This document shows positions 1 through 64,000 of a DNA stretch of 64,000 nt, in pieces (within the stretch, counting starts at the first letter, position 1; the number at the start of each line of letters is the position of its first letter). Source of the DNA: Candidatus Fermentibacteraceae bacterium (GTDB lineage Bacteria; Fermentibacterota; Fermentibacteria; Fermentibacterales; JCC-6). The notes beneath the pieces were generated by a model. The model was not told the DNA's origin. It searched no databases and was given only the letters and a program-made list of their open reading frames with translations. The stretch covers positions 96,374 through 160,373 of the forward strand of contig JADGDO010000002.1 of NCBI GenBank assembly GCA_016744855.1. The letters run 5' to 3'. The translations under genes were made by a program, and so were the position numbers.

Positions 1-708
1 GTCGTCTGCCATTCCTGCCTTTTTCACTGCTTCAATATCAAAAGGAATCTGACCATCCAGCATGTTCCTGTTCGGACTGTTCTTGCTACCGCCGAATTTC
101 AACCAGAATTTACCCCAGTCCGGGAAAACGGATTTCTTACCTGGCTGAATATTTCCGATTCCCCAGAATTCTTCAGGGTTCTCTCTGGCATACTCCGGCC
201 ATGTAAAATCTTCACTAAAGCGACCACTTACTGGCTCCCACCATGTCTGGGTTTTCTTCTTATCACCGGTTCCTACGGTTTTGGTTCTCTTTTTCTTACC
301 GTGCCATGAAGTGGCTGCATTGCTTTTAACAATCCAATATGGAAGCATCAACCCATTTGCTGAACCAAGCTTCGCTGTGGCAACATAGCTCTTGGATCTG
401 AAGAAGCCCTTTGAGAGCCATGTAATAAGAGTACTGATCGCATCGTTCTCGTTTACTGCCATTGGCAGCATTGAATGACCATCTATTTTTACAATATTGT
501 CGTAGCCTGCAAGCATCGTAGTAGTTCCGCAGTAGGGGCAGGTGATAACACTCTCACCTTCCATATAAGCAAGCGGGGCTCCGCAGTTCTGACAGGAAAG
601 CTCTCTGTCATGAGCCAGAGCAGTCGGTTCTTCCGGAGCTTCGGGAACCTCGGGGACTTCAGGGGTCTCTGCTGCGACCTCTTCCGGAGCCATGTTTTCT
701 TCCTGCAT
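1..708 (-). CDS. Zinc-ribbon-containing protein, runs off the window start
   Basis: Not in ORF track. Manual translation from ATG at 708 (GGAGG RBS upstream) is open to base 1: MQEENMAPEEVAAETPEVPEVPEAPEEP...CQNCGAPL...CPYCG...LPYW. Confidence 0.8.
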   Translation of the reverse strand, partial: MQEENMAPEEVAAETPEVPEVPEAPEEPTALAHDRELSCQNCGAPLAYMEGESVITCPYCGTTTMLAGYDNIVKIDGHSMLPMAVNENDAISTLITWLSKGFFRSKSYVATAKLGSANGLMLPYWIVKSNAATSWHGKKKRTKTVGTGDKKKTQTWWEPVSGRFSEDFTWPEYARENPEEFWGIGNIQPGKKSVFPDWGKFWLKFGGSKNSPNRNMLDGQIPFDIEAVKKAGMADD

Positions 709-791
709 ACTGTTCCCTCCCATTTTTGTGTAGTATTTCAGATCATATACAAGCACATTATACACAGAAACAAAGCGCAGGAAAACAGCAT

Positions 792-825
792 AAAAAAAAC
801 CGGCCCCCGTAAGGGAGCCGGTTTT
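792..825 (-). terminator. Intrinsic terminator after porin gene
   Basis: Minus strand AAAACCGGCTCCC-TTAC-GGGGGCCGGTTTTTTTT. Confidence 0.85.
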
Positions 826-843
826 ATTTATTGAAAAAACTTC

Positions 844-1881
844 TTAGAAGTTCATTCTCCACTTGGTATAGATGTCTGTGTAGCCATCAACATCAGCTTC
901 GAAACCGTAGTTACGAGCACCGATCTGGAGAGTATTGTACTTGCTGAAGAGTTCGATGCCAACACAGAAGTCGATTGCTGTGAGGTTGTTGTCATCAATG
1001 TCAGCGATAGGATCAATGCTGTCGTAACGAACTGCAGGCTGGATGGCAAGAATAACGTCGCCGTCGAGCTGCATGTCGTATCCGGCCATAACACTCATAC
1101 GGGCACCATCATGAGAGTCTGCATCCTCAGAGATAACACCATTCTGTCCGAGAATCATGTATTCACCGGCGAAGTTGAGTGTACCTGTAGCGGAAACAGG
1201 ATAGTTAGCAACTGCAAAGAAATCCATACCGTTGCTGCTCCAGCTGTCCATTGTACCTGTAGTGTCTGTAATTTCAGGCTGGCCGATCATGGCAAGAGAA
1301 CCACCGATTGTAAGCCACTCTGTTGGTTCAACAGCGAGTCTGGCTGTGAACTGCTTGCTGCAAAGAGTGTCAGCATGCATGTTGTTACCGGTACCGTTGG
1401 AAAGCATAAGGTCGATTGTTACAGGAGCGAACTCTGCTGTAAGCATAGCACCGATATCTTTTCCACCGTAGAGCATGAAGTCAGAACCAGAAATAGCAAA
1501 TGCTCTGTCTGCGAAAAGCATGGAGCCACCGCTGCGAGTGTAACCGTAACCGAAAGGAACCTTGAACTGTCCACCGCGGACACTGAGGCACTCGGTGAGC
1601 TTCATGTCAAGGTACATCTGGTCAAGAACAGTAACAGAACTACCTGTTGTAGTGTTCTGTGCTGCGATGCAGAGGTCAAGGTGATCATTGATCTTTGGAA
1701 CCCATGCCATCCAAACGTAATCCTTGAATTCGCTTGCAGGGTTTGCGCCTTCCATACCGTACATTGTCCAGCGGAAAGTACCGTAACCCTTAAACTTTGT
1801 AAGCTCTGCACCACCTGTGGCGAAATCGCCAGCGAAGGCTACAAGTGTGAGAACAGCAAGAACCATAATAGCTCTCTTCAT
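844..1881 (-). CDS. Outer-membrane porin (OprO/OprP-like beta-barrel)
   Basis: Signal peptide, GQFKVPFG motif, alternating beta strands, C-terminal Phe. Confidence 0.75.
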   Translation of the reverse strand: MKRAIMVLAVLTLVAFAGDFATGGAELTKFKGYGTFRWTMYGMEGANPASEFKDYVWMAWVPKINDHLDLCIAAQNTTTGSSVTVLDQMYLDMKLTECLSVRGGQFKVPFGYGYTRSGGSMLFADRAFAISGSDFMLYGGKDIGAMLTAEFAPVTIDLMLSNGTGNNMHADTLCSKQFTARLAVEPTEWLTIGGSLAMIGQPEITDTTGTMDSWSSNGMDFFAVANYPVSATGTLNFAGEYMILGQNGVISEDADSHDGARMSVMAGYDMQLDGDVILAIQPAVRYDSIDPIADIDDNNLTAIDFCVGIELFSKYNTLQIGARNYGFEADVDGYTDIYTKWRMNF

Positions 1882-1947
1882 CTAATACACCCCTTTTTTC
1901 AAGTTTGTGACCGGAAAAACCATATCTTCCGGTCTGTGTCAGGTTGA

Positions 1948-1977
1948 ATTATACTCTCTATACAAGAAGTAAGGCAA
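1948..1977 (-). promoter_or_regulatory. Sigma70-type promoter of porin gene
   Basis: Minus strand TTGCCT-18 nt-TATAAT. Confidence 0.55.
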
Positions 1978-2019
1978 GTATTCACACCAGAAAGGTATTG
2001 TATCATCAGTATTGACAAT

Positions 2020-2838
2020 GTGTTCACTATTTTTTCGGGCTTTTTCGGCCTGTGTATTGGCAGTTTCCTGAACGTTGTTATCTGGAGGGTTCCTCTCGGT
2101 AAATCAATAGTTTCACCACCCAGCGCGTGTCCTCAGTGTAAAAAGGAAATTGAACCGCGAGACAACATCCCGGTTCTGAGTTATCTCATACTGCGCGGTA
2201 AATGCAGAAATTGTGCTCTGCCTATTTCTATAAAATACCCTGTTACGGAACTGATTACCGGAGTTCTTTTTGCCCTGGCGGCTTTGCAAACAGGCTACTC
2301 TATCTCCTTTATCAACTATGCAGTACTTATCTCTCTTATGGTCGTTGTTGTAAGAACCGACCTTGAACAGTTTATTATTCTCGACGAGGTCAGCATAGGT
2401 GGGACCGTTGCGGGAGTTCTTCTTGCCCTCCTGCCCGGAGGCCTCGGAATACTTAAATCTCTTATCACAGCCCTCTCCGGTGCTGCTTTTTTCTTTCTGA
2501 TAAGAACCGGAGCATCCATCTACCTGAAGAAGAGAAACATCCGCACAAAAGCCCCCGAAGGCTTTGAAGACGAGGAAGACGAGTTTCAAGGTGGAATGGG
2601 CTGGGGTGATATCAAACTGGCAGCGTGCATAGGAGCATTTCTGGGACCGGCTTCAACAGTAATAGCGTTCTTTTCAGCTTTTATACTGGGAGCTTTTTCC
2701 GGTGGATTCATGATGGCTTTCGGAGGCAGCAAAAGGGATACACCGATACCCTTCGGCCCATTTATGGCCGCGGGTGCCGTGCTTGCCCTCTTCTTCGGGG
2801 AACCTCTGTGGACCGCTTACATGAACCTTATGAGCTAA
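2020..2838 (+). CDS. pilD: Prepilin peptidase / N-methyltransferase (A24)
   Basis: GSFLNVVIWR, two CxxC pairs, MGWGDIKL and IPFGPF motifs. Confidence 0.93.
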   Translation: MFTIFSGFFGLCIGSFLNVVIWRVPLGKSIVSPPSACPQCKKEIEPRDNIPVLSYLILRGKCRNCALPISIKYPVTELITGVLFALAALQTGYSISFINYAVLISLMVVVVRTDLEQFIILDEVSIGGTVAGVLLALLPGGLGILKSLITALSGAAFFFLIRTGASIYLKKRNIRTKAPEGFEDEEDEFQGGMGWGDIKLAACIGAFLGPASTVIAFFSAFILGAFSGGFMMAFGGSKRDTPIPFGPFMAAGAVLALFFGEPLWTAYMNLMS

Positions 2839-3770
2839 CGCTGTAGTACAAAAAGGTCATAAGTGCAGATTAGCGCTCTTGTTATCTGATTGTTTATTGC
2901 AATATCAACGGGATCTCCGAAGCTGGAAATCGTAGCTTCAACTGTATTATCGACTGTATTAACCACTGAAAATCCGTGGTCCGGTACTGTTGCGTAAAGG
3001 TATTTACCGTCGCTTGTTATTGCAAGAGCAGTAGCTTCATATGGAACGGTGAAAGTTCTGGAATGCTGACCTGTTCCGCAATCGATAGCCCATACTTCAC
3101 TCCTGCCACCGGGAGAAACAAAAACCTCATTCAAGGGGGTTGAGCACATTCCATTCACTCCACCCTCAACAGTGGTCTCGGCAACTGTGGAAAAATCAGT
3201 CGTGGATATCTTGTATACCTTACCGTCGCTGTCGGCTATGAAGATGTAGTCTCCACCGGTTCCAAGAGCAGCAGCTACAGGATCAACTGCAGAGGTCGAA
3301 CCCGACTTGGTAATTGTCCAGTCCACTGTATAAATTTTAACCAGAGTGCCATCGGCACAGACAACAAAAACTACCGTGGAAGATGGACGGGGTACTATAA
3401 AACTACCAACCTCTGCCAGAACGACCTGCTTGTAAACTGTGTAGATTTCATTTGAAACCACATAGAGTACATTGCCGCCGAGTGCCAGACCGTAACCACC
3501 TTCGGGAGAGCTTCCCACGTCGGTAACCGGTACACCCAGGGCAACTTCAGCCTTAACGTAACCGTTATCCCGGTCTATAAAGTACAAGTAGGTGTTTGCA
3601 GCTGCCAGGCCGTCTCCGTCTCCTCCAAGAAAATCACAAGCTGTTGGCGGGCCGCCGGTATTCACGGTCTGCAGTATAAAAGCCGGGAAATCACTGCTTA
3701 TTGACGGACCCGTAGAGTCACAGGCAACAAGTAAAAGAAAAACAACAGCAGAAACAATCACTTTTTTCAT
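2835..3770 (-). CDS. Lipoprotein with YncE-like beta-propeller
   Basis: Lipobox LVAC; repeated propeller-blade motifs (e.g. AITSDGKYLYAT). Confidence 0.7.
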   Translation of the reverse strand: MKKVIVSAVVFLLLVACDSTGPSISSDFPAFILQTVNTGGPPTACDFLGGDGDGLAAANTYLYFIDRDNGYVKAEVALGVPVTDVGSSPEGGYGLALGGNVLYVVSNEIYTVYKQVVLAEVGSFIVPRPSSTVVFVVCADGTLVKIYTVDWTITKSGSTSAVDPVAAALGTGGDYIFIADSDGKVYKISTTDFSTVAETTVEGGVNGMCSTPLNEVFVSPGGRSEVWAIDCGTGQHSRTFTVPYEATALAITSDGKYLYATVPDHGFSVVNTVDNTVEATISSFGDPVDIAINNQITRALICTYDLFVLQR

Positions 3771-3773
3771 CAG

Positions 3774-4601
3774 TCAGCCTCCGATACTTCCCGCAAGAAG
3801 TCGTTCCATGTCTGCGGCGTTCAGGGCCGCTTTCCCCATGTGACAATTGTTGAAGAAAACATAGCATCTATTAACCTCTGTTGACAGGTTTCGCAATCTG
3901 TCTGCCCATGTTTCCATTTCCTCTTCTGTATAGAGATAGTCGTACCGCTCTTGTGTGTTCCCCCACCACTTATCTCTGTTCCTTCCGTGAAGCCTCAGGT
4001 AGATAGTTTCCTCTCCTCCGAAAAGAGTTTTTTCGGGAAGCCCCGGCAGACTCGGAAGATCAACAGAGACTGGTATAAAGCCGATTTGACGAACCTGCTC
4101 TATTACATCTTCAGCATACCACTTCTTGTGCCGGAACTCTATAAGTGCCCTGTTGTCTTCAATTTTGTCCCTCAGCATTCTCAGGTACTGGAAAGATTCT
4201 TCTTTCAGCGGAAATGACCAGGGAAACTGTGCAAGAACCATTCCCAACCTGTTTGATGCTACAAGAGGGTGAAGCATTTTCCTGAAGGCTTCCCAGTCTT
4301 CCCCGGAGCAATCACGTGAATGGGTCATGGATGAATGGAGTTTCACCGAGAAAGAAAAATTATCAGGAACAGAATCTGCCATTCTTCCGGTGGAACTCTC
4401 GGAGAGTATTCTATAGTAGGTAGAGTTAATCTCTACAGAATTAAACTTAAGAGCATAGAATCGGAGCCAGTCTTTCTTTGTTATTCGTGGCGGGTAGAAA
4501 ACATTCAGCCAGCCGGGAAAGCTGTAACCTGATGTTCCCAGAAAAAGATTTGCTCCCCCCGGCAGAAGTTTTCTGTCAAGCTTTTCTTCGAAGAGGTTCA
4601 A
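3774..4601 (-). CDS. DUF72 family protein
   Basis: GTSGYSFPGW, VEINSTYY, EFRH, YLRLHGR and FFNN motifs. Confidence 0.9.
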   Translation of the reverse strand: MNLFEEKLDRKLLPGGANLFLGTSGYSFPGWLNVFYPPRITKKDWLRFYALKFNSVEINSTYYRILSESSTGRMADSVPDNFSFSVKLHSSMTHSRDCSGEDWEAFRKMLHPLVASNRLGMVLAQFPWSFPLKEESFQYLRMLRDKIEDNRALIEFRHKKWYAEDVIEQVRQIGFIPVSVDLPSLPGLPEKTLFGGEETIYLRLHGRNRDKWWGNTQERYDYLYTEEEMETWADRLRNLSTEVNRCYVFFNNCHMGKAALNAADMERLLAGSIGG

Positions 4602-4618
4602 AAAGCATTACCCCCTAT

Positions 4619-5773
4619 CTAATGTCTACCCTGAATGTACTCGAGAGCTCTTCCACTGACCATGGCTTTGTCTCCGTAACGATTTCTTACTGTATCTGCG
4701 ACCCTATTTAGTTCCACAGTTTTTTCCGGAAAGAAAGAAAGTTGTGCTGTTTTTGATGGAACAAACTGACTGATTGATACACCGATAAGCCTGACAGGTT
4801 CATCTATGTATTGTCTCGCCATCGCCTCTGCTGCAGCCAGTATTGTCTGATCCTGATCTGTTGCTGAAGCAAGTATTTTCCGCCGGGTTATTCGTTTCAT
4901 GTTACGCAGGCGATACTTCAATGTAACCACACTCCCCTGCCAACCGCCTTCGCGGGCACGACACCCTGTTTTCTGACAGACCATAGCAAGGGCCGGCATG
5001 TACTCATCGGGTCTGGCAACATCCCGGCTGAAGGTGTGTTCATGCCCCATGGATTTAGGAGGGGTTTTGTGGCCGAAAAACTTCACCGGACGGTCATCTA
5101 TACCACGGGCATACCTGTATATCTCTTCTCCATGTGAGCCCAGAATAGACCGTAGAGTTCCGCGAGGAAGGTTTTTCAGTTTTTCTATGGTATCGATACC
5201 AAACATTCCCAGCTTTTCGGCAGTACTTGCTCCTACTCCCCAGATAGCTCCCACGGGAAAAACAAGTATATCATCCGGCATCAGCAGGCCGGCCCCACGT
5301 GGTTTGTAAAAGTTTGAAGCCATTTTCGCAAGAAGTCTGTTGGGACCACAACCAACTGTGCACCACAGAGAGGTTGCATCATAAACAGCCTTTTGTATCT
5401 CCAGAGCCCGATCAATAATACCCCCGGAAGTGCCGGTAAGGTCCAAAAAAGCCTCATCTATACTTGTAGCATGCACCTTGGGGGTAAATGTGAGAAAAAC
5501 TTTTAGTATGCGGTGGCTGTAGGTTCTGTAGCGGGCAAAGCTGCCGGAAAGAATAACAGCGTGAGGGACAAGGCTCATTGCCCGTGTCATTGGCATTCCT
5601 GCATGCACACCGAATTTCCTTGCTTCGTAGGTGCATGAGGTTACCACCGAACGGAAGCCGGGATCTCCACCGATGATAACAGGCTTGCCGTGAAGTTCCT
5701 CCCGGCCCAGTAATTCAACAGATGCGAAATAGGCATCCATATCTACATGAAGAATTCGTCTATCAGGCTCCAT
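4619..5773 (-). CDS. dinB: DNA polymerase IV (Y family)
   Basis: HVDMDAYFASVE, YEARKFGV, SIDEAFLD; clamp-binding-like QLSFF near the C-terminus. Confidence 0.95.
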   Translation of the reverse strand: MEPDRRILHVDMDAYFASVELLGREELHGKPVIIGGDPGFRSVVTSCTYEARKFGVHAGMPMTRAMSLVPHAVILSGSFARYRTYSHRILKVFLTFTPKVHATSIDEAFLDLTGTSGGIIDRALEIQKAVYDATSLWCTVGCGPNRLLAKMASNFYKPRGAGLLMPDDILVFPVGAIWGVGASTAEKLGMFGIDTIEKLKNLPRGTLRSILGSHGEEIYRYARGIDDRPVKFFGHKTPPKSMGHEHTFSRDVARPDEYMPALAMVCQKTGCRAREGGWQGSVVTLKYRLRNMKRITRRKILASATDQDQTILAAAEAMARQYIDEPVRLIGVSISQFVPSKTAQLSFFPEKTVELNRVADTVRNRYGDKAMVSGRALEYIQGRH

Positions 5774-6014
5774 GAGAGTACTCGCAGTCTACTATCCAGC
5801 CCATGGTTTCGGTGTTCAGATGAATCTCGTACACATCATCTGCCGATGTACGAACCACATAGTGATAGAACTTAATGGTCCCCCTTCGACTCTCCCATGA
5901 GGATGAAACGCGCGTCACATGATAAACGCGATTCTGCCACCGGAACCTGCAGGGAGTCACACTGCCAGCTGCGAAGTGGCAAATCATTTCTATCCGCTCT
6001 CCAAGTTCCTGCAA
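5763..6014 (-). CDS. Small protein upstream of dinB (DUF6504-like)
   Basis: TTG start with GGAGG RBS; PxRFRWxxRxYxV...W pattern; overlaps dinB start. Confidence 0.65.
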   Translation of the reverse strand: MQELGERIEMICHFAAGSVTPCRFRWQNRVYHVTRVSSSWESRRGTIKFYHYVVRTSADDVYEIHLNTETMGWIVDCEYSHGA

Positions 6015-6051
6015 AATTCACCTCCGATATCATTCTCTCCTGCTTAATGGT

Positions 6052-6080
6052 AAAATAGTAAACATTTGTTCACGCGTCAA
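6052..6080 (-). promoter_or_regulatory. Promoter with LexA/SOS box in the spacer
   Basis: Minus strand TTGACG-17 nt-TATTTT; spacer contains GAAC-AAAT-GTTT (6060-6071). Confidence 0.7.
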
Positions 6081-6107
6081 AGATCCGGATCACTTCCGAA
6101 ATCCCGA

Positions 6108-6136
6108 TTGCCAAATTGTGAAATGAACGGTATATT
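6108..6136 (+). promoter_or_regulatory. Sigma70-type promoter of AOR operon
   Basis: TTGCCA-17 nt-TATATT. Confidence 0.55.
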
Positions 6137-6241
6137 TTTGTGGTTGAAATTGCGTGAAGAAGTTGAAGAACAAGAAGATCCCGTTATGTCGACTAATCAT
6201 AATTCACGATAAATTACTTGGAAAAAAGGAGGTTCACTACC

Positions 6242-6703
6242 GTGATCAAGTACCTGAAATTGCACAATGATAAGTGTGTTGGTTGCCTGAACTGTACCGC
6301 AACCTGTTCACAGTTATACTTCAAGGAAGATGACCCGGCAAAAGCCCGGATAAAAATCTTACCTCTTGCCCTCGGCAAGTACCACATTGTAGCCTGCGAT
6401 CAGGAATGCAGGAGATGTGTCATTGAGTGCCCTACCCAGGCTATCACTGTAAACGCCCGTGGTGTCGTAATGATCAACAAGAAACTGTGCGTCGGCTGTC
6501 TGGCATGTGTGGCTGTATGCCCTATCGGTGCAATGTTCTATTACCCCGGCGACCCTACCCCTTTCAAATGCGTTGCCTGTGGTGCCTGCGTTAAAACCTG
6601 TTCTGCAGACGCTCTGGAAATTGCAGAAAAGGAAGATAGCCCCGCCTCCAAGCGCCCCTTTGAAATCGCCGAGGCTGTTAGAAAGAAAGAGGCAACAACA
6701 TGA
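6242..6703 (+). CDS. 4Fe-4S dicluster protein, electron-transfer subunit of AOR
   Basis: Several CxxCxxCxxxC motifs; likely start GTG 6242 after AGGAGG; overlaps aor start. Confidence 0.88.
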   Translation: MIKYLKLHNDKCVGCLNCTATCSQLYFKEDDPAKARIKILPLALGKYHIVACDQECRRCVIECPTQAITVNARGVVMINKKLCVGCLACVAVCPIGAMFYYPGDPTPFKCVACGACVKTCSADALEIAEKEDSPASKRPFEIAEAVRKKEATT

Positions 6704-8868
6704 GTGCTTTCAACAGAGAAAACTTCAAACTGCTGAATGAATACAAATTCGAGCCCCGGGCTATCGAAAAGGGTTACGCAATGCGTACACTCCATGTCGA
6801 TGTAGGCTCAAGAGTAGCTACTGCCAAGCCCGTATCTGAAGACATGAAAAAGCGTTTCACCGGAGGCAAGGGCTTTGGCCTTAAGCTTCTCTGGGATGCA
6901 ACAAAACCCACTACAAAATGGAACGATCCTGAAAACGAGATCGTAATTGGTATTGGCCCCATCGGCGGCAACACCAACTACCCCGGTTCAGGAAAGAGCC
7001 TCGTTGTAAGCATCTCTCCCATGACTAAGATTCCCATCGATTCAAACGTGGGTGGATTCTTCGGTCCATATCTCAAGTTCGGTGGCTGGGATGCCATGGA
7101 AGTTCAGGGCAAGGCTGACGTGGAAACCATAGTTTTCATCGATTCCAACGCCGGAACAGTTCAGTTCTACGAAGCTCCGGAAAGCCTGCAGCGCGATACA
7201 CATCTTATGGCGGAAGAACTTACTGATGCATTCACTGAAGACGGTCACGATCCGCAGTCCATTTCTGTAGTAAGTGCCGGCCGTGCAGCCGACTATTCAC
7301 CGATGGGATTGCTGAACTTCAGCCTCTTCGACAAAAGACGCCAGGGCATCCGTATCAAGCAGGCAGGCCGCGGCGGTATAGGCAGAGTTTTCCGTGATAA
7401 GAAGATATTGGCAATGGTCTGTCGTTTCTCGGGTGTAAACAGCAATCTGAATTTTGCAGCCGATCCGGCTGCCGTCCAGCGTATCGGCCTCAAACTTCAC
7501 CGCGAAATCGTTGTTAATGACAGCGATCAGTGCAAGATGAGAAGTGAGGGAACTGCTCACCTCATGGAGATAATGAACGACTACGATCTTCTTCCAACTA
7601 AGAACCACAAGTACGGCCAGGAAAATTCAAAAATTGACGGTATCGAAAGCGGTGTATGGCATAAGCTCTTCAGCCAAAACCTGCCTGACGGCTGCTGGTA
7701 CGGATGTACAATGGCCTGTGCGCATGCTGTGGATCACTTTGAACTTTATACCGGACCCTACAAGGGCACAAAAGTCTGCGTAGACGGACCGGAGTACGAA
7801 ACAGCAGCTGGTGTAGGTTCCAACCTGTACGTCTACGATCCTCACGGCATCTTAGAGCTGAATTTCTACTGTGACACCTATGGCATCGACACCATCAGTT
7901 TCGGTACCACGACAGGCTTCCTGATGGAATGCTGGGAACACGGCATCCTGAACCTTGAGAGAACCGACGGGATTGACCTCACATGGGGTAACTGGAAGGG
8001 TGCTGCTCAGATCCTTCATGACATGGCCGACGGCAAGCGTTTCGGTATTCTCGCAGGATTGGGTACGAAGTACCTCGCCGAGTATTTTGTAACAGAATAC
8101 GGTGCAGATGCACAGTTCCTCAAGGACATTGCTCTCAATGGCAAGGGCCTTGAGCAGTCCGAGTACATCGCCAAGGAATCTCTTGCACAGCAGGGTGGCT
8201 TCTACCTTACTAACAAGGGGCCCCAGCATGACGAAGCATGGCTTATCTTCATGGACATGGTTAACAACCAGATCCCTACTTTCGCAGACAAAGCAGAAGC
8301 TCTGCATTACTTCCCTATCTTCAGAACCTGGTTCGGCCTGCAGGGACTATGCAAGCTCCCCTGGAATGATGTTGAACCGGTAGACAATGCAAAGCACGAA
8401 GAGCCAGGTAAGGTTCCGGAGCATGTTGAAAACTACTTCAAGCTCTATACAGCTATTACAGGTGAACCCCTCACTTGGGAGGGTCTGATCAATCAGAGCG
8501 AGCGTGTATACAACTTCCAGCGTATCTTCAATATCCGACTGGGCTATGGTCATCGTAAGGATGATTATCCGCCATACCGTTCTATGGGTCCAGTTCTCGA
8601 GGACGAATACGTCATGAGGGAAGAACGCTACGACAAGCAGATGAAGGAATTGATCGGTGTTGACCCAGCCGGCAAGAGCGTTGCCGAAAAGGTTAAAATC
8701 ACAAGGGAATACCGTATGAGTCAGTACGAAAAACTTGTTGATGCCGTCTTTGATCGTCGCGGCTGGAGTCCGGACGGATGTCCTACTCCCGAGCACCTGA
8801 AGAGCATCGGTATGGATACACCAGAGGTTATGGAGATTGTTAACGCAAGAAATGCAGGCAAAGCCTAA
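6700..8868 (+). CDS. aor: Aldehyde:ferredoxin oxidoreductase (tungstopterin AOR family)
   Basis: SNVGGFFG, AGRGGIG, CWYGCTMAC, GPEYET, CDTYGIDTIS, GLCK motifs. Confidence 0.92.
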   Translation: MSAFNRENFKLLNEYKFEPRAIEKGYAMRTLHVDVGSRVATAKPVSEDMKKRFTGGKGFGLKLLWDATKPTTKWNDPENEIVIGIGPIGGNTNYPGSGKSLVVSISPMTKIPIDSNVGGFFGPYLKFGGWDAMEVQGKADVETIVFIDSNAGTVQFYEAPESLQRDTHLMAEELTDAFTEDGHDPQSISVVSAGRAADYSPMGLLNFSLFDKRRQGIRIKQAGRGGIGRVFRDKKILAMVCRFSGVNSNLNFAADPAAVQRIGLKLHREIVVNDSDQCKMRSEGTAHLMEIMNDYDLLPTKNHKYGQENSKIDGIESGVWHKLFSQNLPDGCWYGCTMACAHAVDHFELYTGPYKGTKVCVDGPEYETAAGVGSNLYVYDPHGILELNFYCDTYGIDTISFGTTTGFLMECWEHGILNLERTDGIDLTWGNWKGAAQILHDMADGKRFGILAGLGTKYLAEYFVTEYGADAQFLKDIALNGKGLEQSEYIAKESLAQQGGFYLTNKGPQHDEAWLIFMDMVNNQIPTFADKAEALHYFPIFRTWFGLQGLCKLPWNDVEPVDNAKHEEPGKVPEHVENYFKLYTAITGEPLTWEGLINQSERVYNFQRIFNIRLGYGHRKDDYPPYRSMGPVLEDEYVMREERYDKQMKELIGVDPAGKSVAEKVKITREYRMSQYEKLVDAVFDRRGWSPDGCPTPEHLKSIGMDTPEVMEIVNARNAGKA

Positions 8869-8886
8869 CCTTTGACTTCACCTATT

Positions 8887-8929
8887 ACGGGCAGCAATTC
8901 TATAGTGGAGTTGCTGCCCGTTTTCTTTT
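8887..8929 (+). terminator. Intrinsic terminator after aor
   Basis: ACGGGCAGCAATTC...GAGTTGCTGCCCGT followed by a T-rich tract. Confidence 0.85.
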
Positions 8930-8944
8930 CACAAAAAGAATATT

Positions 8945-9706
8945 TTACTTTCTACCCAGTTTCAATCTGAGTCTGACCAGATCTCTCAATGCCCTGGGTA
9001 TTCTTTTATGAAGAGCAAGAGGAGTATCCCGGATCTCTTCCAGCTTGATGGGAAGCTCCCGTATGGAAAGACCCATTCGCTGTGCCAGTATTATCAGCTC
9101 CGAAGGATAAAGATCTGGTTCGTTTCCGCAGAGGGGAAATATCGGGACGAAAGAGGTTCTTCTCATTATTTTCGGTCCGTGGGTATCCGTTCCCCTGAAT
9201 CCAAGAAGCAGTCGCAAAAGCATTGTAAGTACACGGGTAGCTGTTCTCCTTAAAAATGGTCTCTTGTCATTTTTACCTGCCAGTACCTTCGAACCCTGAA
9301 TCATATCGGCAGCAGAGGAGTCCAAGAGGGTCAATCCTGACAGCCAAAAAGCCGTATCAAGAACATCGAGGTCATCCACCATCACAATTTCAGCTGTTGA
9401 GCTCTCGAGCCCATGCCTAACTGCATTGCCGTAACTTGCTTCCTGAAGAGAGGTTATTTTTATGCAACGGTTCTCTAACTGCATCTTCTCCAAAATGGAA
9501 AGAGTTGCATCGGTTGAACCATTTTCAACAATCAAAATTGTAAAACCGTCAGGAAGCTCGCTCAGAAGAGGGGTAAGCTGGCTTTCAAGAATAGATTCTT
9601 CATTATAGACTGGAATTACAAGCTCAATGGTTTCATATTTTTCAACAAGCGTTTGTAGTTTGTTAAGCAGCACTTCTTGCCTTTCGGAATGATATTCTGG
9701 CAACAA
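8945..9706 (-). CDS. Glycosyltransferase family 2 (true start may be GTG 9673)
   Basis: VIPVYNEE, ENGSTD, DLD, DTHGPK motifs. Confidence 0.85.
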   Translation of the reverse strand: MLPEYHSERQEVLLNKLQTLVEKYETIELVIPVYNEESILESQLTPLLSELPDGFTILIVENGSTDATLSILEKMQLENRCIKITSLQEASYGNAVRHGLESSTAEIVMVDDLDVLDTAFWLSGLTLLDSSAADMIQGSKVLAGKNDKRPFLRRTATRVLTMLLRLLLGFRGTDTHGPKIMRRTSFVPIFPLCGNEPDLYPSELIILAQRMGLSIRELPIKLEEIRDTPLALHKRIPRALRDLVRLRLKLGRK

Positions 9707-10385
9707 TAAGACTCAATTCAAAAAGAATATACAGTGGAAGCGCAAGCATAACCTGTGTTAGCGGATCAGGCGGGGTCAGTATTGCAGCCATGATAAGCAG
9801 CCCCACAACCACATGTCGCCGGTAGACCGCAAGAGTGGCAGGTTCAATGATTCCGGTTTTTGTAAGAAACAGCACAGCAAGAGGAAGCTGGAAGGCTGCA
9901 CCAAAAATCAGGAGGAAAGAACCGATAAACCCTATGTAGGAAGAAACACTCCAGGCTCCGTGAATGTTTCCTGTTTCAAAGCTCTGGAAGAGCAGAAGTG
10001 CAGGAGCACGCATTACAAACCATGCAAAGGCAGCTCCTCCAATAAAAAGGAATGCACCAGCGACAGATACCGATACAACAGCTTTGCGTTCGGTTAGGTA
10101 AAGACCTGGAGCTACGAAACGCCATATCTGGAAAAGCAGTATGGGAGAGGCCAGTATAATTCCGATGGTTACAGCAAGTTTCAAATGAGCTGTAACTGCT
10201 TCAGCAGGAGCTAAAGCCACCAGATCACATGGAGAAGTGGAGGTAACGAAATTAGTTAGATATCTACTGAAAAAGAATGCTGTTGCTGAAAGAAGACCAA
10301 CAGATATAACCATTACAAATATTCGTCTTCTGAATTCTTCCAAATGGTCCCAAAAAGAGCCTTCTCCGTCCGGTATCACTGCCAT
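9663..10385 (-). CDS. tatC: Twin-arginine translocase subunit TatC
   Basis: HLEEFRRR, FVAPGLY, TPPD, LFELS; six TM segments. Confidence 0.95.
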   Translation of the reverse strand: MAVIPDGEGSFWDHLEEFRRRIFVMVISVGLLSATAFFFSRYLTNFVTSTSPCDLVALAPAEAVTAHLKLAVTIGIILASPILLFQIWRFVAPGLYLTERKAVVSVSVAGAFLFIGGAAFAWFVMRAPALLLFQSFETGNIHGAWSVSSYIGFIGSFLLIFGAAFQLPLAVLFLTKTGIIEPATLAVYRRHVVVGLLIMAAILTPPDPLTQVMLALPLYILFELSLIVARISFRKARSAA

Positions 10386-11371
10386 ATTTTTTCCAGAAGA
10401 TCTTTCTCGGAAGCTCTATCCAGGAGAAGCTGTCTGCAGTTTTCCCATCCATCAGGAATTATCCAAATTCGCCCCATAGCAGTGGTTTTCTTGTCACTTT
10501 CAAGGTGTTCCAGAATGCTTTCCAGAGTGATCATATCAGGGATTTCAGTTTCTATGCCGAGTTTAGCAGCAATCCCGGAAAATTCTTCAGCAAAAGCATG
10601 ATTACCGAGCATCTCTGCCACAATCGGGATTCCCATTGCAACAGCAGCTCCATGACTGATTTCCAGCTTAGTTGCAGCTTCAATGCAGTGGCCGATTGTA
10701 TGCCCGAGGTTAAGTAATCGTCTCTCTCCTGTTTCCTCAATATCCGCTGCGACGATTCTTCCCTTTACGGTCAGGCAGGCTTCAACTGCCCTGGTATAGT
10801 CTTTCTTCAGCAGGTAATCGACGATACGCCTGTCACCTATTACAGCAGTTTTCAGTGCTTCCGCCAGTCCGTTCATCATTTCTGACGGTGGGAGAGAGTC
10901 GAGAAAGGCGGTACATATTACAATCTCAGAAGCAGGATACACTGTGCCTGCCTGATTTTTTTTACCTCTGATATTTACAGCTGTTTTACCTCCCAGAGAA
11001 GCATCCACCATGCAGAGAAGGGTACTTGGAACAAGGGTTAAGTGCACCCCGCGCTTCCATGTAGAAGCGGCAAATGCTCCTATATCACAAACAGTCCCGC
11101 CTCCGATAACAACTACTCTGGAATCTTTTCTTAACTCTGCTCGACTCATTTCAAAGAGAAGTTTCTCCAAAGTAGAGAGCGTTTTAGCTGCCTCTCCTCC
11201 CTGAAGAATGACCACGTTACTACAGACAGGCAATGCTTCTCCATGATTTTTTTCTACTTCGGCGTCAAGAATAAGAAGATCGGGAGAGACATCGAGGTCT
11301 GCAACACATTTCACCATTCGCACATCGGTGAAGGCATCGGGTCTGGGGAAAGTAAATTTAGTGCTACTCAT
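10376..11371 (-). CDS. aroB: 3-dehydroquinate synthase
   Basis: GGGTVCD, PSTLLCMVDASLGGKT, LNLGHTIGH, HGAAVA, DKK. Confidence 0.9.
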   Translation of the reverse strand: MSSTKFTFPRPDAFTDVRMVKCVADLDVSPDLLILDAEVEKNHGEALPVCSNVVILQGGEAAKTLSTLEKLLFEMSRAELRKDSRVVVIGGGTVCDIGAFAASTWKRGVHLTLVPSTLLCMVDASLGGKTAVNIRGKKNQAGTVYPASEIVICTAFLDSLPPSEMMNGLAEALKTAVIGDRRIVDYLLKKDYTRAVEACLTVKGRIVAADIEETGERRLLNLGHTIGHCIEAATKLEISHGAAVAMGIPIVAEMLGNHAFAEEFSGIAAKLGIETEIPDMITLESILEHLESDKKTTAMGRIWIIPDGWENCRQLLLDRASEKDLLEKIWQ

Positions 11372-11377
11372 TGAATA

Positions 11378-12031
11378 CTATTCTTCTCCACCGGTGAAAG
11401 AGGTAAGTGTAATCAAGCTGTCTGAAGACTGTATTCTAACAATCCCAACATCGGGAGCAAGCCAGATATTACGTACAGAAACAGTTGTTTCCGGTGCAAA
11501 ACCCGCTGTCTGAATCCAATTGATAGTCATTTCATTCTGATGGATTCTGTAACATTGACTCCACTCACCACCGGGTGAAACTTCCGGTCCTGAAACTATC
11601 TGATCGCGTATCCAGGTGTGACTCAACGTAACACCCTGACTGACTGCCTGTGTGCTTACTGAATCTCTTAATGTCATACCATTTGCCAGCGGCCATTCGA
11701 ACATGGTTATCCATGCCTGGTATATCGGAACTTCAAAGCCGTTAAAAAGTACGGAATGGTCTTCGAACTTCTCCAGCTTTCCATCCTCATTAATCCAGTA
11801 GTTGTAATCAGCACCGGACTGTAATCTCCAGCAGGGTCGCTCTCCCATAATGGTCTGATCTACTACTGTAACTATTCTGCTTCCGCCACCCTCAATAGAG
11901 TACTCCCATGTAGCACCGGCCGGCGACACGGGGAAGTAATCCGATGAAAGTCTGAAATAGAGAGGATTGCTTTCACAAGCAGGTAAAATGATAAGAAGCA
12001 GCGCAGTGACTATTGTTAAAAACCTTTTCAC
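11378..12031 (-). CDS. Hypothetical lipoprotein
   Basis: Lipobox LPAC; YFP...W.Y and WLAPDVGIV pattern. Confidence 0.7.
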   Translation of the reverse strand: MKRFLTIVTALLLIILPACESNPLYFRLSSDYFPVSPAGATWEYSIEGGGSRIVTVVDQTIMGERPCWRLQSGADYNYWINEDGKLEKFEDHSVLFNGFEVPIYQAWITMFEWPLANGMTLRDSVSTQAVSQGVTLSHTWIRDQIVSGPEVSPGGEWSQCYRIHQNEMTINWIQTAGFAPETTVSVRNIWLAPDVGIVRIQSSDSLITLTSFTGGEE

Positions 12032-12555
12032 AGCTGCACCTCCCTTGAAATACCAAATGTTAACTTAAAAGCATCTCCCGATTTCTCAGAAGCCATTACT
12101 CCTTCAAGATCGAATCCCAGCCCCGCGCGCCATGGTGAACCAAGACTGAAGTTCCACCTAATTCCTGCTCGCCAGACAGGGTCCCAACTTTCTGTATCAA
12201 CTCCTCCACCCGATGCAAGACGGCTCATGCAATAACCGAAACCGGCAACTATACCGGGGTTAAAGGTAGCACCGTGGGGGCGGAGAAAAAATGAAACAAT
12301 TCCCATCGGCTTAAGCTGGGTAAACGATGCGCTGCCCTGATTGGCATCACCGAAAACAGCCCCCTCTACTCCGAGGCCTGCTCTGAGTTTCCGGGAGAAA
12401 AACCAGTTACCGTACAAGCCCCCAGAAAGCCCACTACTTAGATTTTCACCCCAACCACCTATAGGCGTAACGCCTGCTCCTTCAAAAACAAAATTCATTG
12501 TTCCCGCCATCAGAGTAGCAGACACAATAAGCATCAGAATCGTGGCCTTGTACAA
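12028..12555 (-). CDS. Small outer-membrane beta-barrel protein
   Basis: Signal peptide; Gly/aromatic alternating strands. Confidence 0.6.
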   Translation of the reverse strand: MYKATILMLIVSATLMAGTMNFVFEGAGVTPIGGWGENLSSGLSGGLYGNWFFSRKLRAGLGVEGAVFGDANQGSASFTQLKPMGIVSFFLRPHGATFNPGIVAGFGYCMSRLASGGGVDTESWDPVWRAGIRWNFSLGSPWRAGLGFDLEGVMASEKSGDAFKLTFGISREVQL

Positions 12556-12563
12556 AATGCCTC

Positions 12564-13325
12564 CTATACGTCAAAGAAGGGCAGAGCCTCGTATGGCTTT
12601 CCCGCTAGAATTCTAAATTTTCCTTCAGCAACCCGGTCACAGGTTTCCATAGCCAGCTCTGCTGTATTGTTTTCTTCACTGAGGTGTGCTGCCACACAGA
12701 AACCAAGGTCCTTATGAATAACCATAGCAAGGGCTTCTGCCGCTGCGTCATTCGAAAGGTGCCCCTCTCCTGAAGCAATTCTCTGTTTCAGCGGCCAGGG
12801 GTAAGAACCATTCCAAAGCATATCAGTATCATGATTAAACTCAAAGACCAGTCCGTGACAGCCTTCAAGCATTGTTCTTGCAAGTGGACTAAAAACACCC
12901 ATATCTGTTGCAATACCGAGTTTACGCCCCCCTGCAGTAACAGTAAAACCGCTTGGATCCCTGGCATCGTGTGAGATGCTCCAGGGCTGAACGGTGAATT
13001 TCCCTACCTGAACCGTATCTCCATTGCAAAAATACTCGAGGCCGTGAAGTTTCTGCCCCACGAGTTTTGAGCCGTGTATTGTGCCCTCTGTACCGAAAAC
13101 AGGAATCTCCCATTTTCTAGCAAGAATTCCTGCAGCCCTGGAATGATCACTGTGCTCATGACTAACAAACAGCCCAACTGCCTCTGCCTCAGGCAGAGCA
13201 GAACTTTGTAGTCGAAGAAGGTGCTGCTTGCCACTGAGACCAGCATCAAAAAAGAGCATCTGACCCTCGTATTCAACTGCAAGAGCATTACCGGAAGATC
13301 CACTTGCCAATACAGCTAAATTCAT
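12564..13325 (-). CDS. MBL-fold metallohydrolase (YycJ/WalJ-like)
   Basis: LASGSSGN, SHEHSDH, HDA, EFNHD, GHLSN, HLSEENN. Confidence 0.9.
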   Translation of the reverse strand: MNLAVLASGSSGNALAVEYEGQMLFFDAGLSGKQHLLRLQSSALPEAEAVGLFVSHEHSDHSRAAGILARKWEIPVFGTEGTIHGSKLVGQKLHGLEYFCNGDTVQVGKFTVQPWSISHDARDPSGFTVTAGGRKLGIATDMGVFSPLARTMLEGCHGLVFEFNHDTDMLWNGSYPWPLKQRIASGEGHLSNDAAAEALAMVIHKDLGFCVAAHLSEENNTAELAMETCDRVAEGKFRILAGKPYEALPFFDV

Positions 13326-14455
13326 TGAGGTATCCTCACTCTGTTGAAATATGCTGGAGATATACCGTGTTCAGGGGAACCGCTTCCCCAACTCGTCTGA
13401 ACTATCTGCTCGGTTCCCTCTGGCAGAGAATTCAAACTAAAAATACACACACCTCCCGCGCCGAGTTCCAGAGCTCTCTCTGAACCGGCTAAAGCGTTGC
13501 TTACCGTCTGATTCCATACACCGATACCGTACACAACTTTTTCAGGAAAAATTGAAGTAGTCGAGGCTGCGAGTTCTAGAGCCCGTTCTGGATCAGATGT
13601 ATAGGCCATCGGGCAGACAAAATCTACGATCCCGGAGGTTAACCAGCTCTGCCAGTCACAAGAGAACTCAGAAGCAGCAGAATATGGATTTGCCATTACT
13701 GCGCAGGAAAGAAGTACACCGGGGTCAGTAGAACGAAGTGAAGCTCTGACTGAAACAACAGTTTCAGTAACCTGTTCCTGCCGCCATATCCCCCATTGAT
13801 CCGGATTTTCTTCAGGAGAAAAGGAGGTGGCAAGGTAAAAAAGTTCGGTCTCTTCTGCTGAAAAACCGAATGAAGAATTGGGATATCTTATGTAATCAAG
13901 ATGAATACCATCAATATTGTAGTTCTCTGCAATCTCAACAGCAATGTCGGTTATGTACTCTCTAACACCCGGATGAGCCGGGGAAAGAGTTGCTCCTACC
14001 AGGCCCGCTGCTTCAGCCTGTTCCTGGGTATAGGATCTTGAACTGCGTCCGTTCTTATGAGCTGTGAACCATTCAGGATGAGTGTGGTAAATATGCAGGG
14101 GAGAGAGGGGTTCCCACGGAGCTGACCAGACCAGAAAAGCATTTACCCATGCATGGACTTCAAGACCCATAGGGCCGGCTTTCTGAATCACATAGAGAAG
14201 CGGATCTTCAAAACCGGAGTATACCGCATGGGGAAGAATAGCAGATCTGTAGTATGCTTCTCCCCTTCCAACGACCTGTACCATAATTCCGTTAGCACCA
14301 GCAGACTGAGCTCTTAGGAGCAGCTCATCTATTTCCTCCGGGCTGGTCAAGGCGTCCCTTACAACCCAGAAATACCTGCAATTTTCCTCAGCAGATGCCA
14401 CAGCAGCAGTTATAAGCAAAACGAAAATCAATATGAATTTATTGTAGTGAAGCAC
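13322..14455 (-). CDS. Glycoside hydrolase-like family 10 (DUF187/YddW-type) exported protein
   Basis: Signal peptide; GLEVHAW, DGIHLDYIRYP, PMAY. Confidence 0.85.
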   Translation of the reverse strand: MLHYNKFILIFVLLITAAVASAEENCRYFWVVRDALTSPEEIDELLLRAQSAGANGIMVQVVGRGEAYYRSAILPHAVYSGFEDPLLYVIQKAGPMGLEVHAWVNAFLVWSAPWEPLSPLHIYHTHPEWFTAHKNGRSSRSYTQEQAEAAGLVGATLSPAHPGVREYITDIAVEIAENYNIDGIHLDYIRYPNSSFGFSAEETELFYLATSFSPEENPDQWGIWRQEQVTETVVSVRASLRSTDPGVLLSCAVMANPYSAASEFSCDWQSWLTSGIVDFVCPMAYTSDPERALELAASTTSIFPEKVVYGIGVWNQTVSNALAGSERALELGAGGVCIFSLNSLPEGTEQIVQTSWGSGSPEHGISPAYFNRVRIPQ

Positions 14456-15410
14456 TGAATTCTTCCTTTTGCGGTCTTAAGAAAAGTTCACCGATCGCTG
14501 TTTTCAAATTAGTTTCTCCATCTATAATACTTCGTACCATTGATGTTATCGGAAGTTCCACAGAAAGTTTTTCTGCAAGTGAAAGCATCGCATTAGAAGT
14601 AGGAACACCTTCAGCTAGACCTTTCATTATCTCTTCTTTTACCAGAGATTCTCCATAATTTCTGTTTCGGCTGTATTTCGAGAAAAGTGTTGCCTCGTAA
14701 TCTCCAAGGTGCGAGAGGCCGTAAACGCTTCTCCAGTCTCCTCCTGATGCCTGAACCAGTCTTGCAACCTCCTGTGGGGCCCTAGCCATAAGTGCCCCTT
14801 TCAACCCGCTCATATTCATTCCATCAAGCATGCCTGCTGCGATTCCTACAACATTTTTCGCTGCTGCTCCGATCTCGCACCCGATAAGGTCTGTAGACCT
14901 GTACATTCTGACAAGTGACGAGCCCATACGCCCGGTTACCCTAATTGCTGCTGCTTCATCAAGAGAGCTAATCAGCATGCAGCCTGGAACACCGGCTACA
15001 AAATCCTGAGGATGCCCGGGGCCAACCCAAATACAGACAGATCTGGCTCGGAGCCCTTCTTCCTCGGCAACCACAGAGAGCCTTTTACCTGTAGACAACT
15101 CAAGCCCCTTCATACAGAGTACAACGTCTGTTCCAGAAAGATCATGAGTAGACAACTGCGCTGCCAGCCCTCTGAATAGCTGAGCTGGAACAGATATTAT
15201 GATCTGATCGGCATCGAGAGCTTCTTCCAGATCAGTAGTAAGTAAGATAGAATCCTGAAGGGTCAGATACCGGTTGGATCTATCTCTTCGCAGTAAAGAA
15301 AAATTCTCGCTGTCAGCCGGTTCCCAGCCCGTTACCTCATAACCTGATTCAGCTGCATACCAGAGATGGAAACTACCCCATCTTCCACAGCCGAGTACTG
15401 AAATTTTCAT
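14439..15410 (-). CDS. gpsA: NAD(P)H-dependent glycerol-3-phosphate dehydrogenase
   Basis: Start ATG 15410 (MKISVLGCGRWG); KGLE, GP, KNVVGIAAG, LGD, SRNR, AEG. The longer ORF-track start overlaps the divergent gene. Confidence 0.92.
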   Translation of the reverse strand: MKISVLGCGRWGSFHLWYAAESGYEVTGWEPADSENFSLLRRDRSNRYLTLQDSILLTTDLEEALDADQIIISVPAQLFRGLAAQLSTHDLSGTDVVLCMKGLELSTGKRLSVVAEEEGLRARSVCIWVGPGHPQDFVAGVPGCMLISSLDEAAAIRVTGRMGSSLVRMYRSTDLIGCEIGAAAKNVVGIAAGMLDGMNMSGLKGALMARAPQEVARLVQASGGDWRSVYGLSHLGDYEATLFSKYSRNRNYGESLVKEEIMKGLAEGVPTSNAMLSLAEKLSVELPITSMVRSIIDGETNLKTAIGELFLRPQKEEFSASLQ

Positions 15411-15518
15411 GCAGAAGGCTCCTTCCCCCGTTACACAGAATATAGTATTCCAACGGTTTTTTGACATTCTGAATTGTCGTGGTAATTTATGGGGGTACAC
15501 AATCCAAAGGAGAAAAAT

Positions 15519-16640
15519 ATGAAAATGGTCGTCACTTCCCTTCTGGCAGTACTTCTTATGGTTTCCTGCGGAACCGCAGAGGAGGAAACCGCAGAAGAAG
15601 CCACCAGTGTTCCATCCCTCCCGGTAGACACTCTTGAGATAGCAGGTTACATTGGCGAGGAACTGGGTGATTCCACAAACACATTCGGTATTCTCTCTGA
15701 CGCGGAGTACCACGAAGGAACAGGAAACATTCTCATTCTCGATAATGGTATTGGCTGCATAAAAGAGTATACCCCCTCTGGAGATTATATCAGACAGATT
15801 TCCCGTAACGGCAGCGGACCGGGAGAACTTTCTTTTGCAACAATGGAATTTTTCCAGATGGGTGGAAGAACTATAGCTGTTAACAGGATGAAACAGGGTT
15901 TTGTTGTCTTTAATGATTCGCTGGACTACGAAGAAGAACTATCTCTCTGGCCGCAGAATCAACCCATGCAGAATGTTGCTCTCACGGATAGCATTTTCGC
16001 TTCCTATCAGCCTGATTTTGCTGAAGCCGGTGAGGGAAGGTTTGCAATGAACAGACGCATTGTTCTTTTCTCATACGGAGAAGAAGAATACAACCTTACC
16101 CTCTGGGAAGATTCCACAGAACTATCAATGAGCGATTTGATATCCAACCCTTCATTTTTTATAACTGATTTCATTCTCGGTGCTACCCTGGGCGGGAATG
16201 AGGAACTTGTTCTCTTCTCTCTTAAAGAAGGAGATGACTACACAATTCATGCCTGGTACCCGGACGGGTCAGAAGCATTCATTATTACAATGGATCTTGA
16301 ACCTGTACCCAAGACACCGGAGGAAATTGCCGAAGAGAAAGCCTATATAGAGGGATTCCTTGGCCAGATGGGCGGTGGAGACATGGGAGAATTTACACCC
16401 GAACCGAATCGTGATATGGTTATGAGTGTCGATATCGGCCCCGACGGCAACATCTGGGTACAGCGCGGAACTATGGAGCAACCCTTCTTTGATATTTTCG
16501 ACATGGAAGGCACACTCATCGGTCACAAGGTTTTCTCTGAGCCCGGCTGGACCTGGAGATTTACAATGGGGTCCAATGGAGTTCTTGCCTGGGAGGATGA
16601 TCCCGAGCTCGGTTTCCAGCAGCTTTTCATGGTCCAGTAA
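15519..16640 (+). CDS. Lipoprotein, six-bladed beta-propeller type
   Basis: AGGAG RBS then MKMVV...VSC lipobox; GSGPGE and DIGPDGNIWV motifs. Confidence 0.75.
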   Translation: MKMVVTSLLAVLLMVSCGTAEEETAEEATSVPSLPVDTLEIAGYIGEELGDSTNTFGILSDAEYHEGTGNILILDNGIGCIKEYTPSGDYIRQISRNGSGPGELSFATMEFFQMGGRTIAVNRMKQGFVVFNDSLDYEEELSLWPQNQPMQNVALTDSIFASYQPDFAEAGEGRFAMNRRIVLFSYGEEEYNLTLWEDSTELSMSDLISNPSFFITDFILGATLGGNEELVLFSLKEGDDYTIHAWYPDGSEAFIITMDLEPVPKTPEEIAEEKAYIEGFLGQMGGGDMGEFTPEPNRDMVMSVDIGPDGNIWVQRGTMEQPFFDIFDMEGTLIGHKVFSEPGWTWRFTMGSNGVLAWEDDPELGFQQLFMVQ

Positions 16641-16691
16641 ATCTTTCAGTTACGGGCCCGGGCTCTGTGCCCGGACCCGGAAGAGGGTGAA

Positions 16692-17681
16692 TTGAAGAAA
16701 GCACTAATAACAGGCGGGGCTGGCTTTATCGGGTATCACCTTGCTTTACACCTATCCCGTAGGGGTTACAGTGTTGATTTGTTCGATAATTTCGGCCGGG
16801 ATATTCATGATAGTTTTCTTCAGGAACTGATCGGCTGCAAGAATGTTAATCTGCTCCATCTTAACCTTCAGGAGAGAACGGTATTTGACAAGTTGAGTTC
16901 AGACTACAACATCATCTACCATATCGCAGAAACTACGGGAGTTAAGACTCTTTCCAGGAGCCCGTATGATGCTCTTACCAATAATTTGAACATGCTTCAG
17001 AATGTTATTGATCTGTGCAGGCGGCAACTCAGGCTGGAGAGACTTGTCTTCACATCAACAAGTGAAGTCTACTCCGGAACACAAAAGCATTTCACTCTAC
17101 CGATTCCCACACCGGAGACAACACCTCTTACCATACCCGAACTGTCTGAGAAGAGAACACCATCCATACTCTCAAAGATATACGGAGAAGCTCTCTGTCT
17201 TCACTCCGGTCTTCCTGTAACCATTGTACGACCTCACAACTTCTATGGCCCCGGGATGGGTCTCTCGTCAGTTGTTCCGGAGCTATTGATGAAAGCATTA
17301 CTCGATGACGAAAGTGATCTTAGACTATTTTCCCCGGATCACCGCAGAACTTTCTGCTACATCGATGATGCTGTTGAGATGATGAGTATTCTCTCAGAAT
17401 CAAAAGATTCTCTTGGAGAAGTCTTCAATGTGGGTAACCAGGAACCGGAGATTACCATAAGAGTTCTGGCCGAAATGATTCTTACAATTGCAGGGGCAAA
17501 AATGAGCATAAAAACCGGCCCGGTTACCGAAGGTTGTCCTGTACGCCGTTGCCCTGACATGAGCAAAACAAGAAAAGTAATAGGATACAACTCTGCTGTT
17601 TCTCTCGAAGATGGCCTTAAGCGCACTTTTGAGTGGTATAAGATGAACGTATTTCTCAATCATGGAAACAGTACGGTATGA
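16692..17681 (+). CDS. NAD-dependent epimerase/dehydratase (extended SDR), catalytic Tyr apparently missing
   Basis: TGGAGFIG, STSEVY, RPHNFYGP, RTFCYIDD; YxxxK position reads SILSK. Confidence 0.85.
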   Translation: MKKALITGGAGFIGYHLALHLSRRGYSVDLFDNFGRDIHDSFLQELIGCKNVNLLHLNLQERTVFDKLSSDYNIIYHIAETTGVKTLSRSPYDALTNNLNMLQNVIDLCRRQLRLERLVFTSTSEVYSGTQKHFTLPIPTPETTPLTIPELSEKRTPSILSKIYGEALCLHSGLPVTIVRPHNFYGPGMGLSSVVPELLMKALLDDESDLRLFSPDHRRTFCYIDDAVEMMSILSESKDSLGEVFNVGNQEPEITIRVLAEMILTIAGAKMSIKTGPVTEGCPVRRCPDMSKTRKVIGYNSAVSLEDGLKRTFEWYKMNVFLNHGNSTV

Positions 17682-17712
17682 AAAAGGGCAGCCTTTGCGG
17701 CTGCCCTTTTTT
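17681..17712. terminator. Bidirectional intrinsic terminator
   Basis: AAAAAGGGCAGCC-TTTGC-GGCTGCCCTTTTTT between convergent genes. Confidence 0.88.
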
Positions 17713-17726
17713 GCATATCCTGAGGA

Positions 17727-18941
17727 TCAGTCCGTAAGGACCATTCTGCATGAAGACACATCTGAACCGCTTGTGGCAACAACAGTATAAACACCTGTGG
17801 CCAGTGAAGCAGCATCTATGGTGACAAGATTTGCACCCTCAGAGAGGCTTGAAGCATCTGTCGAGGCAACCTGTCTTCCACATGCATCAAAAACCCTGAG
17901 AGCTGCATTTCCACCCAGAGGTGCCTGCACAGTAATATTTAAAAGACCACGAGCCGGGTTAACGGCCGGTGTAACGGCAAAACCTGTCTGGATCTGAGCA
18001 GATGACTCATCTGCAGTTCCTGTAAGGTCTGCCATGTAAATGTAGACAAAGCCGTCGAAGTCACTGACGATAAGATCGGGAGTACCGTCTTCGTCCCAGT
18101 CGTTCACAGCGAGTCTTGTACCAGTATAGAGATCAAGTGGGCTACCATTACTCTGAACAGCCTCAAACCCGCTGAATGCCGGTGCTTCGTCTGTTCCAGT
18201 GTTCTCATAGTAGTAGATCTGTCCATTACTCTCACCCATTATCAGATCTTTTTTACCATCACCATTCATGTCATATACCTGTGGGCAGCAGCGATATCTG
18301 TTGATATCAGCCCCTGAGCTTTGAATGTAAGACCATGTAGTAAGAACCGGATCTGTGACAGTACCTGAATTCAGGTAAAGTCTGATTCCCTGTGAAGTGG
18401 ATTCGTTGGCAATAAGAAGATCAAGAAGACCGTCATTGTTCCAGTCTACAACGACAGGAGCAGAATTTGCACCAACATCTATTGCAGTTCCACTGGCTGT
18501 GATGTGACCAACTGAAGTGAGATCATCAACACCGGAACCCGTTCTTTCAAAGTAGGTTACAAAACCATTTCGATCTCCAACAATAATGTCATCAAGGCCG
18601 TCACCGTTCCAATCCGCAACCTGCGGATTTGTAGCGCCGGTGCATCAACCGGAAGGAAGGGTGATTGCTGTTCCATCTGCTTTGATATTTGTGAAACTGT
18701 TAAAAACGGGTGAATCGTTGGTGTTTTCATTCGCATAAAAACGAATGTTACCACTTGTGAAGACTCCAAGAACCATATCCTTGTTTCCATCACCATTCCA
18801 GTCGGCAATGCAGGGTGCTCCGTAGTAACCAACATCAATGACGTTACCGGCGCACTCCTGGTAGTAAAAAGACTGATATGCTGGAGCCTGTGCCATACAC
18901 AGAGCAGCTGCAATCAGAAGCAGAAAAACAAGTTTTTTCAT
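17727..18941 (-). CDS. FG-GAP/VCBS-repeat protein with T9SS C-terminal domain; in-frame TGA at 18645-18647 probably selenocysteine (404 aa, U99)
   Basis: The frame stays open for 125 codons after the TGA and joins ORF 17727-18269. Five DxNxDGxxD-type repeats; ...TLPSG*CTGATNPQVADWNGDG...; C-terminal NP...FDACGR...LATGVY CTD; SECIS-like hairpin just downstream of the TGA. Confidence 0.85.
18602..18642 (-). promoter_or_regulatory. Bacterial SECIS element candidate
   Basis: After TGA: lower stem CACCG/CGGTG, upper stem AATCCGCA/TGCGGATT, apical GGT 23 nt from the UGA; core GCAGGTTGC resembles E. coli fdhF GCAGGTCTGC. Confidence 0.78.
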
Positions 18942-18981
18942 TTGTACTCCTTTGAATGTGACATTTCATGAAACACTCACG

Positions 18982-19010
18982 AGAATACTTGATGTCCACT
19001 CCCTAGTCAA
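18982..19010 (-). promoter_or_regulatory. Sigma70-type promoter of the FG-GAP gene
   Basis: Minus strand TTGACT-17 nt-TATTCT; AAAGGAG RBS before ATG 18941. Confidence 0.6.
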
Positions 19011-19205
19011 CTGATCGAGATAATATGTAACTAGCTCTAGCTTAGTCTATCTATCTCTGCTTTTTGTTAAAAACCGCACCCTACACCAATCTGGAAGAAG
19101 GGGATTAAGCGAGAATCATCGCTGTTGAAGAAATACCCACCCAAGGGAGAATTCCTGAATTTGAGAGTAAAATTATGATTGCACTTCTCATCTAACAATC
19201 TCCTT

Positions 19206-19859
19206 TTAATGAATGAACCCGTTAAGAACACCGTGACATCTGGACGCTGTACCTATCAGAAACCTTCCTTTTTTTTTCCTTACTTCATTTATCAAAGTGT
19301 AGAGTTGTGAAGCGGTAAATGCTCCAACACCCGGAAGAAGCTGGTTTGATCTGACAACAATTGCAGAATAGTTTTGAATGCTTATTTTTTCCATGGTGCT
19401 AAAGAGAGGATTGATTCTTTTCTCCCGGCTTTCCGGGCAGCATCCTTCAGGTTCGGAGCAGTTGGCCGGGCAGATGAAGTCACTCAATGAACTGTAAATA
19501 CATCCGTCTTTACCGGCAATTGCACCAGGTAATATTTCCATGAGCTGGATCGGTACTGGAATTGAGAAACCAAAGTGTAACAGAACCCATTCAAACACTA
19601 CATGAACAGGGACGCAAGGAACGACAATATCTGCCGGTCTGCTTTCTTGAAGCATATCTGCGAGAAATTGAATACCATCCGTACCTGAATGATGCTCGCC
19701 TGGAATATATTCTGGAATAATCACCGTTTTGTCAGTAACATGCGTTTCACAACCGGGCCATTGCTCGTAGATTTTTTCGGCTGCTGAGCTTCCGAACAAT
19801 CCGCAACCCAGAATCAATGCTCTTTTAGGATTTACCGGTAATTGATCATTAATAAGCAT
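19206..19859 (-). CDS. Hypothetical Rossmann-like protein with Cys-rich C-terminal half
   Basis: ILGCGLFG nucleotide-binding motif; CPANCSEPEGCCP and ASRCHG. Confidence 0.65.
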   Translation of the reverse strand: MLINDQLPVNPKRALILGCGLFGSSAAEKIYEQWPGCETHVTDKTVIIPEYIPGEHHSGTDGIQFLADMLQESRPADIVVPCVPVHVVFEWVLLHFGFSIPVPIQLMEILPGAIAGKDGCIYSSLSDFICPANCSEPEGCCPESREKRINPLFSTMEKISIQNYSAIVVRSNQLLPGVGAFTASQLYTLINEVRKKKGRFLIGTASRCHGVLNGFIH

Positions 19860-19932
19860 TTACTCAACAACCTCCTGAAACAATATACTTTTTTTGTAGA
19901 GTGTTAGCTATAAGACCAGATAGGGTAAAAAG

Positions 19933-20832
19933 TTACAGATATAAATCAGTAGTTTTTTTCCATCTTCTGTGAGACCACCAGTACAAATCAGGGTGCTCTT
20001 CGATCATCTTTTCAAGCACCTTGGTATACCGCTGTGTAAGTTCAACCTCTGCTTCATGTTTGGGCAGATCGCGGTTTGGAAGAAGAAATTCCTTCACTAC
20101 AAATCGCTGATATGGACCTTTTTCTCTGATCATGAAGCCGCACGTAATGGGCATATTCAGTTTCACACTGAAAGCAGCTGCTCCTCTTGGAGTTGATGCA
20201 GGGTGTCCGAAGAAATCCACCACCAGACCGTTCTTACCGGCACTCTGATCGCTGAGCCAGCAGACAATCCCGCCCTGCCTTGCTATTTTGATAATACCCC
20301 TCATTGATACATCTCTGGTAAGCAGCTTGGCCCCTTGAGAGGAACGCAATCTGTTTATGTACCCGTCAACCAGACTGTTGCGCTGTCTACCAACAAGAAA
20401 ACTGATTTCTTTTCCTAGAAAGGCATTAGATACACCGTAGTACTCCCAGTTCCCGAAGTGAAATGTTAAACCAATAACCCCGGTGGTGTGGCTCATTGCC
20501 TTTTCCAGAGCAGCAGTTTTCTCCACTGTTATGTATTTTTCAAAGTAGTTCCTGCCCATACGGCGCTGGCGAATAAACTCGACCATAAATCTTCCGTTGT
20601 TAGCATAGGAAGCGCTTCCGATTTGGTTTACCTCTGCAGCTGTTTTCTCTGGGAATGCAGTTGAAATATTTATTCTGGAAATTCTTCTTCTTACTCCGAG
20701 AAACCAGGCAATGCGCCCCAGCAATGCGCCACCCAACAGGGAACAGCGAAGAGGAACAATAGAAAGGAAAAATCCGGTTAACCGAGTAAGAGCATATTCA
20801 ATTTTGTGCATAAGAGTTACTTTTCGAGCCAT
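19933..20832 (-). CDS. lpxL: Lipid A late acyltransferase (LpxL/HtrB family)
   Basis: HFGNWE, DQ, FFG, YWWSHRRWK. Confidence 0.85.
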   Translation of the reverse strand: MARKVTLMHKIEYALTRLTGFFLSIVPLRCSLLGGALLGRIAWFLGVRRRISRINISTAFPEKTAAEVNQIGSASYANNGRFMVEFIRQRRMGRNYFEKYITVEKTAALEKAMSHTTGVIGLTFHFGNWEYYGVSNAFLGKEISFLVGRQRNSLVDGYINRLRSSQGAKLLTRDVSMRGIIKIARQGGIVCWLSDQSAGKNGLVVDFFGHPASTPRGAAAFSVKLNMPITCGFMIREKGPYQRFVVKEFLLPNRDLPKHEAEVELTQRYTKVLEKMIEEHPDLYWWSHRRWKKTTDLYL

Positions 20833-20833
20833 A

Positions 20834-21937
20834 TCATCTCCTCCCGAAGGGAAGTTTCAGATCAATTGCATTCTCCGGACAGAGTTCATGGCAGCACAGA
20901 CACATTATACAGGTGCCCTTCCGCATCTTTGCCCTTCCGTTTTTTATCTCAATTGCATCAACTGGACAAGCTCTCTTACAAACCCCGCAACCAGTACACA
21001 AATCATTTGAAACCGGGGCAGTTCTGAGAAGGAATCTGGCAGCAGCCCCGAGCCAGCGGGGTATGTAGTTCAAATAAGATCTCTCAGGAATGTCAAAATC
21101 CACAAATTTGTGGTGCCCGAGTGTTCTTATCTGCTCAAATGGATTCGCAAGCCCTCTGGAGAAAGCCTCTACATTACTGTCAAGTTGATTCCAGGGCAGA
21201 CCAGCCATCTGCGACAAAACCATATCAAGATGAAGACCATTCTTTGAAAGCGCAAGAAAGCCCTCTTTCTTCTTCCGTCCATCGGTGCTGGGCCCCCGTC
21301 CATCCATACACAAAATACCGTCACTGATATGCAAACTGAAATCTGCAATCTCGTAAAGATCTACAATGTTAACGGCCAGATCAACAGGCCGGGGGCTTCG
21401 CATGTGAAGCATAGCTTTCCCCAGGCCTGGAACAATACCGAATGAATTCTTCAAAGCGTTTGTCAATCTGGTGTACATATGAGTCTTAAATTTGCACAGA
21501 TTTACCCTGCAATCGTACCCCTCCAGAATCGGAAGTGCGATATCATATTCGCGGTCATGTATTGAAACACGTCTGGAGCCTGATCCCTCAAAGCTGACGA
21601 GCCCTGCCCCTGTTACATCTGCAGCTGTTTTAAAGCCGCAGTTTTTCCAGTATCGCTCAACACCTTTAACTGCACCACCGGGGCTGTCTCCTATATCGAC
21701 TACACATCCTCTTTCCTTTAAAAGCGAGGCAACAGCCGCGACTACAGCGGGATGGGTTGTAATTGCTCTTGAAGGATGCTTGGCTGCCAACATATTTACT
21801 TTCAGTAAAACTCTGCTGCCCTTTGATGTGCCCTCAGGCCAACCGCCGGTGCTCTCCACCATCTCCGCAATGGCACCACGTATTTTTTTAACACAGTAAA
21901 AGGAAAATCCATCCTTTATAACAACATCGTAATTCAT
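20834..21937 (-). CDS. DUF362 domain plus 2x[4Fe-4S] protein
   Basis: LLKVN, TTHP, GDSPG, KTH...ALKN; C-terminal CTGCGVC and CIMCLCC ferredoxin motifs. Confidence 0.88.
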   Translation of the reverse strand: MNYDVVIKDGFSFYCVKKIRGAIAEMVESTGGWPEGTSKGSRVLLKVNMLAAKHPSRAITTHPAVVAAVASLLKERGCVVDIGDSPGGAVKGVERYWKNCGFKTAADVTGAGLVSFEGSGSRRVSIHDREYDIALPILEGYDCRVNLCKFKTHMYTRLTNALKNSFGIVPGLGKAMLHMRSPRPVDLAVNIVDLYEIADFSLHISDGILCMDGRGPSTDGRKKKEGFLALSKNGLHLDMVLSQMAGLPWNQLDSNVEAFSRGLANPFEQIRTLGHHKFVDFDIPERSYLNYIPRWLGAAARFLLRTAPVSNDLCTGCGVCKRACPVDAIEIKNGRAKMRKGTCIMCLCCHELCPENAIDLKLPFGRR

Positions 21938-21945
21938 TTTTTCCC

Positions 21946-24270
21946 TCAGTTACTGAAAACTCTGTTTTTACCTGCTCTTTTGGCCCGATACATTCTCTGA
22001 TCGGCTATCTCCAAAAGCTCATCCTTCTCCCTGGAATCTACTGGGAAAGTAGCAACACCCAGACTCAAACTAACACATCCCCTGGGTTGAGCTGCTGCAT
22101 TCGGTATACAGCGACTGGCCTCTACCACCTTCAGCCGAATTCTCTCTGCAATATCAGCTGCAACCTGTTTGTCTGTTAGAGGAAGAATACAAACAAACTC
22201 CTCCCCCCCATACCGCACTAGAATATCAACATCTCTGAGAGCATCACTCATAGCCTGAGTCAGCTTCTGCAGGAGAACATTCCCCATAGGATGACCGAAA
22301 GAATCGTTGTAGTGTTTAAAATCATCAATATCCATCATTATCAGAGAAAAAGAGTATTCGTAGCGCTCCGCTCTTTCAAACTCCTCAGGATATCTCTCCT
22401 CAAAGAAAGTCATGTTATACAATCCGGTCAGCCTGTCTCGCCTGGCAAGTTTGATCAATTCAGTTTGCTGCAGGGCTGTTTCAAGAATACCTGCTGTAAA
22501 ACCAATCACATTGTTCAGCTTCCGGATATCATCACTCTTGAACCTGTTGATTTGAGTGCTCTCCAGAACAATGACTCCTACAACTCTTCCATGACTGAGC
22601 ATGGGAATAGCCAATTCGCTTTTAATGTTCGGTAGAACACGCATAAACAGATTAGTTTGTGAGACATCGGGAACATTAACAGTTCGCAACGTTCTAACAG
22701 CTTCTGAAAGAAGACCGGGTTCAGGCGAGTCCTTGGTTACCTGAACTTTAGTTCCGGGAATAATAGCAGAGTCCTCGTAACCTGATACGGCATGAACAAT
22801 GAGCTGTTCAGGAACTATTGAAGATGGAGCTTCTCCTGCAACAAAAACTGCGATTGCCTCGTCGGGATAGAATGCTTCCAGTGTTCTGAGCATTGTACGG
22901 CATATCTCAGGTGGGTCAACCAGTGAAGTAAGGTCTGCGGCAAGAGTTGCTACTGCATCTGTTTCAAATTCAAGGAGCTTGATCTTTTTTTCAAGATTTC
23001 CCAGTATCGTGTTGTCTGATGCCACAAGAGTCATGCCTCCGGATTTTCTCTGCATCAGAGAAAGTCCCAGATAACCCTCTTCATTAAGTAGTGGAATGGA
23101 GGAAAGTCCAACATCAGTTTTTTCAGATATGGCATTCATTACGGTATCTCGGGAAGAGGCAGGGATTGAATCAAGAACATCTGTTAAAGATGCTCCTTCA
23201 GCTATACTGTCGATTCCGGGAATAGTATCAACATCTCCATAAATGGTTTTTACCGATCCACTTTCCGTCAAAGAAATTGCCTTGGAAGAAAGGCCGTTCA
23301 GCATCTGCTCAAATGTGCTCCTGTAACCTTCAAGACGAGTCTGTGCATCCAGGTAGCGGATGAAAGAAGATAATTCACCGGCGAGCATCTTCAGAACCTG
23401 CAAACTGCTTGCTGATGGACGCTTCCTGGATATTCCGTTATCGCACCTGATAATTCCATAAACTTTGCTGCCCACCTTTATGGGAGTATCAACATAAGTA
23501 ATACTACCCACCCATGTTTCTCTGTTGTCTCTGTATTCAAGACTCCAGGAAGCAACCTGAATGCCTGCAGCAACGGCCATATCAACTGGTGATTGTACCG
23601 TAGTTCCAGAAAGAGCTATGGGTTCTCCAGTAATACCTCTGCCCCTGAAAGCAACCGCCTCAACAGCACTTCCAGACTCATTCAGAATACCTATCCACGC
23701 CCTTTGAAAACCCAGCCCACCAAGTATGGACAGTATCACTTTTCTGCAAGCTTCAGAAACTGAGTTAACACCACTGAGATCTGAAGCAAGGCTTACAACA
23801 GTCTCAATAGCCTCGAGCGAATCTTCAAGGCAATCTGCTACCGAAAGCATGATTCGGTCACGTGATACCGATAGAGCGACAGGAATATTGGAGTCTCTCA
23901 GCTGGCTGATATGCAACCTTATCAGTCGAATTACCTCGCTGAATGGTGTAGAGTAATCTACTACCTCTACTGCAGAAGCACTGAAAACTTTTCTTCTGAT
24001 TCTTGGATTAATATCAGGAACACTGACAATTACCGGCATTTCTTCTCTGGTGTATAGTGTGCTCAGAAACCTGCTTACTTTGATCCCGTCAAGCCCTGCA
24101 AGAATCTGCCCACAGAGAACACACCTTGGCTTCAAAGAAATGGCTGCGGTTACCGCATCAATTCCGTTTGAGACCGATTTTACAGTGAGGCCCTCCTTAA
24201 GAAGGGCCTCCTCTGTAACTGATAGAAGTGCTGGGCTTCCCATGGCAAGGAGAATATCAATCCTCTTCAC
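21946..24270 (-). CDS. Diguanylate cyclase (REC-like, GAF, PAS-like, GAF, GGDEF)
   Basis: DRLTGLYN, DIDDFK, RDVD I-site, RYGGEEF, AKRAGKN. Confidence 0.92.
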   Translation of the reverse strand: MKRIDILLAMGSPALLSVTEEALLKEGLTVKSVSNGIDAVTAAISLKPRCVLCGQILAGLDGIKVSRFLSTLYTREEMPVIVSVPDINPRIRRKVFSASAVEVVDYSTPFSEVIRLIRLHISQLRDSNIPVALSVSRDRIMLSVADCLEDSLEAIETVVSLASDLSGVNSVSEACRKVILSILGGLGFQRAWIGILNESGSAVEAVAFRGRGITGEPIALSGTTVQSPVDMAVAAGIQVASWSLEYRDNRETWVGSITYVDTPIKVGSKVYGIIRCDNGISRKRPSASSLQVLKMLAGELSSFIRYLDAQTRLEGYRSTFEQMLNGLSSKAISLTESGSVKTIYGDVDTIPGIDSIAEGASLTDVLDSIPASSRDTVMNAISEKTDVGLSSIPLLNEEGYLGLSLMQRKSGGMTLVASDNTILGNLEKKIKLLEFETDAVATLAADLTSLVDPPEICRTMLRTLEAFYPDEAIAVFVAGEAPSSIVPEQLIVHAVSGYEDSAIIPGTKVQVTKDSPEPGLLSEAVRTLRTVNVPDVSQTNLFMRVLPNIKSELAIPMLSHGRVVGVIVLESTQINRFKSDDIRKLNNVIGFTAGILETALQQTELIKLARRDRLTGLYNMTFFEERYPEEFERAERYEYSFSLIMMDIDDFKHYNDSFGHPMGNVLLQKLTQAMSDALRDVDILVRYGGEEFVCILPLTDKQVAADIAERIRLKVVEASRCIPNAAAQPRGCVSLSLGVATFPVDSREKDELLEIADQRMYRAKRAGKNRVFSN

Positions 24271-24294
24271 AGGTACTGCCTTCCTCTGTATCGA

Positions 24295-27060
24295 CTACTC
24301 TGCTTCCAGGACAGCCTGAGCTGCAGAAAGTCTTGCAACAGGAACTCTATAAGGCGAGCATGAAACGTAGTTCAGCCCGACTGAGTGAAAGAACTTAATT
24401 GAAGCAGGATCTCCACCGTGCTCACCACAAACACCGAGCTTAAGTCCTGGTTTTGCCTGTCTGCCACGCTCAACTGCTATCTCAACAAGACGCCCAACAC
24501 CGGGGATGTCGAGGGAGGCAAATGGATCTCTTTCATAGATACCCATCTTCACGTATTCGTTCAGGAATTTACCTGAGTCATCGCGAGAGAATCCACAGCA
24601 CATCTGCGTAAGATCGTTTGTTCCGAAACTAAAGAAGTCTGCTTTTTCGGCCACCTTGTCTGCAGTGATTGCAGCTCTTGGTATCTCAATCATTGTGCCG
24701 ATCTGATACTTGATGTAATCAGCTGTTTTCCCCTGCTCATTCAATACTGTATCAACAACATTCTGTGCTGCATCTCTGGCAAGAGCCAACTCTTTAACGT
24801 TACCAACAAGCGGGATCATGATTTCTGGAAGAACAGTTATGCCTTCATCTGCGACCTTTAGAGCGGCTTCCATGATCGCTCTCACCTGCATATCTGCAAC
24901 TTCAGGATAAATAAGGCCAAGTCTGCAACCGCGGTGGCCCATCATGGGATTGAACTCGTGAAGAGATTCAACCTTAAGAGCAACAGTTTCAGGGGTTACT
25001 CCCAGAACTTCCGCCATTTCCTTCTGACCATCATCATCCTGAGGAAGGAATTCATGCAGTGGAGGATCGAGTAGTCTTATGTTGCATGGACGACCATCAA
25101 GAGCACGGAAGATACCTTCGAAGTCACTTCTCTGAAGGGGAAGAAGTTCGGTGATCGCTTCATTGTATCTTGCGAGAGGAGCCTTAAGTTCCTCTTCCAA
25201 TGAGGCAACATCACCAACGCCGGATTCAATTTTTTCCTGAATTCTCTTTACATCATCGGCAACAAGAATGAGTTTTCTGAATGGGACAATTCTGTCACCT
25301 TCGAAGAACATGTGCTCTGTACGGCAAAGACCAATACCCTGAGCACCGAAAAGAACAGCCATTTCTGCGTCGCGTGGGGTATCTGCATTTGTACGTACAT
25401 CCAAACGACGGATCTCATCGGCCCAGCCAACAAGTTTCTCATAGTTTTTGAAAAGAATACTGTCCTCGGCCTTCATGTTTCCACGAAGAACCTGAACGAT
25501 TTCTGAAGGTCGGACCTTTACTTCACCGGAAAAAACCTGGCCGGTAAAGCCATCGATTGCGATTATGTCTCCCTCTTTTATTGTGTTGCCATCGCAAACA
25601 AGTATTCCGGCTGTGCTGTCAATGTGGAGCTCGTCTGCACCGGAAACACAAGGAACACCCATACCGCGTGCTACAACTGCTGCATGACTTGTCATTCCAC
25701 CGCGAGCAGTAAGAATACCTTTTGCAGCAACCATTCCACCGATATCCTCCGGGCTGGTTTCAAGACGGCAAAGTATTACCTCTTCGCCTCTTGCATTCCA
25801 TTCCTCGGCTGTTTCTGCAGTAAAAACTGCTTTTCCACAGGCTCCACCGGGGGAAGCATTAAGACCCTTTGTAAGAAGATTGGCAGAAGCCTTGCTCTCT
25901 GAGCCGAGAACAGGGGCGAAGAGCTGGTTGAAACTCTGTGCCGGTACTCTCATAATAGCCTCTTTTTTATCAATAAGACCTTCTTCAGCCATATCAACAG
26001 CCATATTCAAAGCAGCAAATACAGTTCTTTTACCTGTACGAGTCTGAAGGATATAGAGTCTTCCATCTTCAATTGTGAACTCAATGTCCTGCATATCAAG
26101 GTAGTGTTCCTCAAGCTTAACTCTAAGGTCAAGTAGACCCTTGTATGATTTTTCGTCTTTTTCACCTAGAGTTGCAATAGGAAGAGGTGTACGGATACCA
26201 GCAACAACATCTTCCCCCTGAGCATCCATCAGATACTCACCGTAAAATACATTCTCTCCGTTTGCAGGATCACGTGTAAAGCATACACCTGTACCTGATT
26301 CTTCTCCCATGTTACCGAAAACCATTGCCTGTACATTTACAGCTGTTCCGATAAGACCCTTAATCTCATTGATCTCACGATAACGGATAGCTCTGGAGTT
26401 ATTCCAGCTGCTGAAAACAGCATTGATGGAAAGTTTGAGCTGTTCCCATGGATCGGATGGGAAGTCTGTACCTATAGCATTTTTGTAAATTTCTCTGTAG
26501 AGCTGAACAACTTTTTTCAAGTCATCGAGATCAAGCTCGGTGTCAAGCTTGACACCTTTATCGCTCTTAACCGATTCCAGAGCACGCTCAAAATCATGAT
26601 GAGGAATGTCCATAACTACATCGCCGAACATCTGCATAAATCTTCTGTATGAATCCCATGCGAATCTAGCGTTTCCGCTTCGTTTCGAGATTCCCTCAAG
26701 AGTCTCTTCATTAAGGCCAAGATTGAGAACTGTGTCCATCATTCCCGGCATAGAAACTGCTGCACCGCTTCGAACAGAAACAAGCAGGGGATCTGTTTTG
26801 TCTCCGAATTTCTTTCCAAGCTCAGCTTCCAGGATTCTAACACCCTCGCGAACCTGCTCATCAAGACCCTGTGGCCAAGCTGATCCAGCCTTGTTGAAAG
26901 CATCACAGGTTTCGGTAGTAATAGTAAAACCGGGAGGAACAGGCATATCAATCTTTGTCATTTCTGCAAGATTTGCCCCCTTTCCACCAAGTAAATCCTT
27001 CATAGTTCGGTCACCATCGGTTTTTGTAGAACCGAAATAATATACATATTTCTTGTTCAT
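24295..27060 (-). CDS. ppdK: Pyruvate, phosphate dikinase
   Basis: LGGKGANL, SVRSGA, GGMTSHAAV, GLCRTEHM, SFGTNDL, CGEHGG. Confidence 0.98.
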   Translation of the reverse strand: MNKKYVYYFGSTKTDGDRTMKDLLGGKGANLAEMTKIDMPVPPGFTITTETCDAFNKAGSAWPQGLDEQVREGVRILEAELGKKFGDKTDPLLVSVRSGAAVSMPGMMDTVLNLGLNEETLEGISKRSGNARFAWDSYRRFMQMFGDVVMDIPHHDFERALESVKSDKGVKLDTELDLDDLKKVVQLYREIYKNAIGTDFPSDPWEQLKLSINAVFSSWNNSRAIRYREINEIKGLIGTAVNVQAMVFGNMGEESGTGVCFTRDPANGENVFYGEYLMDAQGEDVVAGIRTPLPIATLGEKDEKSYKGLLDLRVKLEEHYLDMQDIEFTIEDGRLYILQTRTGKRTVFAALNMAVDMAEEGLIDKKEAIMRVPAQSFNQLFAPVLGSESKASANLLTKGLNASPGGACGKAVFTAETAEEWNARGEEVILCRLETSPEDIGGMVAAKGILTARGGMTSHAAVVARGMGVPCVSGADELHIDSTAGILVCDGNTIKEGDIIAIDGFTGQVFSGEVKVRPSEIVQVLRGNMKAEDSILFKNYEKLVGWADEIRRLDVRTNADTPRDAEMAVLFGAQGIGLCRTEHMFFEGDRIVPFRKLILVADDVKRIQEKIESGVGDVASLEEELKAPLARYNEAITELLPLQRSDFEGIFRALDGRPCNIRLLDPPLHEFLPQDDDGQKEMAEVLGVTPETVALKVESLHEFNPMMGHRGCRLGLIYPEVADMQVRAIMEAALKVADEGITVLPEIMIPLVGNVKELALARDAAQNVVDTVLNEQGKTADYIKYQIGTMIEIPRAAITADKVAEKADFFSFGTNDLTQMCCGFSRDDSGKFLNEYVKMGIYERDPFASLDIPGVGRLVEIAVERGRQAKPGLKLGVCGEHGGDPASIKFFHSVGLNYVSCSPYRVPVARLSAAQAVLEAE

Positions 27061-27212
27061 TTCATTCTCATTTCTTCTTTAACAGGTACATTATGTTAAT
27101 TAATACTGATTCTATTGGGTGGCTTTTTTTAGACAAACAAAACAGCATGAGAAGACGTTGTCTCCCCAAAAAACCACCCTCGCTAATATAATAGTCTGGA
27201 ACTAGACTGTGG

Positions 27213-28352
27213 TTAACTCGTGTAATCCTTTTTGCGCCAGATATATGCGACAAATTCTTCGATTTCTCGGCGTTGAATTTCATCCACTGGTGTAACCCTT
27301 TCAAAAACCCAGGCCGCTGCATCAGATGCGCTATGAAATTCGCTCCTTTTTGATCCAAGGTCTGATAAGATAACAGCTATTTCATCCATACGGGTGTCTC
27401 GAAGAAGATCAGAGCCTTCGTTTGCAAGCTGTTCAAGAAGGCTGGTTTCAGGAATGTGAGCAAACTCTTTTAAAATCTGATAGTGTCCCCTAAGCTGAGA
27501 CACAGACACTCCGTACTCGCCGGCGAGCTGTTCCTGTGTAAAATGGGGACCCTTTCTGGTCACTGCGTACTCAAGCGCCGCAGCCCATGTTTCGGGTTTG
27601 CGACCTGAAGGATTTCCATTGGCACAAAAACGACTCCATGTATCAGCAGCTATTGATGCAATTTCAGAAGAATAACCGTGAATACCAAGCATTCCAGCTG
27701 TCATTCCCGGTACAACATCGATCAGAGGAATATCTGTTTTTTCAATGACACTACGGCGCATTTGAACCCGCAGTGCTTCTATTCGGAGAAGACTGTGTTG
27801 TATTTTTTCATCATAGGGAGCCAGTTCTTTTGCCTGAAGGAGGAGATGGAGACTCTCCTCAAGTCTATCTCTCTTTGCTTCAAGCATAGCAAGATAAGTC
27901 AGGGTTGAAGCAACACGGTATTGTTCTCTTCTTGCAACGGAAAGGAGAATCCTCTCTGCTTCCTCGTCGCGGTGAAGCATAAGAAGAACAAGCCCCTTCT
28001 TCCTGGATGCATCGACGTCCTTCGGATAAATCTTCAGATAGGATTCGAGACACTCGAGAGTGGTTTCAAAGAGATCCAGTTTTAAAAAAACATCGGCTGC
28101 TAAAAGAAGAGCTGCTGCCCCGGGAACTCCATACCATTTAAAATCGGATAATCTTCTCGAAGCACTGTCCAACTCTCCACAGTCAAGCTCAAGCCGGCAA
28201 AGCTCAAGAACAGCCAGATTGCAATCAGGAGTATTTGCTACCGTGGGATCTTCCAGAAGCCTTTCAAGGCCTTCCCTAGCCTTCCCAGAGTCGCCACTCT
28301 CTCGCGCTTCCTCAACCTGCTGCCATAACCAGCTGATCTTGCGGTTTTCCAT
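27213..28352 (-). CDS. TPR protein with C-terminal TFIIB-cyclin-like/HTH region
   Basis: Helical TPR-like repeats; RKPETWAAALEY...TQEQLAGEYGVSVSQLRGHY. Confidence 0.7.
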   Translation of the reverse strand: MENRKISWLWQQVEEARESGDSGKAREGLERLLEDPTVANTPDCNLAVLELCRLELDCGELDSASRRLSDFKWYGVPGAAALLLAADVFLKLDLFETTLECLESYLKIYPKDVDASRKKGLVLLMLHRDEEAERILLSVARREQYRVASTLTYLAMLEAKRDRLEESLHLLLQAKELAPYDEKIQHSLLRIEALRVQMRRSVIEKTDIPLIDVVPGMTAGMLGIHGYSSEIASIAADTWSRFCANGNPSGRKPETWAAALEYAVTRKGPHFTQEQLAGEYGVSVSQLRGHYQILKEFAHIPETSLLEQLANEGSDLLRDTRMDEIAVILSDLGSKRSEFHSASDAAAWVFERVTPVDEIQRREIEEFVAYIWRKKDYTS

Positions 28353-28372
28353 CAGGCCCCTCCCGGGTTGTG

Positions 28373-31300
28373 TCAGTTTACAGTTGCAAGAACTCCAGTG
28401 ACAGAAGATGACTGCCTGAAGATTCCACCCTCTGTCTCGGCTTCAATAACATAAATGTATGCACCAGAAGCGGGAAGGTCTCCATCTGTATCAAGGCCAT
28501 TCCAGAGAATCTGGTTGTATCCCTGGGAGCACTGCTTCGAGAAACGTGTGATACATCTACCACCCGTTGTATAAATAGAAACAGTAACAAAGGAATTGGA
28601 AGAAACTGAAAAACTGAAGCAACGCTGACCGGTTCCAGGATTGGGATATACCACATACTGATCTATTGCAACCTCACTCTTGTCGGTCGAATTCACATAA
28701 AGGCTATCCCTTGAAAGATTTCCTATTCCATCAATTGCCTGCAAAATGAAAAGGTGCCTGCCAGAAGCCAGACCGGAAACAGTGTAATCAAGCTGCCCAG
28801 TAACGGTAGATCCGGTATTGTAAGTGAAAGAATCACTTACATCAAATTCTTCATTATCAACGAATAGCTGAATGCTCTTACCAGTACCGCCCAGAAAGGT
28901 GATTCCTCCCGGGTCAGAAAGTTCTGCTTCAAGTATTCCCTCGCCTGTAACGGTCGGCTCATCAACACCGTTCTGACCTCGAATCCACATTGAAATATCA
29001 GGACCCTCAAAATCGGAAAGAGGTTCTCCTTCCACAAGAGCCAGGGGAGCATCAGCACCAAGTTCAACTCCACCCGAAACAATTGCGGTACCATTCACTC
29101 TAGCCAGATATCCTGTGCTGCAAGAGGTGGGGAGAATGCAATCGGCTGTAAACTCTCCATTGGTGATTTCCGCTCGTCCTCTCCATGCTGTTCCACCCTG
29201 ATGGAAATAGTCAATAACTCCACCGGACAGCATAGTGTAGTTAGCTGAGAAATCTGATTCAGATATCTCTATCAGAGCCAATCCATCAGAAGAATTAGCA
29301 GCTCCGGCTACAGAGTTAATCTCGCCGGAACGAAGAGTATCTCCTATAAGTTCAATCTCCAGATCATTAGCAGACATGGGAAGAATCAGATCCGGAAGAC
29401 CCATGAGAACATAGAATCTTGTATTCCCTGCTTTGTCGGCAATCAGTTTTCCTGCCCAAAATGAATAGCCAATTGAATTATTGCCCTCTGTAAGCAACGG
29501 AATCATAGCTGCTCCAAAGTTATAATTGGAAGATGAATAGGCGGGACCGGTAGCTCCTATTGTCGCTATCGCACCACCAGCAGGGTGGTAGACAAGTTTC
29601 TCAGCGATGCAGTCAACTCCGGGAACAAAAAACCTTGAAACATCGCAGGATAAGAAGAGGGCTATTGGTAATCTGGCACCGTTTGTAAGTGAGGCTGGAT
29701 CATCTCCGAGCATCACTTTCTCGTGAGCAATTTGGTTTGCGGATCCATGTCCGAAGTAGACCATAGCTCCCATGCCTTCATTCCAGAGATCTCTGAGTTC
29801 TTCCCTGGCATCAGGTTTTTCAGGATGAACATCGCCAACAACAGTACCGGAAGGCCATGGGAACTCTATAAGGTAGAATTTTTCGGGGTCTGCATAGTAG
29901 GGGAGATTTTCGTAACAAATTTGTTCCATATGATTAGTATGAACACTCTCACTAGCGGACGTATCTCCCTTACCCCATTCGTCATCTGCAAAAAGCACAA
30001 AGCGGCTGCACCATGAACCATCTGCCTGTCCGGAGTGGTAAAGAGTGCTCTTAGCACTTACAGCACCGAAACTGGATGTATCACCAGCAGGGATACGAGC
30101 TACAGGAATTTCCGGAGAATATGCACCGGGATGTACTTGAACAAACCAATCATCCTCTGCCCAGGAGGGGTAACCGCTGTCATTCGTAAGAAAAATCATT
30201 GCTGGAACGAGATCCGGAAGAGTTGTGCTGTACCCGAGAGGATCATAGTTAGCATCGCCACCAAGAATGAGTGTGGTTAGTGGTGTTGACCAGGAATCCA
30301 TACCCCAGCGTACAGCAGATCTTATTGCTCCGGGGTCCTTAACTCCTTGTCCGAATTCATCATAGATTTCGTTGGTTGTTGCGGTAACAACTTCAAGCCC
30401 CATGCTTTCCATAAGAGATACGATACCAATGGCATCGTCAGAAAAAATATCAGGAACAACCAGAAGCCTATCTCCAGATGAAACTGTTCCCACAAGTCTG
30501 CCCGGGGAGGCGGGCAGGATTGAAGCAACAGAATGCCAGTCATTCTCAGCAACAACGATAAGAGAAGTTGAATCCTGAAGAGTCATAGAGAATTTTAAAA
30601 GATCTGATGTCTGTTCCGCACCGGACAATATCAGTGGATTCATTAGATCGGTAACATCGAATGCGGAACTGCCACCTGTAAAAGAAAAATTATATCTGCC
30701 AGTTTGCCCGGGGAAGAAAACCCTTTTCCCCGATGCAACTGTTGAAATTGGATAAGTCAACTCAACATAGTCCACGTACAAATCTGCAGAGGGGTCATCA
30801 GAAGTAAAAGAGATTTGAAGCTGGTTGAGACTTGAGATATCTGCATCTTTGAATACGATCTCACGGCTACCTGAGCCGAACAGCTCAACAGATCCAATTC
30901 CTTGTATAGCTAGCGTATATGGCGAGGATTCTGTTACGGCAAATACAAGTTCAATGTCTGCGGTTCCAGCTGCTGCTGCAACATTAAAGGGTAGAGAACC
31001 CTGCTCTCCGGAATTGATTTTATCCCAGAACCATCCGGTTCTTAACTCGTACCTAGGTAACCAGTAACCACCATCTTCCAGGTGAATATGGTGCGCTATT
31101 GTATTACCCCAGTCAGGAGAAGAGTCAGGTGCACCAGGTTCGCTCTGCATCCTTGCACCTGATTCACCACCCCAGGTTAACCAGTATATGCGCTGAGTAG
31201 CGTAACGGTGGAAAAGCCATTCAAGAGCTCCATCGGAATACTCAAACCGATTCAATCCACCTGCAAGGAATCTGATGGTATCGCCTTCGTTAAAAACAGA

Positions 31301-32053
31301 GTCATTGTTATTATCATTTACAATCACTGCTACTGGCTCGAGATTGTGCTCGGCTGCAGGGGCCATTGCAAACTGAGTTCCAGGTCCGGAGAAAAGAGCC
31401 ATGCTTTGAACAGGAGAGCCAGTGACACTGCATCCGGCTGCTTCAAGCTCTGAACAGGTAACCTGATAACTGCCAGTGTCTTCAATTGATATTTTCGCCC
31501 ACGGCTTGCCCCAAAAAGGGCTTGAAGCTCTTGTCTGGTTGATGGGCCAGTATAGTTCTCCTTCTGCAATACCATAAAGAAGGTGATCCGCTGGGATTCT
31601 CTGCCCGGAGCGGGATTCAGCCCAGTCAAGAGACACATTCACTGAGGAAGTGAAACCATCTTCCGTAAATGGGTAAATGTTTATCACAGCAACTTGAGAA
31701 CCGCCGAGAGGAATTACTCCCTCGAGCTCAACAGTCTCTAGTGAAAGATCAACAGGTTCAGCCGGGACTTCGTGAGCATCAAGGCCAGAGCCCATCAGCA
31801 ATCCGGCCCTTGGAAAAGATATCGAATTGGTAGAAATACGTGATGAAACTACAGAACTGGTCAGTACAGGCTCAGCACCTGGTGGAACAGGGATAAAAAC
31901 GGTTTTAACTGGATACATCGGCACACCCGGTTCATTCAGGTTAACTGTTCCTTCAATTGTCGGAAATCCACCGGAATCAATCTCCGGCTGGGCGAAATTG
32001 AATGTACCTGTCCACGAGGCAACAAGAATTGCGATAATCGGGAAAACGGTCAT
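28373..32053 (-). CDS. C25 (gingipain-family) peptidase, PorU-like, with FlgD/T9SS CTD
   Basis: IYDEFG, GDANYD, VARIP, YFGHGS (His), LSC (Cys), GGAIA; C-terminal YPNP...WNG.D..G...SGAYIY. Confidence 0.85.
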   Translation of the reverse strand: MTVFPIIAILVASWTGTFNFAQPEIDSGGFPTIEGTVNLNEPGVPMYPVKTVFIPVPPGAEPVLTSSVVSSRISTNSISFPRAGLLMGSGLDAHEVPAEPVDLSLETVELEGVIPLGGSQVAVINIYPFTEDGFTSSVNVSLDWAESRSGQRIPADHLLYGIAEGELYWPINQTRASSPFWGKPWAKISIEDTGSYQVTCSELEAAGCSVTGSPVQSMALFSGPGTQFAMAPAAEHNLEPVAVIVNDNNNDSVFNEGDTIRFLAGGLNRFEYSDGALEWLFHRYATQRIYWLTWGGESGARMQSEPGAPDSSPDWGNTIAHHIHLEDGGYWLPRYELRTGWFWDKINSGEQGSLPFNVAAAAGTADIELVFAVTESSPYTLAIQGIGSVELFGSGSREIVFKDADISSLNQLQISFTSDDPSADLYVDYVELTYPISTVASGKRVFFPGQTGRYNFSFTGGSSAFDVTDLMNPLILSGAEQTSDLLKFSMTLQDSTSLIVVAENDWHSVASILPASPGRLVGTVSSGDRLLVVPDIFSDDAIGIVSLMESMGLEVVTATTNEIYDEFGQGVKDPGAIRSAVRWGMDSWSTPLTTLILGGDANYDPLGYSTTLPDLVPAMIFLTNDSGYPSWAEDDWFVQVHPGAYSPEIPVARIPAGDTSSFGAVSAKSTLYHSGQADGSWCSRFVLFADDEWGKGDTSASESVHTNHMEQICYENLPYYADPEKFYLIEFPWPSGTVVGDVHPEKPDAREELRDLWNEGMGAMVYFGHGSANQIAHEKVMLGDDPASLTNGARLPIALFLSCDVSRFFVPGVDCIAEKLVYHPAGGAIATIGATGPAYSSSNYNFGAAMIPLLTEGNNSIGYSFWAGKLIADKAGNTRFYVLMGLPDLILPMSANDLEIELIGDTLRSGEINSVAGAANSSDGLALIEISESDFSANYTMLSGGVIDYFHQGGTAWRGRAEITNGEFTADCILPTSCSTGYLARVNGTAIVSGGVELGADAPLALVEGEPLSDFEGPDISMWIRGQNGVDEPTVTGEGILEAELSDPGGITFLGGTGKSIQLFVDNEEFDVSDSFTYNTGSTVTGQLDYTVSGLASGRHLFILQAIDGIGNLSRDSLYVNSTDKSEVAIDQYVVYPNPGTGQRCFSFSVSSNSFVTVSIYTTGGRCITRFSKQCSQGYNQILWNGLDTDGDLPASGAYIYVIEAETEGGIFRQSSSVTGVLATVN

Positions 32054-32055
32054 AT

Positions 32056-32787
32056 CTACTCCTTCAAACCGACAAGCAAAGGTAGAATTTCCCCAGCTTT
32101 TCTTCTAACACTGATAACACTTTCGCTGTGAGGCAGTTCCGTTCGGGCAGGGTTGATCTCAATAACATCCACCCCGTTTTCAAGAGCGGCAAATGGTATC
32201 CCGGCTGCTGGCCAGACCTGAACAGAAGTACCAATCACAATAAGCAGATCGCATTCCTCAGCGAGTTCATAAGATCTGGCTATAGTTTCCTGGGGCAATG
32301 ACTCGCCGAACAGAACAATATCAGGTCTTAGAATAGTTCCGCAGACTGGGCACAAAGGTGGAGTTTCCTTCAATATTTCGTGGGAGAGTTGTGTTGAAAA
32401 TCCGCACTTCTTCAAACAGGAAGCAGTTCTCATAGACCCGTGGATCTCGAGAACATCGGTTTGCCCGGAGATACTGTGTAAACCATCCACATTCTGGGTA
32501 ATTACAGGCAGATGCCCCTTAAGCTTCTGTAAATGGGTAAGTGCTCTGTAGCCTGCATGAGGCTTCACACCTTCACCCGCCATCAACCGCATTTTGTACC
32601 AATCCCAAACGACTTCCGGTTCTTCTCTTAATCCGGATATTGAAGAAAGCCGTTCCGGGCTGTATTCTTTCCAGAGGCCTTCCTCACCGCGAAATGTTCT
32701 CATTCCGCTCTCTCTAGACATCCCGGCGCCGGTGAAAACAACCGGATTCGATCGATTCCTGATAAGCTCTATTGCTCTGTTTATCAT
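32056..32787 (-). CDS. cobB: NAD-dependent protein deacylase (sirtuin)
   Basis: TGAGMSRESG, TQNVDGLH, HGS, Zn-binding Cys pairs, LFGE, GTS, INP. Confidence 0.93.
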   Translation of the reverse strand: MINRAIELIRNRSNPVVFTGAGMSRESGMRTFRGEEGLWKEYSPERLSSISGLREEPEVVWDWYKMRLMAGEGVKPHAGYRALTHLQKLKGHLPVITQNVDGLHSISGQTDVLEIHGSMRTASCLKKCGFSTQLSHEILKETPPLCPVCGTILRPDIVLFGESLPQETIARSYELAEECDLLIVIGTSVQVWPAAGIPFAALENGVDVIEINPARTELPHSESVISVRRKAGEILPLLVGLKE

Positions 32788-35700
32788 GGACTCACAACCA
32801 GAACATCTGTAACAGCTGCATCGCCTGAACTGCTGGAAAACTCTATCAAATAAATGTAAGCCCCTGCTGCGATTGAGTCTCCGTCTTTATCCATACCATT
32901 CCAAAAAAGCTGTCCAGCTCCACTCTGCACAATTGTGTTGCCATTCCAAACCGGTCTTCCAGCAATTGTAAAAACTGTAACAGAGACTGTTCCGATGGAT
33001 GACGAGGTAAAGAAAAATGCTCTGGGACCCCGAACAGGATTCGGGAAAACTCCTGTTTTTTCAAGCAAAGGTGCTTCACCGTTTAATACGTTGAAGCTCA
33101 GAACTGCCTCACCAGTGTTCTTCATTCCATCCCTGGCAACCAACCGGAACTCATGAGTACCGGGAAGTAGATCAGGGAGTGAGTAATCCAGAGAACCTGT
33201 TGTGTAGCTTCCATGATTGTAGGTGAACAGATCAGTTAAATCTTCAAAACTGCCATCAACTGAACCGATAATTGTTGAACCAGCGTCATCTCCCAGAATA
33301 CAAATACCGGAAGAGTCGGAGATGACAGCATGCAATTCGGCATTCTGATAAACAGTCGGGATCTCGCCTCCAGCAGGTGAAGAAGGAAAGCTGAGAGTAA
33401 TATCGGGACCCTCGGAATCATCGCTGTGTGTGCCGGTATCAACAAGAGGCACAGGCCAGGCGAATCCCGTGCCCAGTTCCTCTCCGACTCTTCCAGTTGC
33501 ATCAACTCTAGCGAGAGAGCCCGTATCTGCCTGAAGAGGTACGAAGAAATCAACAGAAGCATCTCCCACCGGGTCTGTAGAAAGGATACTGCTGTAAAAT
33601 TCGGAACCGTAACGCAGGTACTGCATTTCACAATTATCTACAATTGAACTTACAAAAAAGATAGAATCTGCACTTTCCCGACAGCGGAACAGAAATGATG
33701 ATTCTTCGGGAAAAGTAACTTCTACTCTGTTGAGTAAACCTCTTCTGAGGGTGTCTGCTTCTTCTATATCGTAGCCGTTCGTTTCTGTTGTATGAAGAGT
33801 TATTCCCCCATCACCGAGAATGGGGTACTGGTAGTTATTAGCACCGCCAACCAGGCTAAGTTGTGACAACCAAAGAGCTTCGGCAATAGTAAAACTCCCA
33901 TCGTGCAATCTTGTAAGAAATTCTGCAGAAAGAAATCCGTTCTGACCCGTAGTACTTAAACGGGTACATGCAACAGTTGCAGCTGCTCCTCCTCCTGGAT
34001 GGAATAGAAGGGCTTCTGCAAGACAATCACCGGCAGATAGATCGAAAAAACCGGTAGAACAGGAAAAAGAGTTATAGAGAAAATATCTCGGCCCGTTTGT
34101 AAGGTTGCTGACCATGGCGGATGAAAAAAGCTTCTCATGAGTCATCTGATCATAAGAACCGTGACCAAAGAAAGATACGGAGACCACCCCACTGTTAAGC
34201 TGGTCTACAAAATCAGAAGAAGCCTCTGGTTTTGTCGGGTGAACGCCGCCCACAGTTGTTCCTACAGGCCAAGGATAGGCAATTTCGTAGAGTTTAAAAA
34301 TATTCGCTGAGGCGGGAATAATACTGTCTGCCAGCTGCTCGCAAATTCCGGTGTTTACTAGCTCAGAGGAACTCGCACTTTTACCCCACTCATCATCAGC
34401 GGCAAGAAGCACAGTGTTAGCCCATGGACCAAGATTCGAGGTATTCTCCAGAGCAACTGCTTTTTCAGAGGCAACAAGAAGATCATTCACAGTTGAAGCA
34501 GGAATTCTTGAGACAGGTATCTCAGGGTCCTGGCCGCCTGTGTGAACTGTGGTAAAATAAGAATCTGTACAACTACCGGTTTTCAATTCAACATGCACCG
34601 GAGCGATAGAATGATAACCGGTAGAATACCCGAGAGGATCATTGGAACCGTCTCCAATGAGAAGAAGAGCCTGGGGTGGATCGGGCCATGTATCGAGAGC
34701 CCACCTGACAAGAGACCTTACAGCACCGGGATCTGACACCCCCTGAGCAAACTCATCGTAAATCTCTTTATAGGTTACAACAGAGACAGATAGCCCACGG
34801 GAAGAATACAACGATTCAAGTACTCCCATCCCCTCATGCAAAACTTCGGGTACTGTAATAATTATGTCTGCCGGAGAGGAGGCACCAAGAATTCTTCCCG
34901 GCTGAGCTTGCTCAATAAACTCTGCAGAAAGATACGAAGAGGGATTCACAGCAAGCAGAGTGGAAACATCTCCCTGCATATCATAAGACAACTGAGCTTC
35001 AGATCCCTCAATAATCCAATCAGTCAGCCTTTTGGGGTCGTGGGGATAAGTAACATCATAGATTTCAGTACCCGAAGAAACAGAACCTATGTTCAATGAG
35101 TGAAGCCCGGGAGAATAATCAGAGAGTGAAACAAGATTGCCTGCTGAAGTAGACAGGTTTACCGGGAGCAGAATCTCAGCATAATTTAAAAAGGAGTCAC
35201 CGGAGATATCATTCCATACTTTCAGCAGGTTACCACCCTGTTGAATTGATACATTGTCGACTGTATATAGTTCGAATATTTGGCTTCCCATCGTGTCGAG
35301 GAAAAGAACATTCTCCATCTCAGCCCACACTGCATGAGTACTTATAGATGCATTGACTATAGAAAGTCTTACTGTGGCAAAATCAGAAGCAAAAGGTGCG
35401 CTGAGATAGAAGTAGCTCGGAAATGCTCCACTGAGAAAGCCCCAAACCCAACCAGTTCTGTATTCAGAAGAATCCCAAAAGACCTCTTCCTCGAAGCCGA
35501 AAGGAACCACTCCCTGCTCTATCGGGGAGCCTCCGGATGGGACTACAGGGACTTGATCAATCCTGGCTCCGTTTTCTCCACCCCATGTCAGCCAGTAGGT
35601 GTTGATTTCGTCATATCTGTTGTAAGATCGGAAAATAGAATCAGGAGTGAAATTCCAGTGCCACAACCCCTGACCGAAGAAAACAAGTGAATCGGATGAA

Positions 35701-36485
35701 TCAAAGATGCCATCCCCTCCATCGAATACAGAAATTGAGACAGAAGCCAGGTGATGTTCATCACCCGGATCCTCCGGATCAAACATCTCTGCTGGGCCCG
35801 AGAACATTCCGAGGGAAGCAGAGGGAGAACCTGTAACCATGCAGCCTGACGCTTCCAGTTCCTCTCCTGAGATACTGTATACCCCTGTATTTTCAACACC
35901 GATACGTGCCCATGGCTTACCCCAGAAGGGGCTCTCCACTGAGCCCGGTCTGGTGTAGGGCCACCAAACTTCAGCATCAGGGCACAGTTCCTGTAGAAGA
36001 GTGCCATCAAGAGATCTACCGGAAGATCTTTCGTTAAATGATAGAGAATAGTTTATTTCACGCGCATAGACAGTTGATCTTCCATAGCAAAATGGGGAAA
36101 CTGACACCTTTGCTACAGTAGTACCCAGAAGATGTATTACTTCAAAAGAGACAGGAGGATGTTCAGTGGGAAACTCAACGGGCAGAAATGTTTCAACTGT
36201 CTGCAACCCTGTCCCTGAAAGAATAGGAGCAGAGGCAAGCTGAAAATGTCGATCCCAACCTGTATTTCCAGTGGCAGCAACATCCCAATCCAGATGGATT
36301 TCTGAGCCCGGAGGTACCGGAAAATACTGGACAGTACCGGGGAGCATTGCTCCGGCATCGGATTCCATAGCATACATGTCGGGTATGATTATTGAACTCA
36401 ACCCATCAGCCTCTCGAAGGTAAGGTTCGCCAACCTCAACAACAGCAACGTGTTCCATCGCTATTATTGCAAGAGCAAACAGCAT
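32784..36485 (-). CDS. Second PorU-like C25 peptidase with FlgD/T9SS CTD
   Basis: IYDEFA, IGDG, VSRIP, FFGHGS, FSC, FPNP...WNG.D..G...GAYIY; paralog of 28373-32053. Confidence 0.85.
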   Translation of the reverse strand: MLFALAIIAMEHVAVVEVGEPYLREADGLSSIIIPDMYAMESDAGAMLPGTVQYFPVPPGSEIHLDWDVAATGNTGWDRHFQLASAPILSGTGLQTVETFLPVEFPTEHPPVSFEVIHLLGTTVAKVSVSPFCYGRSTVYAREINYSLSFNERSSGRSLDGTLLQELCPDAEVWWPYTRPGSVESPFWGKPWARIGVENTGVYSISGEELEASGCMVTGSPSASLGMFSGPAEMFDPEDPGDEHHLASVSISVFDGGDGIFDSSDSLVFFGQGLWHWNFTPDSIFRSYNRYDEINTYWLTWGGENGARIDQVPVVPSGGSPIEQGVVPFGFEEEVFWDSSEYRTGWVWGFLSGAFPSYFYLSAPFASDFATVRLSIVNASISTHAVWAEMENVLFLDTMGSQIFELYTVDNVSIQQGGNLLKVWNDISGDSFLNYAEILLPVNLSTSAGNLVSLSDYSPGLHSLNIGSVSSGTEIYDVTYPHDPKRLTDWIIEGSEAQLSYDMQGDVSTLLAVNPSSYLSAEFIEQAQPGRILGASSPADIIITVPEVLHEGMGVLESLYSSRGLSVSVVTYKEIYDEFAQGVSDPGAVRSLVRWALDTWPDPPQALLLIGDGSNDPLGYSTGYHSIAPVHVELKTGSCTDSYFTTVHTGGQDPEIPVSRIPASTVNDLLVASEKAVALENTSNLGPWANTVLLAADDEWGKSASSSELVNTGICEQLADSIIPASANIFKLYEIAYPWPVGTTVGGVHPTKPEASSDFVDQLNSGVVSVSFFGHGSYDQMTHEKLFSSAMVSNLTNGPRYFLYNSFSCSTGFFDLSAGDCLAEALLFHPGGGAAATVACTRLSTTGQNGFLSAEFLTRLHDGSFTIAEALWLSQLSLVGGANNYQYPILGDGGITLHTTETNGYDIEEADTLRRGLLNRVEVTFPEESSFLFRCRESADSIFFVSSIVDNCEMQYLRYGSEFYSSILSTDPVGDASVDFFVPLQADTGSLARVDATGRVGEELGTGFAWPVPLVDTGTHSDDSEGPDITLSFPSSPAGGEIPTVYQNAELHAVISDSSGICILGDDAGSTIIGSVDGSFEDLTDLFTYNHGSYTTGSLDYSLPDLLPGTHEFRLVARDGMKNTGEAVLSFNVLNGEAPLLEKTGVFPNPVRGPRAFFFTSSSIGTVSVTVFTIAGRPVWNGNTIVQSGAGQLFWNGMDKDGDSIAAGAYIYLIEFSSSSGDAAVTDVLVVSP

Positions 36486-36556
36486 TCCAGACAGAATAAT
36501 CCCCCTTCGTCAGTGGCAAACCAATTTTGATATATAATCAATACTCGGAAAGGTGA

Positions 36557-37789
36557 ATGGAGGTTCCACTGACTACTCTATCATGGAAACTGGCATGGCG
36601 CTATTTAAGACGCCACCCTAAAAGGAAAAGACTTGCTTTCGCGTCTGTAGTAAGCACCGCTGGAGTAACTCTCGGCGTTGCGGCTCTTGTAATAGTTATG
36701 AGTGTTCTGGGTGGGCTTGCAGAATTTATCAGCAGAAGCGTTAAAGCGGTCGATGCACCCATAGCTCTCTTATCAGACAACTCATCCCCGCTACCTGATG
36801 ACTCTTTGTTTATAGCCAGTCTGGAGTTGCTTCCAGAGGTGAGTTCTACCTCACCCTATATAGAAGGGGAGGCTGTTGCTAGGATGCCGTCCAGGGACAC
36901 TGAGTCGGGTTGCCTGGTCAGAGGAGTTACAGGAAGTCACTTCCGGGAAACCGGTCTTGATACAATGCTTATCTGGGGTAGTCCTCCACTTGTACAGGAA
37001 GACGATCTTCCTGGGGCTGTTCTAGGCATCTATCTTTCTGAGGACTTCATGCACAGTGTAGGCGATACACTACTGTTCTTCCCTCCTTCTGCCTTCTTCT
37101 CCAGTGCAAGAACAGGGGTTGGAAGAGCTGTTCTAACTGGAAGCGTCGAAACCGGTTTACCTGTTAACGACAGAAAAATAGTCTACCTTCCGCTTGAAAC
37201 TGCCTCAAGAATGTTCCTCCCCGGGGGAGGATACACTGGTATTTTTGTAGAACCCTCTGTGAGCTTTACTCTTGAGCAGACGGTAAGTGCATTGAAGAGG
37301 GTCGTTCCCGATTCGGTAAACGTTCTCACCTGGCAGGAGAGAAACCCGGCGCTTTATGCCAGCTTGCAACTTGAACGAATGGGCGCATTTGCAGCTATTC
37401 TGCTTATTACTCTGGTCGCATCCTTTAATATCACCGGCACAATTGCGAGAAGCGTTGTGGAACGCAGACGAGACATCGCAGTTTTAAAAGCGATGGGAGC
37501 GGGTCGACAGCTGATTCTTAAGGTTTTTCTCTGGGAGGGGCTGCTTGTTGGTCTGGTCGGAGCTGTATCCGGAATCATTCTGGGACTATTCGGATGCTGG
37601 TTAATTGCTTCGACAAACCTCATTCAGCTGCCAGATGTTTACTCATTTCATGATTCATTTCCCATGAAGATTTCCTTCCTCGCAGTATTCTCAGCAGGAG
37701 GCGCAGCTGTTCTGACAAGCCTGCTTGCAGCACTATTACCGGCAATCCGTGCTTCAGGGCTTGAGCCCACAAAGGGTCTCAGGCAGTGA
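36557..37789 (+). CDS. LolC/LolE-type ABC permease
   Basis: LAWRYL, GVTLGVAAL, ERRRDIAVLKAMGA, PAIRAS. Confidence 0.88.
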   Translation: MEVPLTTLSWKLAWRYLRRHPKRKRLAFASVVSTAGVTLGVAALVIVMSVLGGLAEFISRSVKAVDAPIALLSDNSSPLPDDSLFIASLELLPEVSSTSPYIEGEAVARMPSRDTESGCLVRGVTGSHFRETGLDTMLIWGSPPLVQEDDLPGAVLGIYLSEDFMHSVGDTLLFFPPSAFFSSARTGVGRAVLTGSVETGLPVNDRKIVYLPLETASRMFLPGGGYTGIFVEPSVSFTLEQTVSALKRVVPDSVNVLTWQERNPALYASLQLERMGAFAAILLITLVASFNITGTIARSVVERRRDIAVLKAMGAGRQLILKVFLWEGLLVGLVGAVSGIILGLFGCWLIASTNLIQLPDVYSFHDSFPMKISFLAVFSAGGAAVLTSLLAALLPAIRASGLEPTKGLRQ

Positions 37790-38697
37790 TTATTCTTCTC
37801 GCTATTCTCGGTTTCACTATTTCTCCGGCTGACTCGGCCAGGGAACTAATATCAATAAGGCACATTCCGGATGGTGCTATTCACTACGCTCAGCTTGCAG
37901 CTGCCGAACATGGCTCCTGGGTGCTGGAATTCGGAAGGCTTCTCGAAAGTGCAGGACGATTCTCTGATGCATACCGTATTTATGGAATTGCTCTTGGGAA
38001 CAGCTCATCACAGGAAACATCTGATTGGTTGATCAACAGAAGACAAGGTGTTTCTCCTTTGGACACAACACTGGTGATAACCACCTCTATTGCAAACACA
38101 GGCAATATCCCTGCATGGTGCGTGCAGGTAATAATTCCTCTACCGGTCCCCCATCCTCCTTTTCAAGATCTCACCATTCTGGAAAGTGATTTTACTCCAT
38201 CGGGAAACCTGATGGTTGCAGATATTCCTCTTATTCCTCCAGGACATACGGTAAACCTCTCAATCGCTGTTAACATTTGCCAGCAACCGATTTCAATGCG
38301 ACCCATTCCGGAATCGCTCAGCGACGAGACCCTCAACTGGATTTCACAAACTCTGCGATCTATGCCCATTCCCCCCGCCTTACCCGGCCCTTGCGTACCA
38401 ATGAGCGAAGAAATGGCGAGGCTTGCAGAAGAACATGGATTAGCCATGAAGCTTGAGGGAGGACTAATTCTTGACAGAACAGGTTTTATTTTCCATGCAT
38501 GGAACATCCTTCAGGATCCCTGCATCAGAATTGATCCGCTTCTTTTCAAGAGTGATTCCCTGCTTTCAATAGCCCACAACCCGACTGATGTAATCCCTCT
38601 GTGGGATCTGGGAGTAACAGATGGATACGAGCTCAATCTGCTTTACAAAAACCCCGAGTGCGAACTCACCGGATCAATTCAGATAGACCCGCAATAA
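37786..38697 (+). CDS. Exported protein with degenerate transglutaminase-like domain
   Basis: Signal peptide; GPC...G...HAW...IDP gives a Cys-His-Asp order. Confidence 0.55.
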   Translation: MIILLAILGFTISPADSARELISIRHIPDGAIHYAQLAAAEHGSWVLEFGRLLESAGRFSDAYRIYGIALGNSSSQETSDWLINRRQGVSPLDTTLVITTSIANTGNIPAWCVQVIIPLPVPHPPFQDLTILESDFTPSGNLMVADIPLIPPGHTVNLSIAVNICQQPISMRPIPESLSDETLNWISQTLRSMPIPPALPGPCVPMSEEMARLAEEHGLAMKLEGGLILDRTGFIFHAWNILQDPCIRIDPLLFKSDSLLSIAHNPTDVIPLWDLGVTDGYELNLLYKNPECELTGSIQIDPQ

Positions 38698-38714
38698 GTG
38701 AAAGTGCAGTTAAA

Positions 38715-39590
38715 ATGAAGACATATGTCGATTGTTACTCATGCTTCCTCAAACAGGCATTAAGCGCTACCAGACGAGCAGGTGGGACGGAAGAGCAGCA
38801 GCTCTCTGTTCTTAGAAGAACCATGGAAATCTTAGCAAAACTGGATCAAGGAGCCATTCCTCCGGAGATCGCAAGATTGATACATCACGCGGTGAGAGAA
38901 GAAATCTCCTGCCCTGATCCATACCGCGAAGCAAAACAGGCAAGTACCAGGGAGGCGCTCAATATTCTGCCGGAACTGCGTCAACTTATAGACAACTCTG
39001 AAAATCCTTTAGATACAGCAATAAGATTGGCTATAGCAGGTAACATCATGGATTTCGGGGTAATGGAAGATTTTGGCAATCTTCATGATACGATTGACAG
39101 AGTTCTGAGCCAACCCTTCGCCATAGATCACACAGAGGAATTGAAGGAACTGCTTAACAGCTCGGACCACGTTCTTTTCCTTGCAGACAACACGGGAGAA
39201 ACGGTATTTGACCGGGCACTGATTGAAAAAATACAAATCCCAGTTATCTACGGTGTGAAAGGTTCACCGGTTCTGAATGACGCCACAAAGCAGGATGCAA
39301 TGGAAGCCGGGCTTCAGGAGGTCGCTACAATTCTATCTAACGGGAGTGATGTTCCGGGAACTCTGCTCGAACTCTGCTCTGAGGATTTCAGAAATGCCTT
39401 TGAACAAGCACCGGTAGTAATTGCAAAGGGTCAGGGCAACTATGAATCTCTGAGTAATGCTGGTAGCAAAGTTTTCTGTCTGCTGCAGATCAAATGCCCT
39501 GTGATCGGAGAAGATATTGGAGCAGAAAAAGGCAGTATCGTCTGCCGTCGCTCATCAGTACCGGGAGAAGTGATCATAACCCCCGACTGA
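38715..39590 (+). CDS. ARMT1/DUF89 damage-control phosphatase
   Basis: Start ATG 38715 (MKTYVDCYSC); DPY, GNIMD, DNTGE, LNDAT, KGQGNYE, KC. Confidence 0.9.
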   Translation: MKTYVDCYSCFLKQALSATRRAGGTEEQQLSVLRRTMEILAKLDQGAIPPEIARLIHHAVREEISCPDPYREAKQASTREALNILPELRQLIDNSENPLDTAIRLAIAGNIMDFGVMEDFGNLHDTIDRVLSQPFAIDHTEELKELLNSSDHVLFLADNTGETVFDRALIEKIQIPVIYGVKGSPVLNDATKQDAMEAGLQEVATILSNGSDVPGTLLELCSEDFRNAFEQAPVVIAKGQGNYESLSNAGSKVFCLLQIKCPVIGEDIGAEKGSIVCRRSSVPGEVIITPD

Positions 39591-40478
39591 AATGCTTAAC
39601 TCGTGTCCACTATCTGTAACTACTACCCCTCGTCCTTCTGTAGCAGAACCTACCCTGAAAAAACCCTCACCGGGCAGGGGAGCCGAATCGGGAAGGGAAA
39701 AGAGTAGTTCAAAATCCTCACCTGCAGTAGCCCCTCCACGTGGATTGAGTGAAGTATAGGGTACCATAGGAACTTTTTCCAGCTCGAGGTGGATTTTCAC
39801 ACCGCTTTCACAAGCAAGGTGGTGGCATTCTGAAAAGAGTCCGTCGGAAACATCAATAGCAGCTTGCACCCCACATTTTCTAAGAATCAAGAGGGTGTCA
39901 AATCTGGCTTCGGGAGTAAGAAATAGCTTTATCTGCTGTTTTTCAAGAATGGTGAGCTTTTGAGTTCTGCTCTTCTCCAGAAGTTCTGGTGAATCAAATG
40001 ACCTGCCGAGTGGACCGGTCACCCAGATAGAATCCCCCGCTTTAACAGAGCTTCGGAGGAGTGGTTTGTTTTCACCACACTCACCGATAGCTGTAAGTGT
40101 TACTCCAAAAACTGACCCTCTTATGGTCTCTCCACCCACAACAGGGCAATCCGCCCTTGATGTAAGACCATCATAGAAATCAAGTAGCCATTCAACTTCA
40201 ATGTCCGGGGGAAGCATAACAGAAGAAAGCACTGAAACAGGTTCTCCCCCCATAGCGGCAATATCAGACAAAGTGGCTTCAAGTAAACGTTTTGCCAGCT
40301 TGGCTGGAGAGGTCCACCACCTATAGAAGTGTGTTCCCTCAAAAAACGAATCAGAAGTAACTACAGGTGTTTTTAGTGAAGAGAGAACTGCAGCATCGTC
40401 ACCTGCAGAAGCCATAGGGAATTTTTCTCTCAGTGCTCTTATAAATCCGTGTTCCCCGATATCGCTCAAATACGTCAT
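39555..40478 (-). CDS. thiL: Thiamine-monophosphate kinase
   Basis: GEHGFI, GDDAA, EGTHF, SDIAAMGG, DVSDGL, GEDFEL. Confidence 0.92.
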   Translation of the reverse strand: MTYLSDIGEHGFIRALREKFPMASAGDDAAVLSSLKTPVVTSDSFFEGTHFYRWWTSPAKLAKRLLEATLSDIAAMGGEPVSVLSSVMLPPDIEVEWLLDFYDGLTSRADCPVVGGETIRGSVFGVTLTAIGECGENKPLLRSSVKAGDSIWVTGPLGRSFDSPELLEKSRTQKLTILEKQQIKLFLTPEARFDTLLILRKCGVQAAIDVSDGLFSECHHLACESGVKIHLELEKVPMVPYTSLNPRGGATAGEDFELLFSLPDSAPLPGEGFFRVGSATEGRGVVVTDSGHELSISVGGYDHFSRY

Positions 40479-41329
40479 CGGTTAAGTATGACCTCCAGTT
40501 GAGAGAGTTTCACTGCAGGAGATGCATCAGGCGAAGTCATAACGCCCATTGAAGAGTTACAGGAGCAGGAGAATTTCTCATCTCCTCTGAGAAGAAGAAG
40601 CGCTTCGCTTAATACTTTTCCAGCCATAAGAACATTGTCTTTAACAACAGCCATGACCATTTCAACAGTTACATCTTCTTCTGACTGATGCCAGCAGTCG
40701 TAATCTGTGCTCATGGCTAGAGTTCCATAACACATTCCAGCTTCTCTAGCGAGTTTTGCTTCGGGCAATGTAGTCATTCCAATGATATCCCAGCCCTGGG
40801 CTCTATAAAACTCACTCTCGGCACGGGAGCTGAAAGCGGGACCTTCCATAACAACCATTGTTCCACCATCATGTACAACAGCTCCGGCTTTTCGAACTGC
40901 TTTAACTAGAAGTGCCCGAAGGTCAGAACAATAGGGATCACCGAATGGAGCATGACCGACAACACCCCCTCCAAAGAAAGAAGACAATCGAATTCCCTTT
41001 GTTCTATCAAAAAGTTGATCCGGAACAACAAAATGCCGAGGTTCAATCTCAGAACGGAGACTGCCGACAGCATTGAAACTGATGAGAGTATCCACTCCCA
41101 CGCTTTTGAGTGCATAGATGTTTGCAGCATAGGGGACTTCAGAGGGTGTATAGATGTGTCCTTTACCATGTCTGGGAATGAATGCAAGTTCCAGACCGTG
41201 AAGATTTCCAAATGTAACCTCTGCAGAAGGGTTACCGAAAGGGGTTTCGATTGTTTCACTCCGGTCGATTTCCACACCGGGAATGGAGTACACTCCACTG
41301 CCCCCAATAATGCCGACGATATGAGCCAT
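40475..41329 (-). CDS. mtnP: S-methyl-5'-thioadenosine phosphorylase
   Basis: GIIGGSG, TPFG, RHG, AVGSL, EGPAFS, GMT, TDYDCW. Confidence 0.94.
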   Translation of the reverse strand: MAHIVGIIGGSGVYSIPGVEIDRSETIETPFGNPSAEVTFGNLHGLELAFIPRHGKGHIYTPSEVPYAANIYALKSVGVDTLISFNAVGSLRSEIEPRHFVVPDQLFDRTKGIRLSSFFGGGVVGHAPFGDPYCSDLRALLVKAVRKAGAVVHDGGTMVVMEGPAFSSRAESEFYRAQGWDIIGMTTLPEAKLAREAGMCYGTLAMSTDYDCWHQSEEDVTVEMVMAVVKDNVLMAGKVLSEALLLLRGDEKFSCSCNSSMGVMTSPDASPAVKLSQLEVILNR

Positions 41330-41409
41330 AGGTATTCCTTTCTGTTTTCAATTAGATGTCAATCATACACGGGAAATAGAATGCAGAAAAGAAGAGAGAA
41401 AGTGGGGGG

Positions 41410-41460
41410 TTGAGTTTGTGAATTTTTTAACTTATACTCTTATTGTGATATTTGTAACTA
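41410..41460 (+). promoter_or_regulatory. Promoter of FadL-like gene with two Rex-like sites
   Basis: TTGAGT-17 nt-TATACT; TTGTGAA-TTTT-TTAACTT in the spacer and TTGTGAT-ATTT-GTAACTA 27 bp downstream. Confidence 0.5.
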
Positions 41461-41491
41461 TCGGTGCTTTCTAACCAGTAAGGAAGGGAAA

Positions 41492-42784
41492 ATGAGAAAA
41501 AGCATGAATTTCGCAGCAATGGTAATGATCTGTGTTTTGTTCACAGGTTCTGCATTGGCCACAAATGGCATGAACATGATTGGGTACGGTGTTCGTTCGT
41601 CCGGAATGGGTGGAGCGGATGTTGCAGTAGATGGTAGTTTCGCAGGTGTTGCAGGTAACCCGGCAACAATGGGCAAACTCGCTGATCAGGGATTGGCAGT
41701 AGGAGTTTCTCTGCTCATGCCAAAGCTTAATGTCTCCAATGAGTCGATGGGAATGGGCCTCGACATTGATGGCGAAGCTCAGCTCTTCCCTCTTCCTTCA
41801 CTGGCCTATACCAGTAGACTTGGAGCTGATTCACCATGGGTTCTTGGCCTTGAAGCATATGCGCAGGGTGGAATGGGTGTAGAGTTTCTAAACTTCCCCA
41901 CCAGTGCTACCACTTCTGATAAAATTTCATCAAATGTAATGTTCATGAGACTCACCGGTGCCGCAAGTTACGAGGTTAACGACGCACTAACACTCGGTCT
42001 TGCAGCAATTGGAGGGTACGCAAAAATGGAATTCTCCATGTTCCCTGGCAGTCAGGGAGGTATGGATGTTACAGATCTTACAGATATGTCGATTGCAGGC
42101 CGCCTGGGTCTTCAGTACAAGATTTGTCCAGCACTCAGTCTGGGTATGGTTTACACATCTGAAACAGCTCTTGACCTTGCAGGCGGCAACGCTGCTGTAA
42201 ACTTCGGTTCAGAGATGGGTGGAGTAGTTGACTATGAAGCCGAAATGATGAATTTCGCCTGGCCTCAGGAAGCAGAATTCGGTATTGCCCTTCAGCCCGA
42301 TGCCAACTGGCTCTTTGCAGTAGATGCCAAGTGGATAAACTGGGAATCTTCAATGGACGTAGTAACGCTCGAAGTAAGCAACCCGCCGGACGGAATGCCT
42401 GAAACACCATTCCCCGATGGACAGGGAGGCTACACCAATGCCATGCCTTTCCAGATGAAGTGGGAGAATCAGATGGTTTATGCTCTGGGTATAGAGTATT
42501 CAGTTAATGAAATGAATACTGTCAGAGCTGGGTTCAATTATGGCAAGAACCCTGTTCCCGATGAAAACCTCTCCCCTCTTTTTCCTGCTATTGTGGAAAC
42601 GCATGCCACTGTCGGTTATGGTCTTCATCTGAACAATCTTTCTTTCGATCTGGCATATGAGCACGGCTTTGAAAACAGCCAGACAAATGAGAATGTTAAC
42701 CAGATGATTAACCCGTTCGGTCCCGGAATTACAGTAAGCCACTCTCAGAATACAATACATTTCGAGACAGCCTACTCTTTCTAA
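41492..42784 (+). CDS. FadL/TodX-family outer-membrane transporter
   Basis: Signal peptide; GMGGA...NPA hatch motif; C-terminal YSF. Confidence 0.88.
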   Translation: MRKSMNFAAMVMICVLFTGSALATNGMNMIGYGVRSSGMGGADVAVDGSFAGVAGNPATMGKLADQGLAVGVSLLMPKLNVSNESMGMGLDIDGEAQLFPLPSLAYTSRLGADSPWVLGLEAYAQGGMGVEFLNFPTSATTSDKISSNVMFMRLTGAASYEVNDALTLGLAAIGGYAKMEFSMFPGSQGGMDVTDLTDMSIAGRLGLQYKICPALSLGMVYTSETALDLAGGNAAVNFGSEMGGVVDYEAEMMNFAWPQEAEFGIALQPDANWLFAVDAKWINWESSMDVVTLEVSNPPDGMPETPFPDGQGGYTNAMPFQMKWENQMVYALGIEYSVNEMNTVRAGFNYGKNPVPDENLSPLFPAIVETHATVGYGLHLNNLSFDLAYEHGFENSQTNENVNQMINPFGPGITVSHSQNTIHFETAYSF

Positions 42785-42803
42785 ATTCCTCTGTTCTGAC
42801 ATC

Positions 42804-42839
42804 AGCCGCCCCGGGACCAAGTGCCCGGGGCGGCTTTTT
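42804..42839 (+). terminator. Intrinsic terminator after FadL-like gene
   Basis: AGCCGCCCCGGG...CCCGGGGCGGCT followed by Ts. Confidence 0.88.
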
Positions 42840-42856
42840 GCATTATCTTCGCCCTA

Positions 42857-43933
42857 ATGCAACAACCTGAAAGGAAAAAAGTGAAGGTACAACTTCTTGG
42901 TCTGAATTTTGATGAACTACAGAACTGGCTCGTGGAAGATCTGAAACAGAAACCCTTCAGGGCAAAACAGTTATTCACATGGCTTCACTTTCGAAGAGTA
43001 TCATCCTTTGAGGAGATGACAGATCTTTCTCTGAAATTCCGCAACATTCTCAAGTCTGAAGCCGAAATTACTGTTCCAGAACAGACTGAGAGGGTTGAAT
43101 CTGATGAAGGAACAGTAAAATACCTGCTCAAACTCCCTGGAGGACCAGCAGAATCCGTCATGATTCCAGACCCACCCAGGTTTACAGCCTGCCTCTCGAC
43201 TCAGTACGGCTGCAGAATGGGATGCAAGTTCTGCATGACTGGCAGCGCAGGCTTCCACGGAAACATGTCAGCTGCTGAGATTGTAGCACAGCTTTACACG
43301 ATGGCAGGCCATTCTCCAGCCAGGATAAGTAATGTTGTTTTCATGGGAATGGGAGAACCGATGGACAACTGGGATGCTGTCGGGTCAGCCCTTGAAATCA
43401 TTAGCGATGACAGAGGCATCTGTATCGGTCAGAGGAAAATAACTGTCTCCACAGTAGGAATCCCAGGTGGTATAAGGAAACTGGTTGACATGGAAAAACA
43501 GTATGGCCTTGCAGTTTCACTGCACAGCGCTGTCAGAGAAACAAGAGAAGAGATTATTCCTGCAGCAAGAGCAATGAGTCTAGAACAACTGAAACATGAT
43601 ATTCTGGAATACACCGGAACGACAGGAAGAAGAGTCACCCTTGAGTACTGCCTTATTCGAGGGGTAAATGATTCAATTGAGGAAGCACATGAATTAGCAG
43701 AATATGCCAAAGACATCCCATGTAAAATTAATCTTCTAGTCTACAATCCGGTTCCCGGACTGGATTGGAAACGTCCCTCTGAGGAAGTCCTCAAGAGATT
43801 CACAGAGTATTTGTACCCAAGATCTTCTGCGGTAACTCTTCGCCGTTCGCGGGGAGGCAAAGTTGCCGGAGCCTGTGGGCAACTTGGTGCTTCTGTGCTG
43901 CTGGAAAAAGAAAAAGGGCCCGGTTGTCAATAG
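42857..43933 (+). CDS. rlmN: 23S rRNA m2A2503 methyltransferase
   Basis: CRMGCKFC, MGMGEP, STVG, SLH, EY, GACGQL; probable start ATG 42857. Confidence 0.94.
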   Translation: MQQPERKKVKVQLLGLNFDELQNWLVEDLKQKPFRAKQLFTWLHFRRVSSFEEMTDLSLKFRNILKSEAEITVPEQTERVESDEGTVKYLLKLPGGPAESVMIPDPPRFTACLSTQYGCRMGCKFCMTGSAGFHGNMSAAEIVAQLYTMAGHSPARISNVVFMGMGEPMDNWDAVGSALEIISDDRGICIGQRKITVSTVGIPGGIRKLVDMEKQYGLAVSLHSAVRETREEIIPAARAMSLEQLKHDILEYTGTTGRRVTLEYCLIRGVNDSIEEAHELAEYAKDIPCKINLLVYNPVPGLDWKRPSEEVLKRFTEYLYPRSSAVTLRRSRGGKVAGACGQLGASVLLEKEKGPGCQ

Positions 43934-43955
43934 ACAAACCGGACCCCTCTTTTTT
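43911..43955. terminator. Probable bidirectional terminator between convergent genes
   Basis: GGGCCCGGTTGTC...GACAAACCGGACCC flanked by A and T runs. Confidence 0.6.
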
Positions 43956-43964
43956 CCGCAAATT

Positions 43965-44549
43965 CTAAAAAATCAAACTTCCCTGAATTCTAACACCAGA
44001 GAGATCTTTCTCTGATTCTCCGGCAAGTTCTCCCCCGATGGGAACCCAATCCCCACCAAGAGTAATATCGAAGAATGTATTCTCATTTATCTTCACACGA
44101 GCGCCTGCTTCTACACCGATCATCGCTCCGCCTGTGCTTCTAGAATCAGTATCTTCTGTAGTCTCTGCAACGGAATCCCAAACTACGATTCCACCGGCAC
44201 TAACTCCAAGAAAAGGCTCGAGCCCACGGGCTCCTGCATAAGGTCTGTAAAACGGGTAGTTTCTGTAACCAAGGCTAAGCATTACAGAAGTGATTCCATC
44301 ATAATGTTCTCTGTCAGAGCCACACATACCGCCACCGATTGCGAGTCTGAACTGATCACCCTGAGCCATTGGAGTCTCTGCTCCCACCTGAAATAGGGAA
44401 CCTACAGAAAGCTGATTATTATCATTGAGAAGACCAGGCATCCACACGCCTGCACCAACGAAAAAATCCATGCTATCACGCGGAGGGTCAACCTCCTGGG
44501 CAACAGAAACCGCCGATATAATCAGTAAAAGGATGAATACCTTGTTCAT
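43965..44549 (-). CDS. Outer-membrane beta-barrel protein
   Basis: Signal peptide, amphipathic strands, C-terminal Phe. Confidence 0.65.
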   Translation of the reverse strand: MNKVFILLLIISAVSVAQEVDPPRDSMDFFVGAGVWMPGLLNDNNQLSVGSLFQVGAETPMAQGDQFRLAIGGGMCGSDREHYDGITSVMLSLGYRNYPFYRPYAGARGLEPFLGVSAGGIVVWDSVAETTEDTDSRSTGGAMIGVEAGARVKINENTFFDITLGGDWVPIGGELAGESEKDLSGVRIQGSLIF

Positions 44550-44559
44550 ACCATCTCCC

Positions 44560-45087
44560 TCAATTTTCTATTCCCAGCCTGGCTGAGAGTTTTTCTGTAT
44601 CATAATAGTGCTTTACAGGCACCATCTCTGTAACAAGATCAGCTGCCTTTATTATAGCATCTGACGCATACCTTCCGGTAAACACCACTTCAATGTTATC
44701 CGGTCTTACCGAAGCAAGTTCCAGAAGTTGTCCTTCTCGAAGCAACCCCAGATAGGCAGACACGCAAATTTCATCTGCAATAACCACATCATAATTGCCA
44801 CTGTTTATGGCTGTACGCACCGTATCGATTCCATCATTGGCCAGCTTAATATCTGCCAATGAGGGTTTTTCTCCAGGAAGAATGAAATCTGGTGTACCGA
44901 ACTGTATCATTGTTATTTCCGGAAATCTATCAGAAAGGCACAATTCCGAATAGTCCTGACCTTTCATAAACTGACCAATGAATACCTTCATACCCGAGCA
45001 TGCAGCCCGTACAGCAAGTCCCAGAGAAGCTGTTGTTTTGCCTTTTCCATTCCCTGTGTATACCTGTAGTCTACCAACTCTGTTCAT
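44560..45087 (-). CDS. cobO: Cob(I)alamin adenosyltransferase
   Basis: YTGNGKGKTT, QFMKG, DE, TGR, ADLVTEM; start ATG 45087. Confidence 0.92.
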   Translation of the reverse strand: MNRVGRLQVYTGNGKGKTTASLGLAVRAACSGMKVFIGQFMKGQDYSELCLSDRFPEITMIQFGTPDFILPGEKPSLADIKLANDGIDTVRTAINSGNYDVVIADEICVSAYLGLLREGQLLELASVRPDNIEVVFTGRYASDAIIKAADLVTEMVPVKHYYDTEKLSARLGIEN

Positions 45088-45232
45088 CGTGGTTCTTCCC
45101 CCTTTCACTCTCTTGGTAAGTATAAGCAAGAAGACGTTGTATAGCTAATATCTGTATTGTTTAATCAACAATACTGGATTAAATTATTTCTGAGTGAGTC
45201 TTTCGGCGAAAGTCCTATTTCAGACCATCCTC

Positions 45233-46228
45233 CTAGTTGCTGAAACGTTCAAGCTGTTCGAGGAGATAGCTGTTTTCAGGATCCAGCTGAAGAGCAGTTT
45301 GAGCTTGTTCAATTGCACCATCTCTGTCTCCGCTTCTGAAAAGACACTCTGCAAGGGTATCGCGGATGTTGGAATCTTCCGGTGCAAGCTGCACGGCATC
45401 CTGTGCCATTGCGGTTGCCTTCTCAAGCAAAATGCCCCTAATAGCCAGTTCCCAGGCCCCAAGATTCAGCAGCTGAGGGTTATCACTTCCCTCGGTGGCC
45501 AATCGCTCAAGAAGATAAATCATTCTTGCCTCAGATACCGGGCTTTCATCAACCTCGGAAGCATAAATGGATAGACAATTGAAAAGCTCCCAGGTATAGA
45601 GGTGGTCTCCAAGAACTGAAAGCGGGTCGGGATTATCGTTAACAGCAATTTCCACAAACCTGTCTGTTGCTCCATCGTGGCCGGAATTTGCACGAACAAC
45701 AAGTATTCCGGCTGATTGCCTTCCTCTCGAATCGCCACCAGCTTCCTCTCCGGCAACAAGAGCGGCATACAGTCTTTCGGCAAGAGGTGCTCCTGAAGTT
45801 TCGAGGAAAGCTCTCTCCATTTCTTCAACAACCTCAGGGCCTGTCAGAATATTACCCTGGATGGTATAGCCTTCCCCCTGGATGCTTCCGGCCCACTCCA
45901 TACACATCTCGCCTGTGAATGAAGCAGTATTACCGTAACTGTCTACAATACCCAGCTGTCTTTGCTCTCTTAAAGAATCCGAGAGGGTCAATAATAGAAT
46001 GGTAGAATCAGCTGGCACCCCTTCTCTAAGGAGAGGTAACCCTTCAGTGGCATAGTAATGATTGGTCCAAGATTGCGTTGCAATTGCACCGGCATCAACC
46101 TCGGCCCAGGCAACAGAGTGATAGGCAAAGGGTACGCAGGAAGAAACAGCGACTCCCCATTCACCCGCATCAGAATCATATGCTGCAATCGAGAAGGTGG
46201 AAAGAATGGAAGCGAGTAAAAGAATCAT
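45233..46228 (-). CDS. DUF1028 (Ntn-hydrolase-like) protein with C-terminal TPR
   Basis: TFSIAAYD, GAIATQ, QGNIL, GGDSRGRQSA; TPR at the C-terminus. Confidence 0.85.
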   Translation of the reverse strand: MILLLASILSTFSIAAYDSDAGEWGVAVSSCVPFAYHSVAWAEVDAGAIATQSWTNHYYATEGLPLLREGVPADSTILLLTLSDSLREQRQLGIVDSYGNTASFTGEMCMEWAGSIQGEGYTIQGNILTGPEVVEEMERAFLETSGAPLAERLYAALVAGEEAGGDSRGRQSAGILVVRANSGHDGATDRFVEIAVNDNPDPLSVLGDHLYTWELFNCLSIYASEVDESPVSEARMIYLLERLATEGSDNPQLLNLGAWELAIRGILLEKATAMAQDAVQLAPEDSNIRDTLAECLFRSGDRDGAIEQAQTALQLDPENSYLLEQLERFSN

Positions 46229-46311
46229 TGGCTACCTCCACAGGTTAAGATTAAAGATAAAGACTCTCTAAATATGAACAATTTCCCGAGAAGTAAGAAA
46301 GAGCGGCACGC

Positions 46312-46359
46312 TATGTTGACTTTGTCAACTTCATTGCGTATGTTGACCATGTCAACATA
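46312..46359 (+). promoter_or_regulatory. Promoter overlapped by two palindromic operators
   Basis: GTTGAC-TTT-GTCAAC and TATGTTGAC-CAT-GTCAACATA cover TTGACT-17 nt-TATGTT. Confidence 0.75.
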
Positions 46360-46384
46360 AAAGCTGCGAGAGTGAGGAGCAAAA

Positions 46385-47494
46385 ATGAAGAATCTTGATA
46401 TGCCGAAACTCAAAATTGGATCCCTGTCATCCAGGCTGCCGATAATACAGGGGGGGATGGGCGTCGGCGTTTCGCTGTCAAAACTGGCCTCTGCTGTAGC
46501 AGATGAGGGTGGTGTAGGTGTTATCTCAACAGCCGCTATAGGGCGAATTGCACCGGACTCCAATCTTCCCGACTCTGAAGTTCTCAGGGGTGTTATAAGA
46601 AAAACAAGGAAGCTGACAAAAGGAATTTTCGGAGTAAACATTATGATGGCAATCTCCGATTTCAACGATCATTTGAGAGTTGCAATTGAAGAAAATGTCT
46701 CAGTAATTTTTATCGGCGCCGGTCTTCCTCTCCGAATACCTGAAATAATCTCAGTGGACCGCGCAAGATCATGCGTGACAAATCTGGTGCCGAAAATATC
46801 TTCTTCCCGGGCCGCTAGGGCCATTTGTCAATTCTGGGACAGACATTACAACATTATTCCGGACGCTATTGTTCTTGAGGGGCCGCGTGCAGGAGGGCAT
46901 CTCGGCTTCTCTGAAGAGAATATCAACAACCCGGACTTCAGCCTTGAAGCACTACTGCCTGAGGTAATAGCGACAGTTTCACGGTACGAGCAGAAGTATG
47001 GAAGAAGTATTCCTGTTATTGCTGCAGGTGGTGTCTACAGTGGAGAGGATATTCACAAGTTTCTCTCTCTTGGAGCGAGAGGAGTAAAAATGGGTACCAG
47101 ATTCGTTGCAACAAAAGAGTGCGATGTTCATTCAAACTTCAAAAAGGCATACGTAGATTGCACCAAGAATGATCTTGTTATCATTAAAAGCCCAGTGGGC
47201 CTTCCAGGCAGAGCTATAAGAAGTAAACTGTTAACTGAAGTCGCATCAGGAATAAAAAAGCCGTTGAACTGCATCTGGAAATGCCTTAAATCATGTGATC
47301 TGCAAAGTGCTCCATACTGTATAGCAGCTGCATTAAGTAACGCGAGAAGAGGAGACCTCCGCAACGGATTTGCCTTTGCAGGCGCGAATGCATTCAGAAT
47401 CAATAAAATTTTATCTGTCAAAGAACTGATGAAATCTCTTACTGTTGAATTCAGAATGGCAGTTACCAATGCGGAAAAAAATGCAGATATATGA
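46385..47494 (+). CDS. Nitronate monooxygenase / FabK-like flavoprotein
   Basis: PIIQGGMG, EGPRAGGH, IAAGG, MGTRF, SPVGLPGR, C-terminal Cys cluster. Confidence 0.88.
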   Translation: MKNLDMPKLKIGSLSSRLPIIQGGMGVGVSLSKLASAVADEGGVGVISTAAIGRIAPDSNLPDSEVLRGVIRKTRKLTKGIFGVNIMMAISDFNDHLRVAIEENVSVIFIGAGLPLRIPEIISVDRARSCVTNLVPKISSSRAARAICQFWDRHYNIIPDAIVLEGPRAGGHLGFSEENINNPDFSLEALLPEVIATVSRYEQKYGRSIPVIAAGGVYSGEDIHKFLSLGARGVKMGTRFVATKECDVHSNFKKAYVDCTKNDLVIIKSPVGLPGRAIRSKLLTEVASGIKKPLNCIWKCLKSCDLQSAPYCIAAALSNARRGDLRNGFAFAGANAFRINKILSVKELMKSLTVEFRMAVTNAEKNADI

Positions 47495-47495
47495 A

Positions 47496-47521
47496 AGAGG
47501 GGCGGGAAATCCCGCCCCTCT
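47496..47521. terminator. Terminator hairpin between convergent genes
   Basis: AGAGGGGCGGGA/TCCCGCCCCTCT inverted repeat. Confidence 0.8.
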
Positions 47522-47539
47522 CACTATACTTAGCTAAAT

Positions 47540-49480
47540 CTACTGAATTGGAGCAGCGAGTATTGTAAACTCGGTTCTTCTATTCAGAGCTTTGTTCTCA
47601 TCAGTGTTATTCGGAACAGCAGGTCTTTCCTCTCCGTAACCTACGGTAGAGAGAGAAAGCTCGCTTACACCTTTTGAAATCAGGTAGCTTCTAACAGAGA
47701 GAGCTCTGTTTTCAGCGAGTTCCTGGTTGTACTCAGGTGAACCATCTGAATCTGTGTTTCCTGTAAGCATAACGGAAACTCCTGGATTGCTAATCAGCAT
47801 CTGAGCAACACCGTCAAGAATTACTTTGGCATCAGGACGAAGATTGTGTCTTCCTGTGTCAAAATAAACATTCTCAAAGTTCAACTGGATACTGAGCTGG
47901 AAATCCTGAACTACAACTTCGCCTGCAGCCATCTCAACAGTTCTGGACTGGTTGCTATAACCGGCAGCAGAAGCTGTGAAAGTTCTGGTTGCAGCTGCAC
48001 ACTCGATTGCATATTCACCACTACGGTCTGTGGTGGCCTGCATATCAGAGGAGGCAGAAACGAGAGCCTCAAGAGCTTCTCCTGTTCCAGCATCTGTAAC
48101 TGTACCGGAAACTGTACCCTGAACAGACATAAGAGCAAAGTCTCTTGTAATGTTTTCATCTGATGGAATGTCAATCATCTCTGTAGCAGAGATGTATCCG
48201 TCAGCAGCAACAAGAATTGAGTATGTATCTTCTTCAAGACTTGCTGTGTACATTCCGGAAGCAGCATTTGTACTGACACCCTGAACTTCTGATCCGGGGA
48301 AAGAAACTGATGCAGCAATAACCTCACCTGTTGTAGCGTCAGTAACTGTTCCTGAGAGAATAGAAGGACGGGAATTAAGATCAGCCATATACATCAGGTT
48401 GATACCAACTCCGTACTTGGGAGCATAACCGTTAGGGAAAGGAGCATATCTAGCTCTTTCCTCATCGGTCTGCGCTACGTTACTCTGGAAGTATCTGTGA
48501 CCGAGATCATTGTATTCAGGGTCAAAGGAAGTAATGCAGTATGATCCTGTAACATCCATTGCAAGACCTGAATCAAATGTGAATCTGGCTCCGGGTGCGA
48601 TTTGAATACAGTCATCAAAGCGCTCGCCGTCTCCCTCTTCAAACTCTCTATCAAGGAAATGACGCCACTCGAGCTCAGCAAAGAGTGTAGTTTTATTCAT
48701 CGGATACTCAATGCCAGCAGCGAGACGAAGTACATTGTCTTCTACATCAATGTCTACTTCCTCTGTTGCAATAACATTGTGTGATGCATCGTATCTGCTG
48801 TCTGTGAATGAGAAATTCTGCTTGAAGTAACGATAGCCGAGATTACCATGAATGGTAACGGCATCAAGTTCCATTGTAGCAAGAAGGTCTCCACCGAAAT
48901 TAACGCTACCGGAGTTCATCATGGGTCTTCTAAGCTGGAACATCGGCTCATCTGTGTTCCAGATTCCGTCCCATTCGTCACCATTATAGACGAAGTTGTT
49001 GTCTCCACCATTGTAAACAGAGAAGTTTACGGAAGGCATAATACCGAAGAAGAGCTTCTCAGCATCGGGATTGAATGTGTACTTCAAAGCAAGGCCGGCC
49101 TCACTAAAACCATCATCACCATTCCAGTCGCCTGAAGTTCCGAGTCTGTTTTCTACATCTTCTCTCTTTAACTGATTCAATAAATATGAAACTCTTCCAG
49201 CAAGCTCAAAGTGGCTGCTGGCACCGTAACCGAGAGTAATGTAGCCGGTACCGCTGTATTCAGTATCGGTAACCTCAACTTCACCTGTTGAAAATTCAGC
49301 TGTTCTCTCATCTGGAGAAATGCCCATGAAAGAGAAGAGACCTATTGAGAGAAAACCAGCTTCAGCCGGTCTGGCATCAACAGTTCTGTTAAGCCCTCGG
49401 AGGCCCGAGTAAGATGGAAGCGCCATTACTGACCCAGCAGTAACGAGCAGCAGTAAAAACACAAAAGATAATTTCTTCAT
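47540..49480 (-). CDS. OmpA-family protein: N-terminal beta-barrel, carboxypeptidase-regulatory-like repeats, OmpA C domain
   Basis: Signal peptide; GTVTDAxTGE repeats; GNTD...NQELAENRA...GYGE...NRR. Confidence 0.88.
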   Translation of the reverse strand: MKKLSFVFLLLLVTAGSVMALPSYSGLRGLNRTVDARPAEAGFLSIGLFSFMGISPDERTAEFSTGEVEVTDTEYSGTGYITLGYGASSHFELAGRVSYLLNQLKREDVENRLGTSGDWNGDDGFSEAGLALKYTFNPDAEKLFFGIMPSVNFSVYNGGDNNFVYNGDEWDGIWNTDEPMFQLRRPMMNSGSVNFGGDLLATMELDAVTIHGNLGYRYFKQNFSFTDSRYDASHNVIATEEVDIDVEDNVLRLAAGIEYPMNKTTLFAELEWRHFLDREFEEGDGERFDDCIQIAPGARFTFDSGLAMDVTGSYCITSFDPEYNDLGHRYFQSNVAQTDEERARYAPFPNGYAPKYGVGINLMYMADLNSRPSILSGTVTDATTGEVIAASVSFPGSEVQGVSTNAASGMYTASLEEDTYSILVAADGYISATEMIDIPSDENITRDFALMSVQGTVSGTVTDAGTGEALEALVSASSDMQATTDRSGEYAIECAAATRTFTASAAGYSNQSRTVEMAAGEVVVQDFQLSIQLNFENVYFDTGRHNLRPDAKVILDGVAQMLISNPGVSVMLTGNTDSDGSPEYNQELAENRALSVRSYLISKGVSELSLSTVGYGEERPAVPNNTDENKALNRRTEFTILAAPIQ

Positions 49481-49655
49481 AACCCCTCCAGAAATAATGT
49501 AAATCGAAAGCTACCCTAACCTTCGACCTGGTAACCTACTGGATTGATATTGAATCGACAATACCGTTTACTATTTCACTTCACTTCACTTCCAATTAGC
49601 TTCATTCTCAGCCTCTTTAGCTCAATACTACAACTAAAACATGTGTGTAAATGGT

Positions 49656-49689
49656 AAAAAAAAGACCCCCGGCTCAATTGAGCCGGGGG
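49656..49689 (-). terminator. Intrinsic terminator after pckA
   Basis: Minus strand CCCCCGGCTC-AATT-GAGCCGGGGG followed by TCTTTTTTTT. Confidence 0.88.
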
Positions 49690-49710
49690 CGGAGTAGCTG
49701 AGCTATGATT

Positions 49711-51369
49711 CTACTTGCCGGGGCACTCGGCAGCTATCTCGGGATTGATGTTCTGACTGCCATAAGCTTTCTCAAAGTATGAGGCGAATTCACCCGCAAG
49801 CTTCTTCGCTCTCTCTTGGTATTCTTCTCTGTTCTCCCATGTATTCCCCGGATCAAGAATTGAGCTGTCCGCAATTCCCGGGCATGACACTGGAACCAAA
49901 ACTTTGAAATATGGATCAATCTTCATTTCTGTCTGCTCAATTGTACCTGAAAGACAGGCTTCAACCATTTTCCTGGTTAATGGAAGATCAATTCGGTGAC
50001 CTTTTCCATATGGACCACCGGTCCAGCCTGTGTTGACCAGATAAACCTGAGTACCGTACATATCCAGTTTTCTGCCCAGAAGGTCGGTGTATGCCTCGGG
50101 GACTCTCGGCATAAAGGGCTGTCCGAAGAACCTGGAGAAAGTACTAACAGGCTCTTTGATGCCAGTCTCTGTTCCTGCAAGCTTGCTTGTGTAACCCATA
50201 AGGAACCAAAGCATAGCTTGTTCCTTGGTGAGTTTGGAAACAGGTGGGATGACACTGTTAGCATCGGCCGTAAGGAAGAGAATTGTAGAAGGATGGCCCG
50301 AAACAGATGATTCCTTGATGTTGGTGAGATACTTCAACGGATAGGAACCACGGCTGTTGGGTGTAAATGCATCATCAAAGAGATCAAAGTCTCCGTTGGG
50401 GTAAACCATTACATTTTCAACAATCGACCCGTGATTTAGATAATTATCGTCATCATGAAAGCAAGCTGAAAAAATTTCAGGTTCCTTTTTTCTACTTAGA
50501 TCAATAAGCTTTGCGTAGCATCCATTCTCAAAATTTGCTACCCCGTCATCACTCCAACCATGCTCATCATCACCGAGCAAAGCTCTGGAAGGGTCAGCAC
50601 TAAGAGTTGTTTTACCTGTTCCGGAGAGACCAAGAAGGAGGGCGCAATCACCGTTTTCTCCCTCATTGGCACTGCAGTGGATTGGAAGTATTCCTTCAGC
50701 AGGCAGTAGGTAGTTCATTACTGTAAACATCAACTTCTTGATACTTCCACAGTAAGCGCTACCAAAAACAATACCCAGACTTCTGTCAACATCCATACCA
50801 ACCATCATGTTGGATGTATGCTTGAGATCAGGGTTATCGCGCAATCTACCAGTGTATTTCTCGTGATCAAGTTTCTTATCGGGGGAAGCAAGAAGGGTAA
50901 ACCCCTTGTCCTTGAAAATTGACAAACGGGAAGCTTCCTCCGACCAGGGTCTGAACATGTTATCTGTGAACAAAGCTGTAAGAGCTTTGTCTGCAACAAC
51001 CCGAACAGGAAGAGCATACTTGGGATCAGCACCGATCAGACGATCGGTAACAAATAGCTCATTGGCTTCATCAAATACCTGAAGAATGTCTTCCCATACC
51101 ATGTTGAAAGTTTCTTCATCAACCGGAAGGTTATTTGGGCTAGTCCAGTCGATCGAACCTTCGCTGGAAGATCGCTTAACAATCACTGTATCCTTTGGAC
51201 TCCTACCGGTAGACTCCGGCTTGGTCCACGTGGAAAGTGCGCCACACTTCAAAACCAACACTTCTCGGCGCTCTACAGAGGATTTAATCATATCCTCTCT
51301 GGTAATATTGTTCCTGACTGAAGGACCTTTCCTGGAAAGCACACCATTAAGACTGTCCAGCAGAGACAT
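49711..51369 (-). CDS. pckA: Phosphoenolpyruvate carboxykinase (ATP)
   Basis: TGRSPKD, HCSAN, GLSGTGKTTLS, GDDEHGW, GCYAK, NTGW; start 51369 or 51384. Confidence 0.96.
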   Translation of the reverse strand: MSLLDSLNGVLSRKGPSVRNNITREDMIKSSVERREVLVLKCGALSTWTKPESTGRSPKDTVIVKRSSSEGSIDWTSPNNLPVDEETFNMVWEDILQVFDEANELFVTDRLIGADPKYALPVRVVADKALTALFTDNMFRPWSEEASRLSIFKDKGFTLLASPDKKLDHEKYTGRLRDNPDLKHTSNMMVGMDVDRSLGIVFGSAYCGSIKKLMFTVMNYLLPAEGILPIHCSANEGENGDCALLLGLSGTGKTTLSADPSRALLGDDEHGWSDDGVANFENGCYAKLIDLSRKKEPEIFSACFHDDDNYLNHGSIVENVMVYPNGDFDLFDDAFTPNSRGSYPLKYLTNIKESSVSGHPSTILFLTADANSVIPPVSKLTKEQAMLWFLMGYTSKLAGTETGIKEPVSTFSRFFGQPFMPRVPEAYTDLLGRKLDMYGTQVYLVNTGWTGGPYGKGHRIDLPLTRKMVEACLSGTIEQTEMKIDPYFKVLVPVSCPGIADSSILDPGNTWENREEYQERAKKLAGEFASYFEKAYGSQNINPEIAAECPGK

Positions 51370-51501
51370 TTTTTCACCCCTCATTGGTTACTGTTTCAAT
51401 TATTAAGAACCACGAATAATACCAGAGTTCTCTTCAGGAAGAAAGTGCCCGGAACAGATTCTATTAGTTATGTTTGATAAATATTCAAGAATGGAGTTTT
51501 T

Positions 51502-52788
51502 TTGAAAGCAAAGTATACATCGGCAGAAAATGCCTGGTGCCTTTACGATTGGGCTAATTCTTCTTTTGTAACCACTATTATTGCTGCAGTTCTTCCTGTA
51601 TTTTTCGTGGGGGTTGTCTGTGCTTCAGGTCCTGTGACAATCAATCTTCCCGGCATTTCTTTCTCTAGCAATTCTCAATCTCTCTGGGGTTATGCAATGT
51701 CTCTTGCTGCATTTCTTGTAGCAATTGGAGCTCCTGTTTTTGGTGCAGTAGCTGACGCTGGAGGGAAAAGAAAACTTTTCCTCGGCATCATGACAGCAGT
51801 TGGTGTTGTTTCTTCAGCTCTTCTTTTCTTCAGTGGACCGGGACTGGTTGGCTATACTCTTACAATTGTGATCCTTGGACAGATAGGTTTTGCCGGTGCC
51901 AATGTTTTCTATAACTCCCTGCTGGTTTATGTAACTCCACCAGAAAGACGAAGCATCATCAGTGCGAGAGGTTTTGCCATGGGCTACCTCGGTGGAGGAA
52001 TTCTATTGGCTCTGAATCTGCTAATGATCAAACAACCCGGAATCTTCGGTATTCCGGAGGGATCCATGGCAGTTAAGTTAAGTTTCATCACGGTAGCTCT
52101 CTGGTGGGCAGGATTCTCTATTCCCCTTTTTAGGAGAGTATCCGAGGAACCAGCCTCTTCCAGGACAAATTTCAGAGCAACATTTATTGAAGGCATTAGA
52201 TCTCTTTCAACAACACTAAAGAGCATAAAACAACATCGACAGGCTTTCAGATTTCTCCTTTCATTTCTTCTCTACAACGATGGCATACAGACCATTATCA
52301 TGATGGCAACAGTTTTCGGTAAAGCCGAGTTGGGTCTTGGAAGCGGCCACTTGATAGCTGCACTGCTGTTAACTCAACTCATTGGTGTTCCCGGCTCAAT
52401 TCTGTACGGTAGATTTGCTGCAAAAATAGGTTCAAAGAAAGCTCTCCTCACCGGTATAGCATGCTATATCGGAGTTGTTCTGTATGCATGGAAAATGACA
52501 GAAGCCTGGCAGTTCTGGGTTCTGGCAGGGGCTGTCGGTATGTTGCAGGGAGGAGTTCAGGCTATAAGTCGATCATTCTACTCTCTTTTGATCCCGCAGG
52601 AAAGGGCTTCAGAATACTTCGGCTTTTTCTCTATATCCTCAAGATTCGCCAGCATTCTCGGTCCGCTCTTGTTTGCAGTGATCGGAGATCTTACAGGTAG
52701 TACCAGGAATTCGATAATTTCCATCTCTGTTTTCTTTATCGCCGGTGGAATCATTCTTCTTACAGTAAAGGATACCGAAAATGCATAG
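51502..52788 (+). CDS. MFS transporter (UMF1/ATG22-like)
   Basis: AWCLYDWANS, FYNSLL, GYLGG, SRSF, EYFGF; about 12 TM segments. Confidence 0.88.
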   Translation: MKAKYTSAENAWCLYDWANSSFVTTIIAAVLPVFFVGVVCASGPVTINLPGISFSSNSQSLWGYAMSLAAFLVAIGAPVFGAVADAGGKRKLFLGIMTAVGVVSSALLFFSGPGLVGYTLTIVILGQIGFAGANVFYNSLLVYVTPPERRSIISARGFAMGYLGGGILLALNLLMIKQPGIFGIPEGSMAVKLSFITVALWWAGFSIPLFRRVSEEPASSRTNFRATFIEGIRSLSTTLKSIKQHRQAFRFLLSFLLYNDGIQTIIMMATVFGKAELGLGSGHLIAALLLTQLIGVPGSILYGRFAAKIGSKKALLTGIACYIGVVLYAWKMTEAWQFWVLAGAVGMLQGGVQAISRSFYSLLIPQERASEYFGFFSISSRFASILGPLLFAVIGDLTGSTRNSIISISVFFIAGGIILLTVKDTENA

Positions 52789-53575
52789 GATTCTCAGTCT
52801 TCTTGTGGTTTCCATGTTTATACTGGAGGAAGTCCTCCACCAAAAACTGGGGAAATCGGGCAGACTCTCAACTATGCCGGCCAGCTACGATGTCTTAAAA
52901 AACAATTTTGATAAATTTGATATTCTCAGAATACTCGAATTGCTTTCACTCGGGCTACTTCTTTCAACAGCTGCCGGCAATCCAGGATCTGGACATGGCC
53001 AGCTAACTATGATACTCGTCGGTCTTCAGACTGCTCGGCTATTCGGCAGAAGAGTTCTCAGCAGGTGGTCTGTTCTGGGAGTTCTTCAAGGCATTGAAAT
53101 GATTCTTCTATTGGCTTTCATTTTTGTACCTATGAAGGCAGCATCCGGAGTAATCCATCTTTCTCCTGTATCACTCCTCGCCCTAATGGGTGGAGTTATT
53201 TACGGAATTCTTATCTCTATCTCGGCTGCATTTTCCATCTCGTACGGGATCAGATTGTTTGCAACTGAATCTTCAAACCTCTACGAAACATTCCCTCCTC
53301 TGGCAAGTTCGGAAAGCTGGTCATACAAGTTTTCAAAGTTCTCTCTTTTTTCGGGAACTGCCGGATTGGCGGGACTCTTCCTTCTTTGGGGAGTTTCACA
53401 GCTATCCGTTCTGTTTGCCATTTCACTGAGCCTGCAGTTTGCAGGCGTTCTTATCTCCCGGAAACAAACATTTAACGGCCACCACCCTATCTCGCATATC
53501 CTGTGGGGAATCTCTTTTCTACTGCTGTATTCCATGACCCTGTCAGGAATCACAACAGTATCATTGCCACTGTAA
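52781..53575 (+). CDS. Hypothetical integral membrane protein
   Basis: About 7-8 hydrophobic segments; overlaps MFS stop. Confidence 0.65.
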   Translation: MHRILSLLVVSMFILEEVLHQKLGKSGRLSTMPASYDVLKNNFDKFDILRILELLSLGLLLSTAAGNPGSGHGQLTMILVGLQTARLFGRRVLSRWSVLGVLQGIEMILLLAFIFVPMKAASGVIHLSPVSLLALMGGVIYGILISISAAFSISYGIRLFATESSNLYETFPPLASSESWSYKFSKFSLFSGTAGLAGLFLLWGVSQLSVLFAISLSLQFAGVLISRKQTFNGHHPISHILWGISFLLLYSMTLSGITTVSLPL

Positions 53576-53577
53576 CA

Positions 53578-55359
53578 ATGTATAAGGTTCAACTTATTCA
53601 ACTACCTCTTCACCCTGTTACAGCCTGGGAGCCCACCGGTAATATCCCACTGGCTTCTTCTATGCTAGCTGCAAGCGCAGCTCTGCCTCCAGAATCAATC
53701 TTTCCTGAAGAATTCCTGAACACAATGGGAGATGCTGCCCTTCTAGATGAATTGAAGAGAAGAAATCCTGAACTTCTGGGTGTAACCCTCTACCTCTGGA
53801 ACAGAGAGCGGACAATTCATCTTTTAAACAGCCTCAAACTCTGGAAGCCAGAGTTACTGATAGTCGCTGGTGGACCAGAAGTTACAAAAGACAACTTCCG
53901 TCTACTTCAGGAACCTTCTATTGATCTTTTCGTGGCTGGAGAAGGAGAGTCTTTTGCTGAAGATGTACTTACCCCTCCGAAACTGAGAAAGATTCTGCGT
54001 GAAGGTACAAGGCTTCTGGGCCCGGTTGTAGACACCAATCCTCCGGACAGATGGCCTGATCCATATGAAACAGGCTATCTAAAGCCTCCATTGGGTGGTT
54101 CTGTCCACATAGAAACACAAAGAGGCTGTCAGTGCCTCTGCTCGTACTGTGCCTATAGAAGAACCTCTCCTGTCCCAAGAATGATTCCCGCAGAGAAGGT
54201 TCTAAAAAAGATAAGAATGCTTCAACAAATGGGAGCAGAGGAACTTGTTTTTCTTGATCCTACCTTCAACAGTCGGCCGGATCTCTCTGAATTGCTGGGC
54301 GGAATGTCCAACTATAATCTGGAGTGTTTTGGCGAAGTTAGAAGTGATCTTCTTCTTTCGGGTTCAACTGCAGATTCTCTCGCCGCTGCCGGATTCAGCA
54401 GTCTTGAAGTAGGACTCCAGACCATGAGCAGAAAAGTGCTCCATTCAATCGGACGCGGGGGAAATCCGGAATCGATTCTTCGTGGAGCATCCCTCTTGAA
54501 AGAGAGTGGAATCACAGCAATCATGGATCTAATACTGGGTCTTCCGGGAGACAACCCGGAAAACATAGAACTTGCTGCAGAGGAACTTGTGTCCAGGGAG
54601 CTTAATGATCAGGTACAAACCTTCTGTCTCTCAGTGCTTCCTGGTACAGAACTGAGATCTAATGCAGAGGCACTCGGAATTCAATACACAGACTCTCCCC
54701 CGTATTCACTTGTATCATCCGGAAATTACACTCTTCAATATCTTCTAGAAACCCGCGAAAGAGTGTCGGATATTCTTGGCTACGATGCGGACCCACCATC
54801 AAGACCTGTTCTCTGTGATACTTTCCCTGGTTTGGAAGAATTCATTCCTGGAAGAGTTGAAAGAGGCGAATCGCCTTCAGTTCGTCACGGAGTACTGCAC
54901 ATCAAAGCTCTTGATCCCTGGAAAGAGAGAGAATCCATTCTAAGCAAGGTTCAGGCAAGAAGAGCCACAGACCCTTACTGTCCACTGGATGTCGTCATAA
55001 AGTCTCAAAAGTGCTTTCCACTGGATCTTATTGATATGATTTTGGAATTGCCCGAACCTGAATGCTACACACGAGAAAAAGCAAAGATTTACAAGGTTCC
55101 TGGTCTTATCAGACTTGCTGTGGTAATGCCAGCTGCAACCGATCCAAACTGGCTACTTGAATGCTCTAACCTCGTTGTTACTGTTATAGAATCAGACTCT
55201 CCAGTAAGTCTTCCAGGTGGCGAGGTAGGTCTTCTTCTGAATGGTAACTATGACCTTACAAAGCTAGTTGCACTCTACTCACAGGCCCCACACCTTGTAT
55301 TCTTTGCGGAGGAAAAGCTGGAAATTCTCTGGACCCTGGACGTGCTGGAACTAGGATAA
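53578..55359 (+). CDS. B12-binding-domain radical SAM protein
   Basis: VAGGPE, GEGE, ETQRGCQCLCSYC, DPTFN, GLQT, LILGLPGD, LPGT; start ATG 53578. Confidence 0.88.
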   Translation: MYKVQLIQLPLHPVTAWEPTGNIPLASSMLAASAALPPESIFPEEFLNTMGDAALLDELKRRNPELLGVTLYLWNRERTIHLLNSLKLWKPELLIVAGGPEVTKDNFRLLQEPSIDLFVAGEGESFAEDVLTPPKLRKILREGTRLLGPVVDTNPPDRWPDPYETGYLKPPLGGSVHIETQRGCQCLCSYCAYRRTSPVPRMIPAEKVLKKIRMLQQMGAEELVFLDPTFNSRPDLSELLGGMSNYNLECFGEVRSDLLLSGSTADSLAAAGFSSLEVGLQTMSRKVLHSIGRGGNPESILRGASLLKESGITAIMDLILGLPGDNPENIELAAEELVSRELNDQVQTFCLSVLPGTELRSNAEALGIQYTDSPPYSLVSSGNYTLQYLLETRERVSDILGYDADPPSRPVLCDTFPGLEEFIPGRVERGESPSVRHGVLHIKALDPWKERESILSKVQARRATDPYCPLDVVIKSQKCFPLDLIDMILELPEPECYTREKAKIYKVPGLIRLAVVMPAATDPNWLLECSNLVVTVIESDSPVSLPGGEVGLLLNGNYDLTKLVALYSQAPHLVFFAEEKLEILWTLDVLELG

Positions 55360-55380
55360 ATAAATAGTGTTTCTATAAGA

Positions 55381-55408
55381 AAGGGGGCAACCGGATGGTT
55401 GCCCCCTT
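55381..55408. terminator. Terminator hairpin between convergent genes
   Basis: AAGGGGGCAACC-GGAT-GGTTGCCCCCTT. Confidence 0.82.
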
Positions 55409-55429
55409 CCTCTGTCTGAATTATCAGAA

Positions 55430-57421
55430 CTATCTGATCGACTGACCAAGAACTGTGAATTCAATACGTCTGTTCTGGGCCTTGTTGGCAGCGCTGGTAT
55501 TTGGAACTACCGGGCTTTCCTCACCATAACCGATTGTAGTAAGTGTGCCACCTGCTACACCCTTGCGTACAAGGTAATCGAGTACGGAGTTTGCTCTGCG
55601 CTCACTGAGACCCTGGTTGTAGCTGGCGCTTCCATCGCTGTCAGTATGACCTGCAACGCGAACCAGTACACCACTGTTTTCGATAAGAGTTGCTGCTACC
55701 TGATCAAGAACTCCGAAACTCTCCGGCTTGATCTGAGCGCTTCCACTCTCGAAGTAGATGTTATTGAAACTGAGAACCTGACCCTCGACAAGTGCTGGGC
55801 GCATCTCTACGTCGAAGATTGTTGTTTCTTCAGGAGCCATAACCTGAACTTTAACAACATTGAGGTAGTCTTCAGCCTGTACCTTTACTGTCCAGTTTCC
55901 TTCAGGAAGCTGCAGAGAATAGACACCGTTAACATTAGTTAAAGCAGTACCCTCGAATCCTTCAGGAAGATCTTCAACAAAAACAGTAGCGCCAGCAATA
56001 ACCTCATCGGTCTCGCCATCTGTTACTGTTCCTGTAAGAATACCATTATCCGGTACGGGATGAAGAGTTACATCAAAAGCATGATCTTCACCGGCAACTA
56101 TCACAACAGTTTCTGTGAAAGGCATGTAGCCTTCAGCATCAACATTGATAGGAACAGAACCGGCAAGAAGCTCAACAGTATAGAAACCGTCGACTGTAGT
56201 CTGTGGAAGAATTGAAGAAGCTGGGAAGCTAACTTCAGCTGTGAGGTATTCCCCAGTTTCATAATCAGTAACCACACCACTGAGAGTACCGTGAGTTGGG
56301 TTCTCAAGAAGAACAGATGAGAAGATCAAGTTGATACCAACACCGAAATCGGCAGGGTATCCACCTGGGAAAGGACTTCTCTGAGCACGCTCATCATCAG
56401 TAGGGGTTGTTCCACTCTGATAAATAGCGTGACCGAGGTCACTCCACTCAGGATCGAAGGATGTAAGAGCCATAGAACCGGTAAGGTCGAGAGCAATACC
56501 GTAAGGTGAAACAAATCTGAATCCACCATCAAGCATAGCTGTTTCGTCGTATCTCTCGCCGTTTCCAGCTTCTTCATCACGATCGAGGTATCTGTTGTAT
56601 TCAAATTCTACAAAAGGAGTTGCTACACCAGTCTGATATTCTAGACCTGCTGCAACTTTGATAACATTGTCCTCAACCGTGAAATCGAGCTCATCGGTTG
56701 CAATGATAACTCCTGCGTCATCGCGTCTGGTGTCGGAATAAATAAACTCCTGTGAATAGTGATGGAATCCAGCATTAAGATGGAGACCAAGACCAAAATC
56801 AGCATTGTAGGAAACAAGCATGTCTCCACCAAAGTTGAGTTTACCTGAGTTGAGCATTGCGCGTCTCATCTCGAACATAGGGTCACCGAAGCACCAGATA
56901 CCATCAGTACCTGCGTCATACATAGTTACATAGTCATTGTCACCACTGCTGACAGAGAAACCGACTGAAGGCATGAAGCCGAGCCAGAACTGACCGTCAT
57001 CTGTTGGATTAAATGCAAGCTTAAGAGAAAGGACTGCTTCGTTCAGAGCATCGTCACTTTCCCAGTCACCTGTTCCCGCATCGCGGTCAGGGTTACTTAA
57101 GTCGCGTCTGTAACCATTCCACCAATAACTGATTCTACCGCCTACTTCTGCCATATCATTAATACCATAACCGAAAGCAAGGTGCCCGGTGGCATCATAC
57201 TCTGTGTCTTCAGCTATGAAAGAAACATCATTCAATACTGCTGTTCTATCATCATGGCTTATGCCAATGTGTGTAAAGAGACCAACAGAATACTGATTAG
57301 TTTCAATTGGCTGCGCATCCACTACTTTGTTGAGTCCCTGAAGACCCCAGTAAGATGGAAGTGCATTTGCCACAGTTGCAGATAAAAGCATAACTGTGAG
57401 TAAGACAAAAGCTGTTTTCAT
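55430..57421 (-). CDS. Second barrel/CarboxypepD_reg/OmpA protein, paralog of 47540-49480
   Basis: Start ATG 57421 after AGGAGG; LPSYWGLQGLN vs LPSYSGLRGLN; GHTD...NQGLSERRA...GYGE...NRR. Confidence 0.88.
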   Translation of the reverse strand: MKTAFVLLTVMLLSATVANALPSYWGLQGLNKVVDAQPIETNQYSVGLFTHIGISHDDRTAVLNDVSFIAEDTEYDATGHLAFGYGINDMAEVGGRISYWWNGYRRDLSNPDRDAGTGDWESDDALNEAVLSLKLAFNPTDDGQFWLGFMPSVGFSVSSGDNDYVTMYDAGTDGIWCFGDPMFEMRRAMLNSGKLNFGGDMLVSYNADFGLGLHLNAGFHHYSQEFIYSDTRRDDAGVIIATDELDFTVEDNVIKVAAGLEYQTGVATPFVEFEYNRYLDRDEEAGNGERYDETAMLDGGFRFVSPYGIALDLTGSMALTSFDPEWSDLGHAIYQSGTTPTDDERAQRSPFPGGYPADFGVGINLIFSSVLLENPTHGTLSGVVTDYETGEYLTAEVSFPASSILPQTTVDGFYTVELLAGSVPINVDAEGYMPFTETVVIVAGEDHAFDVTLHPVPDNGILTGTVTDGETDEVIAGATVFVEDLPEGFEGTALTNVNGVYSLQLPEGNWTVKVQAEDYLNVVKVQVMAPEETTIFDVEMRPALVEGQVLSFNNIYFESGSAQIKPESFGVLDQVAATLIENSGVLVRVAGHTDSDGSASYNQGLSERRANSVLDYLVRKGVAGGTLTTIGYGEESPVVPNTSAANKAQNRRIEFTVLGQSIR

Positions 57422-57495
57422 ATCCCCTCCTTTTTCCGGTTTTGCACCGGATGACGTGTTCAATTCAAAAGTGATTGCTACGAGAATCACAAATA

Positions 57496-57524
57496 AAAAT
57501 ACTTGCAGTACCCCTGAAAGTCAA
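57496..57524 (-). promoter_or_regulatory. Sigma70-type promoter of second OmpA gene
   Basis: Minus strand TTGACT-17 nt-TATTTT. Confidence 0.55.
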
Positions 57525-57535
57525 TACAGAAGATA

Positions 57536-57562
57536 CCCGTCTCTGGTACAACCAGAGACGGG
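57536..57562 (-). terminator. Hairpin after kor operon
   Basis: CCCGTCTCTGGT/ACCAGAGACGGG 12-bp stem with a weak U tract. Confidence 0.7.
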
Positions 57563-57586
57563 CACTAACTTACTTCTACAGTGTAT

Positions 57587-58201
57587 CTATCTGGAAAACT
57601 TGTCTCTTATCGCCTTTGGAACAGGTTGCTTTCTGTCCCAGGTCACGGGGATCCTTCCCTCTTCCATGTTAAGGATTTCGCGTCCTTCACGATGACCGAT
57701 TTCGAAAGCCTTCAAATTCATATCCAGAAATGCTGCAGGTACAGAAAGTCTGATAGCTTCAGCCCAAATTTCAAGTTTGAAGTATCGGCTGAGTGCAGCA
57801 AACATGCCCATTGCCATCAAGTTTGCTACTATTTTCTGCCCGAAAACTTCAATGCTGTCTCTGGTGAAAGGGTATTCGTATACCTTACCTTCTGGCAGCT
57901 GATCAACAAAGGTTGAATCAACAACGAAAAAGCCTCGCTCCTTAACCTTAGCACTGTATTTATCTGCACTTTCCTGATTCATGGCAAGAAGAATATCCAG
58001 TTTCCTGCAGTTGGGAAATAGAATCGGCTTATCGGAAATGATAATATCCGTTCTACTAGCTCCACCACGGGCCTCAGGTCCATAACTCTGTGTAAAGCAA
58101 ACTTCATTTTTGTTCAGAATTGCAGCCTGACCCAATATTCTCCCAGCGAGACCCAAACCCTGGCCTCCAGAACCGGCAAGTCTTATCTCAGAATACTTCA
58201 T
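57587..58201 (-). CDS. korC: 2-oxoacid:ferredoxin oxidoreductase gamma subunit
   Basis: GSGGQG, YGPEARGG. Confidence 0.9.
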   Translation of the reverse strand: MKYSEIRLAGSGGQGLGLAGRILGQAAILNKNEVCFTQSYGPEARGGASRTDIIISDKPILFPNCRKLDILLAMNQESADKYSAKVKERGFFVVDSTFVDQLPEGKVYEYPFTRDSIEVFGQKIVANLMAMGMFAALSRYFKLEIWAEAIRLSVPAAFLDMNLKAFEIGHREGREILNMEEGRIPVTWDRKQPVPKAIRDKFSR

Positions 58202-59034
58202 TTCTTTACCCCCGATGAAACCCTGTCACACAGATCCTGATATCTCTCTGTGTAACCTATTCCATCCTTGTCTACAAAAATACCCCTTACAATTTTGCCT
58301 TCAGTCTTCTCTTTCGGCAACTTGGATGCCTGAGCAACGTTGATGGTGTTGTCTTTGAAGAGCTCCATCATTTTCACTGCATCACCCTGTCTGTTTGCTC
58401 TGCCGAAGTTTGTTGGGCAAGGCGCCATTGCCTCTACAACTCTAAACCCGGGACCGGAAAGGGCATTCTTAATAAGACCATCAAGTTCCATAACATGATA
58501 TACATCCCCACGGGCAACATAGTTAGCTCCTGCTGCTTCCGTGAGCTTGCATATATCAAAGTCTGGTTCAATCATACCGTATGGAGTAGTAGCAGTTTTT
58601 GCACCCTGAGGTGTAGTAGGAGAGAACTGCCCACCGGTCATGCCGTAATTGTTGTTGTTAACAATAATGGCAGTTATGTCCATATTTCTTCTAGCAGCGT
58701 GAATGATGTGGTTACCTCCAATAGCCATGGAGTCACCATCACCCATTACTGCGAGTACTTTAAGATTCGGGTTGGCCATCTTTGCGCCAGTCCCGAAGGC
58801 GAGAGCCCTGCCGTGTGTTGTATGAAGCGTATTGAAGTCAACATACACGGGCATTCTACTTGTACATCCAATGCCGGAGACCATGAGAATATCGTCCAGC
58901 TCCCAGCCCAGTGAATCAATTGCGCGTATGATGGAACCCATAACAATTCCTATACCACAACCGGGGCACCACACGTGGGGGAATTTTTTCTTCGCTCTCA
59001 GATATTTGTAAGCGTATGGAAGACGGGCTGGCAT
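58198..59034 (-). CDS. korB: 2-oxoacid:ferredoxin oxidoreductase beta subunit
   Basis: WCPGCG, SGIGC, HGR, GDGD...NN TPP-binding motif. Confidence 0.93.
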   Translation of the reverse strand: MPARLPYAYKYLRAKKKFPHVWCPGCGIGIVMGSIIRAIDSLGWELDDILMVSGIGCTSRMPVYVDFNTLHTTHGRALAFGTGAKMANPNLKVLAVMGDGDSMAIGGNHIIHAARRNMDITAIIVNNNNYGMTGGQFSPTTPQGAKTATTPYGMIEPDFDICKLTEAAGANYVARGDVYHVMELDGLIKNALSGPGFRVVEAMAPCPTNFGRANRQGDAVKMMELFKDNTINVAQASKLPKEKTEGKIVRGIFVDKDGIGYTERYQDLCDRVSSGVKK

Positions 59035-60179
59035 TACATCACCTCCAGTACCGCAGCAACAAGCTGCTCCGGTGTAATCTCGTAACCGTCATACCTGTGA
59101 AGAGGAACAACCCTTACGCTATCTGATGTAAGACGCTCAACTTCATGTATCATCTGACCCTGATTCAATTCAGGGACCAGAATAACATCTTTTGTATCGA
59201 GCATTTCTTTTACAGTTCGATCAGGAAAAGGCCAGATTGTAACAGGCCGGAAAATACCGATCTTTTTGCGCTGTTTGGCAAGAATCTGCTGTGCCGCAAG
59301 AGCGCTTCTGTAGACTGAACCATAACAGAAAATTATGATTTTGCTTTCCTCGACATTGTGAATATCGTTGTGCTCGAGAACATCAAGACGTCGTGTAATT
59401 TTCTGCTTGAGTCTGTTCATTTTTGAGATGACTTCGTCTACTTTTCTAGTAGGGAAACCATGGGTATCATGAGTAAGTCCTGTAACGTGGAAACGATATC
59501 CCGATCCAAAATGCGCCATTGGAGATACTCCGGTGGCTGAGGAGTGGTAGTGTTCATACCACTCAAGAGGAACATCGGGAGAAGAAGGAGGAATAACACA
59601 AACTTCCTCTTCCTTAGGGAAAGTAAGCTTTTCACGCATGTGACCAATAACCTCATCGGGCATGAGTATCACTGGTGTGCGGAATTGTTCAGCAAGGTTA
59701 AAAGCTTTGATAGTAAGTTCAAAGCACTCTTTAACGTCTGAAGGTGCAAGAACTATTGCAGGATGATCTCCGTGAGTACCCCACCTGGCCTGCATAACAT
59801 CACCCTGAGCAACCTGAGTAGGAAGACCGGTTGAGGGGCCACCACGCATTACGTTAACAAGAACAAGCGGGACTTCGGTCATGCATGCATAGCCGAGTCC
59901 TTCCTGCATCAAACTGAATCCTGGACCACTTGTAGCAGTCATTGATCTGCCACCTGCAAGACTGCCGCCAATAATAGCGCTGATGCTTGCAATTTCGTCT
60001 TCCATCTGTATCCATTTTTTACCAATTATCGGCATTTCGCGAGCTAGAATCTCCGCTACCTCAGTAGACGGGGTAATGGGGTATCCGGCAAAGAAATCGA
60101 TTCCTGCAGCCAGAGCACCCAGAGCAACAGCTTCATTGCCCTGCACAAGTTTTGTCTCTCCCCAGGGAACGCCGCTCAT
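59034..60179 (-). CDS. korA: 2-oxoacid:ferredoxin oxidoreductase alpha subunit
   Basis: GYPITPS, EDE, TSGPG, RGGPSTG. Confidence 0.93.
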   Translation of the reverse strand: MSGVPWGETKLVQGNEAVALGALAAGIDFFAGYPITPSTEVAEILAREMPIIGKKWIQMEDEIASISAIIGGSLAGGRSMTATSGPGFSLMQEGLGYACMTEVPLVLVNVMRGGPSTGLPTQVAQGDVMQARWGTHGDHPAIVLAPSDVKECFELTIKAFNLAEQFRTPVILMPDEVIGHMREKLTFPKEEEVCVIPPSSPDVPLEWYEHYHSSATGVSPMAHFGSGYRFHVTGLTHDTHGFPTRKVDEVISKMNRLKQKITRRLDVLEHNDIHNVEESKIIIFCYGSVYRSALAAQQILAKQRKKIGIFRPVTIWPFPDRTVKEMLDTKDVILVPELNQGQMIHEVERLTSDSVRVVPLHRYDGYEITPEQLVAAVLEVM

Positions 60180-60466
60180 TTCTCACCACCACTCTTTTTT
60201 TTGCTTTCTTTAATAGTATCTCCGCTTACATACACAGCAAATTCAGGGCACCGCCTGGCACACAGAGCACATTCAATACACTTTTCAGGGTATATCACAT
60301 GAGCTTTCTGATCGTCACCCATTTCGAGAACCTGTTTGGGGCAAAATGCCACACAGATTCCACAACCCTTACACCATTCTGGGAAAATGTGTACAGCCGG
60401 TGTCTTTTTCTTCTTAGCACCACAATGTTCTTCTTTTGTCTGCCCCTTGATGGGTTTTTCAGACAT
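60176..60466 (-). CDS. korD: 2-oxoacid:ferredoxin oxidoreductase delta (2x4Fe-4S) subunit
   Basis: CKGCGIC...CP and CIECALC...CP; overlaps korA start. Confidence 0.88.
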   Translation of the reverse strand: MSEKPIKGQTKEEHCGAKKKKTPAVHIFPEWCKGCGICVAFCPKQVLEMGDDQKAHVIYPEKCIECALCARRCPEFAVYVSGDTIKESKKKSGGEK

Positions 60467-60490
60467 TGAACAATACCTCCTGATGATGCA

Positions 60491-60524
60491 AGAAAGGCAA
60501 GACCCCTATGGGACCTGCCTTTCT
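60491..60524 (-). terminator. Hairpin between cDPGS-like gene and korD
   Basis: Minus strand AGAAAGGCAGGTCCC-ATAG-GGGTCTTGCCTTTCT. Confidence 0.6.
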
Positions 60525-60556
60525 ATGCGACTATCGCTACATGCGAACTATTTCAA

Positions 60557-61882
60557 TTAACTGGTAAAAGGTTTGAGAACTTCAGCAATGTCGGGCTTGC
60601 CGATTTCCTGAAGGTCATAACTAACCTTTACTGTAGGCTTATTAATCTTAACAATCCTGGAAAGATCCATAGGTGTACCAATAACAACAGCATCGCAAGT
60701 GATGGCATTGATTGTTTCCTCAAGATCCTTGATCTGAGCATCACCGTAACCCATTGCTGGAAGAATTACTGTTTCTTCAACACCTGGGTAGTACTTGTCG
60801 AATGTACCCTTGATGGTACCGACAGCGTGAGGAACAGGATTTGCGAATTCAGCAGCGCCGTACTTCTCAGCTGCTACAAAACCGGCACCGTACTCCATCT
60901 CACCATGGGTGAGGGTAGGTCCGTCTTCAACAACGAGTACTTTTTTACCAAGAATGAGCTCAGGCTTGTCAACAGAGACAGGACTGGCACCATCAATGAT
61001 ACGAGCTGTTGGATTCACTTTGCGGATGTTCTTGCGAACTTCTTCAACATCCTCAGGGTAGGCACTGTCGATCTTGTTAATTACAACAACATCTGCGAGT
61101 CTGAGGTTTGTCTGACCTGGGTAGTAGCTAAGCTCATGGCCGGGTCTGTGAGGATCCACAACAGTGATGGTAAGGTCTGGTGCGTAGAAAGAAGTATCGT
61201 TGTTTCCGCCATCCCAGAGGATAACATCTGCTTCTTTTTCTGCTTCGCGAAGAATGGCTTCGTAATCTACACCTGAGTAAATAACATTACCGTTGATGAT
61301 GTGTGGCTCGTACTCTTCCATTTCCTCAATTGTGCACTCATGCTTTTTGAGGTCTTCGATAACAGCAAAACGCTGAACGCGCTGCTTTACAAGGTCACCG
61401 TATGGCATCGGGTGGCGAATTGAAACCACTTTTTTGCCTGCTTTTTTGAGTTCTTCAACAACACGACGGGTTGTCTGGCTCTTGCCACAACCTGTACGAA
61501 CTGCAGTAATAGCAATAACAGGCTTGGTGCTCTTGACCATGGTGCGCTCGGCACCGATCATTACAAAGTCAGCTCCTGCTGTGTTTACACGGCTGGCGAG
61601 AGCCATTACAGTGCTATCTGGAAGATCACTGTAAGACATGACGCAAAGCTCGATATTTTCACCATTGATGATGTTCTCGAGTTCGCTCTCGTCAAGAATC
61701 TTAATTCCTTCAGGATAGAATTCTCCAGCAAGCTCTGCAGGATACTTTCTTCCATCAATATCAGGAATCTGTGTCGCTGTGAAAGCAACTACCTCGTAAC
61801 TGTCGTCGTTACGATAGAGGGTGTTGAAGTTGTGGAAATCGCGCCCTGCGGCGCCTAAGATAAGGGTTCTCTTTCTGCTCAT
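60557..61882 (-). CDS. P-loop ligase of the cyclic-2,3-diphosphoglycerate-synthetase-like family, probably arginine synthetase (ArcE-type)
   Basis: Start ATG 61882 after GAAAGGA; GAAGRDFHNFN, AVRTGCGKSQ, RHPMPYG, WDGGNND, EDGPTLTHG, PAMGY. Confidence 0.75.
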   Translation of the reverse strand: MSRKRTLILGAAGRDFHNFNTLYRNDDSYEVVAFTATQIPDIDGRKYPAELAGEFYPEGIKILDESELENIINGENIELCVMSYSDLPDSTVMALASRVNTAGADFVMIGAERTMVKSTKPVIAITAVRTGCGKSQTTRRVVEELKKAGKKVVSIRHPMPYGDLVKQRVQRFAVIEDLKKHECTIEEMEEYEPHIINGNVIYSGVDYEAILREAEKEADVILWDGGNNDTSFYAPDLTITVVDPHRPGHELSYYPGQTNLRLADVVVINKIDSAYPEDVEEVRKNIRKVNPTARIIDGASPVSVDKPELILGKKVLVVEDGPTLTHGEMEYGAGFVAAEKYGAAEFANPVPHAVGTIKGTFDKYYPGVEETVILPAMGYGDAQIKDLEETINAITCDAVVIGTPMDLSRIVKINKPTVKVSYDLQEIGKPDIAEVLKPFTS

Positions 61883-61992
61883 ATTGAGTCGTCCTTTCCG
61901 CAAGTTAAGTAGCCTTGCGGAAGAGCAACAGCGAACCGTCAGGTTCGGCCTCTTCCACTTTAGTGGACCCCAGATGATCTGTCTGGTCGGCA
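61883..61992 (-). promoter_or_regulatory. Structured 5' leader, riboswitch-like
   Basis: Five short perfect stems, three of them mutually exclusive, the last abutting the RBS; TTGACA at 62019-62024 upstream. Confidence 0.55.
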
Positions 61993-62051
61993 TCAAATCT
62001 CACGCATTCAAACAGAATTGTCAAGAGTAACCGAAAGACAAGCTCAAAGCA

Positions 62052-62441
62052 TCAGCCTGAGCCGCCCCCCTCCAGTAGAATACAAAACCCTGTTCCTGCT
62101 ATAAAGCCGGTAAGTAATCGCATGATATTTGTACTTTCATACAACCCTATCAGCTGAAAAACGCCGTCGAGGGCCATTGGTACAATAAGAAATAATCCAA
62201 GCAATATCGAAGCAGGAAGTTTATTGAAAAACATAAGGATTGATGAGATAGAAACGCCTATCCAGAAAAATGTACATCTCGCACAAAGACCTGGGGCCCA
62301 TAGAAAAGATCTTTGGGGCAGTCGGTGGCACGTGACCCCAAGAAGAGGTCTCAGGAATGAGGGATTAACAAAGGCGCCGAAAACAAAAACGGCGCCTATT
62401 ACTGTGAGAATGGCAGAACCTATTTTTCTTGTATCAGCCAT
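62052..62441 (-). CDS. DUF2085 family membrane protein
   Basis: CHRLPQRSF, LCARC, PMALDG, STNIMRLLTG. Confidence 0.85.
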   Translation of the reverse strand: MADTRKIGSAILTVIGAVFVFGAFVNPSFLRPLLGVTCHRLPQRSFLWAPGLCARCTFFWIGVSISSILMFFNKLPASILLGLFLIVPMALDGVFQLIGLYESTNIMRLLTGFIAGTGFCILLEGGGSG

Positions 62442-63804
62442 CAGCCCATGTGTTTTCATCCCAATTGAAACGGTCTTTCACAGAAGCTTCACCCAGAATT
62501 TCAAGAGCCGCAATTTTACCCATCTCAATGGAGTGATCCATATTGTTGTAGCGGAAAAGCCCTTGTCTACCACAGGTTACACTGTCTGAAACATCTTCCA
62601 GCGCATCAAGAACTATGGAAGTATTTTCAGCGTACTTCAGATCATAGATAGGGTAAGCATGGGCTTTACGAACAAGCGAGGCTCCCAGAACCATTTCTTT
62701 TGTAAAGAGCCCCAGATGATCAGCACCTGGTATTGTCGAAGCAAGAAGCTCTTCTTCTGTCATGTTCCAGACTTCATCATTTTCCTGACAACTGTACTCA
62801 AAAACAACCTGAGAAGGCACAGCAGGATCAAAATTCTTTGAAATGGAAAGCCTGTTAAAAAGATAGCGATCCTCTGATGTGTAAATCCAGTGGTCACTTT
62901 GCTTTAGATCACATTCAACCAGCACAGTCAGAAAAACTAGAGCCCGGAATTTAAGATTGGATGCTGCAAGATGAACTTTTTGGGGAAGGATCTTACCTAG
63001 AAGCGTTGTATAATCATTAACGGGAATAGTATTTATTATCCTGTCACAAACAACGGACTGATCATTCAGCTCTATTTGCCAGCGGTTTTCCACTTTGCTC
63101 AATCTCAATGGTTCTGCAGAGAAAAGAATTGAGCCGCCGGCATCCGTAACCACAGAAGCCAGAGCACGACAGATCTCGCCAATACCCCGCCTGGGATAAT
63201 GGAATGTACTGATTAGACTTCTAACGGTTTCCTTTGATGGTGCAATTGTTTCCTTAATCAGACCTGCCAGACTTGGAACAGTGATTCTCTGGCTTGCCCA
63301 GTCTGCACTTAGCTCAACAGGCTTTATTCCCCACAGTTTCTCATTGTAAGGAGCAAGATAGAGCTCATACAATCCGCGGCCGAAACGACTGAGTACCCAG
63401 CCCTCAAAGCTTTCCTGCTCACGCGGAGCAAAAATGCTTCTGATTTTCTCCCAAATGAAACTCAGCATCATTCCGATTCCACGGTGCAAAGGCATAGTGG
63501 AAAGAACATTGCTGAAGGCGAGGGGATAATCAAAATATCTATCGAGAAGCCTTATCCTACTCACCCGGTTCAATTCAAGAAGCTCGATACCGGGAAGGTT
63601 CCTTACAAAGCTGAGAATCTCATCATTTGATGTGTGAAATCTGTGCGGTCCAAGATCAAACTTGAAACCGTTTTCACTTACCGTAGCTGCAAGGCCTCCG
63701 TGTGAAGGCTCTTTTTCCAGTACTACCACCTCGTGACCCCGCCGAACCAGCTCCTCAGCAGCGCTGAGGCCGGCCAGTCCGGCGCCTAATATCCCTACTT
63801 TCAA
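62434..63804 (-). CDS. FAD-dependent oxidoreductase (UDP-galactopyranose mutase/protoporphyrinogen oxidase-like)
   Basis: GAGLAGL, GGL, DLGPHRF, YNEKLWG, FHYP, AYP, GRQGLFRYNNMDHS. Confidence 0.85.
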   Translation of the reverse strand: MKVGILGAGLAGLSAAEELVRRGHEVVVLEKEPSHGGLAATVSENGFKFDLGPHRFHTSNDEILSFVRNLPGIELLELNRVSRIRLLDRYFDYPLAFSNVLSTMPLHRGIGMMLSFIWEKIRSIFAPREQESFEGWVLSRFGRGLYELYLAPYNEKLWGIKPVELSADWASQRITVPSLAGLIKETIAPSKETVRSLISTFHYPRRGIGEICRALASVVTDAGGSILFSAEPLRLSKVENRWQIELNDQSVVCDRIINTIPVNDYTTLLGKILPQKVHLAASNLKFRALVFLTVLVECDLKQSDHWIYTSEDRYLFNRLSISKNFDPAVPSQVVFEYSCQENDEVWNMTEEELLASTIPGADHLGLFTKEMVLGASLVRKAHAYPIYDLKYAENTSIVLDALEDVSDSVTCGRQGLFRYNNMDHSIEMGKIAALEILGEASVKDRFNWDENTWADG

Positions 63805-63808
63805 GTGA

Positions 63809-64000
63809 CTACCTTTCCTCTTCTATCCATATTACTCTTGTCACATTATTCGGCTCAATAGGAGAAATATTCCCTATGTGCTCTGTTACTGCTTCAAGCA
63901 GTGTTACTCCAGTAAATGTTGGATCATGCTCCAGCATAATTCCATATCCCACATTACCCTGAGCCAGATAGCCGGTAGTGGTTAATGTATAAACAGCATC
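63809..64000 (-). CDS. 3' end of a gene, resembling a 5'-nucleotidase C-terminal domain
   Basis: Open frame DAVYTLTTTGYLAQGNVGY...SPIEP...RVIWIEEER then TAG. Confidence 0.55.
   Translation of the reverse strand, partial: DAVYTLTTTGYLAQGNVGYGIMLEHDPTFTGVTLLEAVTEHIGNISPIEPNNVTRVIWIEEER

Follow-up and report, generated by a model that had tools for sequence, protein, structure and literature searches.

A gene on the minus strand of the window, that is, of the whole 64,000-nucleotide stretch of Fermentibacteria DNA analyzed here, raises the question of whether a UGA that interrupts its reading frame at codon 99 is a stop or a selenocysteine codon, and of what the hairpin located just downstream is doing there. 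We conclude that this hairpin is very likely a bacterial SECIS element and that the in-frame UGA encodes selenocysteine. In the proposed mechanism, SelB with GTP and Sec-tRNA(Sec) would bind the GGU-capped stem during translation and would deliver selenocysteine to UGA99 in the ribosomal A site. A full-length protein with a vicinal Sec99-Cys100 pair would then be made, and would be exported by Sec and subsequently by the T9SS.

The gene and its product

Read through the UGA, the gene (Table 1) encodes a protein of 404 aa in which a hydrophobic N-terminal leader precedes five repeats of FG-GAP type and a C-terminal sorting domain for the T9SS. A stop at the UGA would leave a product of 98 aa, a length given by the first-pass annotation of this DNA that agrees with the translation. 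Pfam recognizes FG-GAP_3 (1.5e-25) in four stretches and Por_Secre_tail (PF18962, 31.3 bits vs a cut-off of 27), and NCBIfam recognizes the sorting domain only. The AlphaFold2 model of the read-through protein (mean pLDDT 91.3) shows one propeller made of repeated four-strand blades. TGA also serves as a true stop in this gene, whose own end is a TGA followed by a terminator hairpin; located 15 nt past that codon, the terminator-like hairpin marks where the gene really ends. Upstream of the start codon, the promoter-like site is a consensus match only, and such matches are not clearly more frequent in the region (four) than in shuffles (2.5 +/- 1.4). The neighboring genes encode a lipid A acyltransferase, a DUF362/4Fe-4S protein and an NAD epimerase, with no functional link to the propeller.

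Table 1. Features of the candidate selenoprotein gene and of its hairpin, with positions in the window
Feature	Position	Strand	Detail or basis
Promoter-like site	18982..19010	-	TTGACT-17-TATTCT, 9/12 consensus positions
Selenoprotein gene (very likely)	17727..18941	-	404 codons plus terminal TGA stop (17729-17727); translated with TGA=U
Probable signal peptide, about residues 1-18	18888..18941	-	MKKLVFLLLIAAALCMAQ; predicted from residues 2-16, modeled as a hydrophobic N-terminal helix
In-frame UGA, codon 99, very likely read as selenocysteine	18645..18647	-	TGA conservation and Sec machinery
Cys100 codon	18642..18644	-	Vicinal Sec-Cys pair, G-U-C-T-G
Lower stem span (first-pass annotation)	18602..18642	-	CACCG 18642-18638 with CGGUG 18606-18602; formed in own gene, unconserved
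Upper hairpin, very likely SECIS	18611..18629	-	Fold and 56-sequence conservation; strand assignment from the AlphaFold2 model
Hairpin arms and loop	18629-18622, 18621-18619, 18618-18611	-	5' arm AAUCCGCA, loop GGU, 3' arm UGCGGAUU
Conserved hairpin core	18613..18627	-	UCCGC 18627-18623 pairs with GCGGA 18617-18613 around (A)GGU(U)
T9SS type A C-terminal sorting domain, residues 328-401	17739..17960	-	TIGR04183 29 bits (cut-off 23), PF18962, beta-sandwich in the model
Intrinsic-terminator-like hairpin	17681..17711	-	AAAAAGGGCAGCC-GCAAA-GGCUGCCCUUUUU; 13-bp stem then U run

The hairpin downstream of the UGA

The minus-strand RNA from 18647 to 18602 reads UGA-UG-CACCG-GCGCUACA-AAUCCGCA-GGU-UGCGGAUU-GGAA-CGGUG. 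Its letters and fold are those that the first-pass annotation described, with an upper stem of 8 bp that begins 15 nt past the UGA and a GGU loop that begins 23 nt past it. RNAfold, the check proposed there, folds the 46-nt element into both stems (-16.5 kcal/mol, z = -1.75; equaled by 10 of 200 shuffles). The 19-nt upper hairpin alone reaches -9.2 kcal/mol (z = -3.56; equaled by none of 200 shuffles), but neither the 46-nt element nor a 71-nt context (z = -0.91) folds significantly better than shuffled sequence. Furthermore, a stem of at least 8 contiguous bp with its loop 12-32 nt downstream follows 3.45% of the 2552 TGA triplets found in the window in any frame and on both strands. As a single sequence, the hairpin is mildly unusual in fold and chance rate, and the case therefore rests on the comparison of homologues.

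The geometry agrees with that of bacterial SECIS elements, as had been claimed. According to PMC13188914, the bSECIS model calls for an upper stem of between 4 and 16 bp capped by a loop of 3-9 nt, for a G at one or both of the first two loop positions (in most cases G and then G or U) and for a minimum free energy no higher than -7.5 kcal/mol. The hairpin agrees with the four constraints taken from that text (PMC13188914): 3-nt GGU loop on an 8-bp stem, loop G, distance of 23 nt and -9.2 kcal/mol. An Rfam scan of 18450-18750 with E up to 10 gave three chance-level matches, the SECIS family not being among them. The hairpin nucleotides also encode Asn-Pro-Gln-Val-Ala-Asp-Trp, corresponding to strand 104-109, the first strand of blade 2; the stretch is therefore dual-coding.

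Conservation and extent of the element

We aligned 56 distinct TGA-bearing homologues, 43 from Fermentibacteria and 13 from other phyla; these are related, so that counts across them are non-independent. Columns 99 and 100 are the sole conserved Cys/Sec columns (54/56 and 55/56 sequences). The 5-bp core of the hairpin is retained by all 56 homologues, each core pair being present in 54-56 of them, and the upper helix is formed in 89.1% of cells. The suggested search for covariation revealed one compensating core pair (columns 36:44, G18624-C18616 here), which is A-U in 36 sequences, G-C in 14, G-U in four and other in two, with zero A-C cases among the 54 registered sequences. The remaining four core pairs are invariant and therefore uninformative for or against pairing. 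None of 500 shuffles reached the observed covariation score or paired percentage, and shifting the 3' partners 1-3 columns along left 22-38% paired vs 79.8% for the real structure. The loop consensus of the alignment is GGT; other phyla also have GAU, GGC, GGG and 5-nt loops.

The first-pass annotation had included the 5-bp lower stem in the element. This stem is indeed formed in the sequence of the gene itself, where both stems appear in the minimum-energy and centroid folds, but it is not conserved, and we consider it unlikely that the complete two-stem structure is the functional SECIS. The lower helix is formed in 65% of cells; of its inner pairs, 19:57 fails to form in 34 of the 56 homologues, 20:56 in 30 and 21:55 in 28. 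Even close orthologues have GGC instead of GGU at the Gly codon, which breaks an A-U pair of the lower stem, and RNAalifold keeps the upper core and drops the lower stem. Since each of the three inner pairs is missing from between 28 and 34 of the 56 homologues, the lower stem probably lies outside the functional element. The functional element would then be the upper stem, with a 5-bp core extending to 6-8 bp, the lower stem being incidental.

RNA constraint or conserved peptide

The upper hairpin could also be a mere by-product, devoid of RNA function, of the conserved peptide Asn-Pro-Gln-Val-Val-Asp-Trp combined with codon bias. The stem is wholly included in a conserved coding strand, most of its core pairs do not vary, and one paralogue lacking Sec retains the hairpin. 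However, the codons used in the stem are minority synonymous codons. Among 42 registered Fermentibacteria genes, in which stem codons were compared with usage in the same genes, the stem Asn codon is AAT in 39/39 cases (34% in the same genes), the Pro codon is CCA or CCG in 42/42 (47%), and the Val codon ahead of Asp is GTG in 36/36 (25%); where Ala occupies that position, it is encoded by GCG in 6/6 (17%). At the synonymous sites of the stem, codon choice is frozen and runs counter to overall usage in these genes. Moreover, the compensating pair described above, with no A-C intermediate, argues against a by-product.

The other repeats of the same genes point in the same direction. The repeat following the UGA has 5.79/6 core pairs (n = 43), whereas the other FG-GAP repeats of these genes have 2.69/6 in the same register (n = 158). 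In the present gene, the PQVYD segment of repeat 4 (TGCCCACAGGTATATGACATG), said earlier to lack the stem, has only one of six core pairs in that register. Where subfamilies differ in peptide, the stem persists at the same distance with another sequence (GUCCACG/CGUGGAC, CAGUCGC/GCGACUG, CCGCGC/GCGCGG or UUCAGUC/GACUGGA). The loop begins 19-23 nt past the UGA in these metagenome Sec forms, and 26 nt past it in the C-U-P-K subfamily.

The first-pass annotation had named absence of the hairpin from TGA-containing homologues, or its equal presence in Cys-containing ones, as the outcome that would speak against a SECIS. The idea survived this comparison, both in the alignment and in 80 metagenome loci analyzed with a protein-anchored 27-nt window, an anchor that suits shifted registers and Cys forms in which Tyr or His stands in for the Asp. 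A stem of at least 5 bp is found in 43/44 metagenome Sec forms vs 1/11 Cys forms, mostly of one subfamily (CFPRVVYWD), and vs 5/25 forms without the site. For a stem of at least 6 bp, the counts are 38/44, 0/11 and 2/25, respectively. The class without the site takes in the 22 of the 80 loci that are gapped at the site, i.e. ordinary FG-GAP proteins with neither the Sec/Cys loop nor the TGA. Two more Cys forms (L131 and L112) also lack the hairpin. The structure is thus kept in TGA homologues and largely lost in Cys homologues, which is a further bSECIS criterion, with one recent exception (L130).

This exception is a Sec-less tandem paralogue from another genome, in which Gly-Glu-Thr replaces Gly-Sec-Cys and an identical hairpin is kept. 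It shares 86% DNA identity with its Sec neighbor, and 54 of 328 same-residue codons differ; by our own arithmetic, the odds that six stem codons stay unchanged are about 0.35. The paralogue diverged too recently and its hairpin is therefore uninformative either way. Other full-length homologues lacking Sec (P0022-P0024) carry Y-G-A-W-G-P-I-N-P-Q-V-A-D-W, and their best identity in the 70 genomes of the phylum is 55%. Taken with the codon and repeat controls, the lack of the stem in Cys forms and in forms without the site makes a by-product of the peptide highly improbable.

Selenocysteine machinery and identity of the recoded residue

A SECIS is one way of reading a UGA; stop-codon read-through stimulated by a downstream structure occurs in other systems. 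The UGA might be recoded without SelB or SECIS, by insertion of Trp, Cys or Gly or through an altered code, with a hairpin that only slows the ribosome, and the selenocysteine at residue 99 is a sequence-based assignment. We nevertheless give very little credence to this scenario. The Sec pathway is complete in this genome: tRNA-Sec (selC, contig C9) scores 68.1 bits, above the cut-off, and is called SeC(tca) by ARAGORN, selB (contig C85, 316.6 bits) and selA (502.9 bits) are both above cut-off, and two Sec-type selD genes (contigs C85 and C10) each contain one in-frame TGA. An altered code also fits poorly with a gene that itself uses TGA as its stop, just ahead of a terminator.

Furthermore, Cys replaces Sec in several relatives, the classic Sec/Cys signature. 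One of them has D-C-P-V-S-G-A-T-S-P-R (L131) vs Sec in the C-U-P-K-T-G-A-R-N-P-Q subfamily, another has Y-C-C-I-G (L112), and three have G-C-[LQ]-G (P0112, P0113 and P0120) vs G-U-[ML]-G in L104 and L109. Finally, the hairpin resembles the one that this genome carries in selD, a comparison with a known selenoprotein that had been proposed at the outset. The selD gene on contig C85 has the hairpin UCCCGGCA-GGU-UGUCGGGA with its loop 22 nt past the UGA, and its apical CA-GGU-UG is near-identical to that of the propeller hairpin; the copy on contig C10 has a GGC loop, likewise 22 nt past the UGA.

The TGA and the spread of the family

The TGA is present in all nine full-length paralogues of the source (Candidatus Sabulitectum-like) genome, at the aligned position in 44/44 read-through ORFs from 38 loci (40 distinct), and in 102/103 among the matches listed from 70 genomes within the phylum; it also recurs in several other phyla. 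Although public gene calls treat the locus as a pseudogene or as two genes, most of the best 120 database matches being about 250-300 aa long and covering about 72% of the query, the idea that the TGA truly terminates translation or is an artifact of assembly has practically no likelihood and is effectively refuted by this conservation, by the strong protein conservation on both sides of the TGA and by the single-propeller fold predicted with high confidence. The matches bear names such as 'T9SS type A sorting domain-containing protein' and 'FG-GAP-like repeat-containing protein'. Public databases hold mostly UGA-truncated forms of a widespread family.

Full-text literature searches did not find a paper describing a family of secreted FG-GAP propeller selenoproteins, and term searches of a 2026 review and of the Haft 2022 preprint were also negative. 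The available text of this preprint lacks the terms FG-GAP, propeller, T9SS, secreted and sorting (bioRxiv 10.1101/2022.07.06.499078).

Selenoproteins and export in the source genome

The source genome encodes a T9SS SprA homologue above cut-off (416.7 bits summed) and a PorU-like sortase just below it (405.9 bits for a cut-off of 420). Besides the nine FG-GAP propellers, it harbors at least four further families of T9SS-tailed candidate selenoproteins. The genome-wide hairpin scan, which gave 89 matches, mostly noise, required GG at the loop start, so the GG loops of these extra candidates are by construction. SelD is the only classical cytoplasmic selenoprotein confirmed in the genome. For Fdh-alpha, the single match lay below threshold and had no stop; genome searches for GrdA (PF04723) and GrdB (PF07355) gave nothing, and their controls were likewise blank in every genome, so these blanks are uninformative.

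We tentatively suggest that the Sec machinery of Fermentibacteria might mainly serve exported proteins, and that Sec99-Cys100 might be a selenenylsulfide redox center or a metal/metalloid-binding center on a cell-surface propeller. Selenium supply might even gate display of the surface coat, as the first-pass annotation had speculated. The mechanism that we favor (UGA, SECIS and SelB) is ordinary, and it is the host protein that is unusual, belonging to a multi-copy, multi-phylum family of FG-GAP propellers that are predicted to be exported and to carry a vicinal Sec-Cys pair. This family would enlarge the known extracytoplasmic selenoproteome, and its right annotation would give the signal peptide and the first blade back to hundreds of truncated entries. 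In addition, the hairpin offers a short, well-defined candidate SECIS from an uncultured phylum that would be useful for reporter work, and its 19 dual-coding nucleotides are a clean natural example of joint protein and RNA constraints.

Comparison with known systems

The prototype of bacterial SECIS elements is that of E. coli fdhF. Like the propeller hairpin, it is a stem-loop of the coding region located just past an in-frame UGA, and its loop also bears a GGU(C) motif, contacted by SelB. The fdhF SECIS carries a bulged U, whereas no bulged U of this kind is evident in the propeller hairpin, whose stem sequence is set by the FG-GAP beta-strand that it encodes and which has no Rfam family match. 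The hairpin of selD in the same genome is alike in apical motif and geometry; however, the stem sequences are unrelated, and SelD works in the cytoplasm as an enzyme of the Sec pathway itself.

At the protein level, the family shares Pfam FG-GAP_3 and Por_Secre_tail with FG-GAP/VCBS propellers that are T9SS cargo. Foldseek searches against the PDB retrieved integrin alpha, CRTAC1 and BBSome propellers (E 1e-6 to 5e-9), all of them generic propeller matches at low TM-scores (0.3-0.4); these have seven repeats and not five as here. The difference from ordinary FG-GAP members is the loop ahead of blade 2 bearing the Sec-Cys pair, a loop that 22 of the 80 metagenome relatives lack. A parallel for this pair comes from the CU/UC-dipeptide selenoproteins of Haft's preprint (bioRxiv 10.1101/2022.07.06.499078). 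They have another fold and belong to another family, but have the same vicinal Cys/Sec pair and database entries that are systematically truncated at the UGA.

Hairpin downstream of UGA99

The hairpin that follows UGA99 in the FG-GAP propeller gene is very probably a canonical SelB-dependent SECIS, consisting of the upper stem only, that recodes this codon to selenocysteine (Sec, U). The RNA downstream of UGA99 is identical to the sequence given in the first-pass annotation, and RNAfold recovered both the upper and the lower stem described there in the gene's own sequence. The 19-nt upper hairpin (-9.2 kcal/mol) clearly beats shuffled sequences (z = -3.56, none of 200 as good). The 46-nt element is weaker (z = -1.75, 10 of 200 shuffles equally good), and no significance is reached in a 71-nt context (z = -0.91). 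Furthermore, a stem of at least 8 bp is found at comparable distance after ~3.45% of the 2552 TGA triplets in the window. Given these weak fold statistics and this background, the gene's sequence alone proves nothing; the proof comes from the comparison of homologues.

Location of the selenoprotein gene, its hairpin, the selD genes and the candidate loci L212-L217 (G000, source genome; C, contig; other positions are those of the window)
Feature	Location	Strand	Description
Selenoprotein gene	ATG at 18941, terminal TGA 17729-17727	minus	
In-frame TGA	18647-18645	minus	single, codon 99
Upper hairpin	18629-18611	minus	AAUCCGCA-GGU-UGCGGAUU
Lower stem	18642-18638 / 18606-18602	minus	CACCG / CGGUG, encloses upper hairpin
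selD L018	G000 C85:30587-31507		in-frame TGA, A-C-A-G-U-A-G-K
selD L019	G000 C10:33589-34512		in-frame TGA, P-C-A-G-U-A-G-K
L212	G000 C19:284587-285594		DUF6923-like
L213	G000 C74:18898-19872		DUF6923-like
L214	G000 C30:332789-333844		T-C-U-G
L215	G000 C107:18682-19725		T-G-U-G-S-C, Por_Secre_tail
L216	G000 C107:19796-20857		T-G-U-G-S-C, Por_Secre_tail
L217	G000 C74:42685-44901		Sortilin/BNR-like

Conservation of the UGA codon and Sec machinery

The genome harbors nine full-length paralogues with one in-frame TGA apiece. TGA occupies the aligned position in all 44 read-through ORFs (40 distinct) from 38 loci of the genome and its relatives, usually in the context G-U-C-T-G-A-T-N-P-Q-V-V-D-W-N, and a TGA is present in 102 of 103 among the matches listed from 70 genomes of the phylum (E <=1e-60), counts that overstate independent support since the sequences are related. 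Sec forms were also found beyond the phylum, on contigs labelled KSB1, WOR-3, Caldithrix, Gemmatimonadota, Nitrospirae and others, and represent 44 of 80 metagenome relatives. Cys counterparts exist: locus L131 has Cys at the Sec position of the C-U-P-K subfamily, L112 has Cys-Cys at the Sec-Cys site, and three database proteins (P0112, P0113 and P0120) have G-C-[LQ]-G versus G-U-[ML]-G in loci L104 and L109. In some members from other phyla (L104, L109, L137, L139, L140 and L146), TGA lies one codon later (S-G-U-M-G, G-G-U-L-G or G-U-Q-G-S-Y-P); Sec then stands where the U-C pair has its Cys, and the register of the hairpin shifts correspondingly. Three full-length database homologues from a Sec-less lineage (P0022, P0023 and P0024; ~52% identical) have G-A-W-G-P-I, one residue shorter and devoid of Cys, in place of G-U-C-T-G-A-T and retain N-P-Q-V-A-D-W.

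The genome encodes tRNA-Sec (68.1 bits; SeC with anticodon tca according to ARAGORN), selB (316.6 bits), selA (502.9 bits) and two selD, that of contig C85 being adjoined by selA and selB. Passages on Candidatus Sabulitectum (Fermentibacteraceae) describe a strictly anaerobic fermenter and do not mention selenium (10.1101/146886).

Conservation and covariation of the upper stem

In an alignment of 56 distinct Sec forms, the upper helix forms in 89.1% of cells and its five core pairs are kept in 54-56 sequences. Base 3 of the Pro codon and base 2 of the Val/Ala codon form a compensating pair (A-U in 36 sequences, G-C in 14 and G-U in 4), the two remaining rows being those with TGA one codon later. 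None of 500 shuffles matched the observed covariation score or the paired fraction, and displacing the 3' partners by 1-3 columns lowered pairing from 79.8% to 22-38%. RNAalifold independently retained exactly the 5-bp core. From the two-stem structure initially put forward, the upper stem stands and the lower one does not, its inner pairs being broken in 28-34 of the 56 sequences.

Codon usage was counted in 42 registered Fermentibacteria genes (one of 43 rows being misregistered). In the stem, Asn is encoded by AAT in 39/39 cases (34% elsewhere in the same genes), Pro by CCA or CCG in 42/42 (47%), Val before Asp by GTG in 36/36 (25%), Ala in place of that Val by GCG in 6/6 (17%) and Asp by GAT in 33/43 (42%); CAG for Gln (42/42) is uninformative, as it reaches 88% elsewhere. 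Gly, Ala and Thr codons flanking the stem vary freely in the same alignment.

Specificity of the hairpin for Sec forms

The structure had been claimed to be specific to the UGA, the equivalent segment of repeat 4 lacking the stem. This comparison holds: the repeat after UGA has 5.79 of six core pairs in register (the full set in 36 of 43 sequences), versus an average of 2.69 in 158 other FG-GAP repeats of the same genes (all six in ~1%). Moreover, in all 80 metagenome loci, with a test window anchored on the protein alignment and not on the RNA, a stem of at least 5 bp was found in 43 of 44 Sec forms (at least 6 bp in 38), in one of 11 Cys forms, mostly from one subfamily (at least 6 bp in none), and in five of 25 forms without the site (at least 6 bp in two).

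The hairpin could be an artefact driven by the encoded peptide. However, such an artefact would not give what is observed in subfamilies with other peptides, where a stem of different sequence is retained at the same distance. Locus L130 (G049:C35:13300-16900, from another genome) consists of two FG-GAP paralogues in tandem, one with Gly-Sec-Cys and the other with Gly-Glu-Thr; the latter (identical to database protein P0034) looks like a recent Sec loss and keeps an identical hairpin. The copies are 81% identical in protein and 86.2% in DNA, with 54 differences among the 328 codons for the same residue. At this divergence, we calculate that six codons would stay unchanged in about one case out of three, and this retention is therefore uninformative.

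A putative exported selenoprotein

The read-through product (404 aa) comprises a hydrophobic leader, FG-GAP_3 repeats (E 1.5e-25) and a T9SS type A sorting domain (PF18962, 31.3 bits, cut-off 27; TIGR04183, 29 bits, cut-off 23). The AlphaFold2 model, built from a 52-sequence alignment, is confident (mean pLDDT 91.3) and has a propeller with a beta-sandwich tail after it. Sec99-Cys100 occupies the loop immediately ahead of strand 104-109, and columns 99 and 100 are the only conserved Cys/Sec columns of the family; we infer that the pair forms a redox centre (selenenylsulfide) or binds metal. Foldseek retrieved only generic FG-GAP propellers (integrin alpha, BBSome, CRTAC1) with low TM-scores. 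The upper stem would recode UGA99 to Sec, and its bases also specify the strand that opens blade 2. As anticipated in the first-pass annotation, a stop at UGA would leave a 98-aa fragment missing the sorting domain, and it is therefore plausible that surface display may depend on selenium.

The genome encodes a SprA homologue above its cut-off. Almost complete matches to the T9SS sortase (PorU) model come from two long minus-strand ORFs (28433-31504 and 32820-35915) located ~10-17 kb away from the selenoprotein gene; their scores of 405.9 and 248.9 + 108.7 bits are all below the 420-bit cut-off, the first only slightly. A 13-bp hairpin (17681-17711, minus), bordered by runs of A and of U, follows the terminal TGA after 15 nt. 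It probably acts as an intrinsic terminator in both directions, also for the convergent epimerase gene (16692-17681). Elsewhere in the window, a gene for a DUF362 protein whose C terminus carries a 4Fe-4S dicluster domain (20834-21937, minus) lies upstream of one for a lipid A acyltransferase (19933-20832), and neither has an evident link to the selenoprotein.

A hairpin-based scan of the genome, which demanded GG at the loop start, gave six more genes (L212-L217) with a leader, a T9SS-like C-terminal tail (by eye) and a single in-frame TGA with a GG-loop hairpin downstream. Sec contexts of L212 and L213 are C-U-G-G and G-G-U-G. The Pfam tail score exceeds the cut-off only in L215 and L216 and is below it in L213; L212, L214 and L217 have no Pfam tail match, and BLAST matched the L214 tail to that of the propeller gene. 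TGA is present in 52 of 52 among the matches listed for the L212 family (21 genomes), and in most closer matches and none of the more distant ones for the L215 family. All six are candidates for exported selenoproteins and represent four other families, which suggests that much of the selenoproteome of this lineage may be exported.

Comparison with known selenoproteins and SECIS elements

Public databases contain mostly fragments of ~250-300 aa (~72% of the protein), named only T9SS or FG-GAP proteins. A full-text literature search, covering the main text of freely readable articles, found no relevant paper on such selenoproteins. The main text of a 2026 review lacks FG-GAP, propeller, secreted and Fermentibacter, and the Haft 2022 preprint lacks FG-GAP, propeller, secreted, T9SS and sorting. 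Rfam has no family matching the hairpin.

According to the review PMC13188914 (text and Fig. 2 legend), the bSECIS model comprises a loop of 3-9 nt on a stem of 4-16 bp, G within the first two loop positions, a UGA distance of 16-37 nt and a fold energy <= -7.5 kcal/mol; the FG-GAP hairpin agrees with the model in all four respects. Furthermore, the comparison with a known selenoprotein of the same genome supports this assignment: selD of contig C85, identified by protein family and not by RNA, carries UCCCGGCA-GGU-UGUCGGGA. The second selD (contig C10) has a GGC loop, also 22 nt after UGA. The FG-GAP element and the C85 selD hairpin thus share the apex CA-GGU-UG, with the loop 23 nt after UGA in the former versus 22 nt in the latter.
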